Below, one piece after another: positions 1-64,000 of a DNA stretch of 64,000 nt. The first letter of the stretch is position 1; every line of letters begins with the position of its first letter. Source of the stretch: Phormidesmis sp. (lineage in GTDB: Bacteria > Cyanobacteriota > Cyanobacteriia > Leptolyngbyales > Leptolyngbyaceae); the NCBI GenBank assembly GCA_965248535.1, contig CBDFJR010000005.1, positions 1,696,001 to 1,760,000 on the forward strand. Reading direction: 5' to 3'. The position numbers were made by a program, and so were the translations under genes. The notes beneath the pieces are model-generated. The model was not told the origin of the DNA, did no database searches, and saw nothing but the letters and a program-made list of their open reading frames with translations.

Positions 1-721
1 AGAGTTGGGGCACACGATCGAGCCGACTGCCCCGTCTTTGTTCACCTTTAATGTCAGCGACGATCGCTTAGAAGATCTGTCGGGTATTGCTGTCGATCCG
101 GTGCGGTTGAGGTTGCAGGTTGGCGACACCAAGTTAGAGCAAACTGGGGCGCTGTTGGTGACACACTGGGGTTTGAGCGGCCCTGCGGTGTTGAAGCTGT
201 CGGCGTGGGGTGCTAGGGTTTTGCACGAACAGCGCTATCAAGCTACGTTAGTAATTAACTGGTTGCCTAAACAAAATCCAGAAGCCCTACGACAAGAATT
301 GTTGGCAGTCAAATCGCAGTTGCCGAGACGAGCGATCGCCTCCAGTTGTCCCGTGCTGTTGCCTCGTCGGTTGTGGGAAAAACTCACGACTACAGTAGGG
401 ATTCAAAAAGAAACTCGTTGGGCAGAGCTTTCAAATAAAACGCTCAATCTGCTGATTCAAGAACTGACCCAGGGCAAATATCGCATCAATGGCAAAGGGG
501 TATTTAAAGAAGAGTTTGTCACCTGTGGCGGCGTAAATCTTAAAGAAGTCGATTTCAAAACGATGGAGAGTCGCTGCTGTTTAGGACTATATTTGGCGGG
601 CGAAGTGTTAGACATTGATGGAGTCACAGGCGGGTTCAACTTTCAGAGCGCTTGGACGACGGGCTATATTGCAGGGCAAGCGATCGGTAAGCCCCTTTTA
701 ACAGAACTCGCAGACCAATGA
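1..721 (+). CDS. NAD(P)/FAD-dependent oxidoreductase, HI0933/YhiN (BaiN) family, 5'-truncated by the window
   Basis: Motifs LLVTHWGLSGPAVL, FVTCGGV and GEVLDIDGVTGGFNFQSAWTTG. Confidence 0.92.
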   Translation, partial: ELGHTIEPTAPSLFTFNVSDDRLEDLSGIAVDPVRLRLQVGDTKLEQTGALLVTHWGLSGPAVLKLSAWGARVLHEQRYQATLVINWLPKQNPEALRQELLAVKSQLPRRAIASSCPVLLPRRLWEKLTTTVGIQKETRWAELSNKTLNLLIQELTQGKYRINGKGVFKEEFVTCGGVNLKEVDFKTMESRCCLGLYLAGEVLDIDGVTGGFNFQSAWTTGYIAGQAIGKPLLTELADQ

Positions 722-780
722 TCGCGATTTGGCTTGAGTGCGATATCCTGAGATCTAATGTTTTCAGGGTCAAGTCTGCT

Positions 781-1014
781 ATGGCAAGACGCAAAGTGGT
801 TCTATCGAGTCAAGCGATCGCGACCTTGCACGATCGAGTGTCGCTGATCGAGGTTGCTACGCCGCTGTTGCTCGACACCCTGATGTCTAACCCCCGAACT
901 GCGCCATTTATTGTGACGCGCTTAGACGATCTGACAGCGATCGTGGCCCCCGGCAAGCTCGACGAACTGTTAGACCGTCTCAAAAAGTTGGGGCAACTTC
1001 CCAAAGTGCTGTAG
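781..1014 (+). CDS. Small hypothetical protein resembling the C-terminal module of the downstream helicase-associated protein
   Basis: ATG at 781 inside ORF 718..1014. Ends 10 bp before the next gene, which has a GAGG/AAGG RBS. Pattern (L..L...P....FIVTRLDD..AIV......L...L.KLG..P) parallels the end of 1025..3238. Confidence 0.65.
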   Translation: MARRKVVLSSQAIATLHDRVSLIEVATPLLLDTLMSNPRTAPFIVTRLDDLTAIVAPGKLDELLDRLKKLGQLPKVL

Positions 1015-1024
1015 TGAGGTAAGG

Positions 1025-3238
1025 ATGGTTTCTGTGCAATTTGATAGCCACCTAAGTCAACTGGCGCAGCCCATTGTTCAAGACATGGCCAAGTCTTGGG
1101 GGTCTCGCGACAGACAAGCGTCTAAAAGTCAGGGCATTGCGGCGATTACTCGCGGGCTAAAAGATCCTAAGCAGATTCAGCAACTCATCGCAGGGCTACA
1201 GCCTTATGTGCGGCTGGCTTTAGAACTCGCTAAAGCCCAAGATGGCAAGGTTTCGGTTCGCTCGGTGATGCTCACGGCAGCGCTTTTAGGCGTTGAGCAG
1301 CCTGATCTCAAAAATAAATTTGGCAATGAAGCGATCGCTTACTCCCATGAGTTGATTCGCAGTGGTGTTTTCATTGCGACGACTCATTCCACTGACGGCT
1401 ATTATGGCTATGGGCTAAATTTTGAGTATCTGATCTCAGATGAACGAATTCTGGCGCAGGTGAGTGAGCCGAGCTTTCCAACGCTAGAGCTTGGAGAAAC
1501 CGCCGCTCCAAAGGTTTCTTCTTATCGTCGCCCTGCTAGTGTCGTGATGACCATTTTGGGCTTTTTGCAGGCACTCTCTGGGCTAGGTGGGCTTAAACTT
1601 ACCAAGTCGGGCATTCCTCAAGTCAACAGTCTCCGTAAGCTCGTGAAGGCGCTGCGCTGGCAAGAAGACGGCACAGAAATTGATGGATTTTGGTTTCCGC
1701 AACCGACGATCGCGCTGACGGCAGCGAGTGTCTATGCGGGCATTTTGACCACCAATGCTGACGACACTCAGCTAGAGTTGGCAGCCCCGATCGAAGCCTT
1801 TGCCAATCGTCCTTACCCCATTCAAATAGGTCAACTGTTGATGGGGTTGAGCGTCACGGCTGAATGGAAGGAATGGTCTGCCAGCAAGTTTTTTGATAGC
1901 AGCAGCTACGCTGAGGCGCGGCAGATTTTATTGTTGGTGTTGAAGTTGTTGCCGTCTCATCAATCGGGCTGGTTTAGCCTAGATGATTTAGAAAAGTTTC
2001 TGTTCGATCGCATCGGCGATCGCTTCTCGCTGACTGGGTTTATTCCCTCCCAGTTTCGGGCGGCGGGGGTCGATCCTGACGAGAGCGCTAAACGCTGGAG
2101 AGATCAGCGACGCAAAGACTGGCTGCAACGCGAAAAACATTGGTTTCGCTATGCCTTATCAACGTGGCTATATCTGCTGGGCATTGTTGAATTGGGATGG
2201 GATTCGCAGTCCAAATCCTCTAATCAAAATGAAGCGATCGTTAGTTTTAGAGTCACCGAGTTAGGGCAAATGATTTTGCATCCTGACTTGGCTGCATCGT
2301 TTGTTGAAATAGATCCGCAGCCTGCGTGGATTGTGCAGCCTAACTTTGAGATTCTAGTCTATATCGATGAAGTCGCCCCGTCGCAGATGATCTTTCTCGA
2401 TCGCTATGCCGATCGGCTTGACATTCAGCAACACACTGCCCACTATCGCCTGACTCGTGAGTCTGTTTATCGAGGGTTAGAGCGCGGCGGGTCGCTAGAG
2501 GAGTTTATCACCGCCCTGCGATCGGGAGCAAAGGTTGCGGTGCCGCAAAATGTGGAAATCGATCTTCAGCAATGGGGAGGCTTGCGAGAACAACTTACCT
2601 TGCGGCGCGAAACGCAAATGATTGAGTTTGCAGATCATCAAGCGATGCAAACAGCAATCGATCGGGGATTGAGCGGCAAAATTCTGGGCGATCGCTTTTT
2701 GCGAATTGATCAGATCACCCCAGATATTGAATCGTTAATCAAACAAAGAATTTACTACGATCAGCCGCTCGTTCGCTGCTTAAAAATTAGTGAAACCGGA
2801 ACGGTAACCCAAATAAAAACAGTCAAAGATCTTTTTTTGGAACCGCAGCTAGAGCGCTGGATGGAAAAACATTCAGACAAAACTTGGGCACTCACTCAAG
2901 CTAGCGTTGCTAAAGCGGCTCAAGCGGGCAACAAAGCCAGTGATATTCTCGACTTTCTAGAAGCTAGACGCACCGAGGAATTGCCGCCCTTGCTGAAGGT
3001 GGCGTTAACGGCCTGGGCAGGTCGCCCACCCGCGCTAGAGATGGCAGAAATTGTCGTTGTGCGCTGCACCAATTGGGAGGTTTTTGACGCGATCGCCCGC
3101 AGTGAGTTGCTGCGATCGCGCTTTGTTGCCCGACTGTCTCCCGATTTATTGCTGGTCGATCGGAGTCAACTTAAAAAGCTGAAACAAGATTTAGCGTGGT
3201 TGGGTCTTCAGCCGCTTGAGCAGTTGCAAATGGACTAA
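1025..3238 (+). CDS. Helicase-associated domain protein (XPB/Ssl2 N-terminal-like Helicase_C_3, two copies), no Walker motifs
   Basis: WIVQPNFEILV...YRLTRESVYRGLERG...FITAL...VPQNV..DLQQW, plus a second degenerate copy WALTQASV.KA...G....DIL.FL....LPP.L..AL..W. Confidence 0.8.
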   Translation: MVSVQFDSHLSQLAQPIVQDMAKSWGSRDRQASKSQGIAAITRGLKDPKQIQQLIAGLQPYVRLALELAKAQDGKVSVRSVMLTAALLGVEQPDLKNKFGNEAIAYSHELIRSGVFIATTHSTDGYYGYGLNFEYLISDERILAQVSEPSFPTLELGETAAPKVSSYRRPASVVMTILGFLQALSGLGGLKLTKSGIPQVNSLRKLVKALRWQEDGTEIDGFWFPQPTIALTAASVYAGILTTNADDTQLELAAPIEAFANRPYPIQIGQLLMGLSVTAEWKEWSASKFFDSSSYAEARQILLLVLKLLPSHQSGWFSLDDLEKFLFDRIGDRFSLTGFIPSQFRAAGVDPDESAKRWRDQRRKDWLQREKHWFRYALSTWLYLLGIVELGWDSQSKSSNQNEAIVSFRVTELGQMILHPDLAASFVEIDPQPAWIVQPNFEILVYIDEVAPSQMIFLDRYADRLDIQQHTAHYRLTRESVYRGLERGGSLEEFITALRSGAKVAVPQNVEIDLQQWGGLREQLTLRRETQMIEFADHQAMQTAIDRGLSGKILGDRFLRIDQITPDIESLIKQRIYYDQPLVRCLKISETGTVTQIKTVKDLFLEPQLERWMEKHSDKTWALTQASVAKAAQAGNKASDILDFLEARRTEELPPLLKVALTAWAGRPPALEMAEIVVVRCTNWEVFDAIARSELLRSRFVARLSPDLLLVDRSQLKKLKQDLAWLGLQPLEQLQMD

Positions 3239-3325
3239 ATTAACGTCAATTCGGTCAAGAAAAACCGCAACTCTAGGGAATGTCAAGTCCAGACTATCGG
3301 TTTTATTGAATTCCTATTCCTTACA

Positions 3326-4363
3326 TCAGGGATTCAAAAGGCTCTGTGCTCTGCGAATCATCTGGGCAACTTCTTGATTGGTGTCTATGCTCAAGATTTG
3401 CATCTCTGGATGCTGTTGGCTGAATACGCGAAAAACTTCATCTGAAAATGCCTGCCCGATCGCGTCTACACCCGCAAAATCGAAGACCACTACTTTAAAC
3501 TTATCCACGCCAGCTAGTAACCTTTTGGCTTGAGAACGGGATACTAATCTTTCATCACCATACTGAGCTAGACGAACAGGCACGATCGTTTTTGTAAACG
3601 CATAGTCATCCCCCGATGAAAACTGATCAAATATCTGTTTAGACGTTCTTGATGTATTGTTGTCGAGTTTCATGAAAACGGCTGTTCCAGACTGTGCCTT
3701 ATGGCTCTCTAGAATCCAATCTTCTGCTTTGTTAAACTCATGGGAGAAATAGACATTTCCAGAGAGAATTGCGAAGGCATCAAACATTCGGGACGTGAAA
3801 AATATGCCATGCCCACTGTGACGTTCTGGGTCAGTGGTAAGTTTTCCCTTGGCTAATTCAAGCACCGCATGGCGCTCATCATGCAGATGTAACTCCTTCT
3901 GAATTTTCTTAAAAATTCCTTCTCCGTTATCACAAATAATAATTTGCGTAGTGAGGGCTGTTTTCTTAACTTGAATGACGACCTCTGTGCCCGATGAGTG
4001 ATCTATGGCGTTGTTTAGCATCTCAGTGAACCCATAAACCCAGATGTCTCGGACGTTATCGGGCAAATTGGTCACTAGCGGTTTGAGGTCGGAATCCCAA
4101 ACAATATCTTCCTCCAGATTACTCGTTAGCGGATAGGTTTTTATCAGTTCAACCGACGCTTCTAATTGATAGCTTCTATTTTTTGTGGAACCTTTAGCCA
4201 CAATTGCTTTTTGCTCAATTAAGCGTTGAATATGTTTGTTGACTGCCTGCCGAGTAATGCCAAAATTTTGAGTCGTCAAAGCAACAACATCCTGCGGATG
4301 ATCGTCTATGTTCGCCAAGATAAACTGACGAATTTGTTCACCACGCTTACGAACTTTGATCAC
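3326..4363 (-). CDS. HTH + HATPase_c + DUF4325 (STAS-like) protein
   Basis: N-terminal HTH (GITRQAVNKHIQRL), GHKL motifs (TEMLNNAIDHS, DNGEGI, HSGHGIFF) and C-terminal SRSQAKR..VVFDFAGV..IGQAFSDEVFR. AT-richer than its flanks. Confidence 0.85.
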   Translation of the reverse strand: MIKVRKRGEQIRQFILANIDDHPQDVVALTTQNFGITRQAVNKHIQRLIEQKAIVAKGSTKNRSYQLEASVELIKTYPLTSNLEEDIVWDSDLKPLVTNLPDNVRDIWVYGFTEMLNNAIDHSSGTEVVIQVKKTALTTQIIICDNGEGIFKKIQKELHLHDERHAVLELAKGKLTTDPERHSGHGIFFTSRMFDAFAILSGNVYFSHEFNKAEDWILESHKAQSGTAVFMKLDNNTSRTSKQIFDQFSSGDDYAFTKTIVPVRLAQYGDERLVSRSQAKRLLAGVDKFKVVVFDFAGVDAIGQAFSDEVFRVFSQQHPEMQILSIDTNQEVAQMIRRAQSLLNP

Positions 4364-4369
4364 GGGTTT

Positions 4370-4435
4370 TTACGATTTTAGATATGTCAACTTCTCTTTT
4401 TTATTGTCAACCTTACGATTTTAATTGTCAACCTT
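4370..4435. promoter_or_regulatory. Triple direct repeat (TGTCAAC), putative operator upstream of the HTH-HATPase gene
   Basis: TGTCAAC at 4385, 4405 and 4426 (20/21-bp period). TTACGATTTTA also occurs twice. Confidence 0.55.
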
Positions 4436-4514
4436 ATGAGATTAAGCCCGATCGCAGATTGGCATAGCAGAGCCACGTCCTTCTATCGAACTCACGTTTA
4501 TTTAATCCGCGATC

Positions 4515-5030
4515 CTAGGATTCTAAATACTTCTCGTAGCCCACTGCGTCTAGCCTAGTTTGCTTCTCCATGACCTGATCGGCGAGGGTTTGACGATAGT
4601 GCAGCACTTGCGCCAGCAGATCAGGATTGTGACTCGCCAAAATCTGCACCGCCAACAAACCCGCATTGGTAGCGTTTCCGATCGCCACCGTGGCCACCGG
4701 AATTCCGGCAGGCATTTGCACGATCGAATAGAGAGAATCCACGCCTTGCAGGTGCCGACTCGCCACAGGCACCCCAATCACAGGCAGCGGCGTTAAAGCA
4801 GCCACCATTCCCGGCAAGTGGGCCGCGCCGCCTGCGCCCGCGATAATCACTTTAATGCCGCGCAGATGAGCCTGTTTGGCATAATCCACCATGCGATCGG
4901 GGGTGCGATGGGCAGACACGATCGCCACTTCGCAAGGCACGTCGAATTGTTTGCAGACGGCGATCGCGCCCTGCATAGTAGGCAGATCTGAGTCGCTGCC
5001 CATAATAATTCCGATCAGGGGTTGAGTCAT
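4515..5030 (-). CDS. purE: N5-carboxyaminoimidazole ribonucleotide mutase
   Basis: [43 protein letters not shown]. Confidence 0.98.
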
Positions 5031-5033
5031 GGG

Positions 5034-6587
5034 CTAGTCGTTGTCGTCTTTGACGCTTTTGATAATGCGAGCCAGATCCATCTTTTCATCAACAGCGATG
5101 CGAGTGGGCGAACCGCTAATAATCCGCTCAAAGTTGCGGAACGAATCTTTGATATCCGGGCCTTGAGCGCTGATCGTATATTCACGAATGCCCTTATCAT
5201 GCCAAGAACCGCGCATTTTAAAGACGTTGAGCGCCCGCGACATCTCACCGCGAATCTCAACATATTGCAGCATGATAATCGTGTCAGTGATCGTCGAAAT
5301 ATGAGAGTCGGTGATCGAATGCGATCCCATAAACTGATCGGTCGTGTTGGTGAAAAATCCTGTGATTTCTTCTTGTTTGGCAAAGCCCGTCACCCCAATC
5401 ACAAACTGCCGAAAGGCGTTGTTGCTCACGCCGCGAGCTAGGGCAGAAAGCGAATCGATCGCAATCCGCGATGGCTTAAATTCGGCAATTTCTGACTTGA
5501 TAATCTGCAAATGGTCTTCTAGCCCTGCCGACTCAGGATAGGCGCAGATGATTTTGAGCAAGCCTTTTTGCTCTAAATCCTCAAAGTCGATGCCCCACGA
5601 GTAAGCGTTGCGAGAGAGTTGAGCGCGAGACTCTTCATAGGCAAATAGGATGGCCCGATCGCCCCTCTGACACGCCTCCTGCAAAAATTTGCTGACCAGC
5701 AGAGTTTTTCCGGTTCCGGTTGCCCCCGTGGTGAGAATGATCGAGTCTTTAAAGAATCCCCCACCGCACATGGTATCCAGCGTGGTCACGCCCGATGAGA
5801 CGCGAACATTGGACGATCGCTGAGTCAGGCGCATCGCCCCCAGCGGGAAAATATTGATCCCCTGATTGGTGATCGTGAAGGGATATTCACCCTTCATGTG
5901 GGTGGTGCCGCGCAGTTTGAGCACTTCGACCGTTCTTCTGCGCCGCTCACCTTCTAAAACGTTTCGCACAATCACCACGTTGTCAGAGACAAACTCTTCT
6001 ACGCCAAACCGGGCAACTGGGCCATATTCATCAATGCGCTCGGTGGTCATAATTGTGGTGGCACCCACCTGTTTGAGCCGCGCCACTAGCCGAAAAATCT
6101 CTCGCCGCACGACCCCCGCCGCCTCATATTGCTGAAACACAGCCGTCACCGAGTCGATCGACACTCGCCGCGCCTTATATTTGCGAATCGCGTACTGAAT
6201 TCGCTCAATCAGGGCAGAAAGATCAAAGTTGCCGACGACATCTTGACCTTCGGGATCGGGCGATGCGTCGAGAATAAACAGCTTGCCTTCGTCGATAAAC
6301 TTCTGAAGATCCCACCCGAAGCTCAAGGCATTTTTGATGATGTCTGCGGGCGATTCTTCAAAGGTGACAAAGATGCCTGGCTCGTCAAACTGCGTGATCC
6401 CGTTATAGAGAAACTGGGCTGCAAACAGAGTTTTTCCAGTCCCAGATGTGCCGCTGATCAGCGTCGTGCGGCCGATGGGCAGCCCACCGTGACTGATGTC
6501 GTCAAAGCCCTCAATCAGGGTACGAATTTTTTGAACGCTTGACAGGTCTACTTGATTGCGTGATTCGCTTTGATTCGTTGGATTCAT
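5034..6587 (-). CDS. kaiC: Circadian clock protein KaiC
   Basis: Two RecA-like domains (GTSGTGKT, GATGTGKT) and the phosphosite context DSHISTITDT. Downstream of kaiA-kaiB. Confidence 0.99.
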   Translation of the reverse strand: MNPTNQSESRNQVDLSSVQKIRTLIEGFDDISHGGLPIGRTTLISGTSGTGKTLFAAQFLYNGITQFDEPGIFVTFEESPADIIKNALSFGWDLQKFIDEGKLFILDASPDPEGQDVVGNFDLSALIERIQYAIRKYKARRVSIDSVTAVFQQYEAAGVVRREIFRLVARLKQVGATTIMTTERIDEYGPVARFGVEEFVSDNVVIVRNVLEGERRRRTVEVLKLRGTTHMKGEYPFTITNQGINIFPLGAMRLTQRSSNVRVSSGVTTLDTMCGGGFFKDSIILTTGATGTGKTLLVSKFLQEACQRGDRAILFAYEESRAQLSRNAYSWGIDFEDLEQKGLLKIICAYPESAGLEDHLQIIKSEIAEFKPSRIAIDSLSALARGVSNNAFRQFVIGVTGFAKQEEITGFFTNTTDQFMGSHSITDSHISTITDTIIMLQYVEIRGEMSRALNVFKMRGSWHDKGIREYTISAQGPDIKDSFRNFERIISGSPTRIAVDEKMDLARIIKSVKDDND

Positions 6588-6723
6588 AAAAATTGTTTTT
6601 CAAACTGGAGTAACTCTCTAAAGCTGAGGGCAACTCCGCTAACTTTGTTTATCTCTTTTTGCGGAATACCCCATCCGTCTATGCGGCGGGGATGGATAGC
6701 AACGGGGCGACAGCCCCAGTCTC

Positions 6724-6842
6724 TTAGGGCAATGAACGCAGAAATTCGCGCACAATGTCTGTCTTGGTTCGTTTTGTCTTCTTGGCATAGCGCTCAAGCT
6801 TTTTCATCTCTTCCTCCGGGACTCGAGTTGTTTCTCAGCCAT
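6724..6842 (-). pseudogene. Frameshifted CopG/ribbon-helix-helix protein carried by the element
   Basis: ATG GCT GAG AAA CAA, then a shifted frame TRVPEEEMKKLERYAKKTKRTKTDIVREFLRSLP*. Length 119 nt, not a multiple of 3. Confidence 0.7.
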
Positions 6843-6845
6843 GCT

Positions 6846-6865
6846 GTGTACTCATGTGGTACACT
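6846..6865 (+). promoter_or_regulatory. Extended -10 (TGnTACACT) overlapped by an inverted repeat GTGTAC-N7-GTACAC
   Basis: TG at 6857-6858 and TACACT at 6860-6865. The palindrome lies between the RHH start and the non-coding segment. Confidence 0.5.
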
Positions 6866-6871
6866 CATTCT

Positions 6872-7110
6872 AGTGGACAAGGTAATCAACCACTTAAAAA
6901 ACCTTGCTGTCGAGAGACACGCTGAACCTTGAAAATTGAATCTATGCGGTTCTACTGCATTTTTCTAGACTCCCCCTCGCAGTAGGTAAAAGATTCAGAG
7001 GAGCTAGACAAACAGCATTTTGGGGCATATCTGCTTCAAACTTAAACAGGACTTGCGGCGCTCAGTGCTGGAGGAGGGTTTCCCGACCTAGGCAACTGAG
7101 TAAGAAGCGC
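6872..7110 (+). ncRNA. Putative structured non-coding RNA with a BoxB/BoxA-like leader inside the IS605-type element
   Basis: Hairpin TGTC-GAGA-GACA followed by GAACCTTGAAAA (6924-6935). Crossing stems TGAATCT/AGATTCA and TCTAGACTCC/GGAGCTAGA. Further hairpins at 6944-6960 and 7019-7040. Confidence 0.5.
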
Positions 7111-7263
7111 AAATAGGGTAGGGCATACCCGAATTAACGCTTGGGGAGAATCCCACCTCTGGGCCAGAGACTGCAAGGACTCTAGTTTAAGTGGTTTCGT
7201 TGAGCCAAGAATCCCCATCCGCCTAGGCGGGGGGGAGTGTCAAGTCGTGAGATCGGGAATTTT
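7111..7263 (+). ncRNA. TnpB omega-RNA (reRNA)-like scaffold plus ~20-nt guide taken from the flank
   Basis: GGGTAGGGCATACCC hairpin, ACGCTTGGGGAGA, and ...CCAAGAATCCCC...GGGGAGTGTCAA, as at the 3' ends of cyanobacterial tnpB genes. The guide would be GTCGTGAGATCGGGAATTTT. Confidence 0.7.
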
Positions 7264-7578
7264 CTAACCATCAATTTCCTCTTCGCGGAGTTCTTCATAG
7301 AGAAGATCAAGCCCGATTAAGACTTTTTCACGATCGGAGAGGTCACCAATAATTTTCCGAACTGGGGGGGGCAAAATTTTGGCCAGCGTCGGTGTAGCTA
7401 AGATCTTATCCTCTTCGGCCAACTGCGGATTTTTGAGCACGTCAATCACTTTCAGCGCATAGACCCCTTGAAACTCTTTTTCTAAGATATTGTTCAACGT
7501 CTTGAGGGCCCGAATCGAGTTGGGCGTGTTTCCGGCAACATAGAGCTTGAGAACGTAGGTTTTCTTTAGTGGACTCAT
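7264..7578 (-). CDS. kaiB: Circadian clock protein KaiB
   Basis: [14 protein letters not shown]...[24 protein letters not shown]. Confidence 0.99.
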
Positions 7579-7619
7579 AATTTAGCTGTGAGCGATGAGC
7601 GATCGGCAACTCGCAAATT

Positions 7620-8543
7620 TTAAGCCTCTCTGGGAATCGATCGACGATACATTTCACACAGATGCGCGATCGTATCAATGAGAGTCAATCGATAGTCGAG
7701 CAAAATTTCTTCACTGCGCCCCTCTAATTTTAGCTGTTTAGCAAATTCATCCATCAACTCCATGTGGGTTTCGACGATTTGAGCGACGGGGATATCGGCA
7801 AAGAAAATCGTATTCACAAAATCGTCAATTTTCTGATTCAAACCACTATCATCGACAAAATAACTGAGCACGATGACTCGATAATGATCGCGCAGTTGCG
7901 CTAAAAGCTGTTCTCGTTCAGCGTGGGGCAGATAGCGCAAAAACGTTTTAGGGTTGCGCTTGTAATAGACTCCTAAATAGCCCAAACGCTCTTTTAGCTT
8001 CTCGGTCAACCGTCGCTGATGCAGCAGCAAAAAGTTTTGGGTGCTCAGGTCAGTGGTTAGATCTGGTTTAGAAGACGCATTGGGCAGACGGCAAGAGGGC
8101 GAGAGATTGAGAAACTCGTCGATCGCGTCATCGACAAACTCAGCTATCTCCTCCAGTTTGTCGAGCGCTAATCGAACTTCGGCTGAATGATAGAGAAAGA
8201 TTAGCTGCGCTTCTAGATCAGCGACTCCAGAGACAGGGGTTGAGGTTGCGTCTAAAATAACGGTCGGCAGCAGCGTCGCCTGGTTGTGAAGCCAGGCAAT
8301 CAGAGCAGGCAACTGAGGGCCGTCTTGCAAGATTAAACAGTCAAGCCGCTGGCTCTGTTGCTCAACTAGCAAAAAAAATGCCTCTTTAGACTCTGGCATG
8401 ACAACGGTGTAGCGATCTTCTTGAGGGGTGCCGGGGACATCATGGCTCAGGGCTTGCTGCACCGAGCGCGCCAACTCCCTCGAGTTGAGAAAAACGCAAA
8501 CAAAGAGCTTGGACTGCTGAAGGTTAGAAAGTGAGGCTGTCAA
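7620..8543 (-). CDS. kaiA: Circadian clock protein KaiA (full length, with N-terminal pseudo-receiver). Start uncertain: TTG 8543, ORF extends to 8624
   Basis: KLKERLGYLGVYYKRNP and LLDYRLTLIDTIAHLCEMYRRSIPRE. Confidence 0.96.
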   Translation of the reverse strand: MTASLSNLQQSKLFVCVFLNSRELARSVQQALSHDVPGTPQEDRYTVVMPESKEAFFLLVEQQSQRLDCLILQDGPQLPALIAWLHNQATLLPTVILDATSTPVSGVADLEAQLIFLYHSAEVRLALDKLEEIAEFVDDAIDEFLNLSPSCRLPNASSKPDLTTDLSTQNFLLLHQRRLTEKLKERLGYLGVYYKRNPKTFLRYLPHAEREQLLAQLRDHYRVIVLSYFVDDSGLNQKIDDFVNTIFFADIPVAQIVETHMELMDEFAKQLKLEGRSEEILLDYRLTLIDTIAHLCEMYRRSIPREA

Positions 8544-8971
8544 GGCTAAATAGACCCACGGGATGAAAAAGACGGTGAAGTGATCTGCTGACGGGATCGA
8601 GCGCGATCGTAGAGTTGAACCCAAGTCTCTAGGAGGTCAAGAATCTTTATAGCAGGATTTTTGATCAACTTTAATATTTATTTAACAATACGGCGTTTTG
8701 TTAACAATCGTTACAAGATACGAATTTAAAACGGTGAGCAATGCAGCAACTAGACTCGGCACCTTTATGATTTAAGTTCTCATATTCGGGTTTGTTGCTG
8801 TTTATTTCAGCCTTGCAATAATTCAGCTTTTCCTAAAACCTGCCTTATAAAATAGAATCTCAAATCCGGTTTTTCTTTCCCGCTTCGATGTCAGCACAGA
8901 ACTGTCGAATCATTGGTCTATAGGCATTCGGTGCTGTTTTTCGGTCTATCTCACAGTTCGGCGGGTATTTC

Positions 8972-11900
8972 ATGGCGATGCACAATGCTTCCCTTAGAGA
9001 CTTTCTTGAATCGGTGCCGATCTGTCCTCAGACCGCTACGCTAGCGATCGCCGCAGAGATTTTGGGCGAGAGCGTTTGTGGTCGCTTAGTTGTGGTTAAT
9101 CGGCAGCAATATCCGATCGGGCTAATTCACGCTCACAGGCTGATGTCCCTGCTGGCAGCCCACAGCAAAACTGCGGCAACGGTTCTAAAAAAATCCCTGT
9201 CTGAGATGGGTTCCTCGCTGATCGAGCCACTGCCCACCCTGCTGATCGATCAAACTTTAGACGAATGTAAGCTGAGTTTTCAAGATAACTCCCAGCGATT
9301 TTGGGCCGTAGCCGATGGCGATCGTCATTTCACGGGTCTAGTTGATAGTCGCTGTGTTCTAAAGCTCATGGAGATTGCCCTGAGACCAGAACTACCCCAA
9401 GAGCCAGATCTGTCATCCCCCAGCCCTGATCAGCCAGCCACCTTTCCCACCGAAGCTGATCACTTACTCAAACAGCAGCTACGGGTGCAGATTGCCAAGC
9501 TGCGATTTGCGTCTCGGCGCTCAGATGGGCTACCGCTTCAGCCTCAAGCCACACCGCCACTGGCAGCGCCTGAGCCATCGCCTGCCGCCATTCAGTCACT
9601 CATGCAGGTTTTAGAACGGTTGCCCATGCCCATGATGCTGCAATCTAACACGGGGCGAGTTGTGGCTGAAAACACATTTTGGCAGCAGCAGTTTGCTGAG
9701 TTGGCCGACCCCGATTGGGTGCAGCATGATGCCGATGCCGTTTTAGAGTTTGCTACCCACTCTAAGCCGCCGACCCGATCGCCTGACTCTGCTTGGAACC
9801 CCTCAGCCGAGTCTCCGATCGATGTCTCAGTCACCAGCTTTTGTCGCCTCGGCTCAACCTCTAACACCTGCATTTGCGTCTGCCCGCTCAAAAATGGGCA
9901 AGAGCGCATCTTGCATCTGATCAAAATCCCGATCGGCACTGTCTCGTCTCAGACAGAATTTGATCTGACGGCTGGGTGGCGATCGCCCACTCAGCACCCC
10001 AATCTAAAATCGCGGGAATCTCAGCGAAACTGTCCGACTGACGCTTATCTAACCACTGTAGAAACCGAGCTAGAAGCGGGAGTGTCATGTCCACTGCCCT
10101 TGCTCGAAGAAAGCCTCTGGCTCGTTTTGGCTCAAGATGTCACCGAGCAGCAGCAGATCGCGAGAGAATTGGCGGCCAAAAATGCTGACCTCGTGCAGCT
10201 TAATCGCCTCAAAGATGAGTTTCTAGCCTGCATTAGCCATGAGTTGAGAACGCCACTCACCGCAGTTTTAGGCTTATCGAGTCTGCTGAAAGATCAGCTT
10301 TCAGGCACGATGAACGAGCGACAGATTCGCTATGCTCAACTGATTCACCGCAGCGGGCGGCACTTGATGACGATCGTCAATGACATTCTTGACCTGACCC
10401 GCATGGAGACGGGCCAATTAGAGATCACGTTAGAACCCGTAACCATTGAGACTGTCTGCAATCGAGCCTTTGAGCAGGCGCAGCAGTCGCGCCTCGAAGA
10501 AGCCAAACCCGAAGCCGGACAGGAACTGCCCTCTGCGCCGCCCACCTTTACCTTAGAGATTGAGCCAGGTCTGGCAACGCTGATCGCCGATGAGACGCGG
10601 CTGCGGCAAATGCTGCTCAACCTGCTTTCAAATGCCCTAAAGTTCACCAATGCGGGCGGCAAAATTGGGCTGCGGGTCAGCCTTTGGGACGGCTGGATCG
10701 CCTTCACCGTGTGGGACACCGGGATCGGAATTCCGGCTGAAAAACAGCATTTGATCTTTCAAAAATTTCAGCAGCTAGAAAACCCGCTGACGAGACGGTT
10801 TGAAGGCACCGGGCTAGGGCTGGTGCTCACCCAACGTCTGGCCCGGCTGCATGGCGGCGATGTCACCTTCGTCTCAAAGGAACACCAAGGCAGTCAGTTC
10901 ACGCTGCTGTTGCCGCCCACTCACCCCCAGTCTGCGATCGACCACTCTGATGAATCGGTCATGTTTCCTCCGATTTCTCGCCTCTCGCCCCACAATCGTC
11001 TCGTGCTGGTGGTCGAAGCCGTGGTGCGCTCGATTGAGCATCTCTCTGAGCAGTTAAGTGACCTGGGCTATCGGGTGATTATTGCCCGATCGGGCACCGA
11101 GGCCGTCGAGAAAGCGCGCCGACTTCAGCCCTGCACGATTTTGCTCAACCCGCTGTTGCCTGCGCTGTCGGGCTGGGATGTGCTGACCCTGCTCAAAGCC
11201 GACCCACAAACAAGGCACATTCCCGTGACGGTAATGGCAACGAGGGGCGATCGTGAGCAGGCCACTCGCCATCACGCCGATGGGTTTCTCAGCTTGCCGA
11301 TCACCAATCAATCTCTCAAGCAAATGCTAGATCAGGTCGAAGACTTGACTCTAACTCAAGCGACCGAGGCGATCGGCGAGAGTTTAGTGATTTTGCGGTT
11401 AAGCCCGATTCGCTATGGTGAGCAGACTCCGGCGGCTGCAAAAGCCACGATCGACCTCAATCACCTCTTACACAGCCGCAACTGTCGGGTCTTAGAAGCC
11501 GATGATCTAGAGCAGGCCGAGCTATTGGCCCAAGTCTGGAAACCGCACGTCGTGTTGCTAGATGCAGCGATGCCTGACCCGATCGCCTATCTCAGACATT
11601 TATCTGAGCAGACCTTTCTTGCGTCTTTGCCCTTGGTCACCCTAGATCAAGCTACGACTCAAGCCGCCAATCAAATTCATGGGCTGTCGGTCTTTCCGTG
11701 TTTAGCGCCCTTGGTTGAGCCATCGACCTCAGGAAAATTGGAGCCTTCAGCCCTCTTGCAGGTGATTCAAGTCGCGGCGGGCTTTGCGTGGCAACCGTTG
11801 GTGATGGCGATCGACCCGGCAGATTTGGCTGAAGCACTTAAGGGCAACGCTCTAGAACCGCCTAAAGAATCGGAATGGCTATCAGCGATGATGCACTATG

Positions 11901-12220
11901 TGCAGGCGGCAGGGTTTAGGGGCACGATCGGGCGATCGTGGGCAGAGGTCGCTCAAAAGCTGCGATCAGAAAATGTAGACTTGATTCTATTCTATTGGCA
12001 CGATGCAGTGCCTCAAGGCGCTACTTTAGAGGGGTTAGCTATGCTCAAATCTCTGGTCAGCGATCCCCCCATTCTGGTGCTCGATCATCGGTCTGCGGCG
12101 CAAGAAAATGCCAATCAGCAGGCGGTCTCAGCCCTATTGCACAAAATGGCAGTTCCTGTAACACTGCACTCACCCTCAATAGAGGAGTTATTGAGTCAGA
12201 TCAATCAAATTTTGACCTGA
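8972..12220 (+). CDS. Hybrid sensor histidine kinase (CBS-like N-terminus, HisKA/HATPase, three receiver-like domains)
   Basis: EFLACISHELRTPL, LLNLLSNALKFT, DTGIGI, GTGLGL. C-terminal REC-like repeats. Confidence 0.93.
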   Translation: MAMHNASLRDFLESVPICPQTATLAIAAEILGESVCGRLVVVNRQQYPIGLIHAHRLMSLLAAHSKTAATVLKKSLSEMGSSLIEPLPTLLIDQTLDECKLSFQDNSQRFWAVADGDRHFTGLVDSRCVLKLMEIALRPELPQEPDLSSPSPDQPATFPTEADHLLKQQLRVQIAKLRFASRRSDGLPLQPQATPPLAAPEPSPAAIQSLMQVLERLPMPMMLQSNTGRVVAENTFWQQQFAELADPDWVQHDADAVLEFATHSKPPTRSPDSAWNPSAESPIDVSVTSFCRLGSTSNTCICVCPLKNGQERILHLIKIPIGTVSSQTEFDLTAGWRSPTQHPNLKSRESQRNCPTDAYLTTVETELEAGVSCPLPLLEESLWLVLAQDVTEQQQIARELAAKNADLVQLNRLKDEFLACISHELRTPLTAVLGLSSLLKDQLSGTMNERQIRYAQLIHRSGRHLMTIVNDILDLTRMETGQLEITLEPVTIETVCNRAFEQAQQSRLEEAKPEAGQELPSAPPTFTLEIEPGLATLIADETRLRQMLLNLLSNALKFTNAGGKIGLRVSLWDGWIAFTVWDTGIGIPAEKQHLIFQKFQQLENPLTRRFEGTGLGLVLTQRLARLHGGDVTFVSKEHQGSQFTLLLPPTHPQSAIDHSDESVMFPPISRLSPHNRLVLVVEAVVRSIEHLSEQLSDLGYRVIIARSGTEAVEKARRLQPCTILLNPLLPALSGWDVLTLLKADPQTRHIPVTVMATRGDREQATRHHADGFLSLPITNQSLKQMLDQVEDLTLTQATEAIGESLVILRLSPIRYGEQTPAAAKATIDLNHLLHSRNCRVLEADDLEQAELLAQVWKPHVVLLDAAMPDPIAYLRHLSEQTFLASLPLVTLDQATTQAANQIHGLSVFPCLAPLVEPSTSGKLEPSALLQVIQVAAGFAWQPLVMAIDPADLAEALKGNALEPPKESEWLSAMMHYVQAAGFRGTIGRSWAEVAQKLRSENVDLILFYWHDAVPQGATLEGLAMLKSLVSDPPILVLDHRSAAQENANQQAVSALLHKMAVPVTLHSPSIEELLSQINQILT

Positions 12221-12415
12221 CCCATTTGACCCCTGATCTCTGGTTATCTCTGTAAATCAAAAGAATCGACCTATCAGTTTGTAAGCATTCAAACATCGGT
12301 TAACCCTGAGGTGATGAGATCTTGATTTAGGCTGAAACTCTCAGGATCTATCTGCCCAAACCAGTTTAAATTTAATTCCAGAAACCCCTACGCTCTCCTA
12401 GACAAGATTGACTTC

Positions 12416-14680
12416 ATGACTTTAGAAATAATTGAGCTTGATGGCAGGAAATTTGCCCCCGCCGATCAGTTGCCTCTTTCAGAATGGGCGTGTGTTCTCA
12501 ACGAGCGTCCGCAGCCTGTGCTCACGCTCAAAGACGATGATATGTTTCTGCTGACCGACACCTTTGGCAACATTGGTGGCTCTGCCGATGATGGTCGCAA
12601 CAGCAGCATGGGGCTATTTTGCAACGACACCCGCTTTTTGAGTCGTTTAGAATTGCAAATTGATGGACGATCGCCCATTCTTTTAAGCAGCACGGCTGAA
12701 AAGGGGTTTGCGCTCTCAGTGCTGTGCACCAATCCCCGGTTAGATGAAAAAGTCTCTGCCGAAAACATTGGCATCAAACGAGAACTCGTCCTCAACGGTG
12801 GCTTATTTGAGGAAATCGAGATCGCCAACTACAGCACCGAAGCCGTCAGTTTTGAACTCAGCGTAAGCTTTGATGCCGACTTTATTGACCTATTTGAGGT
12901 GAGAGGCTTCGATCGCACCCAGCGCGGTCAGCTTCTGCGGCAATTGCCCCACGATCTCGCCAGCCCCGATCTTGACCCAGAGCACCGCTCGACTTCACGG
13001 GTCTCTGAGGGCAGCCCTGTGGAACTCGTGCTGGCTTATTTAGGTCTAGATAATGCCCTGTTAGAATCGCGCATTCAGTTTCTTCACCATCAGCCTGACT
13101 TTCTCAAGGGCTATACGGCGGTGTGGCATCTTCAGCTAGAGTCTCATGAAACCAAAACTCTCAGCTATCGATTGCAGATGTTGAGCAACGGGCGATCGGT
13201 GTCTAACGTCGATGCGCCCCGCACCCTGGGACAAGCCAAAGCCGCAGAAGTGATGGAAGAGCAGACCTGGCAGCAGCAGGTGACTCAGATTCGCTCTGAC
13301 AAAAACACGTTTAATCGCGTGGTCGAGCGGGCCGAACAGGATGTCTATTTATTGCGGCAGACCTTTGGCAAGGGCAAAGCGCTCTCAGCCGGGGTGCCGT
13401 GGTTTTCGACGCTGTTTGGTCGAGACTCGATCATTGCGGCTTCTCAAACGCTGTTGCTCGACCCGCAAATTGCCCGCGAGACGCTGACGATCTTGGCTTA
13501 TTATCAGGGCAAAGTTGAAGACGAATGGCGCGAAGAGCAGCCGGGCAAAATCTTGCACGAGATTCGCTTTGGGGAGATGGCGCGCTGTCAGGAGATTCCC
13601 CACACGCCCTATTACGGCACGGTGGATGCTACGCCGCTCTGGCTGATGCTCTATGCAGAATATTTTTCTTGGACTGCCGATTATGAAACCCTCGATCGCT
13701 TGTGGGGAAATGCGATCGCCGCGATGGATTGGGTCGATCGCAATCTCAAAGCAACCGGATATCTCAGCTATGCCCGCAAATCAAAACGCGGCCTCGATAA
13801 CCAGGGCTGGAAGGACTCTGGCAACTGCATCGTCAACCGCAAAGGGCAACTGGCCCTGGGCGCGATTACACTCTGCGAAGTGCAGGGCTATGTCTATTCG
13901 GCAAAGGTGCGGCTGAGTCAGATTGCTCGCATGAAAAAGCGTATTGATCTCGCCGATCGCTGGGAAGAAGAAGCCAGAGATCTCAAGATTCGGTTTAATC
14001 GCGATTTTTGGATGGATGACCAAGATTTTTGTGCCTTGGCGCTCGATGGAGAAGGCAAGCACGTAGACAGCATCACCTCCAATCCGGGTCACTGTCTCAA
14101 CTTGGGCATTTTTACGCCTGAGAGAGCCTATAGTGTCGCCGAACGGCTGCGCGCTCCCGATATGTTTAACGGCTGGGGCATTCGCACCCTCAGCAAGTCG
14201 TCACCAGCCTATAACCCGATGGGCTATCACATTGGCTCAGTTTGGCCCCACGATAACTCGATGATTGCGATCGGGCTGCGGTCTCTCGGGCTGGTCGATC
14301 AGGCGTTAGAACTGTGCAAAGGGCTGCTCGACATGACGCGATCGCAGTCTTATCAGCGCCCGCCAGAGTTGTTTTGTGGCTACGATCGCACCGACGATAA
14401 TGAGCCTGTTCAATATCCAGTGGCGTGTTCGCCGCAGGCTTGGGCAACGGGCAGCATTTTTCAACTTGTTCACATGATTGTGAATTTAGTGCCGGATGCG
14501 CCCGGCAACAATCTGCGAATTATCGATCCAGCGTTGCCTGAGTCGATTAATTATCTAGGGTTGCGAAATTTGCGAGTTGGCTCGACGCTGCTGGATCTGG
14601 AGTTTGAGCGATCGGGTTCATCAACGGCCTGTCGGGTCTCTAAAAAACGGGGTAATTTGCGAGTGGTGATCGAAGCCTAA
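12416..14680 (+). CDS. Amylo-alpha-1,6-glucosidase / glycogen debranching family protein
   Basis: GLFCNDTRFLS, AGVPWFSTLFGRD, NQGWKDS, YHIGSVWPHDN, YPVACSPQAWA. Confidence 0.92.
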   Translation: MTLEIIELDGRKFAPADQLPLSEWACVLNERPQPVLTLKDDDMFLLTDTFGNIGGSADDGRNSSMGLFCNDTRFLSRLELQIDGRSPILLSSTAEKGFALSVLCTNPRLDEKVSAENIGIKRELVLNGGLFEEIEIANYSTEAVSFELSVSFDADFIDLFEVRGFDRTQRGQLLRQLPHDLASPDLDPEHRSTSRVSEGSPVELVLAYLGLDNALLESRIQFLHHQPDFLKGYTAVWHLQLESHETKTLSYRLQMLSNGRSVSNVDAPRTLGQAKAAEVMEEQTWQQQVTQIRSDKNTFNRVVERAEQDVYLLRQTFGKGKALSAGVPWFSTLFGRDSIIAASQTLLLDPQIARETLTILAYYQGKVEDEWREEQPGKILHEIRFGEMARCQEIPHTPYYGTVDATPLWLMLYAEYFSWTADYETLDRLWGNAIAAMDWVDRNLKATGYLSYARKSKRGLDNQGWKDSGNCIVNRKGQLALGAITLCEVQGYVYSAKVRLSQIARMKKRIDLADRWEEEARDLKIRFNRDFWMDDQDFCALALDGEGKHVDSITSNPGHCLNLGIFTPERAYSVAERLRAPDMFNGWGIRTLSKSSPAYNPMGYHIGSVWPHDNSMIAIGLRSLGLVDQALELCKGLLDMTRSQSYQRPPELFCGYDRTDDNEPVQYPVACSPQAWATGSIFQLVHMIVNLVPDAPGNNLRIIDPALPESINYLGLRNLRVGSTLLDLEFERSGSSTACRVSKKRGNLRVVIEA

Positions 14681-14686
14681 AGGTCG

Positions 14687-14736
14687 AGATCCCCGACTTC
14701 TCGGAGAAGTCGGGGATCTTGAGAAGTCGGGGATCT
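14687..14736. repeat. REP-like perfect palindrome with a duplicated arm, between convergent genes
   Basis: AGATCCCCGACTTCTC-G-GAGAAGTCGGGGATCT followed by a second GAGAAGTCGGGGATCT. Confidence 0.85.
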
Positions 14737-14739
14737 GGT

Positions 14740-15834
14740 TCAAGATTTTATATTTTTCAGGGCCACGGTGCGATTTTGGAGGGCGATCGCGTCGTCTGGT
14801 TTGAGCGCTAGCACTTTGTCGTAGCTGCTTACCGCTTCTGCAAATCGCTTCAGGCTAACTAAAATGCTGCCGCGATTGTTCCAGGCACGAAAATCGTGGG
14901 GTTTGAGAGCTAGGGCGCGATCGTAGCTGACGATCGCTTCTTCGAGCCGACCCAGCAGTTTAAGCGCCACGCCTCGGTTATACCAAGCTTCATAGTAGCT
15001 GGGGTTTAGCTGCACAGCCTGATCAAACTGGGCGATCGCGTCGTCATGATCGCCGAGCTTCATGCAAGAACAAGCCTGGTTGTACCAAGCGGCCGCGTGA
15101 TCGGGCTGCCACCGCAAAACTTCTTGATAGCTCTCGATCGCGGCTTCGTGGCGATTGAGATATTTGAACGCGATGCCGCGATAAAACCAGATATCCGCAT
15201 CTTCTTCGTCAATGGCTAACGCTTTGTCATAGCTGGCAATGGCGGCTTCATAGTCTGCCAAATAGAGCAGAGCATGACCGCGATTGATCAGCGCATCTTG
15301 ATAATCGGGGCGCAGGTCTAACGCTTGATTGAAATGGGTGACCGCCCCTTCATAGCGCTGAGTGGCAAAGAGCGTCACACCCTGCATACACCAAGCATCA
15401 GCAAACTTGGGCATCTGCTCTAAGGCTTTGCCAAACTGGGCGATCGCGTCGTCATAGCGTTTGGCTGCAAACAGCGCTAACCCGTGGCTATAGAGCGCGT
15501 GAGGATATTCAGGTTGCAGGGCTAATAGTTGCTCAAAACTGGCGATCGCCGTCTCAAAATCTTGAGACACATAGGCGGCCCACCCGCGTCCATAGTGGAG
15601 ATCTGGAGCGTCGGGGTGATGCGCGATCGCCCCTTCAAAGCATGAAACGGCAGCTGTGTGTTGACCCAAACTGATCAAGACACAGCCCTTTTCGCTGAGA
15701 GCCTCATAAAAGTCTGGCTGCCGAGAAATCGCTTTGTCTAAGTAGCCGATCGCCGATGCATAATCTCCGACCTGGCTAAAGTTTAATCCTTCTTGAAAGA
15801 GGCTGGCGGCGGTAGCGGGTTCGGTCTGCATCAT
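14740..15834 (-). CDS. Tetratricopeptide repeat protein
   Basis: About ten 34-aa repeats (AWYNRG..L..LGR.EEAI.SYD.AL.L.P). ATG at 15834, ORF extends to 15891. Confidence 0.92.
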   Translation of the reverse strand: MMQTEPATAASLFQEGLNFSQVGDYASAIGYLDKAISRQPDFYEALSEKGCVLISLGQHTAAVSCFEGAIAHHPDAPDLHYGRGWAAYVSQDFETAIASFEQLLALQPEYPHALYSHGLALFAAKRYDDAIAQFGKALEQMPKFADAWCMQGVTLFATQRYEGAVTHFNQALDLRPDYQDALINRGHALLYLADYEAAIASYDKALAIDEEDADIWFYRGIAFKYLNRHEAAIESYQEVLRWQPDHAAAWYNQACSCMKLGDHDDAIAQFDQAVQLNPSYYEAWYNRGVALKLLGRLEEAIVSYDRALALKPHDFRAWNNRGSILVSLKRFAEAVSSYDKVLALKPDDAIALQNRTVALKNIKS

Positions 15835-15933
15835 AGGGGCTTCAATCGGGCCGTCCGGCACTAAAAATCTGGGCTTGCATTCTTTACCCAAAATACCCAG
15901 ATTGAGCCTGACGATTGATATTTTCAGTCTGAT

Positions 15934-17511
15934 TTAATGCACAGGTGCGCCGCCTGTCACTTTCGCTTTCTTGAGAAAGAGCACGGCACCGCCACTGATC
16001 AGCAGCGCACAGGCGATCAGAAAAAAGCAGTCATTAAAGGCCATCACCGAGGCCTCGCGGTGAACTGTATCCCCGATCGCCGCGATCGCTTGATTTTGAG
16101 CCGTTGCTAAATCAGATCCTCGACTGACAAAAAACTGCGTATAGCGATTGAGCGATTCTTGAGTTGCGGGGCTAAAGACAGAAACGGCTTCGCCCAGGCG
16201 ATTGGAGTGAAACTGTTCCCGATTGGTTAGCAGAGTCGCGATCGCGGCGATGCCAAACGATCCGCCCAAATTTCGCATCATGTTAAACAAACCAGATGCC
16301 GACCCCGCTTGAGAAGGCGGCAAACCTGCGGTGGCGATCGAGGAAATGGGCACCATAATCAAGGGTTGCCCCATCGCCCGCACTAGCTGTGACCAACGCA
16401 ATTGATCGATCCCCGATTGATTGGTCAACTCAGAGTTCATAAAACAGCTAGCTGCAAATAAACTGATGCCGACCCCGACCAAGATTCGCACGTCAATGCG
16501 CTGCATGAGTTTAGGCACAAACGGAATCAGAAACAGTTGTGGAAAGCCAGCCCACATTAAGACTTCGCCAATCTGCATGGCACTGTAGTTTTGAATCTGA
16601 CCCAGATAGAGCGGCAGAATATAGACTGAGCCATAGAGTCCTAACCCTAGGGACACATTGATCACACTGGCTAACCCAAAGTTTCGTCCTTGCAGCAGTC
16701 GCAGGTTGATAAACGGTTTTTTTCGCCGTAGCTCGATCCAAAAAAACATCGCCAAAAAAATCGAAGCCACGATCGCTAGCTGGGCAATCAGATTAGAGCT
16801 AAACCAATCTTTGCGGCTGCCTTCTTCGAGCACAACTTGCAGTGACCCCAGCCCGATCGCCATGGCCACAATGCCGCCCCAGTCTCCTTGTTTGAAGAGG
16901 TTTAGCTGCATAGGACGGGCTTCGATCGCATACCAAACTCCCGCGACCAGCATCAATCCAGGAACGATATTGAGATAAAAGACATAATGCCAGCTAAAGT
17001 TTTCAGTTAACCAACCGCCAAACGTTGGCCCGATCGAAGGTGCAAATGTGGCGGTGATTGCAAATAACGCCAGTCCAATCGACTGTTTAGACGAAGGCAG
17101 TGTCGTCAACAGCACCGTAAACGCCATCGGAATCAACACCCCTCCAGTAAACCCCTGAAAGGCGCGAAACACAATCATCGAGGGCAGATTCCAGGCTGAT
17201 GCACAGCACACTGAGAAGAACACAAAGAGAATCGCATTCACTAAGAGATAGCGACGAGTTGAAAAAACTTGTGACAACCAGCCTGTTAATGGAATCACAA
17301 CAATTTCGGCAACCAGATAAGAAGTCGAGATCCACGAGCCTTCTTCAAGGGTTGCCCCCAGCGCAGCTTGAATATCTCGCAGAGAGGAGTTTGTAATTTG
17401 AATATCCAACACGGCCATAAACGCCCCTAGCATGGTGGCGAAAACGCCGATCCAAGTTTTAAGTGGGACGCGATCGGAGTCTGGCTGAGACAGGGCAGAA
17501 GAGCTTGTCAC
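15934..17511 (-). CDS. DHA2/EmrB-family MFS efflux permease
   Basis: AFMAVLDIQITN, WISTSYLVAE, APSIGPTFGGWL, SGLFNMMRNLGGS. Confidence 0.93.
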   Translation of the reverse strand: MTSSSALSQPDSDRVPLKTWIGVFATMLGAFMAVLDIQITNSSLRDIQAALGATLEEGSWISTSYLVAEIVVIPLTGWLSQVFSTRRYLLVNAILFVFFSVCCASAWNLPSMIVFRAFQGFTGGVLIPMAFTVLLTTLPSSKQSIGLALFAITATFAPSIGPTFGGWLTENFSWHYVFYLNIVPGLMLVAGVWYAIEARPMQLNLFKQGDWGGIVAMAIGLGSLQVVLEEGSRKDWFSSNLIAQLAIVASIFLAMFFWIELRRKKPFINLRLLQGRNFGLASVINVSLGLGLYGSVYILPLYLGQIQNYSAMQIGEVLMWAGFPQLFLIPFVPKLMQRIDVRILVGVGISLFAASCFMNSELTNQSGIDQLRWSQLVRAMGQPLIMVPISSIATAGLPPSQAGSASGLFNMMRNLGGSFGIAAIATLLTNREQFHSNRLGEAVSVFSPATQESLNRYTQFFVSRGSDLATAQNQAIAAIGDTVHREASVMAFNDCFFLIACALLISGGAVLFLKKAKVTGGAPVH

Positions 17512-17522
17512 AAAAACCTCCC

Positions 17523-18806
17523 TTAATTAACGTGGTGCTCAGGTAATAAACCCATCCGATCGTAGATGGGCAAAACAGATCGACGCAGCGCCGGAAGCTG
17601 TCGAGAAAAATAGATCGAGGCAGCGATGCAGATCACGCCACTGATCACCAGCGTGTAGGGAGCACCAATGCGACTAGCCAGACTGCCCGCAAACAGATTG
17701 CCAAAGGTCGCCATGCTGACAAACGCGATCGTATACAAGCTCAATACTCGTCCTCGCTTGTCTTCTTCGACGATCGTCTGCAAAATCGTGTTGCTCGAAG
17801 TGGATTGGAGAATTAAGCTGCCGCCCAGCACAAACATCGCCAGCAGCGAGAGCCAAAGCACCTTAGACAAGGCAAAAGCAATCAGAGCCACTCCAAAAGC
17901 GGTGGGCGCGATCGCGATGATTTTTCCTAGACCCACGATCGTGCGGCGCGAACTCAGATAAACCGCAGACACCAAAGCCCCAAAGCCAGACGATGCCATC
18001 AAAAATCCTAAGGTTTGCGGCCCGCCGTGAAGAATGTTGGTGGCAAAAATCGGCGCTAACACGGTGTAGGGCATTCCGACCAAGCTCACCAACGCCATCA
18101 GCAGCAAAATCGCTCGAATCGGCGGAAACCCAAACGCATAGCCAAAGCCCTCTTTGAGCCTGTGCAAAACCGTGTCGGCTGGGTCGAGCAGCGCCATCTT
18201 GCGGGGATGGATTCGCATCGCCAACAGTCCGATAATTACGGCAATGTAGCTCACGCCATCGATTAAAAAGCACGTAGAGGTGCCGACAGCGGCAATCACC
18301 AAGCCCGCGATCGCGGGCCCAATCAACCGCGCCCCGCTAAACAGTGAAGAATTCAGCGCGATCGCATTGCTCAAATTTTCTCGGCGCTCAACCAACTCAA
18401 CCACAAAGGTTTGGCGAGTCGGCATATCGATCGCATTCACGCAGCCCTGAAACACACTCAGGGCAACGATATGCCAAATGTGAATCGTGCCGCTAAAGGC
18501 CAGCGCCGCCAGCACCAATGACTGCATCATCGACAAAATTTGAGTCACGATCAAAATGCGGTGACGATTTAGGCGATCGACCAACACCCCCGCAAACGGA
18601 CTCAGCAAAAAATTGGGCACCTGTTGAGCAAACCCGACCACGCCCAACATCAGTGCTGAATTAGTCAGGCTATAAACCAGCCAGATCACCGCCGTTTGCG
18701 TCATCCAAGTGCCGATCAGAGAGATTCCCTGTCCGGCAAAAAACAGTCGATAGTTGCGAGATGAGAAAGCGCGGAAAACGGGTGTGATTCTCTCCGTGAT
18801 AGTCAT
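17523..18806 (-). CDS. MFS transporter (MFS_3 type)
   Basis: RNYRLFFAGQGISLIGTWM, DMPTRQ, NAIALNS. About 12 TM segments. Confidence 0.92.
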   Translation of the reverse strand: MTITERITPVFRAFSSRNYRLFFAGQGISLIGTWMTQTAVIWLVYSLTNSALMLGVVGFAQQVPNFLLSPFAGVLVDRLNRHRILIVTQILSMMQSLVLAALAFSGTIHIWHIVALSVFQGCVNAIDMPTRQTFVVELVERRENLSNAIALNSSLFSGARLIGPAIAGLVIAAVGTSTCFLIDGVSYIAVIIGLLAMRIHPRKMALLDPADTVLHRLKEGFGYAFGFPPIRAILLLMALVSLVGMPYTVLAPIFATNILHGGPQTLGFLMASSGFGALVSAVYLSSRRTIVGLGKIIAIAPTAFGVALIAFALSKVLWLSLLAMFVLGGSLILQSTSSNTILQTIVEEDKRGRVLSLYTIAFVSMATFGNLFAGSLASRIGAPYTLVISGVICIAASIYFSRQLPALRRSVLPIYDRMGLLPEHHVN

Positions 18807-18897
18807 AGCGATCGCTGCTCAGTAAACATTTAGCAATACTTCAGTGTTCAAGGTCTTCTCCCTGAGCAATACCCTCTGAGGAAGGAGATTGAGCCAG

Positions 18898-18949
18898 AAA
18901 AAAGGGTGAAGATCTATGCGTCTAGCGATCGCGGATCTTCACCCTTTTT
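18898..18949. terminator. Strong hairpin with A/T tails between the HlyD and MFS genes
   Basis: AAAAAGGGTGAAGATC...GATCTTCACCCTTTTT (16-bp stem). Confidence 0.7.
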
Positions 18950-18957
18950 AATCAGAA

Positions 18958-20348
18958 TTACTGCACGGTTACGGTCACTTCGGCAGACATACCTGGCGTG
19001 ATAAACGACTCATAGCCACGAACGCTGTCGGCATCCAGCGTCACCTTAACCGGAACTCGCTGCACAACTTTTGTAAAGTTGCCCGTCGCATTATCGGGAG
19101 GCAAGAGCGCAAACGAAGCTCCCGACGCAGGCGATAAACTCTCAAGATGTCCTTTAAAAATCTTGCCCGGAAACGAGTCTAGCTTGACCTCAGCCACCTG
19201 TCCCGGACGCATTTTTTCTAGCTGCGTCTCTTTAAAGTTAGCCGTTAGCCAATACTGGTTATCGACGATCGCCAGCAGTGGCGTGCCGGGCTGAACCGAC
19301 TGACCAACCTGCACGGTTTTGCGACCCACCCGACCTGCAACCGGAGCCGTGATGTTGGTGTAAGAAAGCTGTAGCGCCGCATTTTTAAGGGCAACTTGTG
19401 CCTGATTAATCGCCGCCTGCGCCGTCTGATAATCGCTGCGGCTAACCGTGGTTTGCACATTTTTAGCCTGCGCTTCTTGCACCCCACCCTGCGAAGAACT
19501 CAACCCAGCTTGCGCCGTCGCCACGCCCTGTTGAGCTTGGGCCAATTTCGCCTGAGCCTGAGTCACGCCTTGATTGGCTGCCGCTTTCTGAGCACTTGCT
19601 ACTGAAAAAGCCTGTTGAGCCGTGTCTAGATCGCGACGAGCGATCGCGCCAGATTGATAAAGATCCTGAAAGCGGCTTAGGTCAGTCTGAGCTTTTTTTA
19701 GGTTGGCATCGGTCTGAGCCACTTGAGCCTGCGCTTGAGGAATGCCCGATTGAGCTTCGGCCACTTGAGCTTGGGCGCTAGCGATCGCTGCCACTGCGCT
19801 GCCGATTCCCCCTTGAGCCTGGGTGTTGGCAGCCTGGGCGTTTTGAGCCGCCAGAGTCAATATTCACCTGAGCCGTGGTTGCCTTGCGCCGAGCCGACTC
19901 TAGATCCGCCTGAGCTTGCTGGAGCTTAATTTGATAATCACGGGGATCAAGTTTGATCAGAGACTGCCCAGCGCTGACGGTCTGGTTATCATCAACTAAC
20001 ACCTGATCAACTGTGCCCGCCAAACGCGAACTGATGGAGTGAATGTTGCCCGTCACCGTCGCGTTGTCGGTCGATTGGTGAGTCGAGGCAAATTGCCAAT
20101 AGTGATAGCCAAAGCCACCCGCCACGATCGCTCCTCCCAAACCTACCCCAGCTAAAATCGCTTTGAGGGGTCTTTTGCGAGGGGCCGCAGGGCGCTTCAG
20201 TTTCAGGAGCCACCGGACGATCGACCACGATCGCAGTTTCGGCAACCGGGGCTTTTTCCAACACGATCGTGGGCAAGTTGGACAGATCAGTGGTCTCTGG
20301 AGTGATTGGTTTATGACCGTTGCTAGTTTGAGTGCGAATGCCTTTCAT
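18958..20348 (-). CDS. HlyD/EmrA-family membrane fusion protein, split by two +1 frameshifts (~20191, ~19860)
   Basis: Three consecutive ORFs give the N-terminus, STDNATV..V.DNQ.V..GQ.L, and FALLPPDNATGNFTKVVQRVPV. Confidence 0.88.
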
Positions 20349-20425
20349 GAGAATGACGTTCCTGGGTTGTAGACGAGGGTTAAAAGGGTTGATCTTAAAA
20401 AGTCGGGAGTTAAAACTTTTACTTA

Positions 20426-20477
20426 GCGCTCTAAATATCTCACTACAAACAGAGTAACATACTCTTATTTAGAGTGC
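20426..20477. promoter_or_regulatory. Nested inverted repeats upstream of the efflux operon (putative repressor operator)
   Basis: GCGCTCTAAATA...TATTTAGAGTGC (11/12) enclosing AGAGTA-ACA-TACTCT. Confidence 0.5.
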
Positions 20478-20655
20478 GTAGTACTTTAGACGGAAATCCC
20501 CCTGACCTTGTAGAGCTTCCCGTATCGGCTCACACAAAGAGTTCCCTCCCACGGCTCAATCTCACTCGACTGGTTCCCCCGATCGGATGACCCCGCTAAT
20601 TTTCTTTACCCATCACAATAAGGAAATGCCGTTACATTATTCTGAAGATTAGGGT

Positions 20656-20785
20656 TATACCCATTTCGGATGCAATTGCGACTGATCGTTCAATCTGACG
20701 GGGCACGGCATGCCATGCCCCTACGCTTTTTGTACGGGCATGGCACTGCCGTGCCCTCGTGCGGATCTGTCGCATTCACAAATCG
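20656..20785. repeat. MITE-like composite repeat with two REP palindromes
   Basis: Outer inverted TGCGACTGATC/GATCTGTCGCA around GGGGCACGGCATGCCATGCCCCTAC and GTACGGGCATGGCACTGCCGTGCCC. Confidence 0.7.
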
Positions 20786-20857
20786 TCACTCCTTAATCAC
20801 CGCTTGAATAATGACCTAAGCAATCTTGTTAAAACATCGCCCCTAGAGACTCAACCA

Positions 20858-22048
20858 ATGGATGGGAATCAAATAGTTCAGCCCGTCAGTGATCTGCAAA
20901 TTCAGCTTCAGCAGCTACAGCAAACGATCGCCTGCTTGCCTCAGACCGAGGAGCAATCAACTCATCTCAATCACCTGTTTCAGAATTTTTTGAGTCGGCT
21001 GCAAAAAATTGAGGCATCAGACCGTTCACCCGGTGAGCAGACCTTAAGAGCAAGCGAAGAAAAATGGCGCGCCCTCAGCGCATGTTCGCCAGTCGGCATT
21101 TTTACCTGCGATGTCAGCGGACACTTTACCTACACCAATCCTCGCTGCCACGAAATCGGCGGCTTCACTCTAGAAGCCAGTCTAGGAGATGGGTTGGCTA
21201 CGGGGATTCATGCTGAAGACCGCGATCGCGTCATCTCTCAGTGGTGTCACCAAGCTCAAACCGGGCAACCCCACGCCGATGAATTTCGCTTGGTCAACCC
21301 TGAAGGCGATGTGCGGTGGGTGCAGGTGAGAACGGCCCCGATCGTCTCTAGCGACGGCACCGTCGCTGGTCACACAGGCACCCTCGAAGACATCACCAAG
21401 CAAAAGCAAGCCGAAGAGCAAATAAAAGCCTCTTTGAGAGAGAAAGAAGCGCTTCTAAAAGAGATTCATCATCGCGTCAAGAACAATTTGCAGATTATTT
21501 CTAGCCTGATTTATCTCCAGGCACAGCGCATCGATGATCCTAGAGTGCGGCAAATCTTTGAAGACAGCCAAAGCCGAATTAGCTCAATGGCCTTAGTTCA
21601 CGATCATCTCTATCGATCGCAGTGTTTATCTAGAATTAATTTGTCAGAATATATTCAAACCCTGACAGCAAGCCTTTTTTATACCTACCGACTTCAGTCT
21701 GATGGGGTGCAGTTAAACGTAGCGGTTGACGATAACGTCTTGGTGAGTTTAGACAGAGCGATTCCCTGTGGTTTAGTGCTGAATGAATTGATGACCAACG
21801 CCCTCAAGCATGGCTTTTCAAACGGCACAACAGGCGAAATTGTCGTCACTTTAAAAAAACCGTTGACTAATCAAATTCAGTTAACCGTTGAAAACGACGG
21901 AAATGATCTACCAGAGCCATTTGAACTCAAAACGATTCAATCAATGGGGTTGCGACTTGTACACGGGCTTGTCAGCCAATTACAAGGGCATTTTGAACTA
22001 GACAAAACCGATAAAACTCGCTTTAAAGTCACGTTTAATGATTTCTGA
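20858..22048 (+). CDS. PAS-domain histidine kinase (HisKA_2 type)
   Basis: PAS/PAC domain, then [35 protein letters not shown]. Confidence 0.92.
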
Positions 22049-22324
22049 ATAGCCCTACAATGCTCTAAGCAGATTAGCGATCGCACCTCTCTAATCTGTT
22101 GTTAATCTCCCCTTAAATACTCTGAGGGGAAGTTTCTATAGGGCTGATGTCATCATGGGTCAGTCTTGATCCTCAATTGCACCTATCGCCTGATTTCACT
22201 GCACGCGCCGAAGTAGTCTGATCACTTCCCAAATTTAGCCCCTCATTTCATTAAATTTAGTGAAATGGGTTAGCTAATCGTGGAATTAAACGGTTAGAAA
22301 CTGCCACACCATAAATCTGCGAGC

Positions 22325-23656
22325 ATGGCAACAATATTAGTGGTTGAGGATGAAAGCGTAGTCGCGTGGCATGTGCAAGAAGCGTTGCATAAGTTAGGCC
22401 ACGAAGTGATTAAAATTGCCACAACGGGCCGAGAGGCGATTCAACTGGCGGCTCAAACCCGACCGCACTTGGTGTTGATGGACATTCGATTACAAGGCGA
22501 TGTAGATGGGGTTGCTGCCGCAGAAAATATCTACTTTCAGTTAGATATCCCTGTGGTTTATCTGACGGCCCATGCTGATGAACAAACGCTGCAACGGGCC
22601 ACCGAAACGTCTCCTTTTGGGTATCTCGTCAAGCCTTTTCAAGAGGCAGAACTGCAAGCAACCATCAAGATCGCGCTCCAACGACACCAATTAGAACAAG
22701 CCCTAAAAGACACGCAGCAGTGGTATGCGACGACATTGATTAGCATTGGAGATGCGACGATCGCCACCGACGTTGATGGTCTGGTCACCTTTATGAATCC
22801 CACCGCCGAAATTCTCACGGGCTGGAACCAAGAGCAGGCCCTCGGAGCATTCATCACGCAGATTTTAGACTTTATAGACGAAAAAACGAGAAAGCCGATC
22901 GAGAATCCTTTATTAGCGGCCATGTGTCAAGGCGACACAGTGACGCTGCCCCAAGGCTCGCTGCTGCGCGCTAGAGACGGCATCGAACGCCCGATCGGAG
23001 ACAGCGCCTCCCCGATCCGCAATCGAGATGGGCTGATCATCGGTGGCGTGATGGTGTTTCAAGATATGAGCGATCGCCGCCGCGTTGAGGCCAATTTACA
23101 GCAGCAAAACCAATGGTTAGCGCACAGTCAAGACCAGTTAACGCTTCAGCTATGCCAGCGCAATGAGCAGCTTCAGCAGGCGATTTCCTGCACGCAATTG
23201 CTGCAACGGGTTTTAGAGCAGTCTCACGAGACGACCGATCGGCTACAAGTGTTGCAACTGACGCTCAAAGAGTTAGGGCAGACCTTAGAGGCAGATTATT
23301 GCTGGGCAACGTTGCACAACAAAGACTCTACGATCGCGACGGTGGTCTGTGATCAGGTGGGTCAAGAAACCGCGCTTCCAGTGGCTCTAGTCGGCAGCCA
23401 GACTGAGCTACAGAGTTTTTCTAGCTTTTATTTGCGGCTGTTTCAGCACCAGTGCTGGGTTGACCCTAGCCCAGACTTGCTGCCACCGATCTATCGATCG
23501 CTGCTCGGCTCAACGACGCAAATGCTGATCTGCCCGATTCAAGCCGAGGGGCGAGTAATTGGAGAAATCGGCCTTGTGGTGCCAGGAAAACCCGTTTGGT
23601 CACGGCTTCAGGCAGAGCTAGTGGCCCAAGTGGTGAGTCAAGCGGCGATCGTGTAG
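22325..23656 (+). CDS. Response regulator receiver + PAS + GAF protein with no output domain
   Basis: ILVVEDE..LVLMDIRL..YLVKPF, PAS (SIGDATIATD..MNPTAE), then a GAF domain ending at the stop. Confidence 0.88.
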   Translation: MATILVVEDESVVAWHVQEALHKLGHEVIKIATTGREAIQLAAQTRPHLVLMDIRLQGDVDGVAAAENIYFQLDIPVVYLTAHADEQTLQRATETSPFGYLVKPFQEAELQATIKIALQRHQLEQALKDTQQWYATTLISIGDATIATDVDGLVTFMNPTAEILTGWNQEQALGAFITQILDFIDEKTRKPIENPLLAAMCQGDTVTLPQGSLLRARDGIERPIGDSASPIRNRDGLIIGGVMVFQDMSDRRRVEANLQQQNQWLAHSQDQLTLQLCQRNEQLQQAISCTQLLQRVLEQSHETTDRLQVLQLTLKELGQTLEADYCWATLHNKDSTIATVVCDQVGQETALPVALVGSQTELQSFSSFYLRLFQHQCWVDPSPDLLPPIYRSLLGSTTQMLICPIQAEGRVIGEIGLVVPGKPVWSRLQAELVAQVVSQAAIV

Positions 23657-23739
23657 CCAGTTCGATGCAATCTTCCACAGCAGTTGTCAGCCGGGAAGCC
23701 CTCACCGAACCGACTTTAAAGAAGATCAGACTGATCTCA

Positions 23740-24912
23740 TTAATATTCTGGCACCGCAGCATCAACCTCTTGGCTCCAGGCAGTGATCCCGCCTTTCACA
23801 TTGGTGCCTTCAATGCCAGCCTCTTTGAGAATGGCCAAGGCTTTTGCTGATCGTCCGCCCAGCTTGCAGTGAGCGATCAGCTTGTGACCTTTGAGCAACT
23901 CTTTGACTTTTGCGACTCCGCTGCCGTTTTCAATATCGGGCAACGGCACCAACACAGAACCCGGAATGCGCGCAATCTCATACTCATTAGGATTTCGCAC
24001 ATCTAGCAGCACATAGTCATTTGTGCCACTGTCGATTAACTGCTTCAACTCTTGCACTGTCATTTCTGCCATGCCTGCACGCTCCTTTTCTTCGGCTGCT
24101 TTTGCTTGCGGAATGCCACAAAACTCTTCATAGTCGATCAGCGTCTCAATCACCGGGCGCACGGGGTTGGGTCGCAGCTTTAGCTCACGAAACTTCATTT
24201 CTAGCGCATTGTATAGCAGCAATCGCCCGCTTAAGGTGTTGCCCTGCCCCAGAATAATCTTGATCGCCTCGGTCGCTTGAATCGTGCCGATAATGCCGCA
24301 CAAAACGCCTAGCACGCCGCCTTCTGCACAGGAGGGCACGAGTCCGGGGGGTGGGGGTTCGGGATACAAGTCGCGATAGTTGGGCCCTCCTTCATAGTTG
24401 AAGACGGTTGCCTGGCCTTCAAATCTAAAGATAGAGCCATAAACGTTGGGTTTGCCCAACAAAACGCAGACATCGTTGACCAAATAGCGAGTCGGGAAGT
24501 TGTCGGTGCCGTCAATCACAAGGTCATAGGGTTCGGCGATCGCCAAAGCATTTTCAGCACTTAGCCGCGTCTCATGGAGATCAACCTGACAGGTCGGATT
24601 GATTTCTAGAATGCGGTGTTTGGCTGATTCGATCTTAGGTTTATCGACCCAAGACACGCCGTGAATAATTTGGCGATGCAAATTAGACATATCTACTACG
24701 TCAAAATCGACGATGCCGATACGCCCGATGCCTGCGGCCGCAAGATAGAGCAACAGGGGTGAGCCAAGTCCGCCTGTGCCGACGCAGAGCACGCTGGCAG
24801 CTTTGAGGCGTTTTTGTCCGTCTAGCCCGACTTCTGGCAAGATGACGTGCCGAGAATAACGAGCGTATTCGTCTTTTGATAACTGGATGTCGTCCAGATT
24901 GGGGTTCAGCAT
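23740..24912 (-). CDS. moeB: Molybdopterin-synthase adenylyltransferase with rhodanese domain (MoeB/MoeZ)
   Basis: RYSRH, VGTGGLGS, SNLHRQ, DGTDNF, PSCAEGGVLG. Rhodanese HCKLGGRS. Confidence 0.95.
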   Translation of the reverse strand: MLNPNLDDIQLSKDEYARYSRHVILPEVGLDGQKRLKAASVLCVGTGGLGSPLLLYLAAAGIGRIGIVDFDVVDMSNLHRQIIHGVSWVDKPKIESAKHRILEINPTCQVDLHETRLSAENALAIAEPYDLVIDGTDNFPTRYLVNDVCVLLGKPNVYGSIFRFEGQATVFNYEGGPNYRDLYPEPPPPGLVPSCAEGGVLGVLCGIIGTIQATEAIKIILGQGNTLSGRLLLYNALEMKFRELKLRPNPVRPVIETLIDYEEFCGIPQAKAAEEKERAGMAEMTVQELKQLIDSGTNDYVLLDVRNPNEYEIARIPGSVLVPLPDIENGSGVAKVKELLKGHKLIAHCKLGGRSAKALAILKEAGIEGTNVKGGITAWSQEVDAAVPEY

Positions 24913-24999
24913 GGCGGTGTGATTAAGACAGGTTCGATCGGAGAGATTTAAACTCAGGCTTCAAACAGGGTAACGGGGAACGGGTTGTTGTGGAACTGA

Positions 25000-25509
25000 T
25001 CACCCATTACCCATGCTCATTCGCTCCCCGCTTTGGGTGGGCATCTCGGCAGCCGACAACTGCAAAATCTTTTCTGGCTGAAACTGATGATGAGCATCTA
25101 AGCGCCAACTACGCCCGTCGATCGTGACTCCTTTTTTAACCGACACAATCACATAGGAGTAGTGTTGCCAGGCAAGCTGACGATCGCACTCTGAGGGCAC
25201 AGCAGGCTGATCGGGGTGGGAGTGATAAATGCCGACAATTTCTAGGTGGCGATCGCGCCCTTCTCGCATGGCGGTGAGCATTGATTGAGGGGCAATCTCA
25301 TAGCGGCGGGTTTTGCCAAACGATTTGACGGGTGCGATCGTGGCTTCAGCACTCCAGGCATTTTCGGTTGGTTTGACGACTACGATCGTGGTGCCTGTGG
25401 AGTCAACCGTTCCCAATAGCAAACCGCAGCACTCTTCTGGGTAGGTGCTTTCGGCATGGGCGGCGATCGTTTGAAGGTGGTGAGCGTCGAGTTTAAGAAC
25501 CACAAGCAA
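25000..25509 (-). CDS. M67 family (JAB/Mov34) metallopeptidase
   Basis: YPEECCGLL and YHSHPD...PS..D JAMM motif. Upstream of moeB. Confidence 0.92.
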   Translation of the reverse strand: MLVVLKLDAHHLQTIAAHAESTYPEECCGLLLGTVDSTGTTIVVVKPTENAWSAEATIAPVKSFGKTRRYEIAPQSMLTAMREGRDRHLEIVGIYHSHPDQPAVPSECDRQLAWQHYSYVIVSVKKGVTIDGRSWRLDAHHQFQPEKILQLSAAEMPTQSGERMSMGNG

Positions 25510-25813
25510 GGCTGGAGATTGAACCAGTCTTCTATTCTATGACACGATCGCGCCAGCAGCGATTACGGAGTTATAAAGAGACCTGCGATCGGGCTTTAAG
25601 TTGGGAAAACAGGCGTTGGCCAAACAGGCTCACGATACCCACTTGGTTGCTGCAATGCTCCTTCACGAGATTCTACAAATCTTGACATTTGACGTTCAAG
25701 ACTTTTAAAGATTTGCCGAGATTGCAGTCATTAATCCAAGACTGCTGTAAGCCGTGTTGAATCTTGTCCTTAACCGCTAAGATCGCACTAAAACTAGCTT
25801 TTTAGCCAAAACC

Positions 25814-26488
25814 ATGAGGCGAGTGGACACGATCGTAGCCGGAGTGCTCTTAGGCATGGGATTGCCGACTAGTTTTGTGTGCATTTGGAATCTGGTTCAG
25901 CCGAGTGATTCTCTCACCGAAGCGGCGCGATCGCTAAACATTGCCGCGCTGATCTTTTATGGAATTTTGCCCATCGCGATCGGCAGTTGGTTTGCCTTCA
26001 ACAGCACTCGTCAACGTCAAAAATCAGAGCGCGATCGCTTGCAGAAAACCTTTTTCAACCTATTGCGCGAAGCGAACGGAACGATTAACGTTTTGCGCTT
26101 TGCAATGGAAGCGAATATCAGTGGTGTCGAAGCAAAAGCTTTTTTAGATGAGCGGGCAAAAGAATTTAATGCTGCGTTTAATGTCAGCGAAGAAGGTCGA
26201 GTTTTCTATTACTTTGATGGCGAGTTAAACTCACCTATTCTCAGCCCGATCGCGAGTGAAGAAACCTACGATGTTGTCTTAGAGTATGTGCCCCCTCGCA
26301 CTCGCCAAGATGTAATGAGCGTGATTCAACACCTCACAGGGTGGGATGAAAAACAGACGAGACAAGTGATTAAAGGCAGTCGCGCTAGCCCGATCACGAT
26401 CGCTGAAAATGTCACAATATCGACGGCTAGACAGTTTCGTCATCAGCTAGAGTCGGTCGGTGCTCGTGTTTTGATTGTGTTGAGATAG
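25814..26488 (+). CDS. Membrane protein with a C-terminal ribosomal L7/L12-CTD-like domain
   Basis: Two N-terminal TM segments. C-terminus YDVVLE...I..LTG......P.TI.ENV....A......LESVGA. Confidence 0.65.
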   Translation: MRRVDTIVAGVLLGMGLPTSFVCIWNLVQPSDSLTEAARSLNIAALIFYGILPIAIGSWFAFNSTRQRQKSERDRLQKTFFNLLREANGTINVLRFAMEANISGVEAKAFLDERAKEFNAAFNVSEEGRVFYYFDGELNSPILSPIASEETYDVVLEYVPPRTRQDVMSVIQHLTGWDEKQTRQVIKGSRASPITIAENVTISTARQFRHQLESVGARVLIVLR

Positions 26489-26502
26489 GGTTAAAAAATT
26501 TT

Positions 26503-26886
26503 ATGATGACGAGACTTTTTTTGACGATCGCGGCTCTACTCGGCGGGTCAGCCGTTGGGTTTGGGGCGTTTGCTGCCCACGCCTTAAAAGAGCGACTGAG
26601 TGAGCGATCGCTAGAGATTTTTGAAACCGCCGCCCGCTATCAGATGTATCACGCACTGGCGCTGCTGTTAGTTGGCGTGTTGATGACGCGATCAACCACA
26701 GAATCGCCCTTTCTAACGGCCTCTGGTTTGGCGTTTATCATCGGCGTTGTGCTTTTTTGCGGCAGTTTGTATGCCCTGAGCTTTTTGGGCATCAAATGGC
26801 TGGGAGCGGTTGCGCCGCTGGGCGGGTTGGCTTTGATAATTGGCTGGGTCTTGATCGCGATCGCCGCTTGGAATTACAAGTTGTGA
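26503..26886 (+). CDS. DUF423 family membrane protein
   Basis: GAFAAHAL, TAARYQMYHALA, FCGSLY, GAVAPLGG. Confidence 0.92.
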   Translation: MMTRLFLTIAALLGGSAVGFGAFAAHALKERLSERSLEIFETAARYQMYHALALLLVGVLMTRSTTESPFLTASGLAFIIGVVLFCGSLYALSFLGIKWLGAVAPLGGLALIIGWVLIAIAAWNYKL

Positions 26887-27377
26887 ATCGCTCCAAACTC
26901 TTCTTAAAACTTAGCATCACTGCGTTCTTGATTTCAATCATTTTGGGGATTGGGGGAATCACGATCGCCGACCTGGGTGAGTTAGTTCACTTCAACTGTC
27001 GCCCTCACCCTGGCAAAGTGATCTGTGAACTCACTAACGAGCCGCTAATAGGCACTCTGAACACCCTTTATCTTGCTAAATCTGACCTAATTAAGACTAA
27101 CGTGCAGACGGAATCGAGCGTTTATGGTGATCCCGTTGCTCGATTGGCCTTAATCACAAAAGCACACGGCGAGATTCCGTTTACCCGCCATGGGTCGAAA
27201 ACTGCCAATGCTCAACTCTTTGCCCAACGTGACCAGATTGACCGATTTATCACGACTCCGCAAGCCAAAATCTTGAGTGCGCGAACCCATCGACCCTGGC
27301 AGCTTTGGGCTTTTTTAGTCGGCTTGGGAATCGTGAGTGGAACGTTTGGGAGAATGCTCTGGTTATCAAAGTCTTAA
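26883..27377 (+). CDS. Hypothetical membrane protein
   Basis: GTG overlaps the DUF423 stop (GTGA). N- and C-terminal TM segments. Confidence 0.65.
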   Translation: MNRSKLFLKLSITAFLISIILGIGGITIADLGELVHFNCRPHPGKVICELTNEPLIGTLNTLYLAKSDLIKTNVQTESSVYGDPVARLALITKAHGEIPFTRHGSKTANAQLFAQRDQIDRFITTPQAKILSARTHRPWQLWAFLVGLGIVSGTFGRMLWLSKS

Positions 27378-27466
27378 TAAAACTAACTCGCCAACGACAA
27401 CGCGAATCAGAAAAATGACTTCAGCCTAAGATTGCTAGAATTAAGTCAAGAAATCAGGAAAAAAGA

Positions 27467-27721
27467 ATGAACCAGATATTAAAAGTTTTGAGTGCAATCT
27501 CTCCTCAACATCGACATCAGATCTTAGAGGAAGCTCGGCAGCAAAGGAGTGTCAATTCCACGTTGTTCAAGCCAGATGGTTCTGCTCGTTCTTGCTCAAC
27601 CTGCTCTTATCTCATGCTCGGAGTCAAATTCGGTGAGCCAAATACTTGCAATGCCTTCCATCGTCCGACCGATAACCTTTGTGTCTCGATCGAGTGTCCC
27701 GACTGGGAGTTAAAAGGGTGA
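27467..27721 (+). CDS. Small Cys-rich hypothetical protein
   Basis: ATG preceded by a purine-rich tract (AGGAAAAAGA). CxxC plus three further Cys. Confidence 0.45.
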   Translation: MNQILKVLSAISPQHRHQILEEARQQRSVNSTLFKPDGSARSCSTCSYLMLGVKFGEPNTCNAFHRPTDNLCVSIECPDWELKG

Positions 27722-27791
27722 CGAGATTTAAGAGGGGTGAGCCGCAAACGATGGGAGGGTCGCACCTTTACGACACTGACTAATCTTGCTA

Positions 27792-28340
27792 TCAAACTGG
27801 TTTAAACTTCGACATAAACTGTATCCATGAGTTCACCTTGCCACCCGTAATATTTAGAATTGGAATGCTGTAAGTTTTAGAAGGACAGGCTCTGCCTCCA
27901 CGAGAACACTCAACCGTTGTAGTTTCTGCTTTTCCAGATCCGTAGGCGATCGCGATATCGTTGGCTAAATCACAGCTAATCTCAAAAGTGCCAATACGTG
28001 TACGACCTCCTCCATTTTTGTCATAAATCCAGTTGTAGCCTGTTCGCTGCGGCTCCGTCTGGCAAAGGTGCTGAGTAACTTCAAACATCTTGGCAACATG
28101 GACATCATAAAGTTTGAGTTTCCCGCCATAGGCTGGACGACTAACATCTTTATCTGGCACATCTAAGAAAAAGGTTTCGCTGTCTGACCAGTGAATCGTC
28201 ATCGGAAGCTCGGTATTTTGTGCTACCGTCTGTTGGCTGAAACCAGCAAGCGAGATTATTGTTCCCATAACAACTAAGCCAAACAGATTACTCAAATTTG
28301 CCTTAGTTGACCCCGATCGAGTTTCAGATTTGTTGGACAT
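27792..28340 (-). CDS. Hypothetical secreted protein
   Basis: Hydrophobic signal-like N-terminus ending TVA-Q. 182 aa with 4 Cys. Confidence 0.65.
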   Translation of the reverse strand: MSNKSETRSGSTKANLSNLFGLVVMGTIISLAGFSQQTVAQNTELPMTIHWSDSETFFLDVPDKDVSRPAYGGKLKLYDVHVAKMFEVTQHLCQTEPQRTGYNWIYDKNGGGRTRIGTFEISCDLANDIAIAYGSGKAETTTVECSRGGRACPSKTYSIPILNITGGKVNSWIQFMSKFKPV

Positions 28341-28555
28341 GAATATCGTGCCTTTAGCTTATTTTGAAAAATCTTGTTTATCACTCAGTTCTCACAACTG
28401 GCTAGTCGGTCTAGCTCAGTGCTGAACCCGAATAGAAGCATCCCGCTAATCCTTCCATATAATCTCTCAAGAAAGGGTTACCGGGCAGAAACTTTAGAAT
28501 TCTTATAAGTGAAAATACGGCTCTTCCTGTACTTTAAGAAACCTAATCTACGGCA

Positions 28556-28888
28556 TCACTCTTCACCTTCCCCTAGAACAAGAATGCGATCGTCCCAGCA
28601 GCAATACCCTTCACAGTTGCGACAACTGCGAATACAACCCGTTTCTACATAGCGCTGTCCATGCTTTCTTAGGGTGGGATAAGCCAGCAAATATAGCGGA
28701 ATTCCTGTCAGCTTCCAAACCAACCGACCCAAGGAATGCAACACATCCCAGGCTTCCTCGAAGCTGGGTTCTGCAATAAACTCTTTCAGTTCTGCCGTGA
28801 ATGCGACCCATTGAGAGCGAATTGTTGGCGGATGACAGCGATCGTATATTGCCATTCCAACTCGGTAGTGCTTAAGGATCTCGAACAT
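28556..28888 (-). CDS. Hypothetical protein
   Basis: 110-aa ORF from ATG. EEAWDVLHS and C-terminal GCIRSCRNC motif. Confidence 0.65.
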   Translation of the reverse strand: MFEILKHYRVGMAIYDRCHPPTIRSQWVAFTAELKEFIAEPSFEEAWDVLHSLGRLVWKLTGIPLYLLAYPTLRKHGQRYVETGCIRSCRNCEGYCCWDDRILVLGEGEE

Positions 28889-28934
28889 TTAATCGTCAAT
28901 TCCGATCGCTGCTTTGATACCCACATATATAAAT

Positions 28935-29129
28935 TCAAGATTTCTCGACATCAGAAATCTGCTTGCCAGTCGGTGGGCGCTCGATCTCGCCCTCGCTGTA
29001 GCCTAAATCATAAAAACTAGCTGCGCTGGGATCGTGCTCTGGTGGACGCTTTGATTGACCTGCCCAAGCATCTTCTTTGCCACGATCGAACCACTCCTGA
29101 TTAGATTGTGAGGAATCATTATCACTCAT
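28935..29129 (-). CDS. Small hypothetical protein
   Basis: WFDRGKEDAW...YDLGYSEG pattern. Co-oriented with neighbours. Confidence 0.55.
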   Translation of the reverse strand: MSDNDSSQSNQEWFDRGKEDAWAGQSKRPPEHDPSAASFYDLGYSEGEIERPPTGKQISDVEKS

Positions 29130-29198
29130 TAGAGTTACGTCCAAAGGGTTTCTAACAGTCTAATTCTGGGCAAACGTTTGATGTATCGTTCTAACGGC

Positions 29199-29396
29199 TC
29201 AACCATCTGGAAACTGCCAACAGGCGATGTACTCTACACGGTTACTGCCGCAGACACAGGCTTCAGGTTTAGACGCAACCCACTCATAGTCGCACTCTCG
29301 ACAGTGGCAGAAAATATTGTGTCGATTGGCTTCCTCTAGGCTTTGCTGCCAGTCGTGTAGCTCTGTAGGCGTGAATTGAGGTTGATTGTCTGGCAT
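29199..29396 (-). CDS. Small zinc-ribbon-like hypothetical protein
   Basis: CHCRECDYEW...CVCGS...IACWQFPD. Confidence 0.75.
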   Translation of the reverse strand: MPDNQPQFTPTELHDWQQSLEEANRHNIFCHCRECDYEWVASKPEACVCGSNRVEYIACWQFPDG

Positions 29397-29532
29397 GGTT
29401 GTAGGGGTTGCAAAAGTGTTTCACGATCGTTCTCTCTACCGTCAAGAATCTCTCGAAAGTCAACCTCAATAAATCACCCCCTAAATTTAGATTCTTGTGG
29501 CACGATCGGGAAACAAATCTTCATTAACTTAA

Positions 29533-30321
29533 ATGTGCCGTCTTTTAGGCTACCTTGGTTCGCCCATTCAACTCGATCGGCTGCTCTATAAGCCTGAGCA
29601 TTCTCTAGTCGTGCAGAGCTATCAGCCTCGCGAAATGACCGCAGGATTGCTCAACGCCGATGGGTTTGGGGTTGGTTGGTATCATCCTCACCGTCAAACC
29701 GAACCCTTTGTCTATAAAAATACGCTGCCGATCTGGAACGATGTCAACCTGCCCAGCCTGAGCCGATATATCGAGTCAGGCTGCACGCTGGCAACGGTTC
29801 GCAGTGCGACAGCCGGGCTTGCCGTCGATCTGAGCAACTGCCAGCCGTTTCAGCATTCTCACCTGTTAGGAATGCACAATGGCTTTATCGAAAACTTTCG
29901 GCAGACGCTATATCGACCGATCTGCGATCGTCTCAGCGACACCGCCTATCAACTAATCAAAGGCTCGACCGATTCTGAGCATATTTTTGCCCTGTTTGTC
30001 GATGAGCTAATCTCTAATCCTAATCTCAGCTTGGCCCAAGCTTTGCGGCGCACACTCACTATATTGACAGAGCTAGCAGAGAAACATCAAACTTCGTTTT
30101 CAGCCAATCTGATGGTCACCGATGGACATCAAATCGTTGCGTCTCGATTTGCGAGTCATACGCCCGTTCCGACTCTTTATTGGCTGCGAGACGATTTGAC
30201 TCTGCCTGATGCTGTTGTGATTGCCTCTGAGCCTCTATTTTCTGGTGACTGGAATCTATTGCCCGATCGTAGCCTTCTTACCGTTCAAGATGACTTTAAC
30301 CTTCAAGTCCAACCGCTCTAA
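29533..30321 (+). CDS. egtC: Ergothioneine biosynthesis amidohydrolase EgtC
   Basis: N-terminal MCRLL Ntn nucleophile, NADGFGVGWY, HNG, GSTDSEH. Adjacent to egtB and egtD. Confidence 0.93.
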   Translation: MCRLLGYLGSPIQLDRLLYKPEHSLVVQSYQPREMTAGLLNADGFGVGWYHPHRQTEPFVYKNTLPIWNDVNLPSLSRYIESGCTLATVRSATAGLAVDLSNCQPFQHSHLLGMHNGFIENFRQTLYRPICDRLSDTAYQLIKGSTDSEHIFALFVDELISNPNLSLAQALRRTLTILTELAEKHQTSFSANLMVTDGHQIVASRFASHTPVPTLYWLRDDLTLPDAVVIASEPLFSGDWNLLPDRSLLTVQDDFNLQVQPL

Positions 30322-31583
30322 TCTCATCGATCGCAGACAGCTAATGGCCGACTGGATGCACGACTGCCGCACCGCAACCCTAGCGATTTTCGACGGCATG
30401 GATCAAGAAACGTTTTGCCATCAACCCCATGCTGATTTCAGTCCGGTGGGCTGGCATTTGGGACACATTGCCTACACTGAGGCGCTTTGGCTGCTGCAAC
30501 AGTGTGCTGGCGATCGTCCTTTGTTTCCTCACTATCACCGATTATTTGCTCAAGATGGAATGCCCAAGGGCGATCGCGTCAAGCTGCCTCCCGATCTCAG
30601 ACATTTATGATTATCTCCAAGTCGTCAGAGCCAGAGTTTTTGACTATTTGCAAATCGCACCTCTAGACCAACAAGAACGGCTCTGGCGATGGATTTTGCA
30701 ACACGAGAGTCAACACTGTGAGACGATCGCGCTAATTTTAGAATTACAAAAAAAGAAATCTGAAATCTCGCGTTCTCAATCAAATTTTGAATCTCAAGCT
30801 GCAACGATGGTTTGCATCCCTAGTGGATATTTTGAACAAGGAAACGAATCGCTCGACGCATTGGATAATGAGCGCCCCGTGCATCAAGTTTATTTAGAGA
30901 GTTATTGGATCGATCGCACCCCTGTAACAAACGCAGCCTACCGATCGTTTATCCACTCCAATGGCTATCAAGATCGGCGCTGGTGGTCATCAGAGGGTTG
31001 GCAATGGCTGCAAGCAAACCCGGTGACGCAGCCGCTCTATTGGCGAGACGATCCGGACTATGCTCATCATCCCGTCTGCGGAGTCAGCTACTACGAAGCC
31101 GAAGCCTATGCTCAATTTGTCGGACAGCGCCTGCCCACCGAGTCAGAATGGGAAAAAGCCGCCAGTTGGAACCCGATCGCTCACACCCGATCGCGCTATA
31201 GCTGGGGAAATCAGTTTCCCGATGCGACTCGCTGCAACTATGGTCATGGGCGAGGAACAACGACACCCGTCGATCGCTACGCTGCCAATCTTGCAGGCTG
31301 CTACGACCTGATCGGCAACGTTTGGGAATGGACGGCAACTTGGTTCGATCGCTATGCCGGGTTTGAGAGCTATCCTTACCCAGGCTATTCTCAGGTCTAT
31401 TTTGATGGAGAACATCGAGTGCTCAAGGGCGGCAGTTGGGCCACTCGTCCCTGGGCGATGCGGTGTGCCTTCCGCAACTGGTATCACCCTCACATGAGGC
31501 AAATGCTGTCGGGGTTTCGCTGTGTGAGCGATGTTGAGCCACCCGTCTCAACGGCTACTGTCGTTAAAGATTCTGTCTTGTGA
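30290..31583 (+). CDS. egtB: Ergothioneine sulfoxide synthase EgtB (DinB + FGE-sulfatase), one +1 frameshift at ~30591
   Basis: FSPVGWHLGHIAYTE in the first frame. QHESQHCE, RLPTESEWEKAA, GNVWEW and GFRC in the second frame. Confidence 0.88.
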
Positions 31584-31655
31584 GAGAGTTACAGAGTTTG
31601 ATTGAGCAAGCGTTAATCAAAAGCGGAAACGTGCGAGGAAATTAGGGAAAGAGCT

Positions 31656-32714
31656 ATGTCAACGTTTCAATCCACCGGGCAGAAAGTTTCTGCCCACCAA
31701 CCTAAGCAGCTAATCTATTCGTCAGAAGGGCGGTTGCAGATCGAGCATCTGATCAATCCTGCTCAACCTTCAGACGAAGAACTGCATCCCGGAAATGATG
31801 TCGTTAGGGGCTTGAGTCAGCAGCCCAAGACGCTGCCACCGCGATATTTTTATGACGATCGTGGCTCTCAACTGTTTGAGCAAATTTGCGATCTGCCAGA
31901 CTATTATCTGACGCGCACCGAAACTGAGATTTTGCAGGCGTGCGCCCCGACGATCGCTGAGATCACCGGCCCTTGCGAGCTAATAGAATTGGGAAGCGGT
32001 AGTTCTACAAAAACTAGACTTTTGCTCAATGCCTATCAAACCGCCGGGCAGTCTCTCTGCTATTGCCCGATCGACGTTAGCGCGGGCATTCTCGAAAGCA
32101 GCGCTCAGAGTTTGTTGCTTGACTATCCAACTCTGCAAGTTCACGCCCTCGTTGGCACCTATGAACTGGCTCTTCAGCGGTTAGCGCCTAGTCATTTGCC
32201 GACGCGCATGATCTGCTTTATCGGCAGCACTTTGGGCAATCTCAACCCGCAAGAATGCGATCGGTTTCTTGACCAGATTAAAAACGCTCTGCAACCGGGT
32301 GAATATTTTCTTTTAGGCATCGACTTGCAAAAGTCAAAAGCTCAACTAGAAGCCGCCTATAACGATCGTCAAGGCATCACCGCCGCGTTTAATTTGAATA
32401 TGCTGCGTCATCTCAACCACCGCTTTGAGGGCACCTTTGATCTGAGTCAGTTTGAGCATTTCGCGTTTTATAACGAGACTCACCACCAAATCGAAATGCA
32501 CCTTCGCAGCCTAAAGTCGCAAGTCGCGCATCTCAGAGCTTTGGGGTTAACTGTCGAGTTTGCGCCCGGAGAATCCATTTTGAGTGAAATTTCTCGTAAA
32601 TTTAGCCTGACAACCCTTCAGCAAGATCTTGAGAACAAGGGGCTAAAATCACGGCAGGTTTGGACAGATGCCCAGCAGTGGTTTGGCGTGATTCTCTGTC
32701 AGCTAGAACCTTGA
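31656..32714 (+). CDS. egtD: L-histidine N-alpha-methyltransferase EgtD
   Basis: YFYDDRGSQLFEQIC.LPDYYLTRTE, ELGSGSS.KT, AYND..GITAAFNLN, EISRKF. Confidence 0.96.
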   Translation: MSTFQSTGQKVSAHQPKQLIYSSEGRLQIEHLINPAQPSDEELHPGNDVVRGLSQQPKTLPPRYFYDDRGSQLFEQICDLPDYYLTRTETEILQACAPTIAEITGPCELIELGSGSSTKTRLLLNAYQTAGQSLCYCPIDVSAGILESSAQSLLLDYPTLQVHALVGTYELALQRLAPSHLPTRMICFIGSTLGNLNPQECDRFLDQIKNALQPGEYFLLGIDLQKSKAQLEAAYNDRQGITAAFNLNMLRHLNHRFEGTFDLSQFEHFAFYNETHHQIEMHLRSLKSQVAHLRALGLTVEFAPGESILSEISRKFSLTTLQQDLENKGLKSRQVWTDAQQWFGVILCQLEP

Positions 32715-33042
32715 TTAGACAGTCGCTTGACTCGACAGTGAGAATCTCTGAAAAGTGGCTGATTTTTTGGGCGATCGCACCCACTTCATAACCGCAGAGT
32801 TTAGTGACATTGCCTAACTGAGCTAGTGATTTGTGATTTGTTTTGCCAATTCTAGATAAACTTGAGTAGACAAATGGGAATTTGTGTCATTGAATAGAGT
32901 CAGGCCTCCCAACCCTGGCGTTTTGCAAGGTAAACGAGTGTCATAGATTTAGATTCCTGGATTGAGTCACCGTTTGCTGAATAGAGTTTCAGACTCAAGA
33001 TTTATCCGTTAAAATTCAATCCAGATGTGAAGGTGTGAGGAG

Positions 33043-33672
33043 ATGAGCGATACAACTTCGTTTTTAGGAGGAGCCGCGTTAGCAGGCCTAGCCGCCATCA
33101 TTTTGTTAAAGGGTGGTGTCAGTGCCAGTGCGCCTGGTTTTACAGCGCCTCAGACGCTCCCGGTTCAGCCCTACCCAACCGCAACCCTACCCTATGCTGG
33201 GATGTCTCCTGCAACGGCCACACCCACCGTTTATGACTTAGAAAAGCAACGACTCGAAACAGAGCAACTCAAGGCGCAGTTTGAGCAACAGCGCGTGCAG
33301 ACTGCTCAACTCAAGGCGCAGATTCAAAGCCAGCAAACCCTGATCGAAACCTTAAACGCCCAAACCAAACCTAGTGGTGGGTTACCCATTCCTGCAAAAG
33401 TAGCCCAGGGGCAACTTTCAAGCTCAGAATCAGTGTCAACCAATCCGATGATGACGGGCGTTCTCTGGGCCCTAGGTGGGATGCTGCTTGCCTTTGGGGG
33501 CGGTCTGGCCCTAGTGGGGATGTTTGTCTTGTTTTCTCGTCAGCAGCGACCCTCGCGCACGATCGAGGTGATTCACGACGAATATCCTAGCTATCTGCCT
33601 GCGCGCCGCAAGCCCCAAGTGTTGCCCTCGCGCCGCGCCATTAAGCGGGTAGATGCAGACGACTGGGAATAG
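33043..33672 (+). CDS. patN: PatN-like membrane protein
   Basis: N-terminal hydrophobic FLGGAALAGLAA, Gln-rich coiled coil, one TM segment, basic C-tail. Followed by a sugar ABC permease. Recognised from memory. Confidence 0.6.
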   Translation: MSDTTSFLGGAALAGLAAIILLKGGVSASAPGFTAPQTLPVQPYPTATLPYAGMSPATATPTVYDLEKQRLETEQLKAQFEQQRVQTAQLKAQIQSQQTLIETLNAQTKPSGGLPIPAKVAQGQLSSSESVSTNPMMTGVLWALGGMLLAFGGGLALVGMFVLFSRQQRPSRTIEVIHDEYPSYLPARRKPQVLPSRRAIKRVDADDWE

Positions 33673-34576
33673 GGCGATCGTGGACAGATACCTGCCCAAA
33701 CGCTGGCGCATTGATCAACGGCAGTTAACACCCTATCTGTTTTTGCTGCCCGCTCTAGTGGTTTTAGGGCTGACGGTCTTTTACCCGGCGCTTCAGGCTT
33801 TTTATCTCAGCTTTACTCACTATGACTTGCTAGACTCGCCGCAGTGGGTCGGGATCACAAACTTTCGTCGGCTGTGGGCTGATCCGATTTTTTGGCAAAC
33901 GCTGCGAAACACGCTGCTCTATCTGGTCTGCGCGGTTCCTATTCTCGTCACGGTGCCGTTGGGTCTGGCGATTTTGGTCAATCAAAAGCTGCGCGGAATT
34001 CGCTGGTTTCGGGTGGCTTACTATACGCCTGTGATCATTTCAATGGTGGTGGCGGGCATCGCCTGGAAGTGGCTTTACGCAGAGCAGGGGCTGCTTAATC
34101 AGTTTCTCAAATTATCTGGACTTTCGACTGAGGGAATCCCTTGGCTGACCAGTCCTGATTGGTCAATTTTTAGCGTCATCGGGGTGACAGTCTGGAAAGG
34201 ATTGGGCTATTACATGGTGATTTATCTAGCGGGGTTGCAGGCGATCCCAGATGATCTGTATGAAGCCGCCGCGATCGACGGTTCTGACGGGTTTCGCAAA
34301 CATTGGGATATCACCATCCCCTTGATGCGGCCTTATTTATTTCTAGTAGCTGTGATCTCAGCCATCTCGGCCACTAAAGTCTTTGAAGAGATTTATATCA
34401 TGACCCAGGGCGGCCCGCTCAATAGCTCTAAGACGATCGTCTACTATGTCTATGAGCAAGCCTTTCAGAGTTTAGATATCAGCTATGCCTGCACGATCGG
34501 GCTGGTGATGTTTTTGATAATTTTGGCTCTGTCAATTTTGCGTCTAAGTATGCAGCGCTCAGAGCCAAGCACTTAG
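33653..34576 (+). CDS. Carbohydrate ABC transporter permease
   Basis: PYLFLLPA and the EAA motif LYEAAAIDG...ITIPL. Confidence 0.93.
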   Translation: MQTTGNRAIVDRYLPKRWRIDQRQLTPYLFLLPALVVLGLTVFYPALQAFYLSFTHYDLLDSPQWVGITNFRRLWADPIFWQTLRNTLLYLVCAVPILVTVPLGLAILVNQKLRGIRWFRVAYYTPVIISMVVAGIAWKWLYAEQGLLNQFLKLSGLSTEGIPWLTSPDWSIFSVIGVTVWKGLGYYMVIYLAGLQAIPDDLYEAAAIDGSDGFRKHWDITIPLMRPYLFLVAVISAISATKVFEEIYIMTQGGPLNSSKTIVYYVYEQAFQSLDISYACTIGLVMFLIILALSILRLSMQRSEPST

Positions 34577-35472
34577 CGGGGATCAGCTAGACTCATCACC
34601 CAAGTTTGAATCAACTCGTTGACGCGATCGGGCACTTCATCATGAGGGCAATGACCTGCGTTCAGATAATATTCTGTCAATTGCGGGTGATAGCTGCGAA
34701 ACTTTTGGCCGCGTTCTCGTGCATTAATCCAGGGATCGCCTTCACCCCACAGCATCAGGAGCGGTTTTGTTAGGGCATTGAGCAGCACATCCACCTTTTC
34801 ACCTTGGGGTGTGCGAAAGACCGACGCAAACACCTTTTCGGCTCCGATGTCACATGACGGCCGATAAATGTCTTCGACTAGCTCATCGGTTACAGCACTT
34901 TGGTCGAGATAGACCTTTTCTAACGTCTTGCGAATCACCGATTTTTGCTTGATGTATTGAAACAGCAAAAAACTCGCCCAATCTTGCCGAAACAGCGTGG
35001 TCACGACTTCACCCATCACCTTGCGAAGGGGATCAGGCTTGGTAGTGCCCTGAAGGTCAGTGAACGGGCCCGCACTGTTGATCAGAATCAGTCCTGCTGC
35101 CGATTCGGGACGCTGCGACGCAACGCAGAGAGCCGCATAGCCCCCCAGAGAGTTGCCTGCCAAAACCGCAGGTTGCCCCATCACCTCAGTGATAAATTCG
35201 TGAAGCTGATCGCGCCAGAGATCGCCGCTGTAGCTCCAGTTGGGTTTGCCCGATCGTCCAAATCCCAGGAGATCGATCGCCCAGACTTCAAAGTGCTGGC
35301 TCAACGCGATGATATTTTTTTTCCAGTGGTCGGTCGATGCCCCAAACCCATGAATGAGCAGCAAAGGAGGGCGCTGTGGATGTCGTTCTCCGGCTTTGAC
35401 GTAGTAGATCGGCTGCTGTCGCCAAGTCCAATATTGACCGGGTAGAGAAGTAACTGTAGGCGCTACCTGCAT
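34573..35472 (-). CDS. Alpha/beta fold hydrolase
   Basis: HGFGAS.DHW, DLLGFGRS, GNSLGG, AGHCPHDE. ATG at 35472. Confidence 0.92.
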   Translation of the reverse strand: MQVAPTVTSLPGQYWTWRQQPIYYVKAGERHPQRPPLLLIHGFGASTDHWKKNIIALSQHFEVWAIDLLGFGRSGKPNWSYSGDLWRDQLHEFITEVMGQPAVLAGNSLGGYAALCVASQRPESAAGLILINSAGPFTDLQGTTKPDPLRKVMGEVVTTLFRQDWASFLLFQYIKQKSVIRKTLEKVYLDQSAVTDELVEDIYRPSCDIGAEKVFASVFRTPQGEKVDVLLNALTKPLLMLWGEGDPWINARERGQKFRSYHPQLTEYYLNAGHCPHDEVPDRVNELIQTWVMSLADPR

Positions 35473-35584
35473 GATGTCAAGATAAAAGTCACTTGTGTCA
35501 TTGTAGAGCCTACAGAGGGGGGATTTGCAGACGATCGACCCTGTAGAATTTTTCACGGACGATCGCTGCTGACCGCCCCCAATC

Positions 35585-36367
35585 CTAAGCCGCAACTTTT
35601 TCTAAAGCTGGGTTGCGTTGGAAACTCGAAGCGTCTGCCTCCAGATCCACGGGCGCACCTTCTTCGACCATTGAGGCCATTTGTCCGCCCTTTTGGATGA
35701 AGTTGGTCACCATGGCAACCATGGCATTGACCTTGCGGGTGCGCCATTCGTCGATCGCTTGCTCAGTTGCCGCCGATCCCAAATAACGCTCCATCGCCTC
35801 GTGCAAATAACCCGCGTGACCTGTCTCATCGTGAGCAACGCTGATCAAGCTTTTTTTGAGGTTGGCGGTGTGAGACTCGTCTTCGGGCAAGATGCTGGCC
35901 ATTCTCAGAAAATCTTTGCTGGCATCTAGTTCTAAAACATAGGTGCTGGCCAAAAACACCGTCCACTCAATGGTTTGGGGCTTGAGTTGCGCTTGAGAAT
36001 AACCCTGAAAATAGGAGTCAAAAAACGGGCTGCGTTTGCGATCGTCCGGTTTGCCATCGCTCAGTTTTTGCGGCAGCTTTTGAAAATCGATGACTTGCTT
36101 ATTGAGTTGTTTGAGCGCGTGAGCAAAAATTTGACCGTGCCGCCGCTCATCAGAGGCGTGACGATCGAGCCGTTCAGCTAGCCAAGCATTTCCTTCAGCT
36201 TGAGCACGATCGCGCAGCGCTTCGAGAAAGGGCACTGAGCCAGACTCTGCTAACTGAAACCCAGCCAAAACATTAGGTCGAGTTTGCAAATCTCTCAGGC
36301 TGCGGGCAGAGATAAACGCCGCTGCTCCAGACCCTGCCAAGTGTAGAAGTTGAGTCAAAAAGTTCAT
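35585..36367 (-). CDS. Ferritin-like domain protein
   Basis: Paired DExxH motifs (DERRH, DETGH). Confidence 0.8.
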   Translation of the reverse strand: MNFLTQLLHLAGSGAAAFISARSLRDLQTRPNVLAGFQLAESGSVPFLEALRDRAQAEGNAWLAERLDRHASDERRHGQIFAHALKQLNKQVIDFQKLPQKLSDGKPDDRKRSPFFDSYFQGYSQAQLKPQTIEWTVFLASTYVLELDASKDFLRMASILPEDESHTANLKKSLISVAHDETGHAGYLHEAMERYLGSAATEQAIDEWRTRKVNAMVAMVTNFIQKGGQMASMVEEGAPVDLEADASSFQRNPALEKVAA

Positions 36368-36524
36368 AAAGTTTTGTCAAGATTCTGCTGTTTGGATCGT
36401 AGCGCGCTTTCTGAGGGGAAGCCGCTCTCTGAGGCTGATTCCTTCACAATTCCTCCCTCCCCCGTTTTTAGAAGAATTCTATACACTAAGAAAGGCAAAG
36501 AGCAAAATCATTTTGGGGGTTCTG

Positions 36525-38090
36525 GTGCGCCTGTTTACGACTGTTGCTGCTTTGCGCTGCTATCTAGACCTCTGTCGAGAAAACCAACCTGGCTCAGATG
36601 AGCTTAACCCAAACGGTTTAGAAGTCGGACTGGTGCCTACCATGGGCGCACTGCACACAGGGCATCTCAGTCTGATGCGACGGGCTAGACAAGAAAACGG
36701 GAAGGTGGTTGTCACCATTTTTGTCAACCCCCTGCAATTTGGCCCCAATGAGGATTTTCATCAATATCCTCGCACTCTAGAGCAAGACCGACAGCTTTGT
36801 GAGCAGGCTGGAGTCAACGCCATTTTTGCACCCACAGCCGCCGAACTGGGACTCGATCGCCAGCCCTCTGTGCAGGTGATGCTCCCGGCATCTATGACTT
36901 CTGTGCTCTGCGGTGCCTTTAGACCCGGACACTTTCAAGGCGTGGCGATGGTCGTGACCAAGCTTCTCAGTCTCGTTCAGCCCGATCGGGCCTACTTTGG
37001 GCGTAAAGATGCTCAACAGCTAGCGATTATTCAGCGTTTGGTGACCGACCTAAGCTTGCCCGTCGAAGTGGTGCCCTGCGCGATCGTGCGTGAGCCAGAC
37101 GGGTTAGCCCTGAGTTCGCGTAACCAATATCTGAGCGCAGAACAACGCCAGCAGGCGATCGCGCTCTATCAAGGGCTTTCTCAAGCCGAAAAAGCTTTTC
37201 GATCAGGAGAGCGCTTGAGTGCTAATTTAATTCAGGCAGTAAAGAAAGAACTGGAGAAGGTGCCAGCCATGAAGACCGAATATATTGAGTTAGTCCATCC
37301 CACCACCCTTGCGCCGCTAGAAGTCATTGAAGAAGCCGGATTGCTAGCGGTGGCTGCCCGTTTAGGTTCGACTCGGCTAATCGACAATAGTTTGCTTCGC
37401 ACTCGCAGACCGATTTTAGCGATCGACGGACCAGCCGGGGCAGGAAAATCTACGGTCGCCCGTCGCGTCGCCGAGCAGCTAAACCTGTTTTATCTCGACA
37501 CCGGAGCCATGTATCGGGCGCTGACTTGGTTAGTCTTGCAGTCTAGAATCGCAGTCGATGACGAGCCAGCGATCGCAGAATTGGTCAGTCAAAGTCACAT
37601 TGAGTTTCAAGATTATGAGTCGGACGAGCAACACTCAAAGCACATTTTTATCAACGATCGAGATGTCACTCAAGAGATTCGCAATGCAGACGTGACAGCA
37701 AATGTCTCGGCCATCTCTGCCCATGCAGTGGTGCGAAAGGTTTTAGTCAAACAACAACAGCGCTATGGCAGCAGTGGCGGTATTGTGATCGAAGGTCGCG
37801 ATATTGGAACGTGTGTTTTCCCTGATGCTGAGGTGAAAATCTTTTTAACAGCCTCAGTGCACGAACGAGCCAGACGCAGACAGCAAGATCTCAAAAACCA
37901 GGGCAAAGGCGAGATCAGCTTAGATGAGTTAGAACAATCGATTTTTGAGCGCGATCGTCAAGACAGCACCCGTGTGATTTCGCCCCTGAGAAAGGCCGAT
38001 GATGCGATCGAAATCCAGACTGATCATCTCGGCATTGATCAAGTGGTGAGAGCGATCGTGAAATGCTATCGAGAAAAACTTTCTTCCTAG
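36525..38090 (+). CDS. panC/cmk: Bifunctional pantoate-beta-alanine ligase / cytidylate kinase
   Basis: VPTMGALHTGH, FVNPLQF, RPGHF, RLIDN, then AIDGPAGAGKST, LDTGAMYRA, EGRDIGT. Confidence 0.96.
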   Translation: MRLFTTVAALRCYLDLCRENQPGSDELNPNGLEVGLVPTMGALHTGHLSLMRRARQENGKVVVTIFVNPLQFGPNEDFHQYPRTLEQDRQLCEQAGVNAIFAPTAAELGLDRQPSVQVMLPASMTSVLCGAFRPGHFQGVAMVVTKLLSLVQPDRAYFGRKDAQQLAIIQRLVTDLSLPVEVVPCAIVREPDGLALSSRNQYLSAEQRQQAIALYQGLSQAEKAFRSGERLSANLIQAVKKELEKVPAMKTEYIELVHPTTLAPLEVIEEAGLLAVAARLGSTRLIDNSLLRTRRPILAIDGPAGAGKSTVARRVAEQLNLFYLDTGAMYRALTWLVLQSRIAVDDEPAIAELVSQSHIEFQDYESDEQHSKHIFINDRDVTQEIRNADVTANVSAISAHAVVRKVLVKQQQRYGSSGGIVIEGRDIGTCVFPDAEVKIFLTASVHERARRRQQDLKNQGKGEISLDELEQSIFERDRQDSTRVISPLRKADDAIEIQTDHLGIDQVVRAIVKCYREKLSS

Positions 38091-38114
38091 CGGAAAACTT
38101 GATCGCCCGTTAAG

Positions 38115-39167
38115 TCAAGTCTGCAAGGTGACCTGAATTTTGAGAATTCCTGAACTGCCGTCTTTGCCATTGGCATCTTCTAGGGGCTGCTGTTGACGAT
38201 CGGACTTTGCCCGCGCCAATAGCCCATAGGTTCCGGGCTGTTGAGGTTTCCAGAGATAGCGCCATAGCGTCCATTCATGGGGCGAGTTGGGGCGATTTTG
38301 GTTAGCTTGACTCCAAGAAGCGCCATGATCAGTGCTGACCTCGATCGCTTGAATGGGACTGGAGCGATCGAGGGCCACCCCCGCTAACAAGATGCCTTTT
38401 TGCCAACCTGCATCCCCGTCTCGACTCACATTGACTTGATGTTGACGATTCCACACACGAGTTGATTGCACCTGCCGCATCAGCGCATGAGTCGGAATCT
38501 CTGCCGAGTTTGACCAGCCTTGATTCTCCCAAAATCCCGTTTTGGGTTTTGTGATCGCCTCGATTTCCACAATCCACTTAGGCTGTTTTTGCCCATAGTG
38601 ACCTGGCACAATCAGCCGCATCGGATAGCCATGAGCAGCCGTCAGAGGCGCTTTGTTCATCTGATAGACGAGACGCACATCAGCGCGCATGATATCGTCT
38701 ACAGGCAGCGTTGTTTCATACCAATCAGCCCCTTTGAGCGCAAATTCTTGAACGTTGGAGTTAACGCCCGCCCGGTTTAAAAAGGGCAGCAGAGGCGTGC
38801 CCGTCCACTGCGCGTTGCCGATCAGATTGCCCCCTGCCGGGTTGCCAATGCACTCCATGGTTAGGTGAAAGTCTTCTGGCGGCGCTTGCAGAACATCTTG
38901 CAGGGTTAAAATTAGCGGCTTGGCAACGGCTCCTCTGATTTTGAGTTGCCACTGGTCGGCGTTGACTTTAGAAGGCAACGCATAAGACTGCACATAAAAC
39001 TCTTCTAGCGGTGTGATCAGGTGATCAGGCAGCGGGGTTTCTGGGTTGAGCAAACTCAGGAGAAAGAGCGGCTCGATCGAGCTTGACTGACAGCCACCTA
39101 ACACGCTAGCTGCAATCAGCCCGCCGGAGGTTTGAAGGAGATGTTTCAGAAGTTCTCGACGGTTCAC
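38115..39167 (-). CDS. Sulfite oxidase-family molybdopterin oxidoreductase (Tat lipoprotein)
   Basis: NRRELLK Tat motif, lipobox LGGC, Moco Cys MECIGN, HGYPMRL..PG.YG.KQPKW. Confidence 0.9.
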   Translation of the reverse strand: MNRRELLKHLLQTSGGLIAASVLGGCQSSSIEPLFLLSLLNPETPLPDHLITPLEEFYVQSYALPSKVNADQWQLKIRGAVAKPLILTLQDVLQAPPEDFHLTMECIGNPAGGNLIGNAQWTGTPLLPFLNRAGVNSNVQEFALKGADWYETTLPVDDIMRADVRLVYQMNKAPLTAAHGYPMRLIVPGHYGQKQPKWIVEIEAITKPKTGFWENQGWSNSAEIPTHALMRQVQSTRVWNRQHQVNVSRDGDAGWQKGILLAGVALDRSSPIQAIEVSTDHGASWSQANQNRPNSPHEWTLWRYLWKPQQPGTYGLLARAKSDRQQQPLEDANGKDGSSGILKIQVTLQT

Positions 39168-39357
39168 GGGTTAGAGAGGCGAGACAGTGCTTTATTAATT
39201 GTCTACCATCCTGCCTCAAGTGAGGTGAAACGGGGCGAGGTCGATCGCCGAACTGCATACGACCTGCTTACGTTCGGTAAGGTGGGATGCTAAATTTGTA
39301 GGACGCATTTCCGGTCGGTCGCTTAAAATACTCAACTACACGTTCGCCCCCACTGCT

Positions 39358-40881
39358 ATGCACTCACCGCTTCCTGATGGCACCGTGATTCAAAACCGAT
39401 ACCGCATTGAGCGCGTGTTGGGACAAGGAGGATTTGGCAGAACCTATCTGGCGATCGACACCAATCGCTTTAATGAATTCTGTGTGCTGAAGGAATTTGC
39501 ACCTCAGGATCAGAGCGCTACCAATCTACGCAAGGCAGAAGATCTCTTTACCCGCGAGGCTGGGGTGCTCTATCAGCTTCGCCATGCTCAGATTCCGCGC
39601 TTTCGAGAAATGTTTCGCGTGCATTATCTCGATCGAGAACTTCTCTTTCTCGCCCAAGACTACATTGACGGCATCACCTACGAAGCCTTAATGGATTCGC
39701 GCCAGGGGCAAGGCTTTAGCGAAGCCGAGATTCTGCAACTCTTGCACCAGATTTTGCCTGTGTTGACCTATATTCACAGTGCCGGAATTGTGCATCGCGA
39801 CATCGCGCCAGACAACATTATTTTACGATCGACGGATCAACAACCTGTCCTCATCGATTTTGGAGTGGTTAAGGCCTTAGCCAACAGACTCGCTCAACCT
39901 GCGGTCAGCCACACCCTCGTAGGCAAGCCGGGCTATGCCTCTCCTGAACAACTCCAGGCCGGAACCGCCAATCCGAGCAGTGATTTATATGCGTTGGCGG
40001 TGACCTGCATTGTGCTGCTGACCGGACGAGACCCCAAATCGCTTTATGATCCCGTAACGCTGACGTGGATCTGGCAGCGCCACGCCGCCGTCAGTCCTGC
40101 ATTGGCATCGGTTCTCAATCGGCTGTTGAGCTATAAACCGAGCGATCGCTACCCCGCCGCCGCCGATGTTTTGGCCGTGCTGTCGCCGCTCAAAGTCCAG
40201 TCCATTCCTCTCGCTCAACCTGTTGCCGTTCCGCCTTCTCTCACCCAGCAGAATACAGTCGCCTTAGTCGGACGAAGACGCGCCACCACCGTGGTCAAGA
40301 GCAACCCGGCTCAAGGTCTTTCACAAAAGGCTCATCAGCCGCCTCAGACAGGGCAGCGATCGCCGCTCCATGCCCTGCTCTATGCTCCCGTTTGGATCGT
40401 CAAAGGAACGGCTTACCTGATCGGGGCCACGATTCGGGGAGTCTTTGGAGTGATTAAATTCACCGTCTGGGGCATTTTTCAACTCATTTATCGACTGATT
40501 ATTTTTGGTCTGGTGATGGCGCTTTTGGCGTGGGCAGTCCCGCAAATTTTGGCGTTAGTTCCAGGTTTTGGGCCGGCGCTAAAGCTGGCTCAAGGATCAA
40601 AATCAACTCAAAAGCCGCCCCAAGGAGATGATTTAGAAACTCGCTGCCAAAAATTGGGGCTGGATTATGCTGCCTTTGTGCGATCGGTCAACGACCAGTT
40701 CTACACCAAATATCCCGATCGTAAGGGCAAGCTTTTGAGCGGTGATGACAAAGATAAAGAGATGCGCGACGAGTGGTATGCGATCGCGGATGAATTATTA
40801 AAAAAATCAGCCAAGGGTGATGCTGAAAGCACCTCACCGCGCAATCCTAATTTCTTTAAAAAAGTCGCTGAATCTGAGTAA
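39358..40881 (+). CDS. Serine/threonine protein kinase (Hanks type, membrane-anchored)
   Basis: LGQGGFG, VLKE, HRDIAPDN, IDFG, GYASPEQ, SDLYAL. Confidence 0.95.
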   Translation: MHSPLPDGTVIQNRYRIERVLGQGGFGRTYLAIDTNRFNEFCVLKEFAPQDQSATNLRKAEDLFTREAGVLYQLRHAQIPRFREMFRVHYLDRELLFLAQDYIDGITYEALMDSRQGQGFSEAEILQLLHQILPVLTYIHSAGIVHRDIAPDNIILRSTDQQPVLIDFGVVKALANRLAQPAVSHTLVGKPGYASPEQLQAGTANPSSDLYALAVTCIVLLTGRDPKSLYDPVTLTWIWQRHAAVSPALASVLNRLLSYKPSDRYPAAADVLAVLSPLKVQSIPLAQPVAVPPSLTQQNTVALVGRRRATTVVKSNPAQGLSQKAHQPPQTGQRSPLHALLYAPVWIVKGTAYLIGATIRGVFGVIKFTVWGIFQLIYRLIIFGLVMALLAWAVPQILALVPGFGPALKLAQGSKSTQKPPQGDDLETRCQKLGLDYAAFVRSVNDQFYTKYPDRKGKLLSGDDKDKEMRDEWYAIADELLKKSAKGDAESTSPRNPNFFKKVAESE

Positions 40882-40911
40882 GTGTCTGAACAGCCCGAAC
40901 CTCAGAAACCT

Positions 40912-41840
40912 ATGACCTCTCAGCCTCACGACCAGTTTGCAAAAGAGCTTTTGGGTGAGTTGCTCGCCCCCTTTGGAGAAGTCCGCTCTGATCTGCCCAT
41001 CAAAGGAGAGCGACGCTATGCCGATATCTGGTTTTTGCCTAACGCTAGCCCGATCGCGCCTCGCCAAGATTTAGGATTGTTGGGTCAACTGGTCGCCCTC
41101 CCCTGTCTACTTGAGCCGTTTCGGAACCCCGTCGATCGGGCAGAGATTCGCAATTGTCTGCTTAAACTGCTGCTTTTGCACAGTCAGCTACAGCGCCAAG
41201 GCAGTGCGACAAAAGACGACTCTTCAAGAAGCTGATCTTCCTCACTTGTGGCTCATCGTTCCCGACCGCTTCTGCTGACCTGCGGAGAAGCTTTGCTGCC
41301 GCTCAACCCTCCGCGTGGATCAAGGGCGTATATTTGCTGCCAGAAGCTTATAAATCTGGGCTAGTGGTGGTTCATCAACTTCCCAAAACAACCGACACGC
41401 TCTGGCTCAGGCTTCTAGGGCGGGGAACCGTGCAAAAGCAGGCGATTCGGGAATTCACAACCTTGTCAGACGCTGACCCCCTGCGAGATAGTATTGGTGA
41501 GATCCTATCAAGTTGGCGAACTACCCTAGAAGAACGGGGCAACTTAAACGAGCAAGAAGGCGAGTTACTTATGAACTTATCTCCCGCTTATCTACAGCGA
41601 AAGCAAGAAATCTTAGAAGAAGGCAGACAAGAAGGCAGACAAGAAGGCAGACAGGAAGGGACGTTGGCAGAGCGACGAACGACGATCGAGAACCTGCTCA
41701 AAATTCGCTTCGGCTCTCTGAGTGGGCTTTCTGCCATTATCGAACCGCTCTTAGCGCTGTCTCCAGAGGAATTCACGCCGCTGTTGCTGCAACAGTCTCG
41801 CGAACAGTTGCTCGATCGCTTCTCAAGCCAGACCCCTTAA
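40912..41840 (+). CDS. Rpn-like (PD-(D/E)XK) protein with EGRQ repeats, split by two +1 frameshifts (~41212, ~41262)
   Basis: HDQFAK, ADIWF, LLEPFRNP. Middle frame LQEADLPHLWLIV. Then LPKT.DTLWLRLLG and EGRQ x3. Confidence 0.75.
41619..41660 (+). repeat. 12-bp tandem repeat encoding EGRQ
   Basis: GAAGGCAGACAA x2, GAAGGCAGACAG, GAAGGG. Confidence 0.85.
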
Positions 41841-43309
41841 AAAAACTTGATTTTGCGAGACGCATAGAGGCCCATTCGCAGCAAAATCAACCCTTCTCGC
41901 ACGTGAGCAATATTGGAGGTTCCGTAGGTGCGCGGCTGATAGCGGACAGGCACATCGACCATGTGTAAGCTCAATTTCGTGGCCCCAAACAGCAGATCAA
42001 AATCTCCAAAGGGGTCAAAGTCGCCAAAATAGCTGCGTCCGGCGGCGATCTTTTCGTAGTCTTCACGCCGTAAAACCTTAGTGCCACAGAGCGTATCTTT
42101 GAGCGGTTGCCCCAACAAAAACGAAAACGCCAGACTGAAGAATTTGTTGGCCCAATTGTTGAGCCAAGGCATGGCTTGCCCCGATCGGGGATAAACTAAC
42201 CGAGAGCCATTGGCAAACTCGCCGCGACCGGAGGCAATCACCTCAAAAAAATGGGGCAGATCTTCGGGCTGAACGGTCAAATCGGCATCTAGAATCATCA
42301 AGATATCGCCTGTTGCGTGCTCAAACCCCAATCGCACCGCGTCGGCTTTTCCTTTTCCTGACTGCTGAAAGGCCTTAAGCGTAAAGCGATCGTGCCCCTG
42401 CTGCACGACACGCTGAATCTCTGCCCAGGTGTCGTCTCGCGAATGTCCTTCGACAAAAATGACTTCAGTGTGCTTTCCAAGTGAGGGGAGGCGCTCGATC
42501 GCGCCACGAATATTGCCTGCCTCATTGCGAGCCGGGATAATCACTGAACAGGTGACTGCCTTCTCGTCGATCGCTGCGCCAACGGGTCGAGCCACGATGT
42601 AATGGGTGAGACAAAGATGGTTAATGCCGGGCAGATGGGCCAGAATGCGATTGAAGAGAAAGGTCAAGCCAGGAATCGGTTTGGGCATGAGAAACCGCCG
42701 ACCCGATCGCACGGGCAAATAGCCTGTGATCTTCAGCAGGTTTTGAACATCGGTCATAGAAAGCCAGCTTTGAGGCGGCTGCGGGCGACGTTGACCAATG
42801 CGATCGGCGAGGTGCAAGAGCGGCTGCCACAAAAAATTATGAAAGGTCAAAATCAGCCGCGTCCGAGGATGACAAAAAGCCTGTAGCTGCTGCAAAGCCT
42901 GCTGAATGTCTCCCAAATGACCCAAGGTGCCTGATAGCACGATGAAGTCAAACGGAACTGAATTGCCCAGATCGGTTGGAGTCACTGTTTCAACATCCAA
43001 ACAATAGAACTTTAGATGCGGATAGTTTGATCGAGCAATGGCGATCGTCACTGATGAAAAATCAATCCCAACGCCTCGATCCGGATTCAACGCTGCAAGC
43101 AGATTGCCCGTACCACAGCCCACTTCTAAAACGCGACTGCCCGGAGGAATCAAAAATTGATGCAAGCGATCGAGATCTTGGTAGTAATATTTGTTGCGAC
43201 GACTCCAGCGATCGAGATCGGGGGCAACCCCGTCAAAATAAGTTCTCACCTGCTCTTTGAAAGCATCTTTGAACAGCAATGTTGAGGATTGAGTCGTAGG
43301 TTGAGTCAC
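41837..43309 (-). CDS. SAM-methyltransferase-like + GT2 glycosyltransferase fusion
   Basis: VLEVGCGTG, SVIIPARNE, ILDADL, DTLCGTK, DFDPFGDFDLLFGA. Confidence 0.9.
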   Translation of the reverse strand: MTQPTTQSSTLLFKDAFKEQVRTYFDGVAPDLDRWSRRNKYYYQDLDRLHQFLIPPGSRVLEVGCGTGNLLAALNPDRGVGIDFSSVTIAIARSNYPHLKFYCLDVETVTPTDLGNSVPFDFIVLSGTLGHLGDIQQALQQLQAFCHPRTRLILTFHNFLWQPLLHLADRIGQRRPQPPQSWLSMTDVQNLLKITGYLPVRSGRRFLMPKPIPGLTFLFNRILAHLPGINHLCLTHYIVARPVGAAIDEKAVTCSVIIPARNEAGNIRGAIERLPSLGKHTEVIFVEGHSRDDTWAEIQRVVQQGHDRFTLKAFQQSGKGKADAVRLGFEHATGDILMILDADLTVQPEDLPHFFEVIASGRGEFANGSRLVYPRSGQAMPWLNNWANKFFSLAFSFLLGQPLKDTLCGTKVLRREDYEKIAAGRSYFGDFDPFGDFDLLFGATKLSLHMVDVPVRYQPRTYGTSNIAHVREGLILLRMGLYASRKIKFF

Positions 43310-43576
43310 AGGTGCAGTTCTAGAAGAGGAGTGCGGTAGGCACAGAGGCTCAATCTTCTCATATTGCAAGAGTCACTTTAATTCAGCATCGCCCGCCTTA
43401 ATAAACTCTAATGTCTTCCGTCAGACTTGTGGATGTATCCTACATTTATTCAGTTGCGCCGTTGCAGGCGTGAGCGATGGATGACTATAAAACTCTGAAA
43501 GCCCGATCGTGGCCCGGTTTTGGTTTTGAGATCCCAACGTTGAAAAAATCCCTATAGTTTGGTGGGTGCTAATAAA

Positions 43577-45490
43577 ATGACCATTAAAAAATCTTCAGTC
43601 GGCAGTCTGGTTTTGCTCTTCGGCTTAGGCGTGGCTTTGCAGCCGATCGCGACGTTTCTCTCTAGCCCTTCCGTTGGGGCACAATCGGTCAACTTTGCGC
43701 TGCCTAGCTCGGTGCCCTCAGGAACGACCCTTCAAATTGATGGCTCAACCAGCATGGACAGCCTCAATCAGTCGTTAAAGCAGCGCTTTGAGCAGCAATA
43801 TCCTGGCACAAAAGTCAATATCAACACGGTGGGCAGCGCCGCCGGACTGCAAGCCCTGCTCGATGGAAAAGCCGATTTAGCCGCGATCGGTCGCCCCTTA
43901 ACCGACCCCGAAAAAGCCCAAGGGTTAGTCGCCGTGCCAGTAGCGCGAGACAAAATCGCGATCGTGGTCGGCGCTAATCGTTCTCTCTCAAAAGGACTAG
44001 ACATTAACCAGTTCGCTAAGATATTTCGCGGTGAAATCAAGAACTGGTCAGACGTTGGCGGCGCGGCGGGCCCGATTCGGCTGGTAGACAGACCCGTGAT
44101 GAATGACACCCGGCAGGCGTTTCGCAACTATCCAGCGTTTAAAAACGCCCCTTTTGAAACAGGTGCTACTGCCGACAAGCTCAATGATGAGAGTCCGGCG
44201 GCAGTGATTCAAAAACTGGGGAAGGATGGAATTAGCTATCTCCCAGCGCATCAGGTGCAAGGTCAGGCGGGTGTTAAAGCCGTTGCCATGCATGGGGTGG
44301 CTCCGACCAATTCTAAATATCCGTTCTCGCAGGCTTTGTTTTATGTCTATAGAGCCACCAATCCGCCTAGCACCGCAGTGCAGGCATTTTTGGGCTATGC
44401 GGCTGCAAAACCAGGTCAGGAGGCGATCAAAGCGTCTGGGGTCGAAGCGATCGTGCCCACCCTCTTAAACGCAAAGGCGGCTCCGCTAGCTGCTAAATCG
44501 GGCGGGGTAGCGAATGGAAAGGCGAATGCTGACGGCAACGCTGGCGCTAACAAGTCCGCAAAAAACTCTGCTGGCAATAAAGCCGCAGCGCTGTATGCTC
44601 CTGGGTCGAGTCAGACGACTGAAACCGCAGGTAAAACTGCATTGCTGCCGCCGTCTGGGGCGACGAGTGGGGCTGAGTCAGAAAAAATGCCTTCATGGTG
44701 GTGGTTGCTGCCTTTGGGGTCTCTAGCGGCCCTGTTTTGGATGCTAGGCAAAGAGCGATCGCGTCCCGCTGCTCGTCCTTACGCTCCCCCCACGGCTGGC
44801 TATTCGGATGACACAAATTTTCCGGGAGGCTTTGATCCCCACCGATCGCAGCCCGATCTCCTAGGAAGGGACACCGCTAAGTCTTATTTAGACGGCGATC
44901 GAGACACCACCCCTGCTGAAACCTCGCTGACTCACCCGCAGGCAACAAGTGAGTCTTCACCTGACCCAATCACGGGGTCTCCTAACCTGTTGGAGCGCTC
45001 TAGCAATCTGGCCGCAGGTGCCGCGATCGCAGGTGGGGCAGGAACGGCTGCTTGGTCATTCTTGGGCGATCAGGCTCAATCAGACTCCTCGCCTCTAAAA
45101 GCATCGGCGGGCGGGGCGGCTCAGAGCACCGGGCTAGACAATCACCCCTTGGCTGAGACTGAAGGGCAGATTAGCATTTTGCCGCGCAGCGCTGAGTGGG
45201 CGACGCTGCGCTGGAATGTGCCGCGATCGCTGAGAGCAGACGTGCCTCGCCAAGGAGGAGAGCGGTTAGTGGTCAGGCTTTATGATGTCACAGGGCTTGA
45301 CGTAGCGCAGACCCCCGATCGCTTTCAGCAGTTTGACTGTGATGATTTGGCGTTGAGTTGCAATGTGCCGCTTCCCGCTAGCGATCGCACCTATCTCGCT
45401 GAAATTGGCTACCTGGGTGCCGACGATCGCTGGACGCGATTTGCCCGATCGACTCCGGTTTGGGTGCCTGCCACGACTCGAATGGGTTAA
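43577..45490 (+). CDS. PstS-like substrate-binding domain + TM + DUF4912 protein
   Basis: IDGSTSM, GS..GLQAL, IFRGEI.NW..VGG, WWWLLPL TM, RLYDVTG and Y.AEIGY. Confidence 0.82.
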   Translation: MTIKKSSVGSLVLLFGLGVALQPIATFLSSPSVGAQSVNFALPSSVPSGTTLQIDGSTSMDSLNQSLKQRFEQQYPGTKVNINTVGSAAGLQALLDGKADLAAIGRPLTDPEKAQGLVAVPVARDKIAIVVGANRSLSKGLDINQFAKIFRGEIKNWSDVGGAAGPIRLVDRPVMNDTRQAFRNYPAFKNAPFETGATADKLNDESPAAVIQKLGKDGISYLPAHQVQGQAGVKAVAMHGVAPTNSKYPFSQALFYVYRATNPPSTAVQAFLGYAAAKPGQEAIKASGVEAIVPTLLNAKAAPLAAKSGGVANGKANADGNAGANKSAKNSAGNKAAALYAPGSSQTTETAGKTALLPPSGATSGAESEKMPSWWWLLPLGSLAALFWMLGKERSRPAARPYAPPTAGYSDDTNFPGGFDPHRSQPDLLGRDTAKSYLDGDRDTTPAETSLTHPQATSESSPDPITGSPNLLERSSNLAAGAAIAGGAGTAAWSFLGDQAQSDSSPLKASAGGAAQSTGLDNHPLAETEGQISILPRSAEWATLRWNVPRSLRADVPRQGGERLVVRLYDVTGLDVAQTPDRFQQFDCDDLALSCNVPLPASDRTYLAEIGYLGADDRWTRFARSTPVWVPATTRMG

Positions 45491-45557
45491 CCCCTAAAAA
45501 CACGTATCGATGGAATAGAGTTCTCTAGCTTCAGGGTTCTCGCTGATTTCGCCCCTG

Positions 45558-45589
45558 TCTCACCGGACGATCGCTCGGTGAGATTTTTT
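45558..45589 (+). terminator. Intrinsic terminator
   Basis: TCTCACCG-loop-CGGTGAGA-TTTTTT. Confidence 0.65.
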
Positions 45590-45756
45590 CTCACTAGTCT
45601 AGGTTGAAATGTTGTCAACAGTACAGACCGCAAGGCTCATTAAGCTATCCTTTAGATAGGTTCTGCTAAGAGTCGGGTTTTCTAAGATCGAATTGTCTCC
45701 GCAGCAAAGCTACAACGGCACTACAGAATTTTGATGCTCTCTCACACAGGTTTGCC

Positions 45757-45975
45757 ATGTCTAACGTTAATACCTCTTCACCCTCCCCAGATAATGCCCG
45801 CCCTCTAGCGTGTGAAACTCAGGTTTGGGATAGCCTCAAGCGGGCGATCGCCGACAGTTCGGGGTTTAAGGGCTGGAAGATCGAGCGAGAAGTAGACAAA
45901 CACCTGACGGAATTGAGTCTTGACACGCTTGTTCACACCTATCTGCGCGAGACTCTAGAAACTCTCGCTTATTAA
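45757..45975 (+). CDS. Small conserved hypothetical protein
   Basis: W..LK.AIA.SSGF..W and YLRETLETLAY. Confidence 0.8.
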   Translation: MSNVNTSSPSPDNARPLACETQVWDSLKRAIADSSGFKGWKIEREVDKHLTELSLDTLVHTYLRETLETLAY

Positions 45976-46022
45976 GGTCAATGCTTGCAGAGTCTCTCTC
46001 GGTTTGCCCCCTGATTAGGGGG

Positions 46023-46574
46023 CTATTTTTTGAGCAAAATGCTGCCAAGCGGTGACTTGAGGCGATCGCTGAGATCACTCAGGCGACGATAGGCATCGAC
46101 GATGCGATCGCCATCCACCAAAACCTCTTGAGTTGGATATTTCTGCACAACTTCTAAAATCGAGAGTTTGCCATCTCCACTGGCAGAAAGCGCCAGCGCC
46201 CCCCGTAGCGCTTGACGATCAGCCCCGCCCGTCGGCGTGCGAATGGCTTGACTAAGAGGATCGAGCAGGGCGTTTCCGATCGGGCCGTTGAGCACTCGAT
46301 CGAGCACGATCGGGTTGATGCGGATCTCTTTAGTGAGCATTTGCCGCACCGCTTCGGGCTTTTGACCTGATAGTTTCAAATGAGCTTGCAGCGCGGGTGA
46401 GGCATTTCCGGTTTCGGCAAAAGTGGTGAGGTCGTTGACTGAAACCGATTCTCGCAAAATGCCGTATTTCAAAATCACTTGTTGAGCCGCAAAAGCGGCC
46501 GAGCCAGCAAAGGCAGGGCTGGTAGCGACTCCCAAAATCAGCAGAAGACGAAGAGACAAACCTGATAATTTCAT
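46023..46574 (-). CDS. DUF1400 (alpha/beta hydrolase-associated) domain protein
   Basis: Signal peptide, L.YG....S.SV.DL..FAETG, ALRGAL.LSA..DG..S.LEV...YPT. Confidence 0.82.
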   Translation of the reverse strand: MKLSGLSLRLLLILGVATSPAFAGSAAFAAQQVILKYGILRESVSVNDLTTFAETGNASPALQAHLKLSGQKPEAVRQMLTKEIRINPIVLDRVLNGPIGNALLDPLSQAIRTPTGGADRQALRGALALSASGDGKLSILEVVQKYPTQEVLVDGDRIVDAYRRLSDLSDRLKSPLGSILLKK

Positions 46575-46639
46575 GAGTTTAGGGAAAGAGGTCTGGTTTC
46601 TTACGACGATAGCGCCCTGCAATAGGTTCGCTCGTGGGG

Positions 46640-46963
46640 TCAGTCTTTAGGCAGAATTTCGCTGACAATCTCATAGGTGCTGATCATCGGCACGGCCGAA
46701 AACAGCGGAGACATTTTCTTGAGAATGGCTTGATGCGCCTCGCTGCTGTTGGCTTCCATTAGGGCTTCGCTCTCCCAAAAAATGACCGAAATGCCGCGAT
46801 CGGTGTCTTTTTCTCTCAGCAAATAGGCTCCTAAAAAGCCCTCTGCATACATCGCAACGGCGGTTTGATAGAGTTGCTGCGCTTCGGCAAAGGTGCCCGG
46901 TTTGAATTCTCCGATCGCGACTTGAGCACATTTGTGAATCAGGAAATCTTGGAAATCTGTCAT
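46640..46963 (-). CDS. Antibiotic biosynthesis monooxygenase-like protein
   Basis: GFLGAYLL...GISVIFWES pattern. ATG at 46963. Confidence 0.75.
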   Translation of the reverse strand: MTDFQDFLIHKCAQVAIGEFKPGTFAEAQQLYQTAVAMYAEGFLGAYLLREKDTDRGISVIFWESEALMEANSSEAHQAILKKMSPLFSAVPMISTYEIVSEILPKD

Positions 46964-47234
46964 AAGACCCGGTTGGTTGAGAGACAACAGTTAAATCAGG
47001 GATGCTTATCATTAAACTCCGTGAGGCGATGCCTTCGAGTTAACTCTGCTTAAAACCATATATTTCTTAAACCACCCGTCAGGGAACTTAGCGCCCTTTG
47101 AGTTTGTCACGGCCCTGAGTTCTAAGTTGAGATTAGGTGCTATGGTCTATTGCTGACATCTGAACTTAGGTCAGACTTTTGACGGATTAATTTTCAACTC
47201 GATCTCTTCATCAACTCCTACACAAAGCACCGAT

Positions 47235-48968
47235 ATGTCACGCCAGGGTATTCAAAATCTTTCGATTTCTCACTTCAAAACTCGGTTTGCCGCTTGCTCA
47301 GGGTTAGCAACCCTGGTGTGGATGAGTGGCGGTGCATTGTTGGCTCAACCGGTGCCGACTGCACCCAGTGTGGTGGTTCCTGTGGTCACGCCTGAAGCGA
47401 CCCCAACCGCACCAAGCGTTGTAGTTCCAACACCAACACCAACGCCAACGCCGAACGCGCTGCCATCAGTGCCGACTCAGCCGAATGCAGTGCCGACTCA
47501 GGTGCCCATTGCCAGCGGCATTGTTTATGTAAATCCGGCATCGGGCAGCGATCGCTCAGATGCGGGGCGAGTGGATGCCCCCTACCGCACGATCGCCTTT
47601 GCGCTGCAACAGTCGGCAGCAGGCACAGTCATTCAACTCGCGCCGGGCACCTACAGCAAGGAAAGTGGCGAGACGTTTCCGATTCAACTCAAGCCCGGTG
47701 TCGTGTTGCGGGGCGATGAGCCAAGCAAGGGGCAAAGCATCCAGATTACGGGCAGTGGCTCCTATAACAGCAAGACATTTGCGACTCAAAACGTGACGAT
47801 TTTGCCAGGGCAAAACAGCGAGATTCGGGGAGTCACCGTCACAAATTCTAATTCTCGCGGGACGGGGATTTGGGTTGAAGACACTGATCTGACGATCGCT
47901 AACAGCACCTTTACAAAAAGCGTCAGAGAAGGCGTGTTTGTCACAGGCACCGCCAATCCTAAAATTCTCGACAGCATCTTCACCCAAAATCAAGGCAATG
48001 GCATTTCAGTAGCCAAGGCTGCACGGGGCGAGATTCGCGGCAACGTGTTTACAGACACTGGGTTTGGGTTAGCGATCGGGGGCACCTCTGCGCCGATCGT
48101 CGATGGCAATCAGATTAGCCAAAACCAGGATGGCATCTACATCAATGACAATGCTCGTCCGATTCTTCGCAACAACTCGATCACCGACAATAAGCGTGAT
48201 GGAGTGGTGGCGACGATCGGCGCACAACCCGATTTAGGCACGGCTGAGTCGGCTGGAAACAACACGATTCGCAATAACAAACAATTCGACCTCAATAACT
48301 CGACGGGCAGCAACACGATCGTGGCGATCGGCAACAGCATCGACCCCAAACGCATCTCTGGAAAAGTCGAGTTTGTTGCTAGCAATGGCACCTTTACCGA
48401 CACTCCAGGAAACTGGGCGCAGGCTTATATTCAAGCCTTGGCTGTCAAGAAAGTGATTACGGGCTTCCCAGACGGCAGCTTTAAGCCCAACGATCCCGTG
48501 ACTCGTGCTCAGTTTGCAGTGATTGTGAGCAAAGCCTTTAGCCCTGCCCCTCGACGAGCGGGGACTGCCTTTAGCGATGTTGCTAAGAGCTTTTGGGGAT
48601 TTGACGCGATTCAAGCGGCTTCGCAAGGTGGCTTTATGGCGGGCTATCCTGGCGGCACGTTTAAGCCTGACCAAAAGATTCCCAGAGTGCAAGCGCTGGT
48701 GGCGATCGCCAATGGCTTAGAGTTTGGCGACGGCAATGTTTCGATTTTGTCAAAATACCAGGATGCGACAGCGATTCCGTCTTATGCGAGTGGAGCGATC
48801 GCGGCGGCAACTACCCGCCAAGTCGTCGTCAACTACCCGATCGTCGGCACGTTAAATCCTAATCGGGAGGCAACTCGCGCAGAGGTTGCAGCGTTTGTCT
48901 ATCAAGCGTTGGTCAATGCAGGAAAAGCACAAGCGCTCCCGTCGCCTTACGTGGTCACTACTCCTTAG
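47235..48968 (+). CDS. DUF1565 beta-helix protein with three SLH domains
   Basis: YVNP..G.D, PYRTI..AL, LAPGTYS..SGE.FP. SLH motifs ITGFPDGSFKPNDPVTRAQFA. Confidence 0.92.
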   Translation: MSRQGIQNLSISHFKTRFAACSGLATLVWMSGGALLAQPVPTAPSVVVPVVTPEATPTAPSVVVPTPTPTPTPNALPSVPTQPNAVPTQVPIASGIVYVNPASGSDRSDAGRVDAPYRTIAFALQQSAAGTVIQLAPGTYSKESGETFPIQLKPGVVLRGDEPSKGQSIQITGSGSYNSKTFATQNVTILPGQNSEIRGVTVTNSNSRGTGIWVEDTDLTIANSTFTKSVREGVFVTGTANPKILDSIFTQNQGNGISVAKAARGEIRGNVFTDTGFGLAIGGTSAPIVDGNQISQNQDGIYINDNARPILRNNSITDNKRDGVVATIGAQPDLGTAESAGNNTIRNNKQFDLNNSTGSNTIVAIGNSIDPKRISGKVEFVASNGTFTDTPGNWAQAYIQALAVKKVITGFPDGSFKPNDPVTRAQFAVIVSKAFSPAPRRAGTAFSDVAKSFWGFDAIQAASQGGFMAGYPGGTFKPDQKIPRVQALVAIANGLEFGDGNVSILSKYQDATAIPSYASGAIAAATTRQVVVNYPIVGTLNPNREATRAEVAAFVYQALVNAGKAQALPSPYVVTTP

Positions 48969-48982
48969 ATTTCCTACCTATC

Positions 48983-49023
48983 TGCTTTGGAGCAAAACAA
49001 TTTATTATTTTTGTCCCAAAGCG
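48983..49023. terminator. Hairpin between convergent genes at the left edge of the AT-rich island
   Basis: GCTTTGGAGCAAAA...TTTTGTCCCAAAGC (12/14). Confidence 0.5.
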
Positions 49024-49254
49024 GATATACGGAAAACTTCTGTTTATTCGCTTAGTATAGATTCTTGATGAGAGAACGAGGAAGGAGCAATCTCAAAAAA
49101 CCTAACTTGCAAGGAAGTGATGGCGCTAGAAAAAATATTGAGATCTCTAGGCTCAGGGTCTGTACATCCATCTAAATGATTGACCATAAGTTCAAATTCT
49201 TGGTAGAGGCAATAGTTAAACATCCATCTATTGAAACCAAGTTTCTGAGCCCTA

Positions 49255-49776
49255 CTACCACTGCTCACACTCGCAACGTTCTAAATTACTATTTGCTGCC
49301 TTACAACCAAGTTTTTTCTGATGTTCTAAAACCGGTTTGGTGTGCACCCTCTTTGCAAAACGCTTTGCCTCTCGTCCTTTAGACATCAAATATTTACATA
49401 GTTTCTCAGCCATGAGCGGCTCAATAGTCACATTAAAGTGTAGATGTCGGACATTTAAGCATTTTCCCTCTGATTTTTTATCGGCAATGAGACCAACTTC
49501 TTGAAGCTCATCTTCTGTTACCCAAATAAAGTCGATGTCCTGCTCTCTAGGATTTCGATCGTCAGTTCGAGATGCTACTACGCCATAAAATTCCTGATCT
49601 GTGCTAACCAGCCAAATGCTATAGAGGTGAGTCGGTTTATCGAATAAACTTTCAGCAACGGCCCTCGCCCGTTCTTCTATTGTGTTACATTCTTCAGGCT
49701 CCCATCGAGTACGGCTACGAATTTCTCGAATGTACGCAGGAGGTTGGATACCGAAATCTAATAAGCTGGGTAGCAT
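49255..49776 (-). CDS. Hypothetical protein, ADP-ribosyltransferase-toxin-like (CmdT-like pattern)
   Basis: YIREI..RTRW, LYSIW, IDFIWV.E.EL..VG, G...N..H.HF. Last gene of the AT-rich operon. The function is inference. Confidence 0.6.
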   Translation of the reverse strand: MLPSLLDFGIQPPAYIREIRSRTRWEPEECNTIEERARAVAESLFDKPTHLYSIWLVSTDQEFYGVVASRTDDRNPREQDIDFIWVTEDELQEVGLIADKKSEGKCLNVRHLHFNVTIEPLMAEKLCKYLMSKGREAKRFAKRVHTKPVLEHQKKLGCKAANSNLERCECEQW

Positions 49777-49799
49777 ACCTGAAGTAATATCAAATGAGG

Positions 49800-50441
49800 T
49801 TATGAGATTTCCTGAAGAGCTTCTTCAGCATAGTTACGAATATATAAATCTGGCTCATGAGAGCAGGAAAATCGACTAAGCAAATCTTTGATTGGTTCCA
49901 TGTCTGTCCCTTCAGACAGAATAATTAATGCATCAATTATGGATGCTTTAAAGATGCGTGTATTACTGACCGCAAAAAGGTTCAATATCAATTGAAATCT
50001 ATCCTTAGCAGGAATCTGATGAGAATAAGAGAGTCCTCTGAGCAGCACCTCCCAGAAATCATCTAGATTAGATAGCTTACCGTTACTTGAAGAAGATATT
50101 AATAAACTAGCAGCTTCCAAATACTGAATTGCATCCTGCAGAAGGCTGATATCCGTACATTCTGCCAATAAATCAGAAGCGCCATCATAGGCATCTGAGA
50201 CTTCCTTGTTTCTGCTCCACTTCAAAATCGCTAAGATGGAACTCAGGGATTTTGTATTTTGAAAGACAAGCTTCCTCAGCTTTGCTCGTTGTGCATGAGA
50301 TGCAAGGAAGTACTCACGAATGAGAAGATCCGGATCGCTGGATGTATAAAGAGAATCGACTGAGGTTGTTTTGATAGATTGATATGGTAGCTCTGTACTG
50401 GATTTAGTCTTAGAAACAGTTCTATCTATTGTGCTAGCCAT
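49800..50441 (-). CDS. Hypothetical alpha-helical protein (HEAT-like C-terminus)
   Basis: ATG at 50441 overlaps the upstream stop. Low-complexity Ser/Thr N-terminus. IIDALIIL...YIRNYAEEAL. Confidence 0.7.
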   Translation of the reverse strand: MASTIDRTVSKTKSSTELPYQSIKTTSVDSLYTSSDPDLLIREYFLASHAQRAKLRKLVFQNTKSLSSILAILKWSRNKEVSDAYDGASDLLAECTDISLLQDAIQYLEAASLLISSSSNGKLSNLDDFWEVLLRGLSYSHQIPAKDRFQLILNLFAVSNTRIFKASIIDALIILSEGTDMEPIKDLLSRFSCSHEPDLYIRNYAEEALQEIS

Positions 50442-51184
50442 TGGAACCCCCACTCCTGCTTGATATCTTCCTGAATTAAATCTAAGAATGCCTTAACGGT
50501 GTGTTCATGAGCTGCATCAAACCAATCTGTAATCTTAGAGTCTGTGTTAATACTCTGAGATGTTAGCTCAAAAAAAATAACGGGAGAATCATCTTCGATT
50601 CTATGTCTTTGATTTAGAGATACCGTCAAAGTCCCTAGATTGTTGGGCATCATAAACTCAAGGTTAGAGCTATGTAATCCCGGCTTTTCAAGAAAACCGT
50701 TCCATCTTTTACCTGCAAAAGTAAAGATCTTGCTCGTGTCGCCTGAATTATTCCAGCCAAAATTTTTATCTACTTGGTTTAAGTAAGTTAGCTCATAACG
50801 TATGGGCTGCAATGGCAAACTACCAAACTCCAGCCACCAATTCTGGAAGATTTGCCACTCTTGGTCAAATTTTGGATAGATTACTTCGTAATGAGGATAT
50901 TTATCCGATTCATTCTGACTGCGCCAATTGTAATGAAACCGATTTGCCTGTAATTGAATCAATTGTCGTTTGTCCGCAGACTCAAACCAGACTCGGCGTA
51001 ACCTGGGCAATATAGGAAAGTCAACATCTCCAATGGGGGGTAAATCCTGCGGCGGGACTGGAAAACGCCCTCGAATCAACTGCCAGTAAAATCCGTAATG
51101 AATAGCAGAGAAGTCTGGAGCATTGAATTCAACTCCGCATACAACCTCTATCAACGGTGATTTTGTAAACTTAGCGATCGTCAT
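50426..51184 (-). CDS. TIGR04255 family protein
   Basis: F.K.PLIEVVCGVEF, R.WF.S.D...LIQLQ.NRF.YNW, YP.Y, R.EL.Y.N, WF..AH......F. Confidence 0.85.
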   Translation of the reverse strand: MTIAKFTKSPLIEVVCGVEFNAPDFSAIHYGFYWQLIRGRFPVPPQDLPPIGDVDFPILPRLRRVWFESADKRQLIQLQANRFHYNWRSQNESDKYPHYEVIYPKFDQEWQIFQNWWLEFGSLPLQPIRYELTYLNQVDKNFGWNNSGDTSKIFTFAGKRWNGFLEKPGLHSSNLEFMMPNNLGTLTVSLNQRHRIEDDSPVIFFELTSQSINTDSKITDWFDAAHEHTVKAFLDLIQEDIKQEWGFQWLAQ

Positions 51185-51507
51185 TCGCCCAAAAACCTGC
51201 TATGAAACTTCAACTGGTAGCGTACTACTGTCTCTAGATTACTCCTAATTAGGAGGTGATAGACCCACTATGAGCCACGTCGCAGACAACATAACGTAGA
51301 GGAAAGAAAAGCGATCAGTAGGGAGTAAAATGAAATTGGCTATCCAATATCATGTCTATCCGGCTATTGGCTAAACTGCCGCCACTGCATCGTGATCCAT
51401 TTGACCGGATGCCGATTTGTCAGGCTTTGCAAAATAGCCTGACTCTTGCGACGGTAGACGCAGCAGCTCGTGCCTACGCGATCCAAGCAGTCTAGAGCTG
51501 ATTTGAA

Positions 51508-52050
51508 TCACTTCAGCTTTTGTTTGATAAACGCCATGATTTGCCCCTGTTGCTTTTTCAGAGCGTCGATCTCAGCCTGCATCTTGGCGATTTTGTCATT
51601 GAGCGCCTGAATGTCTGCACCCGCCGCTCCTTCAGCGCTCACCGGAGCCGCAGCCACAACCGGAGCGGGGCGGCGTTTTGCCTTAGTCATCGCCATTTTG
51701 ATCGCCGTGATCAAAATCTTTTGATCAAACGGCTTCTGCACAAACTCAAAATATTCAAACGGCTCTTGCAGTTTTTCAGCCACTTCTTCTTTGCGCCCAG
51801 ACATCAGCACCAGCGGAATGCTCTGCAACTCTGGCTGAAGCTGAATCTGCTGAAAGACTTCCCAACCACTCATGCGCGGCAGCAAGAAATCTAGCATGAT
51901 CAAGTTAGGAAGCTCTTGCCGAATCATATTGATGCCCTGAACGCCGTCTTTGGCTTCTAGAACCTCAAAATTGCCCTTCGGCAACATATCACGCACCATG
52001 TTGCGGATAACAGCGCTGTCATCAATGACCACGATTTTATGACTTGCCAC
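51508..52050 (-). CDS. Response regulator (receiver + coiled coil)
   Basis: IVVIDDS, IMLDFLLP, LMSG, KPF. Confidence 0.92.
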   Translation of the reverse strand: MASHKIVVIDDSAVIRNMVRDMLPKGNFEVLEAKDGVQGINMIRQELPNLIMLDFLLPRMSGWEVFQQIQLQPELQSIPLVLMSGRKEEVAEKLQEPFEYFEFVQKPFDQKILITAIKMAMTKAKRRPAPVVAAAPVSAEGAAGADIQALNDKIAKMQAEIDALKKQQGQIMAFIKQKLK

Positions 52051-52337
52051 AACTGAACTCCTTTAAGAGTGACTGAAAACGAAGGAAGTGAACGGCGATG
52101 AATTTAAGATTAGATCATTAATCTAAGCAGAAAGTAGAAATCCTGAACGTCAAGCTGACTAATTCGAGGAGGCGGAGTCAACCTTTTGGGCTGAAGGTCA
52201 AAATAATATGCACTAGTGTACCCTCTATGATTGATAAATCACGGTGATCTGATCACCCTGAGAAAAACGGTTCTATAGAGCGATTTTTATTTTTTCTTTA
52301 GCTCGACTTCTGCTTGACCTTCAGCGTTCCCCTTTCT

Positions 52338-53273
52338 ATGCCGACTGAAACGAATCAAAATCTAGGGTCTGAATCTGCGTCACGATCGCCCAATATTGCA
52401 GCCATGCCAGACTGGTTGCGCCGCCCGATCGGGAAAGCCAGCGAGATTTCGACGGTGCAGCGCATTATCAAACAACGCCAGATTCACACGATTTGCGAAG
52501 AAGGACGCTGCCCCAACCGGGGAGAGTGCTATGCCCAAGGCACGGCTACGTTTTTGCTGATGGGGCCGGTGTGCACTCGCGCCTGTGGTTTTTGCCAGGT
52601 CGATAAAGGGCACGCTCCGATGCCGCTTGATGCAGACGAGCCACAAAAGGTGGCTGAGTCAGTGCGGCTGTTGGGGTTGCGCTATGTGGTGCTGACCTCG
52701 GTGGCGCGAGATGATTTGCCTGATCAGGGTTCTGGCTGGTTTGCGACGACGATCGCGGAAATTCGACGCGTCAACCCGTTGACTCAGATCGAGGTGCTGA
52801 CCCCTGATTTTTGGGGCGGTCGTAAGGATAATGAGACTCCCGAAGCGTTGCAGACTGGGCGAATAGCGATCGTGGTGGCGGCCAACCCGGTTTGTTATAA
52901 CCACAATATTGAGACGGTGCGGCGATTGCAGGCTCCGGTGCGGCGCGGCGCGACGTACGATCGTTCCCTGAGAGTTCTGCAAATCGTGAAAGATTTGAAT
53001 TCGACCATTCCTACCAAGTCGGGCTTGATGTTGGGGCACGGCGAAACCGAAGCCGAAGTGATCGAGACGCTGGCCGATTTGAGAGCCGTGAACTGCGATC
53101 GCTTGACGATCGGGCAATATCTGCGTCCCTCACTCGACCATCTGCCCGTGCAGAAATATTGGCACCCCGACGAGTTTGAGCGACTGGGCGCGATCGCCCG
53201 CGAAATGGGCTTTTCTCACGTCCGATCTGCGCCGCTAGTCCGCAGTTCTTATCACGCTGGGACAGATCAATAA
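52338..53273 (+). CDS. lipA: Lipoyl synthase
   Basis: [36 protein letters not shown]. Confidence 0.97.
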
Positions 53274-53367
53274 GCCTCGTTTGCCCGATGCTTAATCGAA
53301 ATTTACCTTTAGAGGTGCCCTTGTTTTGGTATCCCTTAAGAAGGTTATTAAATCTGGAGAATCGCTT

Positions 53368-53511
53368 ATGGCAACTCAAGCTGCTAAAAATCCGACAGGC
53401 GCAACCGCTAAAACGGGTAAGCCTCCCTATCCGTTTCGCACGGGCTGGGCGTTGTTACTTCTGGGCATTAACTTTGTCGTTGCAGCTTACTACTTTGGAA
53501 TTCTCAAGTAG
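53368..53511 (+). CDS. psaX: Photosystem I subunit PsaX
   Basis: KPPYPFRTGWALLLLGINFVVAAYYF. ATG at 53368 with a GGAG RBS. Confidence 0.92.
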   Translation: MATQAAKNPTGATAKTGKPPYPFRTGWALLLLGINFVVAAYYFGILK

Positions 53512-53550
53512 TTGCGGCTAGCAGAGTCGCTCTGATTCACCCATTGAGGC

Positions 53551-53596
53551 TTCTCCCTAGTTTTTTCTCGATCGCTGAGACGAGATTAGGGAGAAC
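53551..53596. terminator. Hairpin between convergent psaX and trpA
   Basis: TTCTCCCTAG...TTAGGGAGAA. Confidence 0.55.
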
Positions 53597-53608
53597 CTTT
53601 GATTGAGG

Positions 53609-54409
53609 TTATTCGGGCAAAAGGGCAGCTCTGAGACTTTTGCAAAATTCTTCGATCGATTTTAGCCCCTCAGCCGGAGTGCCTTCTGCCAGCCGCTTCA
53701 CAAAGGCGCTGCCCACAATGACCGCATCTGCCCCCCACTCCATGACTTGACGAGCGTGTTCGGGCTGAGAAATGCCAAACCCAACCCCGATCGGTTTGTC
53801 GGTGACGTTTCGCAGTTCCACGACCAAATCTTTGACGCGGGCTTGAATCTGAGTTCTTACGCCCGTTACGCCTGTGGTGCTGACTAAGTAGATAAATCCT
53901 TGTGACTGCTGCGCGATCGCCGCAATGCGCGCCTGCGGACTCGTCGGCGCAACCAGCAGAATGACTTCAATCCCACGTTCTCTAGCAGGTTTTAGCAGGC
54001 TGTCAGACTCTTCTAGGGGCAAATCAGGCACGACTAGACCCTTGACTCCTGCATCGGCGATGTCTTGCAAAAACTGATCGATGCCGCGATTGATAATCGG
54101 ATTGTAGTAAGTGAAGAGAATTAGGGGCGATCGTAGCGTTGGCGCAACCTGTTTGACCATCTTCAACACGTCATCTAGTCGGGTGCCCCGCTCTAGCGCA
54201 CGGGTCGCGGCGGCTTGAATCACCGGGCCATCAGCCAACGGATCAGAGTAGGGAACGCCCAACTCGATTAAATCAGCGCCAGAGCGATCGAGGACGCGCA
54301 ATGCTTCAGCTGTCGTCTCTAAATCGGGATCACCTGCGGTGATGAAGGGGATCAAAGCGCAGCGAGCATGATCCCGCAGATGCTCAAAGCATTGAGAAAC
54401 TGAAGTCAT
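53609..54409 (-). CDS. trpA: Tryptophan synthase alpha chain
   Basis: [39 protein letters not shown]. Confidence 0.98.
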
Positions 54410-54502
54410 TTCTATCCTTATCATGAAGTGAAAATCTGGAGGAAAACAGACAATCAGTTTAAGCCGATCGGGGAATGGTTTTCTGCGATCGCCCCAGATT
54501 CT

Positions 54503-54817
54503 CTAGCCTTTAGCCTGCTGATTTTCTTGCTCGATTTCGGCTTGCAGGGCTGCCAGTTGGTCGGGGGTCAACTCTTCTAGACGTTTTTGCAGCACGGCTT
54601 CTTCATAGTCTCTTAGCTGCCGATCGTAGGTCATGTCTTTAGACAACACTCGCGTCAGATAGCTAAAAACCCAGACCACCAGAGCGCTGACTAAGAGCAC
54701 CTGACTCCAGATTCCCGCGTTCATGCTGTCTAGACCAACCCACTGCAACACCAAATACGCCAATCCGCCTGCTACAAAAACGCCCAGGGTGATCCCGATC
54801 GCATCAATTCGCCGCAT
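54503..54817 (-). CDS. DUF3007 family protein
   Basis: MRRID, AGIWSQ, MTY..Q..DYE..VLQKRLEE. Located between ndhL and trpA. Confidence 0.9.
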   Translation of the reverse strand: MRRIDAIGITLGVFVAGGLAYLVLQWVGLDSMNAGIWSQVLLVSALVVWVFSYLTRVLSKDMTYDRQLRDYEEAVLQKRLEELTPDQLAALQAEIEQENQQAKG

Positions 54818-54840
54818 TCACTGACCCCTTGCCAAATAAT

Positions 54841-55053
54841 TTAGGCTTCAATGACTCGACGCTTTGGTCTAAAGTTGAGAAACGGCGCGAGTAACAGCAT
54901 TCCGGGGAAGAAGAGAAACACCAGAAAATACAATAAGGTGCGCTCGATCGAGCTAACCACATACCAGCGCTTTTGCAGATAGAGATAGAGCGCAAACGGC
55001 ACCACCACTAAATAGGCTCCGCCCAGAGCTAAATATAAAAGTGCAACTTCCAT
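54841..55053 (-). CDS. ndhL: NAD(P)H-quinone oxidoreductase subunit L
   Basis: [10 protein letters not shown]...[22 protein letters not shown]. Confidence 0.95.
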
Positions 55054-55253
55054 CGGTTTATAGAAATAGCGTAGATTTGACTACCCTATCGTACCGTTAT
55101 TTCAACGGGGCAAGGCTTTTCTAAATCAAGACTGCTCAAGGTCAGAGAGTGAAAAATATCTATGAACCCAAGAATAAGAGCGACGCGATCGGGCAGAGAG
55201 TTGCACATCGGGTCAATTAGTGATGGAATAGAAGTCTGCGATTAACAAATCAT

Positions 55254-55336
55254 GGGGGCATGGCGGAATGGTAGACGCAACGGACTTAAAATCCGTTGAC
55301 TGCAAGGTCGTGAGGGTTCAAGTCCCTCTGCCCCCA
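55254..55336 (+). tRNA. trnL: tRNA-Leu(UAA), intron-less, CCA not encoded
   Basis: Acceptor stem GGGGGCA/TGCCCCC, D-loop GGAATGGTAGAC, anticodon loop CTTAAAA, long variable arm, GGTTCAAGTCC. Confidence 0.97.
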
Positions 55337-55651
55337 TCTAACAATTATTAGTTCCAAGTGCGCCGATCGCTCCAACCCTGGGGCGCTTATTGTCGCATCT
55401 CAGCGTTTTTGATAGATTAGAGAGCAGGATTCCTTCGACGGAAGGATTTTTTGAGCCGTAGGTTTCACTGAAGTCATCGCTGACAAAAACTTGTCTCGAC
55501 AGCGAGGGCCAACGTCGATCGCCAGAAAGCAGGGGATTCAAAAAAAAGTTTGATGATTTCCGATAAAATCCCCAATTGCATCAGTATCATCACTTAAGAA
55601 CGACAGTTTTCTGAAAATCTACCCTGCTTCGCTAACTTGGTGCTGATACCC

Positions 55652-57130
55652 ATGAACGGAACGCCCAATCGGGATTTGAGCAAGCTTCAGTCAGAATCCG
55701 TTGGGGCACAACCCATCTCCGATCGTCTTCCTAACCCATCTTTGGGCACTATGACTAATGGAATGATCGGAGAAATTCGGATGAATGGGCACCCGTCAGA
55801 ACCGCCCAAGCAACGATCGCGCTCTGGGCAAAACCTTCAACAGGCTCAAGAAACGGTTTATCGGTTTCTGCTTGACATCGTTAAAAAGTGGCCGCCCGAA
55901 GAAGTGCTGTTAGAGTTTAAGCGTCTCTTTCTCTACCATGTTGAAACGACTAGCTCTGGAGTCATCCAGGCAATTTATGAAATTGTCTTTAGCAATAACG
56001 AAGAAGAATTTAGAAATACGCTCAAGCGATCGTGCTACATTCTCATCAACAATTGGGATGCAAGTCGCAACTTTAAGCCGATTCAAGAGTTAATCAAAAT
56101 TTTTGAAGATAGCAGTCTCGATCGCCAAACAATTTCGCCAACGCTGAAGCGATTAAGAGCCTGGATCGACGGCTTTAGAAAAAGCAAAGATTATGCAGAG
56201 CTAAAGCTTTTTGCAGAGAGATATGACGAGTCTCGCAAAGGGCCGTGGGTCAATCGCTACACGTCTTATCTGCTCGTTCCTCAATATATTGACTCGACTA
56301 ACCCGATCGAGCAGAGAGAAGCCGCCCGCGCTCTATCGATGCAGCTTAAAGACAAGTTTAAGTTTAGTTTGGCGATGTATATTGCTAAATCTCAGTCGGC
56401 AACCTCCCTAGAAAGATTGCCTGAGAACCCGACGGCATTGGGCGATAACGTCTTGCAGTTGATCAAGACGATCGTGGCAAAGCGCGGTCAGTTTAGCTAT
56501 GCAAACTTAGCTAATATTTTCATCAATCAGACCCATCAGTTGAGCTATAGAGAGTTTAAACATGAGCTAAAACGATATTTAATTCTCTCCATTGATAGAA
56601 ACAAACTGACTGAAACTCTTCAGACAAAACTCGCCGAAAAACTAGATCCGCTCTATCTAGACTATAACCATGAGACTCTCAGTGAAGCGTTGATTTTGAG
56701 AACTTGTAATCGACTGATTGAGCATCTCACCACCGAAAATCGACGCGTTCCTTCTCCGCTGTTTGTGCTGCTTGTCTCTCAAGGCAGCCCAATGACGTTG
56801 GTGATTGTGCTGCTTAAATTGATTTTGATTTGCAAAAATGCGAGAACCCATTTAGAAGCGCAAATCGCTGAACTGATTCGCTATTATGAAGACTTTCCAG
56901 AAGATGAATGCTGGTGGGTGGTTAACTTTTTAGAAATTTTCAATGTCACGTTTGCGATCTATGCCGAGAACGTGCAATACAACCTGATCAAAATGGATAA
57001 AGACCAAGAGCCGCTCCAGATTCCCAAAGCGTCACCAGATCTAGACGCTTATCGAGTTTTTTCACAGCTTAAGCGCGATGTCGGGCCCAACCTCCCAGAT
57101 GAGAGAGACCTAACTGAACCTGCCGAATGA
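55652..57130 (+). CDS. Conserved hypothetical protein (start uncertain)
   Basis: About 490-aa ORF (LKRSCYILINNW, RYTSYLLVPQY). Confidence 0.75.
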   Translation: MNGTPNRDLSKLQSESVGAQPISDRLPNPSLGTMTNGMIGEIRMNGHPSEPPKQRSRSGQNLQQAQETVYRFLLDIVKKWPPEEVLLEFKRLFLYHVETTSSGVIQAIYEIVFSNNEEEFRNTLKRSCYILINNWDASRNFKPIQELIKIFEDSSLDRQTISPTLKRLRAWIDGFRKSKDYAELKLFAERYDESRKGPWVNRYTSYLLVPQYIDSTNPIEQREAARALSMQLKDKFKFSLAMYIAKSQSATSLERLPENPTALGDNVLQLIKTIVAKRGQFSYANLANIFINQTHQLSYREFKHELKRYLILSIDRNKLTETLQTKLAEKLDPLYLDYNHETLSEALILRTCNRLIEHLTTENRRVPSPLFVLLVSQGSPMTLVIVLLKLILICKNARTHLEAQIAELIRYYEDFPEDECWWVVNFLEIFNVTFAIYAENVQYNLIKMDKDQEPLQIPKASPDLDAYRVFSQLKRDVGPNLPDERDLTEPAE

Positions 57131-57131
57131 T

Positions 57132-58079
57132 TTATGAGCGGCGATCGTCCACTGTGACTAATCCGGCTCCGGCTAATTCTGCCAGGGTGTTGATAAACCG
57201 ATAGAGGGCAGCGACACTCAGCAGCTCGCCTGTTGAAAACCGCTGACCTAGCAGGGCGCTGCCACCAGACAGCAAGGCAACTACAACCGCTTCAAAAACT
57301 CCAACGCCGCCCGGCAACCCCGGAATTACAAAGCCCACAAGCCAGGCCACTGCAAACGCCGACATCACTAGGGGCACCTGATTAAAAGAAAGAGGCACGA
57401 TCGCTGTCAAGGTCAAAATAAATCCGAGGCTTCTCAGCCCCAAAAACCCAAGCTCACCCAAAAGCGGCTTGATGGGATAGCGCTTCATAGGAAGGATGAC
57501 GGATTGAGATGCCCCTGCCGCTTTCTGCTTGAGTTTAGCCAGATAGCCAACTAGGGGATTGAGACATCGGGGATGGACGATCGCGAGACCCACACCCAAC
57601 CCGACTAACGGCAGCAGTTGAGCCAGCCAACCATAGGTCAGCAAGAGGGGCTGCACGCCAATTAGCGCCATTAAGAGGGCCGCGATCGCCATCAGCAGTG
57701 GTTCTAGCAAGACGCTGACGATCGCGATTTCTGCCGGAACTCCGATCTGGGTAGCGGCGGAGATGCGGCCATAAAAATGCCAGATATTGCCCGGTAAATA
57801 TTTAGCAATATTGGTTTGCAGATAGGTTTTTATGCTCCAGACCGCTAGAACAGGCTGATGGAGCGATCGCAGAATCCAACTCCAGACCCAGCCTGCAACG
57901 ATGTGAGCAGAGAGCGTGATCCCCAGAGCGATCGCGAGACAGGCATATCCAGGAGCGTCTATCTGAATGGCGACAACTTCTTGCCAATGATCTTTGAGAG
58001 TCTTGGTCAGAAAAAATATCACCAGACCCACAATGAGCCAACGCAAAGAAGATTTGAGACGCGATCGAACGGTTTTCAT
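57132..58079 (-). CDS. Lysylphosphatidylglycerol synthase TM-domain (UPF0104) protein
   Basis: NIAKYLPGNIWHF.GR, PG.PGG.GVFE, LYR. Confidence 0.88.
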   Translation of the reverse strand: MKTVRSRLKSSLRWLIVGLVIFFLTKTLKDHWQEVVAIQIDAPGYACLAIALGITLSAHIVAGWVWSWILRSLHQPVLAVWSIKTYLQTNIAKYLPGNIWHFYGRISAATQIGVPAEIAIVSVLLEPLLMAIAALLMALIGVQPLLLTYGWLAQLLPLVGLGVGLAIVHPRCLNPLVGYLAKLKQKAAGASQSVILPMKRYPIKPLLGELGFLGLRSLGFILTLTAIVPLSFNQVPLVMSAFAVAWLVGFVIPGLPGGVGVFEAVVVALLSGGSALLGQRFSTGELLSVAALYRFINTLAELAGAGLVTVDDRRS

Positions 58080-58558
58080 AAACTGAAATTAGTTTTCTCT
58101 TAAGTTCAATTTAATTCAATTCGCTCATAATTGCGATGGACAGAGAAATTACTAGCAATCTCTCTAGAGTTAGAGAAGCCGAGCTTCTATCTAATGATGA
58201 ATGAGTCTTTTGCTAGAGGCGATCGTAGCTGAGAGATTTGTAGTCTTGATAGGCGATTTGAGTTGGAGAGATCTCGAATTTCAGTAGGGTTGAGCAACTT
58301 GAATTGTAAAACTTAAAGCTGCTATTTCCAAAAGAGAAAAGAACTGGTTTATGAAATTTGTGACAGTCCTTTTTTAAGCTGTTTGAATTCAATAACCTAT
58401 GTCTCTTTTGGTGAAATATGCTCTCTTTGCGTTTGAAAAGATCTAGTAGCTCCTGTATTTTTCTGTCTTAGAGCAGGTGCTAGGTCTGCTCTTGATGAGT
58501 AGATTTGCTGTTTAACTCGTTCTAACTAATCAAATCAATCCAAGTCAATGGAGTCGAT

Positions 58559-59260
58559 ATGAATAAACTTGTTTCTGTGATTAAATCAATTCGGTTAGGT
58601 CAAGCTTTAACTGCTTTTCTAGCAGGTGTTTTATTGCTGGTTAGCACGGCTTGTGCAGGCAACGCTCAAGCAAAAATGCCTCAAGACAATATGCTCAAAG
58701 GCGCAGGCTCAAATCCAGTTGGGCAGAGCCAACCCTATGAAGGCGGCATGAACAACTTTAGCGACACGGCACCGGGCCAAGCGGCTAAAGGAACGGCTGC
58801 AAAAACTAAGGCGCTGATCGATCGGGCAGAGCGCGACATCAACACCAAGCGAGTAGATAGCGTTGATCAATATGTTGACAACTATCGTTCGGGTGCGCCT
58901 CTAGATGAGAGAGCGAAGAAGTTTACTGATAACGTGAAGGGAGCCGTCAAAGGCACGGCAGATGACGCAAAAGGGTTTGGCGATCGGGTGTCTGATGTCA
59001 GCGATCGCGTCGGCGACAAATCAAAAGCACTGGGTCAGCGCATCAAGAACAGTGCAGACAACGTTGCCGAAAACACCAAGCAAGCCAGCGATAACACGGT
59101 GAAAAGCGCTAAGAACGCGGCAGAGGCTCTCAAAGACAACACCCAAGACGCTGCTAAGAGTGTTTCTCGGAGCGTCAAGGATGCTGCCAAAGACGCAGCC
59201 CAAGCCACCGAAGATGCGGCCAAGACTGCCAACCGCAAGGTTCAAACTTCGATCGACTAA
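58559..59260 (+). CDS. LEA/CsbD-like lipoprotein with Ala/Lys/Asp-rich repeats
   Basis: Lipobox VSTAC, YEGGMN.FSD, C-terminal 11-mer-like amphipathic repeats. Confidence 0.75.
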   Translation: MNKLVSVIKSIRLGQALTAFLAGVLLLVSTACAGNAQAKMPQDNMLKGAGSNPVGQSQPYEGGMNNFSDTAPGQAAKGTAAKTKALIDRAERDINTKRVDSVDQYVDNYRSGAPLDERAKKFTDNVKGAVKGTADDAKGFGDRVSDVSDRVGDKSKALGQRIKNSADNVAENTKQASDNTVKSAKNAAEALKDNTQDAAKSVSRSVKDAAKDAAQATEDAAKTANRKVQTSID

Positions 59261-59292
59261 CCCTGCTGAGCTTGGACGATGCAAGCCCATCA

Positions 59293-60687
59293 TTACAGTC
59301 TGAAAAAAGCTAGGGACCCTCTCCTGGCTTTTTTCATGACTGGATATACCAAGCATTGCAGCGCCACTTGATGAATCTCTCGCCACGCTACACCATGCTG
59401 ACGGGCAAGCTGGGCACAGTCTTCATATTCTGGCTGGACGTTGACGATCGTGCCGTCTTTTTGCCGGGCGACTTTGATCTGAACAGTTCCATAGTGAGTC
59501 TCAACGGGGTAAAAGGCCCGATCGAGCACCGATCGCTTCTGAAGCGTGTGACGAATGCCCAAGGTGCTAGTTTCTCGAAACAGGACAGCTTCACACTCAG
59601 TCTTTTTGGCAGGCGGACAAATCACCGTCAGCAAAACCCCCGGACGCGATTTTTTCATGCCGATCGCTTGAGTAAACACATCCACTGCACCCACGGCAAA
59701 CAAAGCCTCAAAGACATACCCGATCGCTTGGGGGTTGAGATCATCAATCTGAGTGGATAGCACTGAAATAGATTCAGAAGGGTCTACCAATGCAGGGACG
59801 GCTTGAGCAGGTGGAGTGTGGGTGTGATGGGTTAAATCTTCGTGGGACTCCTTCGCTTCGCCGATCCACAGCCGCAAGATGTTGGGAATCGGCAAATCAC
59901 GCGACCCGGCACCCAAGCCAATCTTCTGCAAAGTCATCGCAGGCGGCGCACCAAATTGTGTGGCTAACGTCGTGACGATCGCGGCCCCGGTTGGCGTGAC
60001 TAACTCTCGCTCAATGCCATTGCTGTAGAGAGGCACGTTTCGCAACTCACAGAGCTTAAGCACGGCAGGCACGGGCACAGGCAATCGACCATGAGCCGCC
60101 CAAACCGTGCCGCCCCCGGTTGGCAGCGCCGAACAGTAGAGGCGATCGAGACCGAGCCAATCAAAGCCTAAACAGGTGCCGACGATATCCACGATCGCGT
60201 CGATCGCCCCCACTTCATGAAAATGCACTTGCTCTGCCGGAACGCCATGCACCGCTCCCTCAGCCTCTGCCAACTGCCGAAATATTTGAAGGCTCCAAGC
60301 CTCAGCCCGTTGAGGTAGCTCTGCCTGCTTGATCATCTGCTCAATTTCGGGTAGATGCCGCAGTTGCGATCCGGTCGTTAGCGGACGATCATCCTGATGA
60401 TGATGGGAATGAGCGTGATCGTGGGAGTGACTATGAACAGCGATCGGGGTTTCTGTCTCGATCGAGCCGGGGTGAACGTGATTCTTGAGCAGATCGACCC
60501 AAACCTTCGTCGCCTGTTGCCCATTGCGATGCACAAGCTCTGCCCGCAGACGATACTCCTCGGCAATGCCCAAGCGATCGAGGTGCTCAGTCAGGTAGTC
60601 TAAAGGAACGCCTGCACTGATCAGCGCCCCTAGACACATATCTCCGGCGATTCCCGTTGGGCACTCTAGATAAGCAATTTTTTGCAT
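59293..60687 (-). CDS. larC: Nickel pincer cofactor biosynthesis protein LarC (true stop probably at ~59334)
   Basis: GIAGDM.LGAL, His-rich tract, [28 protein letters not shown]. Confidence 0.94.
59301..59336. terminator. Bidirectional terminator hairpin
   Basis: TGAAAAAAGCTAGG-loop-CCTGGCTTTTTTCA between convergent genes. Confidence 0.7.
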
Positions 60688-60747
60688 CGCTATAGAAACT
60701 CAGATAGTTTTCTCTACACCCTAACCCTTGATAGTTGATCTTAATTT

Positions 60748-61419
60748 ATGGCAACCGTTTATAAAATTCATCCCGTCAATCCCCAACGTCGAGGCGTTGA
60801 TCAAGTCATTAGTGCCTTGCAAAGCGGGGCGGTGATGCTCTACCCAACTGACACGGTGTATGCGATCGGCTGTGACCTCAACTCTAAGTCAGCCGTGCAG
60901 CGAGTCAGGCAACTCAAGCAAATGTCTAACGACAAGCCGCTGACCTTTCTGTGCCCGTCACTGTCTAACATTGCTCAATATGCAGTGGTGAGTGACCAGG
61001 CTTATCGGATTATGAAAGGACTGGTTCCCGGGCCCTATACCTTTTTGCTGCCCGCTACTAAGCTGGTGCCCAAACTGGTGCTGCATCCCAAACGCAAAAC
61101 CACAGGCATTAGAGTGCCCGATCATCCCCTGTGTCAGGCGCTGCTAGAGTCGCTGGGCAACCCGATCGTTTCGACTTCTGCTCACATTTTGGCAACTGAC
61201 CAACTGCCCAAGTCAAAGACCCGCGAGGCTAAAAATTTATCGCTAGCGGAACTGTTTGATGCGATGGAGGGTCTAGTCGATCTAATTGTAGACACAGGTG
61301 AAGAACCGTCTGATCAAGGGTCTACGATCTTAGATCTGACGAGCGACGAACCGACGGTGATTCGACGAGGGTTAGGGTGGGACGCGATCGCTGACCTGGC
61401 CATCGCAGAGGAAGTTTAG
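60748..61419 (+). CDS. Sua5/YciO/YrdC family protein
   Basis: YPTDTVYAIGC, PGPYTF.L, GIRVP, STSA, STILDLT. Confidence 0.92.
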   Translation: MATVYKIHPVNPQRRGVDQVISALQSGAVMLYPTDTVYAIGCDLNSKSAVQRVRQLKQMSNDKPLTFLCPSLSNIAQYAVVSDQAYRIMKGLVPGPYTFLLPATKLVPKLVLHPKRKTTGIRVPDHPLCQALLESLGNPIVSTSAHILATDQLPKSKTREAKNLSLAELFDAMEGLVDLIVDTGEEPSDQGSTILDLTSDEPTVIRRGLGWDAIADLAIAEEV

Positions 61420-61716
61420 ATTTTTCCTAAATTCTCCTGAATTCTCACGGCTTCCTCTAACAACCACTTTCGCAATCGTCCATTAGAACGCAGTAGTATA
61501 TTGTTTAACAGGTTTAGAGGAGGTTTGATACGGAGATGCTGAGATCGTAGACCCTGCATCGATTGCACTGACCCGATAACACCTCGCCCTACTCAGAGGC
61601 TGCGTCTCTAAAAGTGACCAACTGAGAAACTGACCTCCCGATCGCTAAACTTGCCGGAAGACACCGGGAGACAGCGTGTATCAACTGGTGTGCAATACCG
61701 AAGTTTGGTTTCCGAC

Positions 61717-62958
61717 ATGAACACTAAATCTGCAAAGTCAATCCCCCATGAAGCAACATTTACGGCTGTCGAGTCTGATCTCTCTTCGCTAGATGCCCCA
61801 AAAGCTGAAGTTTCTGACCGGGAGGAACCCACCGCCGAAACTCAGAAATTAGCCCGTCTTTTAGCCACTGAGCTAGAAGCAGACCTTCAGATCAGCGGTC
61901 AAACGATTCAAGCTATCACGGCTCGCATTGCCACTGAAGTAGAGCGCATTTGTCTAAAAAGCGATCGGATTCAGACTTCGGGTGAAATTAGCTCTTGGCG
62001 GCTGACGCTGGCCCGCTATCGCTTGCAGAAATGTGTCAACTATTATCGTCTCAACTCTCAGCAAGGTCGCGTTGAGCTACACAGCATTCTCAGCGCCATG
62101 GTCTATCGCTCGATCGCGCCTGCTTATCTGCAATTGAGCTTTCAAGCTCGCTACAGCCTGATCGAAGACTTTCTGCAAGGCTTTTATACAGAGTCGCTCA
62201 GAGCCTTTCGACGCGAAAATAGACTGGCAGAAAACTATCAGCCCCGCACCCGACTGCAACTGGCTGAATATATGGCGTTTACAGAACAATATGCCAAGCG
62301 CCGCATCACCCTGCCGAGTCACCACAACCAGCAGTTGGTGATTTTGCGCGCTCAACGGTTTGCGACTCGCCAACCCCACGAAATCGCGGTGGATATTGAG
62401 ACAGCGATGGAATCGGCCAAAGGAGACGAAGCCGACACCTATGGGCGATCGCCGATTCTCAAAATGATTCGAGAGCAGATGGTTGCCGATAAACTTGATC
62501 CCTCAGAATCGGTGCTGCGCGATCGCGTCGTGGGTGAACTGATTCAATACCTCGAATCTCAAGGGCAGACCGATTGCGTCAACTATCTGACGCTAAAACT
62601 GCAAGACCTATCGGTGCCTGAGATTGATGAAATCCTGTCCATGTCTCCACGGCAGCGTGATTATCTCCAGCAACGATTTAAATATCACGTCGAAAAGTTT
62701 GCCATCTCTCAAAACTGGAAGCTCGTGCACGAGTGGTTAGGGGCTGATCTCGACCAAAATTTAGGAATGCCACCGCAGGAGTGGGACGCATTTTTGGGGC
62801 AACTTTCACCCGATCAACGGCTGCTGCTGACGCTCAAGCGATCGGCAGCCAGTGACCAAGAGATCAGTCAAACCCTCAAATGGACTGCAAAACAGCTACA
62901 AAAGCGCTGGGCAGCCCTCCTAGAAACGGCGCGTCAGGTGCGAAATCAGGCGAAGTAG
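61717..62958 (+). CDS. HetZ-related protein
   Basis: RIA.EVERIC.KS.RIQ.SG, GRVELHS.LS, LAEYMAFTEQYAKRRI, RQRDYLQQRFKYHV. Confidence 0.82.
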   Translation: MNTKSAKSIPHEATFTAVESDLSSLDAPKAEVSDREEPTAETQKLARLLATELEADLQISGQTIQAITARIATEVERICLKSDRIQTSGEISSWRLTLARYRLQKCVNYYRLNSQQGRVELHSILSAMVYRSIAPAYLQLSFQARYSLIEDFLQGFYTESLRAFRRENRLAENYQPRTRLQLAEYMAFTEQYAKRRITLPSHHNQQLVILRAQRFATRQPHEIAVDIETAMESAKGDEADTYGRSPILKMIREQMVADKLDPSESVLRDRVVGELIQYLESQGQTDCVNYLTLKLQDLSVPEIDEILSMSPRQRDYLQQRFKYHVEKFAISQNWKLVHEWLGADLDQNLGMPPQEWDAFLGQLSPDQRLLLTLKRSAASDQEISQTLKWTAKQLQKRWAALLETARQVRNQAK

Positions 62959-63055
62959 CCACCCGTCTCAAACTCTGACGCTCAACCCAGACCGCACTTC
63001 TCAGCCTGTGTTAAATTGGGCATAATCTTGCAGTTCTTTCTTGCGGCTTAGGGGT

Positions 63056-64000
63056 ATGGCGATCACGAAAAGAGCGATTGTTTTGGGCGCAACGGCCGCC
63101 GCAGTCACGGCAGTTACCGTTACAGGGTTTGGAATCCAGCGATCGAAGGTTCAGGCATTTTTCCGTGAAAACCCCAAAGAGGTGATCGATGAAGTCTGGA
63201 ATATCATCGATCGCAGCTTTGTCGATGGCACCTTTCACCAAGTCGATTGGAAAGCGGTTCGCACTCAATATCTCAATCGCGATTACGCCAGCAAAAAAGA
63301 AGCCTACGACGCAATTCGCGAGATGCTCAAGAAACTGGGCGACCCCTACACCCGGTTTATGGACCCTGAAGAGTTTAAGAATATGCAGATCGACACCTCT
63401 GGAGAGCTAACAGGGGTGGGCATTCAGCTAGCAGCCGATGAGAAGACCAAAAAGCTGACGGTGATTTCGCCGATCGAGGGCAGCCCGGCTGCAACGGCGG
63501 GCATTATCGCCAAAGACATCATCACTCAGATCGACAGTAAAAGCACCGAAGGCATGGATGTCAACAAAGCGGTGACGCTAATTCGCGGCCCGGTTGGCTC
63601 TGAGGTGCAGCTAACGGTGATGCGAAATAATCAGGCGTTTAACTACACCCTTAAGCGCGCCAAAATCGAGATTCATCCCGTCCGCTACAGTGACAAAAAG
63701 ACTCCGACGGGCAACGTTGGCTATATTCGACTCGTGCAATTTAGCGCCAACGCCGCTCCTGAAATGCGAGATGCGATTCAGAATCTAGAAAAGCAGCAGG
63801 TGACAGGCTATGTCTTAGATCTGCGATCGAACCCCGGTGGCTTGCTCTATGCCAGTGTAGACATTGCCCGGATGTGGATTCAAGACGGCGGCATTGTCTC
63901 GACCGTCAATCGCCAGGGTGAGTCCGATCGGGAAGATGCCAATCGTCGCGCTCTGACCGACAAGCCTCTAGTCGTCTTGGTAGATGGCGGCTCGGCGAGT
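63056..64000 (+). CDS. Carboxyl-terminal processing protease (S41, CtpA/B/C type), 3'-truncated by the window and absent from the ORF track
   Basis: Open frame from ATG 63056: MAITKRAIVLGA..., LGDPYTRF, GELTGVGI, PDZ, GYIRL, LDLRSNPGG, VLVDGGSAS. Confidence 0.93.
   Translation, partial: MAITKRAIVLGATAAAVTAVTVTGFGIQRSKVQAFFRENPKEVIDEVWNIIDRSFVDGTFHQVDWKAVRTQYLNRDYASKKEAYDAIREMLKKLGDPYTRFMDPEEFKNMQIDTSGELTGVGIQLAADEKTKKLTVISPIEGSPAATAGIIAKDIITQIDSKSTEGMDVNKAVTLIRGPVGSEVQLTVMRNNQAFNYTLKRAKIEIHPVRYSDKKTPTGNVGYIRLVQFSANAAPEMRDAIQNLEKQQVTGYVLDLRSNPGGLLYASVDIARMWIQDGGIVSTVNRQGESDREDANRRALTDKPLVVLVDGGSAS

Follow-up and report, generated by a model that had tools for sequence, protein, structure and literature searches.

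The window analysed here is a 64,000-nt stretch of DNA from Phormidesmis sp., in which Pfam matches place KaiC (5034–6587), KaiB (7264–7578) and KaiA (7620–8624) on the minus strand, on either side of an inserted element. The spacer from the kaiB stop to the kaiC start measures 676 bp. In five of the six genus relatives with a match, the kaiB-kaiC spacer is short and unbroken with TTTGTTTAC as the empty site, and the window has TTTGTTTAT instead. Since the spacer of the relatives is unbroken at this site, we conclude that the window carries an insertion, which follows TTAT, extends over 591 bp (6653–7243) and has GAGTGTCAA as its right end. A preliminary description of the sequence had placed the feature at 6846–7243; the right end of this frame was correct, but about 190 bp were missing on the left (6653–6845), comprising the left end and a broken ribbon-helix-helix (RHH) gene. 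With this insertion the kaiBC clock operon is interrupted, possibly with consequences for the strain.

The target-adjacent motif TTAT (6649–6652, plus strand) also precedes three other copies of the element in an alignment. The left end (6653–6735, plus strand) contains a subterminal imperfect palindrome at about 6669–6695 that resembles the right-end hairpin at 7213–7235 in the same orientation, and the other copies in the genome each have their own matching palindrome pair near the ends. No similarity to TnpB below an E-value of 0.01 was found inside the element (tblastn). Judged by its sequence, it is a non-autonomous element of the IS200/IS605 type without a working protein gene, similar to the gene-less IS200/IS605 elements called PATEs, which encode omega-RNAs for TnpB in trans according to the accessible part of Meers et al. 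2023 (PMC10055086). The genome has 11 matches to Y1 transposase (PF01797), one of them adjoining the best-scoring tnpB-linked omega domain (see below), and these are candidate partners for a putative mobilisation of the element by Y1 TnpA in trans.

Positions 6870–7215 have four further copies in the 5.03-Mb genome at 91–95% identity, and the five copies of the element lie on two contigs with unrelated flanks. Three of the other four have in common a left part and a right-end hairpin different from those of the window copy; these are the three that begin behind TTAT, and they finish in GAGTGTCAA. We regard the window copy as a mosaic: over 43 nt, its left end shares 86% identity with that of an unrelated tnpB element (G000 C5:249882). 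The broken RHH gene, of the CopG type, was recognised by tblastn at 6724–6843 on the minus strand, divergent from the RNA promoter. Its residues 8–41 are 85% identical to an intact 41-aa ORF of locus L011, which matches Pfam RHH_1 at 25.8 bits (cut-off 20.5). In the window the gene is frameshifted, with the ATG at 6843 in another frame. The RHH gene was also considered as a feature of the whole family and rejected as such: it occurs at three loci only (the window, L011 and L043) and at none of the 80 loci of the pattern scan.

The cargo of the element is predicted to be a single non-coding RNA of ~370–390 nt, encoded on the plus strand like all of its parts described here. Every motif listed in the preliminary description was found in its place when the sequence was read directly. 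The extended −10 element TGGTACACT (TGn plus −10 box; 6857–6865) is followed by a predicted start near 6872 and by the leader, the 5′ ~140 nt of the RNA, which consists of a hairpin, a boxB/boxA-like site and a pseudoknot. In the 5′ hairpin P1 (6872–6894), AGTGG (6872–6876) pairs with CCACT (6890–6894) around a conserved loop (96.6% paired among 100 homologues, four of five pairs changed on both sides). P2 (6908–6919) is a boxB-like hairpin, TGTC-GAGA-GACA (87.4% paired, 4/4 pairs changed on both sides), upstream of the boxA-like 12-mer GAACCTTGAAAA (6924–6935). Within the pseudoknot domain (6937–7008), P3 joins TGAATCT (6937–6943) to AGATTCA (6991–6997), and P4, a helix added to those listed before, joins CTACTGC (6952–6958) to GCAGTAG (6979–6985); both are 98–99% paired. 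The loop of P4 (6964–6978) pairs in turn with 6998–7008; in the 100 homologues these pseudoknot helices are 96.5% and 92.1% paired, and both sides have changed in 5 of 11 pairs. In this pseudoknot, TCTAGACTCC (6964–6973) pairs with GGAGCTAGA (7000–7008), crossing both P3 and P4. A terminator scan also picked up an alternative terminator-like hairpin with a U run (6944–6964), one strand of which is common with P4.

Downstream of the leader, P7 (7019–7040) is a variable linker hairpin that is missing in some homologues (helices 8–9, 71–82% paired), and the hairpin P8 (7053–7112; four of five pairs changed on both sides) carries in its loop a nested palindromic repeat of ~50 nt (7058–7107). This repeat is found alone, on either strand, in many genomes, and most homologues of the RNA lack it; the window copy, which carries both this repeat and the broken RHH gene, may be decaying. 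The TnpB omega-RNA 3′ domain (7113–7243), including the right-end hairpin and the end GAGTGTCAA, was recognised by covariance model R2 at 134 bits. The flanking DNA at 7244–7263, which runs antisense to the final bases ahead of the kaiB stop, is the inferred guide, an assignment made from the known layout of TnpB omega-RNAs as given in PMC10055086.

The promoter box named in the preliminary description proved to be conserved. Of 86 distinct upstream sequences, 83 carry a TAnnnT box within 17 nt upstream of the start of the RNA model, compared with 16/86 for a control window. The box most often starts 8 nt ahead of the model start, and 51 sequences also have the TGn extension. Beyond the promoter, the left ends belong to several unrelated types across loci. 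The conserved −10 box is the basis for the predicted transcription start near 6872, in line with the preliminary description. A simple sigma-70 scan, which does not model extended −10 sites, returned 0 promoters here.

Three RNA-library studies, of ice, microbial mat and biocrust, provided contigs of relatives that cover 6872–7223 with summed word depths of hundreds to thousands, and several of these contigs skip the nested repeat (7057–7109). Over 6564–6871 there is little or no cover, of which the gap at 6564–6651 carries no weight as evidence. Because one contig continues past the −10 box on its upstream side, the cover could stem from read-through or DNA carry-over. What these contigs document is the presence of relatives' sequence in RNA libraries only.

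The fold is conserved by compensatory changes. Among 29 homologues of the whole RNA, 88.6% of cells are paired, compared with 32–45% when the partners are slid, and 49 of 75 pairs are changed on both sides. For 27 leader homologues the values are 94.1% versus 32–45%, with 19 of 34 pairs changed on both sides, and for 100 leader homologues 96.2% versus 27–46%, with 22/34; the latter alignment was built on the nested helices only. The observed covariation score was reached by 0 of 500 shuffles with each of the three alignments. The two crossing stems proposed in the preliminary description were checked on the 27- and the 100-leader alignments and covary in both, and are thus supported by compensatory changes. 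In one subfamily (L036 and L057), the strands of the pseudoknot are swapped for a different and, by eye, again complementary sequence. The junction bases GGUUCU and GGUAAAAG are invariant in the 27-leader alignment. In the omega domain, helices 11–14 are 86–99% paired in the 29-RNA alignment, with 19 of 22 pairs changed on both sides; the columns of the right-end hairpin are badly aligned there and reach 49.7%. Paired columns hold 135 G-U cells versus 33 A-C cells, an excess which argues that the fold is specific to the plus strand.

We built model R2 of the omega domain from 27 family members (129 positions, 36 pairs). In the genome of the window it returned 23 matches at E-values up to 1. 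The five copies of the family score 128–134 bits, 13 matches lie directly 3′ of Pfam PF07282 tnpB zinc-ribbon matches, of which the genome has 28, and the remaining five sit in other gene-less elements. Five of the 13 tnpB-linked matches are strong (57–98 bits, E-values of 3e-11 to 3e-22). An autonomous relative, L021, has a homologue of 7114–7243 at 71% identity at the 3′ end of its tnpB; the homologous stretch covers the last tnpB codons and has the same end, GAGTGTCAA, and this tnpB is itself frameshifted. The R2 match in the window (7113–7243) stops exactly at the boundary of the element, so the flank could supply the guide. We conclude from these similarities that 7113–7243 is a TnpB omega-RNA domain derived from the 3′ end of tnpB. 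The tnpB-linked domains score below the family with R2 (57–98 compared with 128–134 bits), and use of the element's RNA by those TnpB proteins is therefore only putative, as are TnpB binding and guided DNA cleavage with this RNA. The earlier view of an ordered RNA unit with a TnpB omega-RNA at its end is borne out, and the unit is conserved. The accompanying statement that the segment holds no tnpB remnant was correct for 6870–7110, where a search with tblastn gave a best E-value of 0.26, but not from ~7113 onwards, where the comparison with L021 identifies the 3′ coding end of tnpB.

The leader is widespread in cyanobacteria. With 6870–7057 as query, BLAST detected it in 28 of the 401 genomes searched in the class, representing 22 of 169 genera, and R1, a covariance model of the leader domain, in 22 of 151 genomes. 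In the genome of the window R1 finds the five copies of the element only. An exact pattern of the core matched at least 117 stretches, and the 80 examined among those listed were all from cyanobacteria, of many genera. Among these 80, an omega domain follows on the same strand, ~70–260 nt downstream of the leader, in 76, the other four being cut by the end of a contig. In agreement with the preliminary description, all of these 76 judgeable loci have the omega domain directly behind the leader, without an intervening tnpB. The BLAST-derived loci (39 entries, 32 of them distinct) likewise link the leader to an omega domain without tnpB. Among 19 further loci with weaker R1 hits, an omega match (E-value up to 0.1) stands behind the leader in 12, and no TnpB-sized frame was seen behind the leader in any of the 16 examined for frames; one weak R1 hit (E-value 0.0013) is followed by a frame of 357 aa that is unlike TnpB by eye. 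Members of the family are 301–426 nt long, which leaves no room for tnpB. Since leader and omega domain are linked without tnpB in every judgeable locus, we read the family as a stable and long-lived RNA-only lineage and not as the product of a fresh deletion. The earlier proposal that the RNA is more than a simple deletion derivative is thus borne out by compensatory changes over many genera as well as by these loci.

Several origins of the leader were considered and rejected. Decayed tnpB at 6870–7110 was searched for by tblastn with the 26 TnpB frames of the genome, with the best E-value given above. A 5′ UTR of an autonomous tnpB was examined in L021, where R1 gave no match (best E-value 1.1, filters off); by eye only, the tnpB 5′ UTR of L021 shows a nested hairpin and loop pairing of a similar kind. 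A copy of an rrn leader was discarded, as the other four copies of the element have no rRNA nearby and the exact 12-mer does not occur in the genome's own rrn operons. A search of Rfam 15 with the window and six loci returned no family at gathering scores, as the preliminary description had supposed, and at E-values up to 10 gave a chance C/D-box match only, with no ribozyme, intron or HEARO.

The 12-mer GAACCTTGAAAA had been identified as the cyanobacterial rrn boxA, and it is an exact match to the boxA reported for cyanobacterial 16S-23S spacers in the consulted part of PMC8461337. It occurs five times in the genome, each time in a copy of the element, and the family consensus differs from it at one base. 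In the three rrn operons of the genome, a hairpin is followed after 3 nt by a 12-mer that differs at one base in the 16S-23S spacer and at three bases in the leader. In the element the layout is rrn-like, with P2 placed 4 nt upstream of the 12-mer, and the bases behind the rrn 12-mers are similar to those behind its own. For the relaxed boxA pattern GAACCNNGAMAA, the genome has 31 occurrences where ~19 are expected, which makes the motif alone weak. In all 27 aligned sequences, the P1 loop (AAGGU and variants) and the invariant core ACCUUG are complementary by Watson-Crick or G-U pairs, so the conservation of this core may be structural.

The genome encodes NusB. No match to the Rho RNA-binding domain was found in this 99.76%-complete genome, and the usual reason for a boxA on untranslated RNA is therefore gone. 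The preliminary description had reasoned from BoxA antitermination; the match of the 12-mer stands, but without a Rho match that reasoning is not directly transferable. For a boxA at guide-RNA loci there is a published precedent in the sites ahead of CRISPR arrays (Stringer et al. 2020, cited in PMC7862264). We regard the leader as a candidate nut-like site for Nus antitermination.

The reading that we favour, with a probability of about 0.72, is that of a gene-less element with its own promoter, leader and omega domain, encoding a guide RNA that works with TnpB in trans. Transcription would begin near 6872, and the leader would secure the output of an untranslated and highly structured RNA, most likely through recruitment of the host's NusB/S10 elongation complex at the boxA-like site. 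The pseudoknot would fold instead of the competing terminator-like hairpin, and the polymerase would pass through the scaffold and the right end into the flank, which would form the guide. TnpB of autonomous relatives in the same genome would then bind the 3′ domain in trans. After TnpA-mediated excision, TnpB would cut the emptied site and recombination would restore the gene-less element.

The leader could also be a real RNA module whose likeness to boxA is structural, and which would then, rather than act as a Nus site, stabilise the 5′ end, aid folding or processing or help to load TnpB. The complementarity of ACCUUG to the P1 loop in 27/27 sequences, the junction bases GGUUCU and GGUAAAAG that never vary and the lack of a Rho match in the genome all agree with this. 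The invariance of ACCUUG, however, leaves no compensatory change by which to probe the pairing with the P1 loop, and the arrangement of hairpin, spacer and 12-mer mirrors the genome's own rrn boxB/boxA sites; we hold this explanation to be possible, if somewhat unlikely. The terminator-like hairpin (6944–6960) with its U run, picked up by the scan and sharing a strand with P4, raises the question of a switch against P4 and the pseudoknot, with output conditional on a protein or ligand. The alternative hairpin is 91.2% paired in 26 distinct sequences, compared with 26–59% when slid, but only one of its seven pairs is changed on both sides and the pairing is mostly due to the G-U tolerance of invariant G and U. 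The stem is weak, the U run is interrupted in most homologues, and the covariation of P4 and the pseudoknot is far stronger, which makes a switch unlikely. TnpB omega-RNAs require a defined 5′ end, and a compact pseudoknot with invariant junction bases might belong to a self-cleaving or processing RNA that frees it. Since Rfam gave no ribozyme match at E-values up to 10 and no processing site is visible in the RNA-library contigs of relatives, we consider this very unlikely.

Two further readings deny the leader a function as RNA. The element could be a plain, decaying deletion derivative whose 5′ part is a neutral leftover of the 5′ UTR or coding sequence of tnpB. The 3′ domain is clearly derived from tnpB, and by eye the −10 and start region resembles that of the autonomous tnpB element at C5:1039044. 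Structure-preserving changes over many genera, tnpB in none of the 76 judgeable loci examined among the matches listed, protein similarity in 6870–7110 no better than an E-value of 0.26, and the failure of R1 to match either the tnpB 5′ UTR of L021 (best E-value 1.1) or anything but the five copies in its own genome make such an origin highly improbable. The conserved folds might, on the other hand, act in single-stranded DNA during transposition, and their G-T bias lies on the same strand as that which is moved: according to PMC10055086, it is the top strand of IS200/IS605 elements that moves, in single-stranded form, and the hairpins at the ends function as DNA. The −10 box is, however, conserved immediately upstream of the folds, and relatives of the RNA are abundant in RNA libraries. 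As, moreover, we know of no internal DNA folds that are required for IS200/IS605 transposition, this is the least probable of the readings.

A bolder proposal makes the leader an RNA machine, either a nut-like site with a pseudoknot/terminator switch or a small ribozyme, by which a gene-less transposon that borrows TnpB and TnpA from other elements would regulate its own guide RNA or process it, and the family a hyperparasitic lineage of guide RNAs only across cyanobacteria. We offer it tentatively and judge it rather unlikely.

For the favoured reading of a gene-less element with a guide RNA for TnpB in trans, the closest known systems are the PATEs. Like the element, they have end hairpins, no transposase or nuclease gene, a right-end omega-RNA that depends on TnpB supplied in trans and several copies per genome; the element differs in its conserved promoter and a covarying leader of ~140 nt ahead of the scaffold, and no such leader was found in the text of PMC10055086 as far as it was available. 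The omega-RNA regions behind autonomous tnpB genes, in the same genome and in L021, have sequence and helices in common with 7113–7243. The autonomous omega-RNA overlaps the C-terminal codons of tnpB, whereas that of the element is free of a reading frame and its helices vary freely by compensation. IStrons (IS605/IS607; 10.1101/2023.11.20.567912) likewise combine a structured RNA on the left with a guide scaffold on the right, but, in the portion of that source consulted, they keep tnpB and a group I intron at the 5′ side; the element has neither tnpB nor an Rfam intron match.

The boxA-like site has parallels of its own. In cyanobacterial spacers, the rrn boxB-boxA region (PMC8461337, available part) also shows a hairpin, a short spacer and the 12-mer downstream of a promoter in an untranslated RNA. 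The site of the element, in contrast, lies outside an rRNA operon, its motif may pair with the P1 loop, and binding of NusB/S10 is putative. The boxA of CRISPR arrays (Stringer et al. 2020, in PMC7862264, to the extent accessible) resembles it as a Nus-type site ahead of a guide-RNA locus that secures full-length transcription. That boxA is tied to Rho termination and long arrays, whereas here the RNA is ~380 nt and the genome has no Rho match.

The preliminary description had spoken of an undescribed RNA-only cargo. This appears to hold for the leader, for which no description was found in the literature on TnpB and omega-RNA, PATEs and IS605 elements or MITEs in cyanobacteria, although supplements could hold one. 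It does not hold for gene-less carriers of omega-RNA as such, which are already in print (PMC10055086, in the part consulted). The leader thus appears to be the new part, in a class of carriers that was already known.

Gene-less omega-RNA carriers are usually regarded as debris of tnpB elements. The promoter and the knotted leader are kept by compensation over many genera, which suggests that the expression or maturation of the guide RNA is itself selected for. The leader is a candidate for a new Rfam family and might offer a natural cassette for expressing TnpB guides in cyanobacteria. Should the boxA-like site be functional, Nus-type control would reach beyond rRNA and CRISPR arrays to the guide RNAs of transposons, in a host without a Rho match.

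The left end of the window copy of the element (window 6653-7243) was compared with G000 C5:249780-250000, a region on contig C5 of the genome to which the window belongs (G000). This left end (6653-6735) is typical of a different TnpB clade and is joined to the RNA core of the element's own family. We therefore conclude that the RNA module has been transferred from one element chassis to another. The right-end hairpin also varies among loci carrying the element RNA: at L003 its loop is the reverse complement of the loop at L002 and L004, while the stem is unchanged.

Hairpin P8 (window 7053-7112) holds a nested palindromic repeat of ~50 nt in its loop (window 7058-7107). The repeat is also found free-standing, on either strand, in many related genomes, and one further occurrence was detected in G000 (C5:460117-460169). 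At the homologue L029 (G002:C93), 349-1758, the leader is split between positions 69 and 70 by an insert of ~2.1 kb containing a 470-aa frame, a candidate group II intron reverse transcriptase judging by eye.

Divergent from the RNA promoter lies a small, frameshifted ribbon-helix-helix (RHH, CopG-type) gene (window 6724-6843, minus strand). An intact RHH with 45% identity to it (G000 C5:1856253-1856378) is situated divergently upstream of an intact tnpB frame of 435 aa, and because of this arrangement some TnpB elements may have RHH as an accessory regulator.

The element interrupts the kaiA-kaiB-kaiC clock cluster (window 5034-8624) between kaiB and kaiC, a spacer that is uninterrupted in five of six genus relatives. 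Its predicted RNA promoter reads antisense into kaiB, and the broken RHH gene is directed at kaiC.

Searching the whole genome of G000 yielded two matches for NusB and none for the Rho RNA-binding domain; Rho was likewise without a match in the control genome of Synechococcus elongatus.

Two further pairs of gene-less elements with omega-type 3' domains were found in G000, at C2:933559-933757 and C2:598364-598562 and at C2:1750526-1750643 and C5:377354-377473. One pair has a -10 box of its own plus a distinct 5' RNA part of ~230 nt, and another consists of minimal carriers of ~130 nt. A promoter combined with RNA cargo seems to be a design that recurs in this genome.
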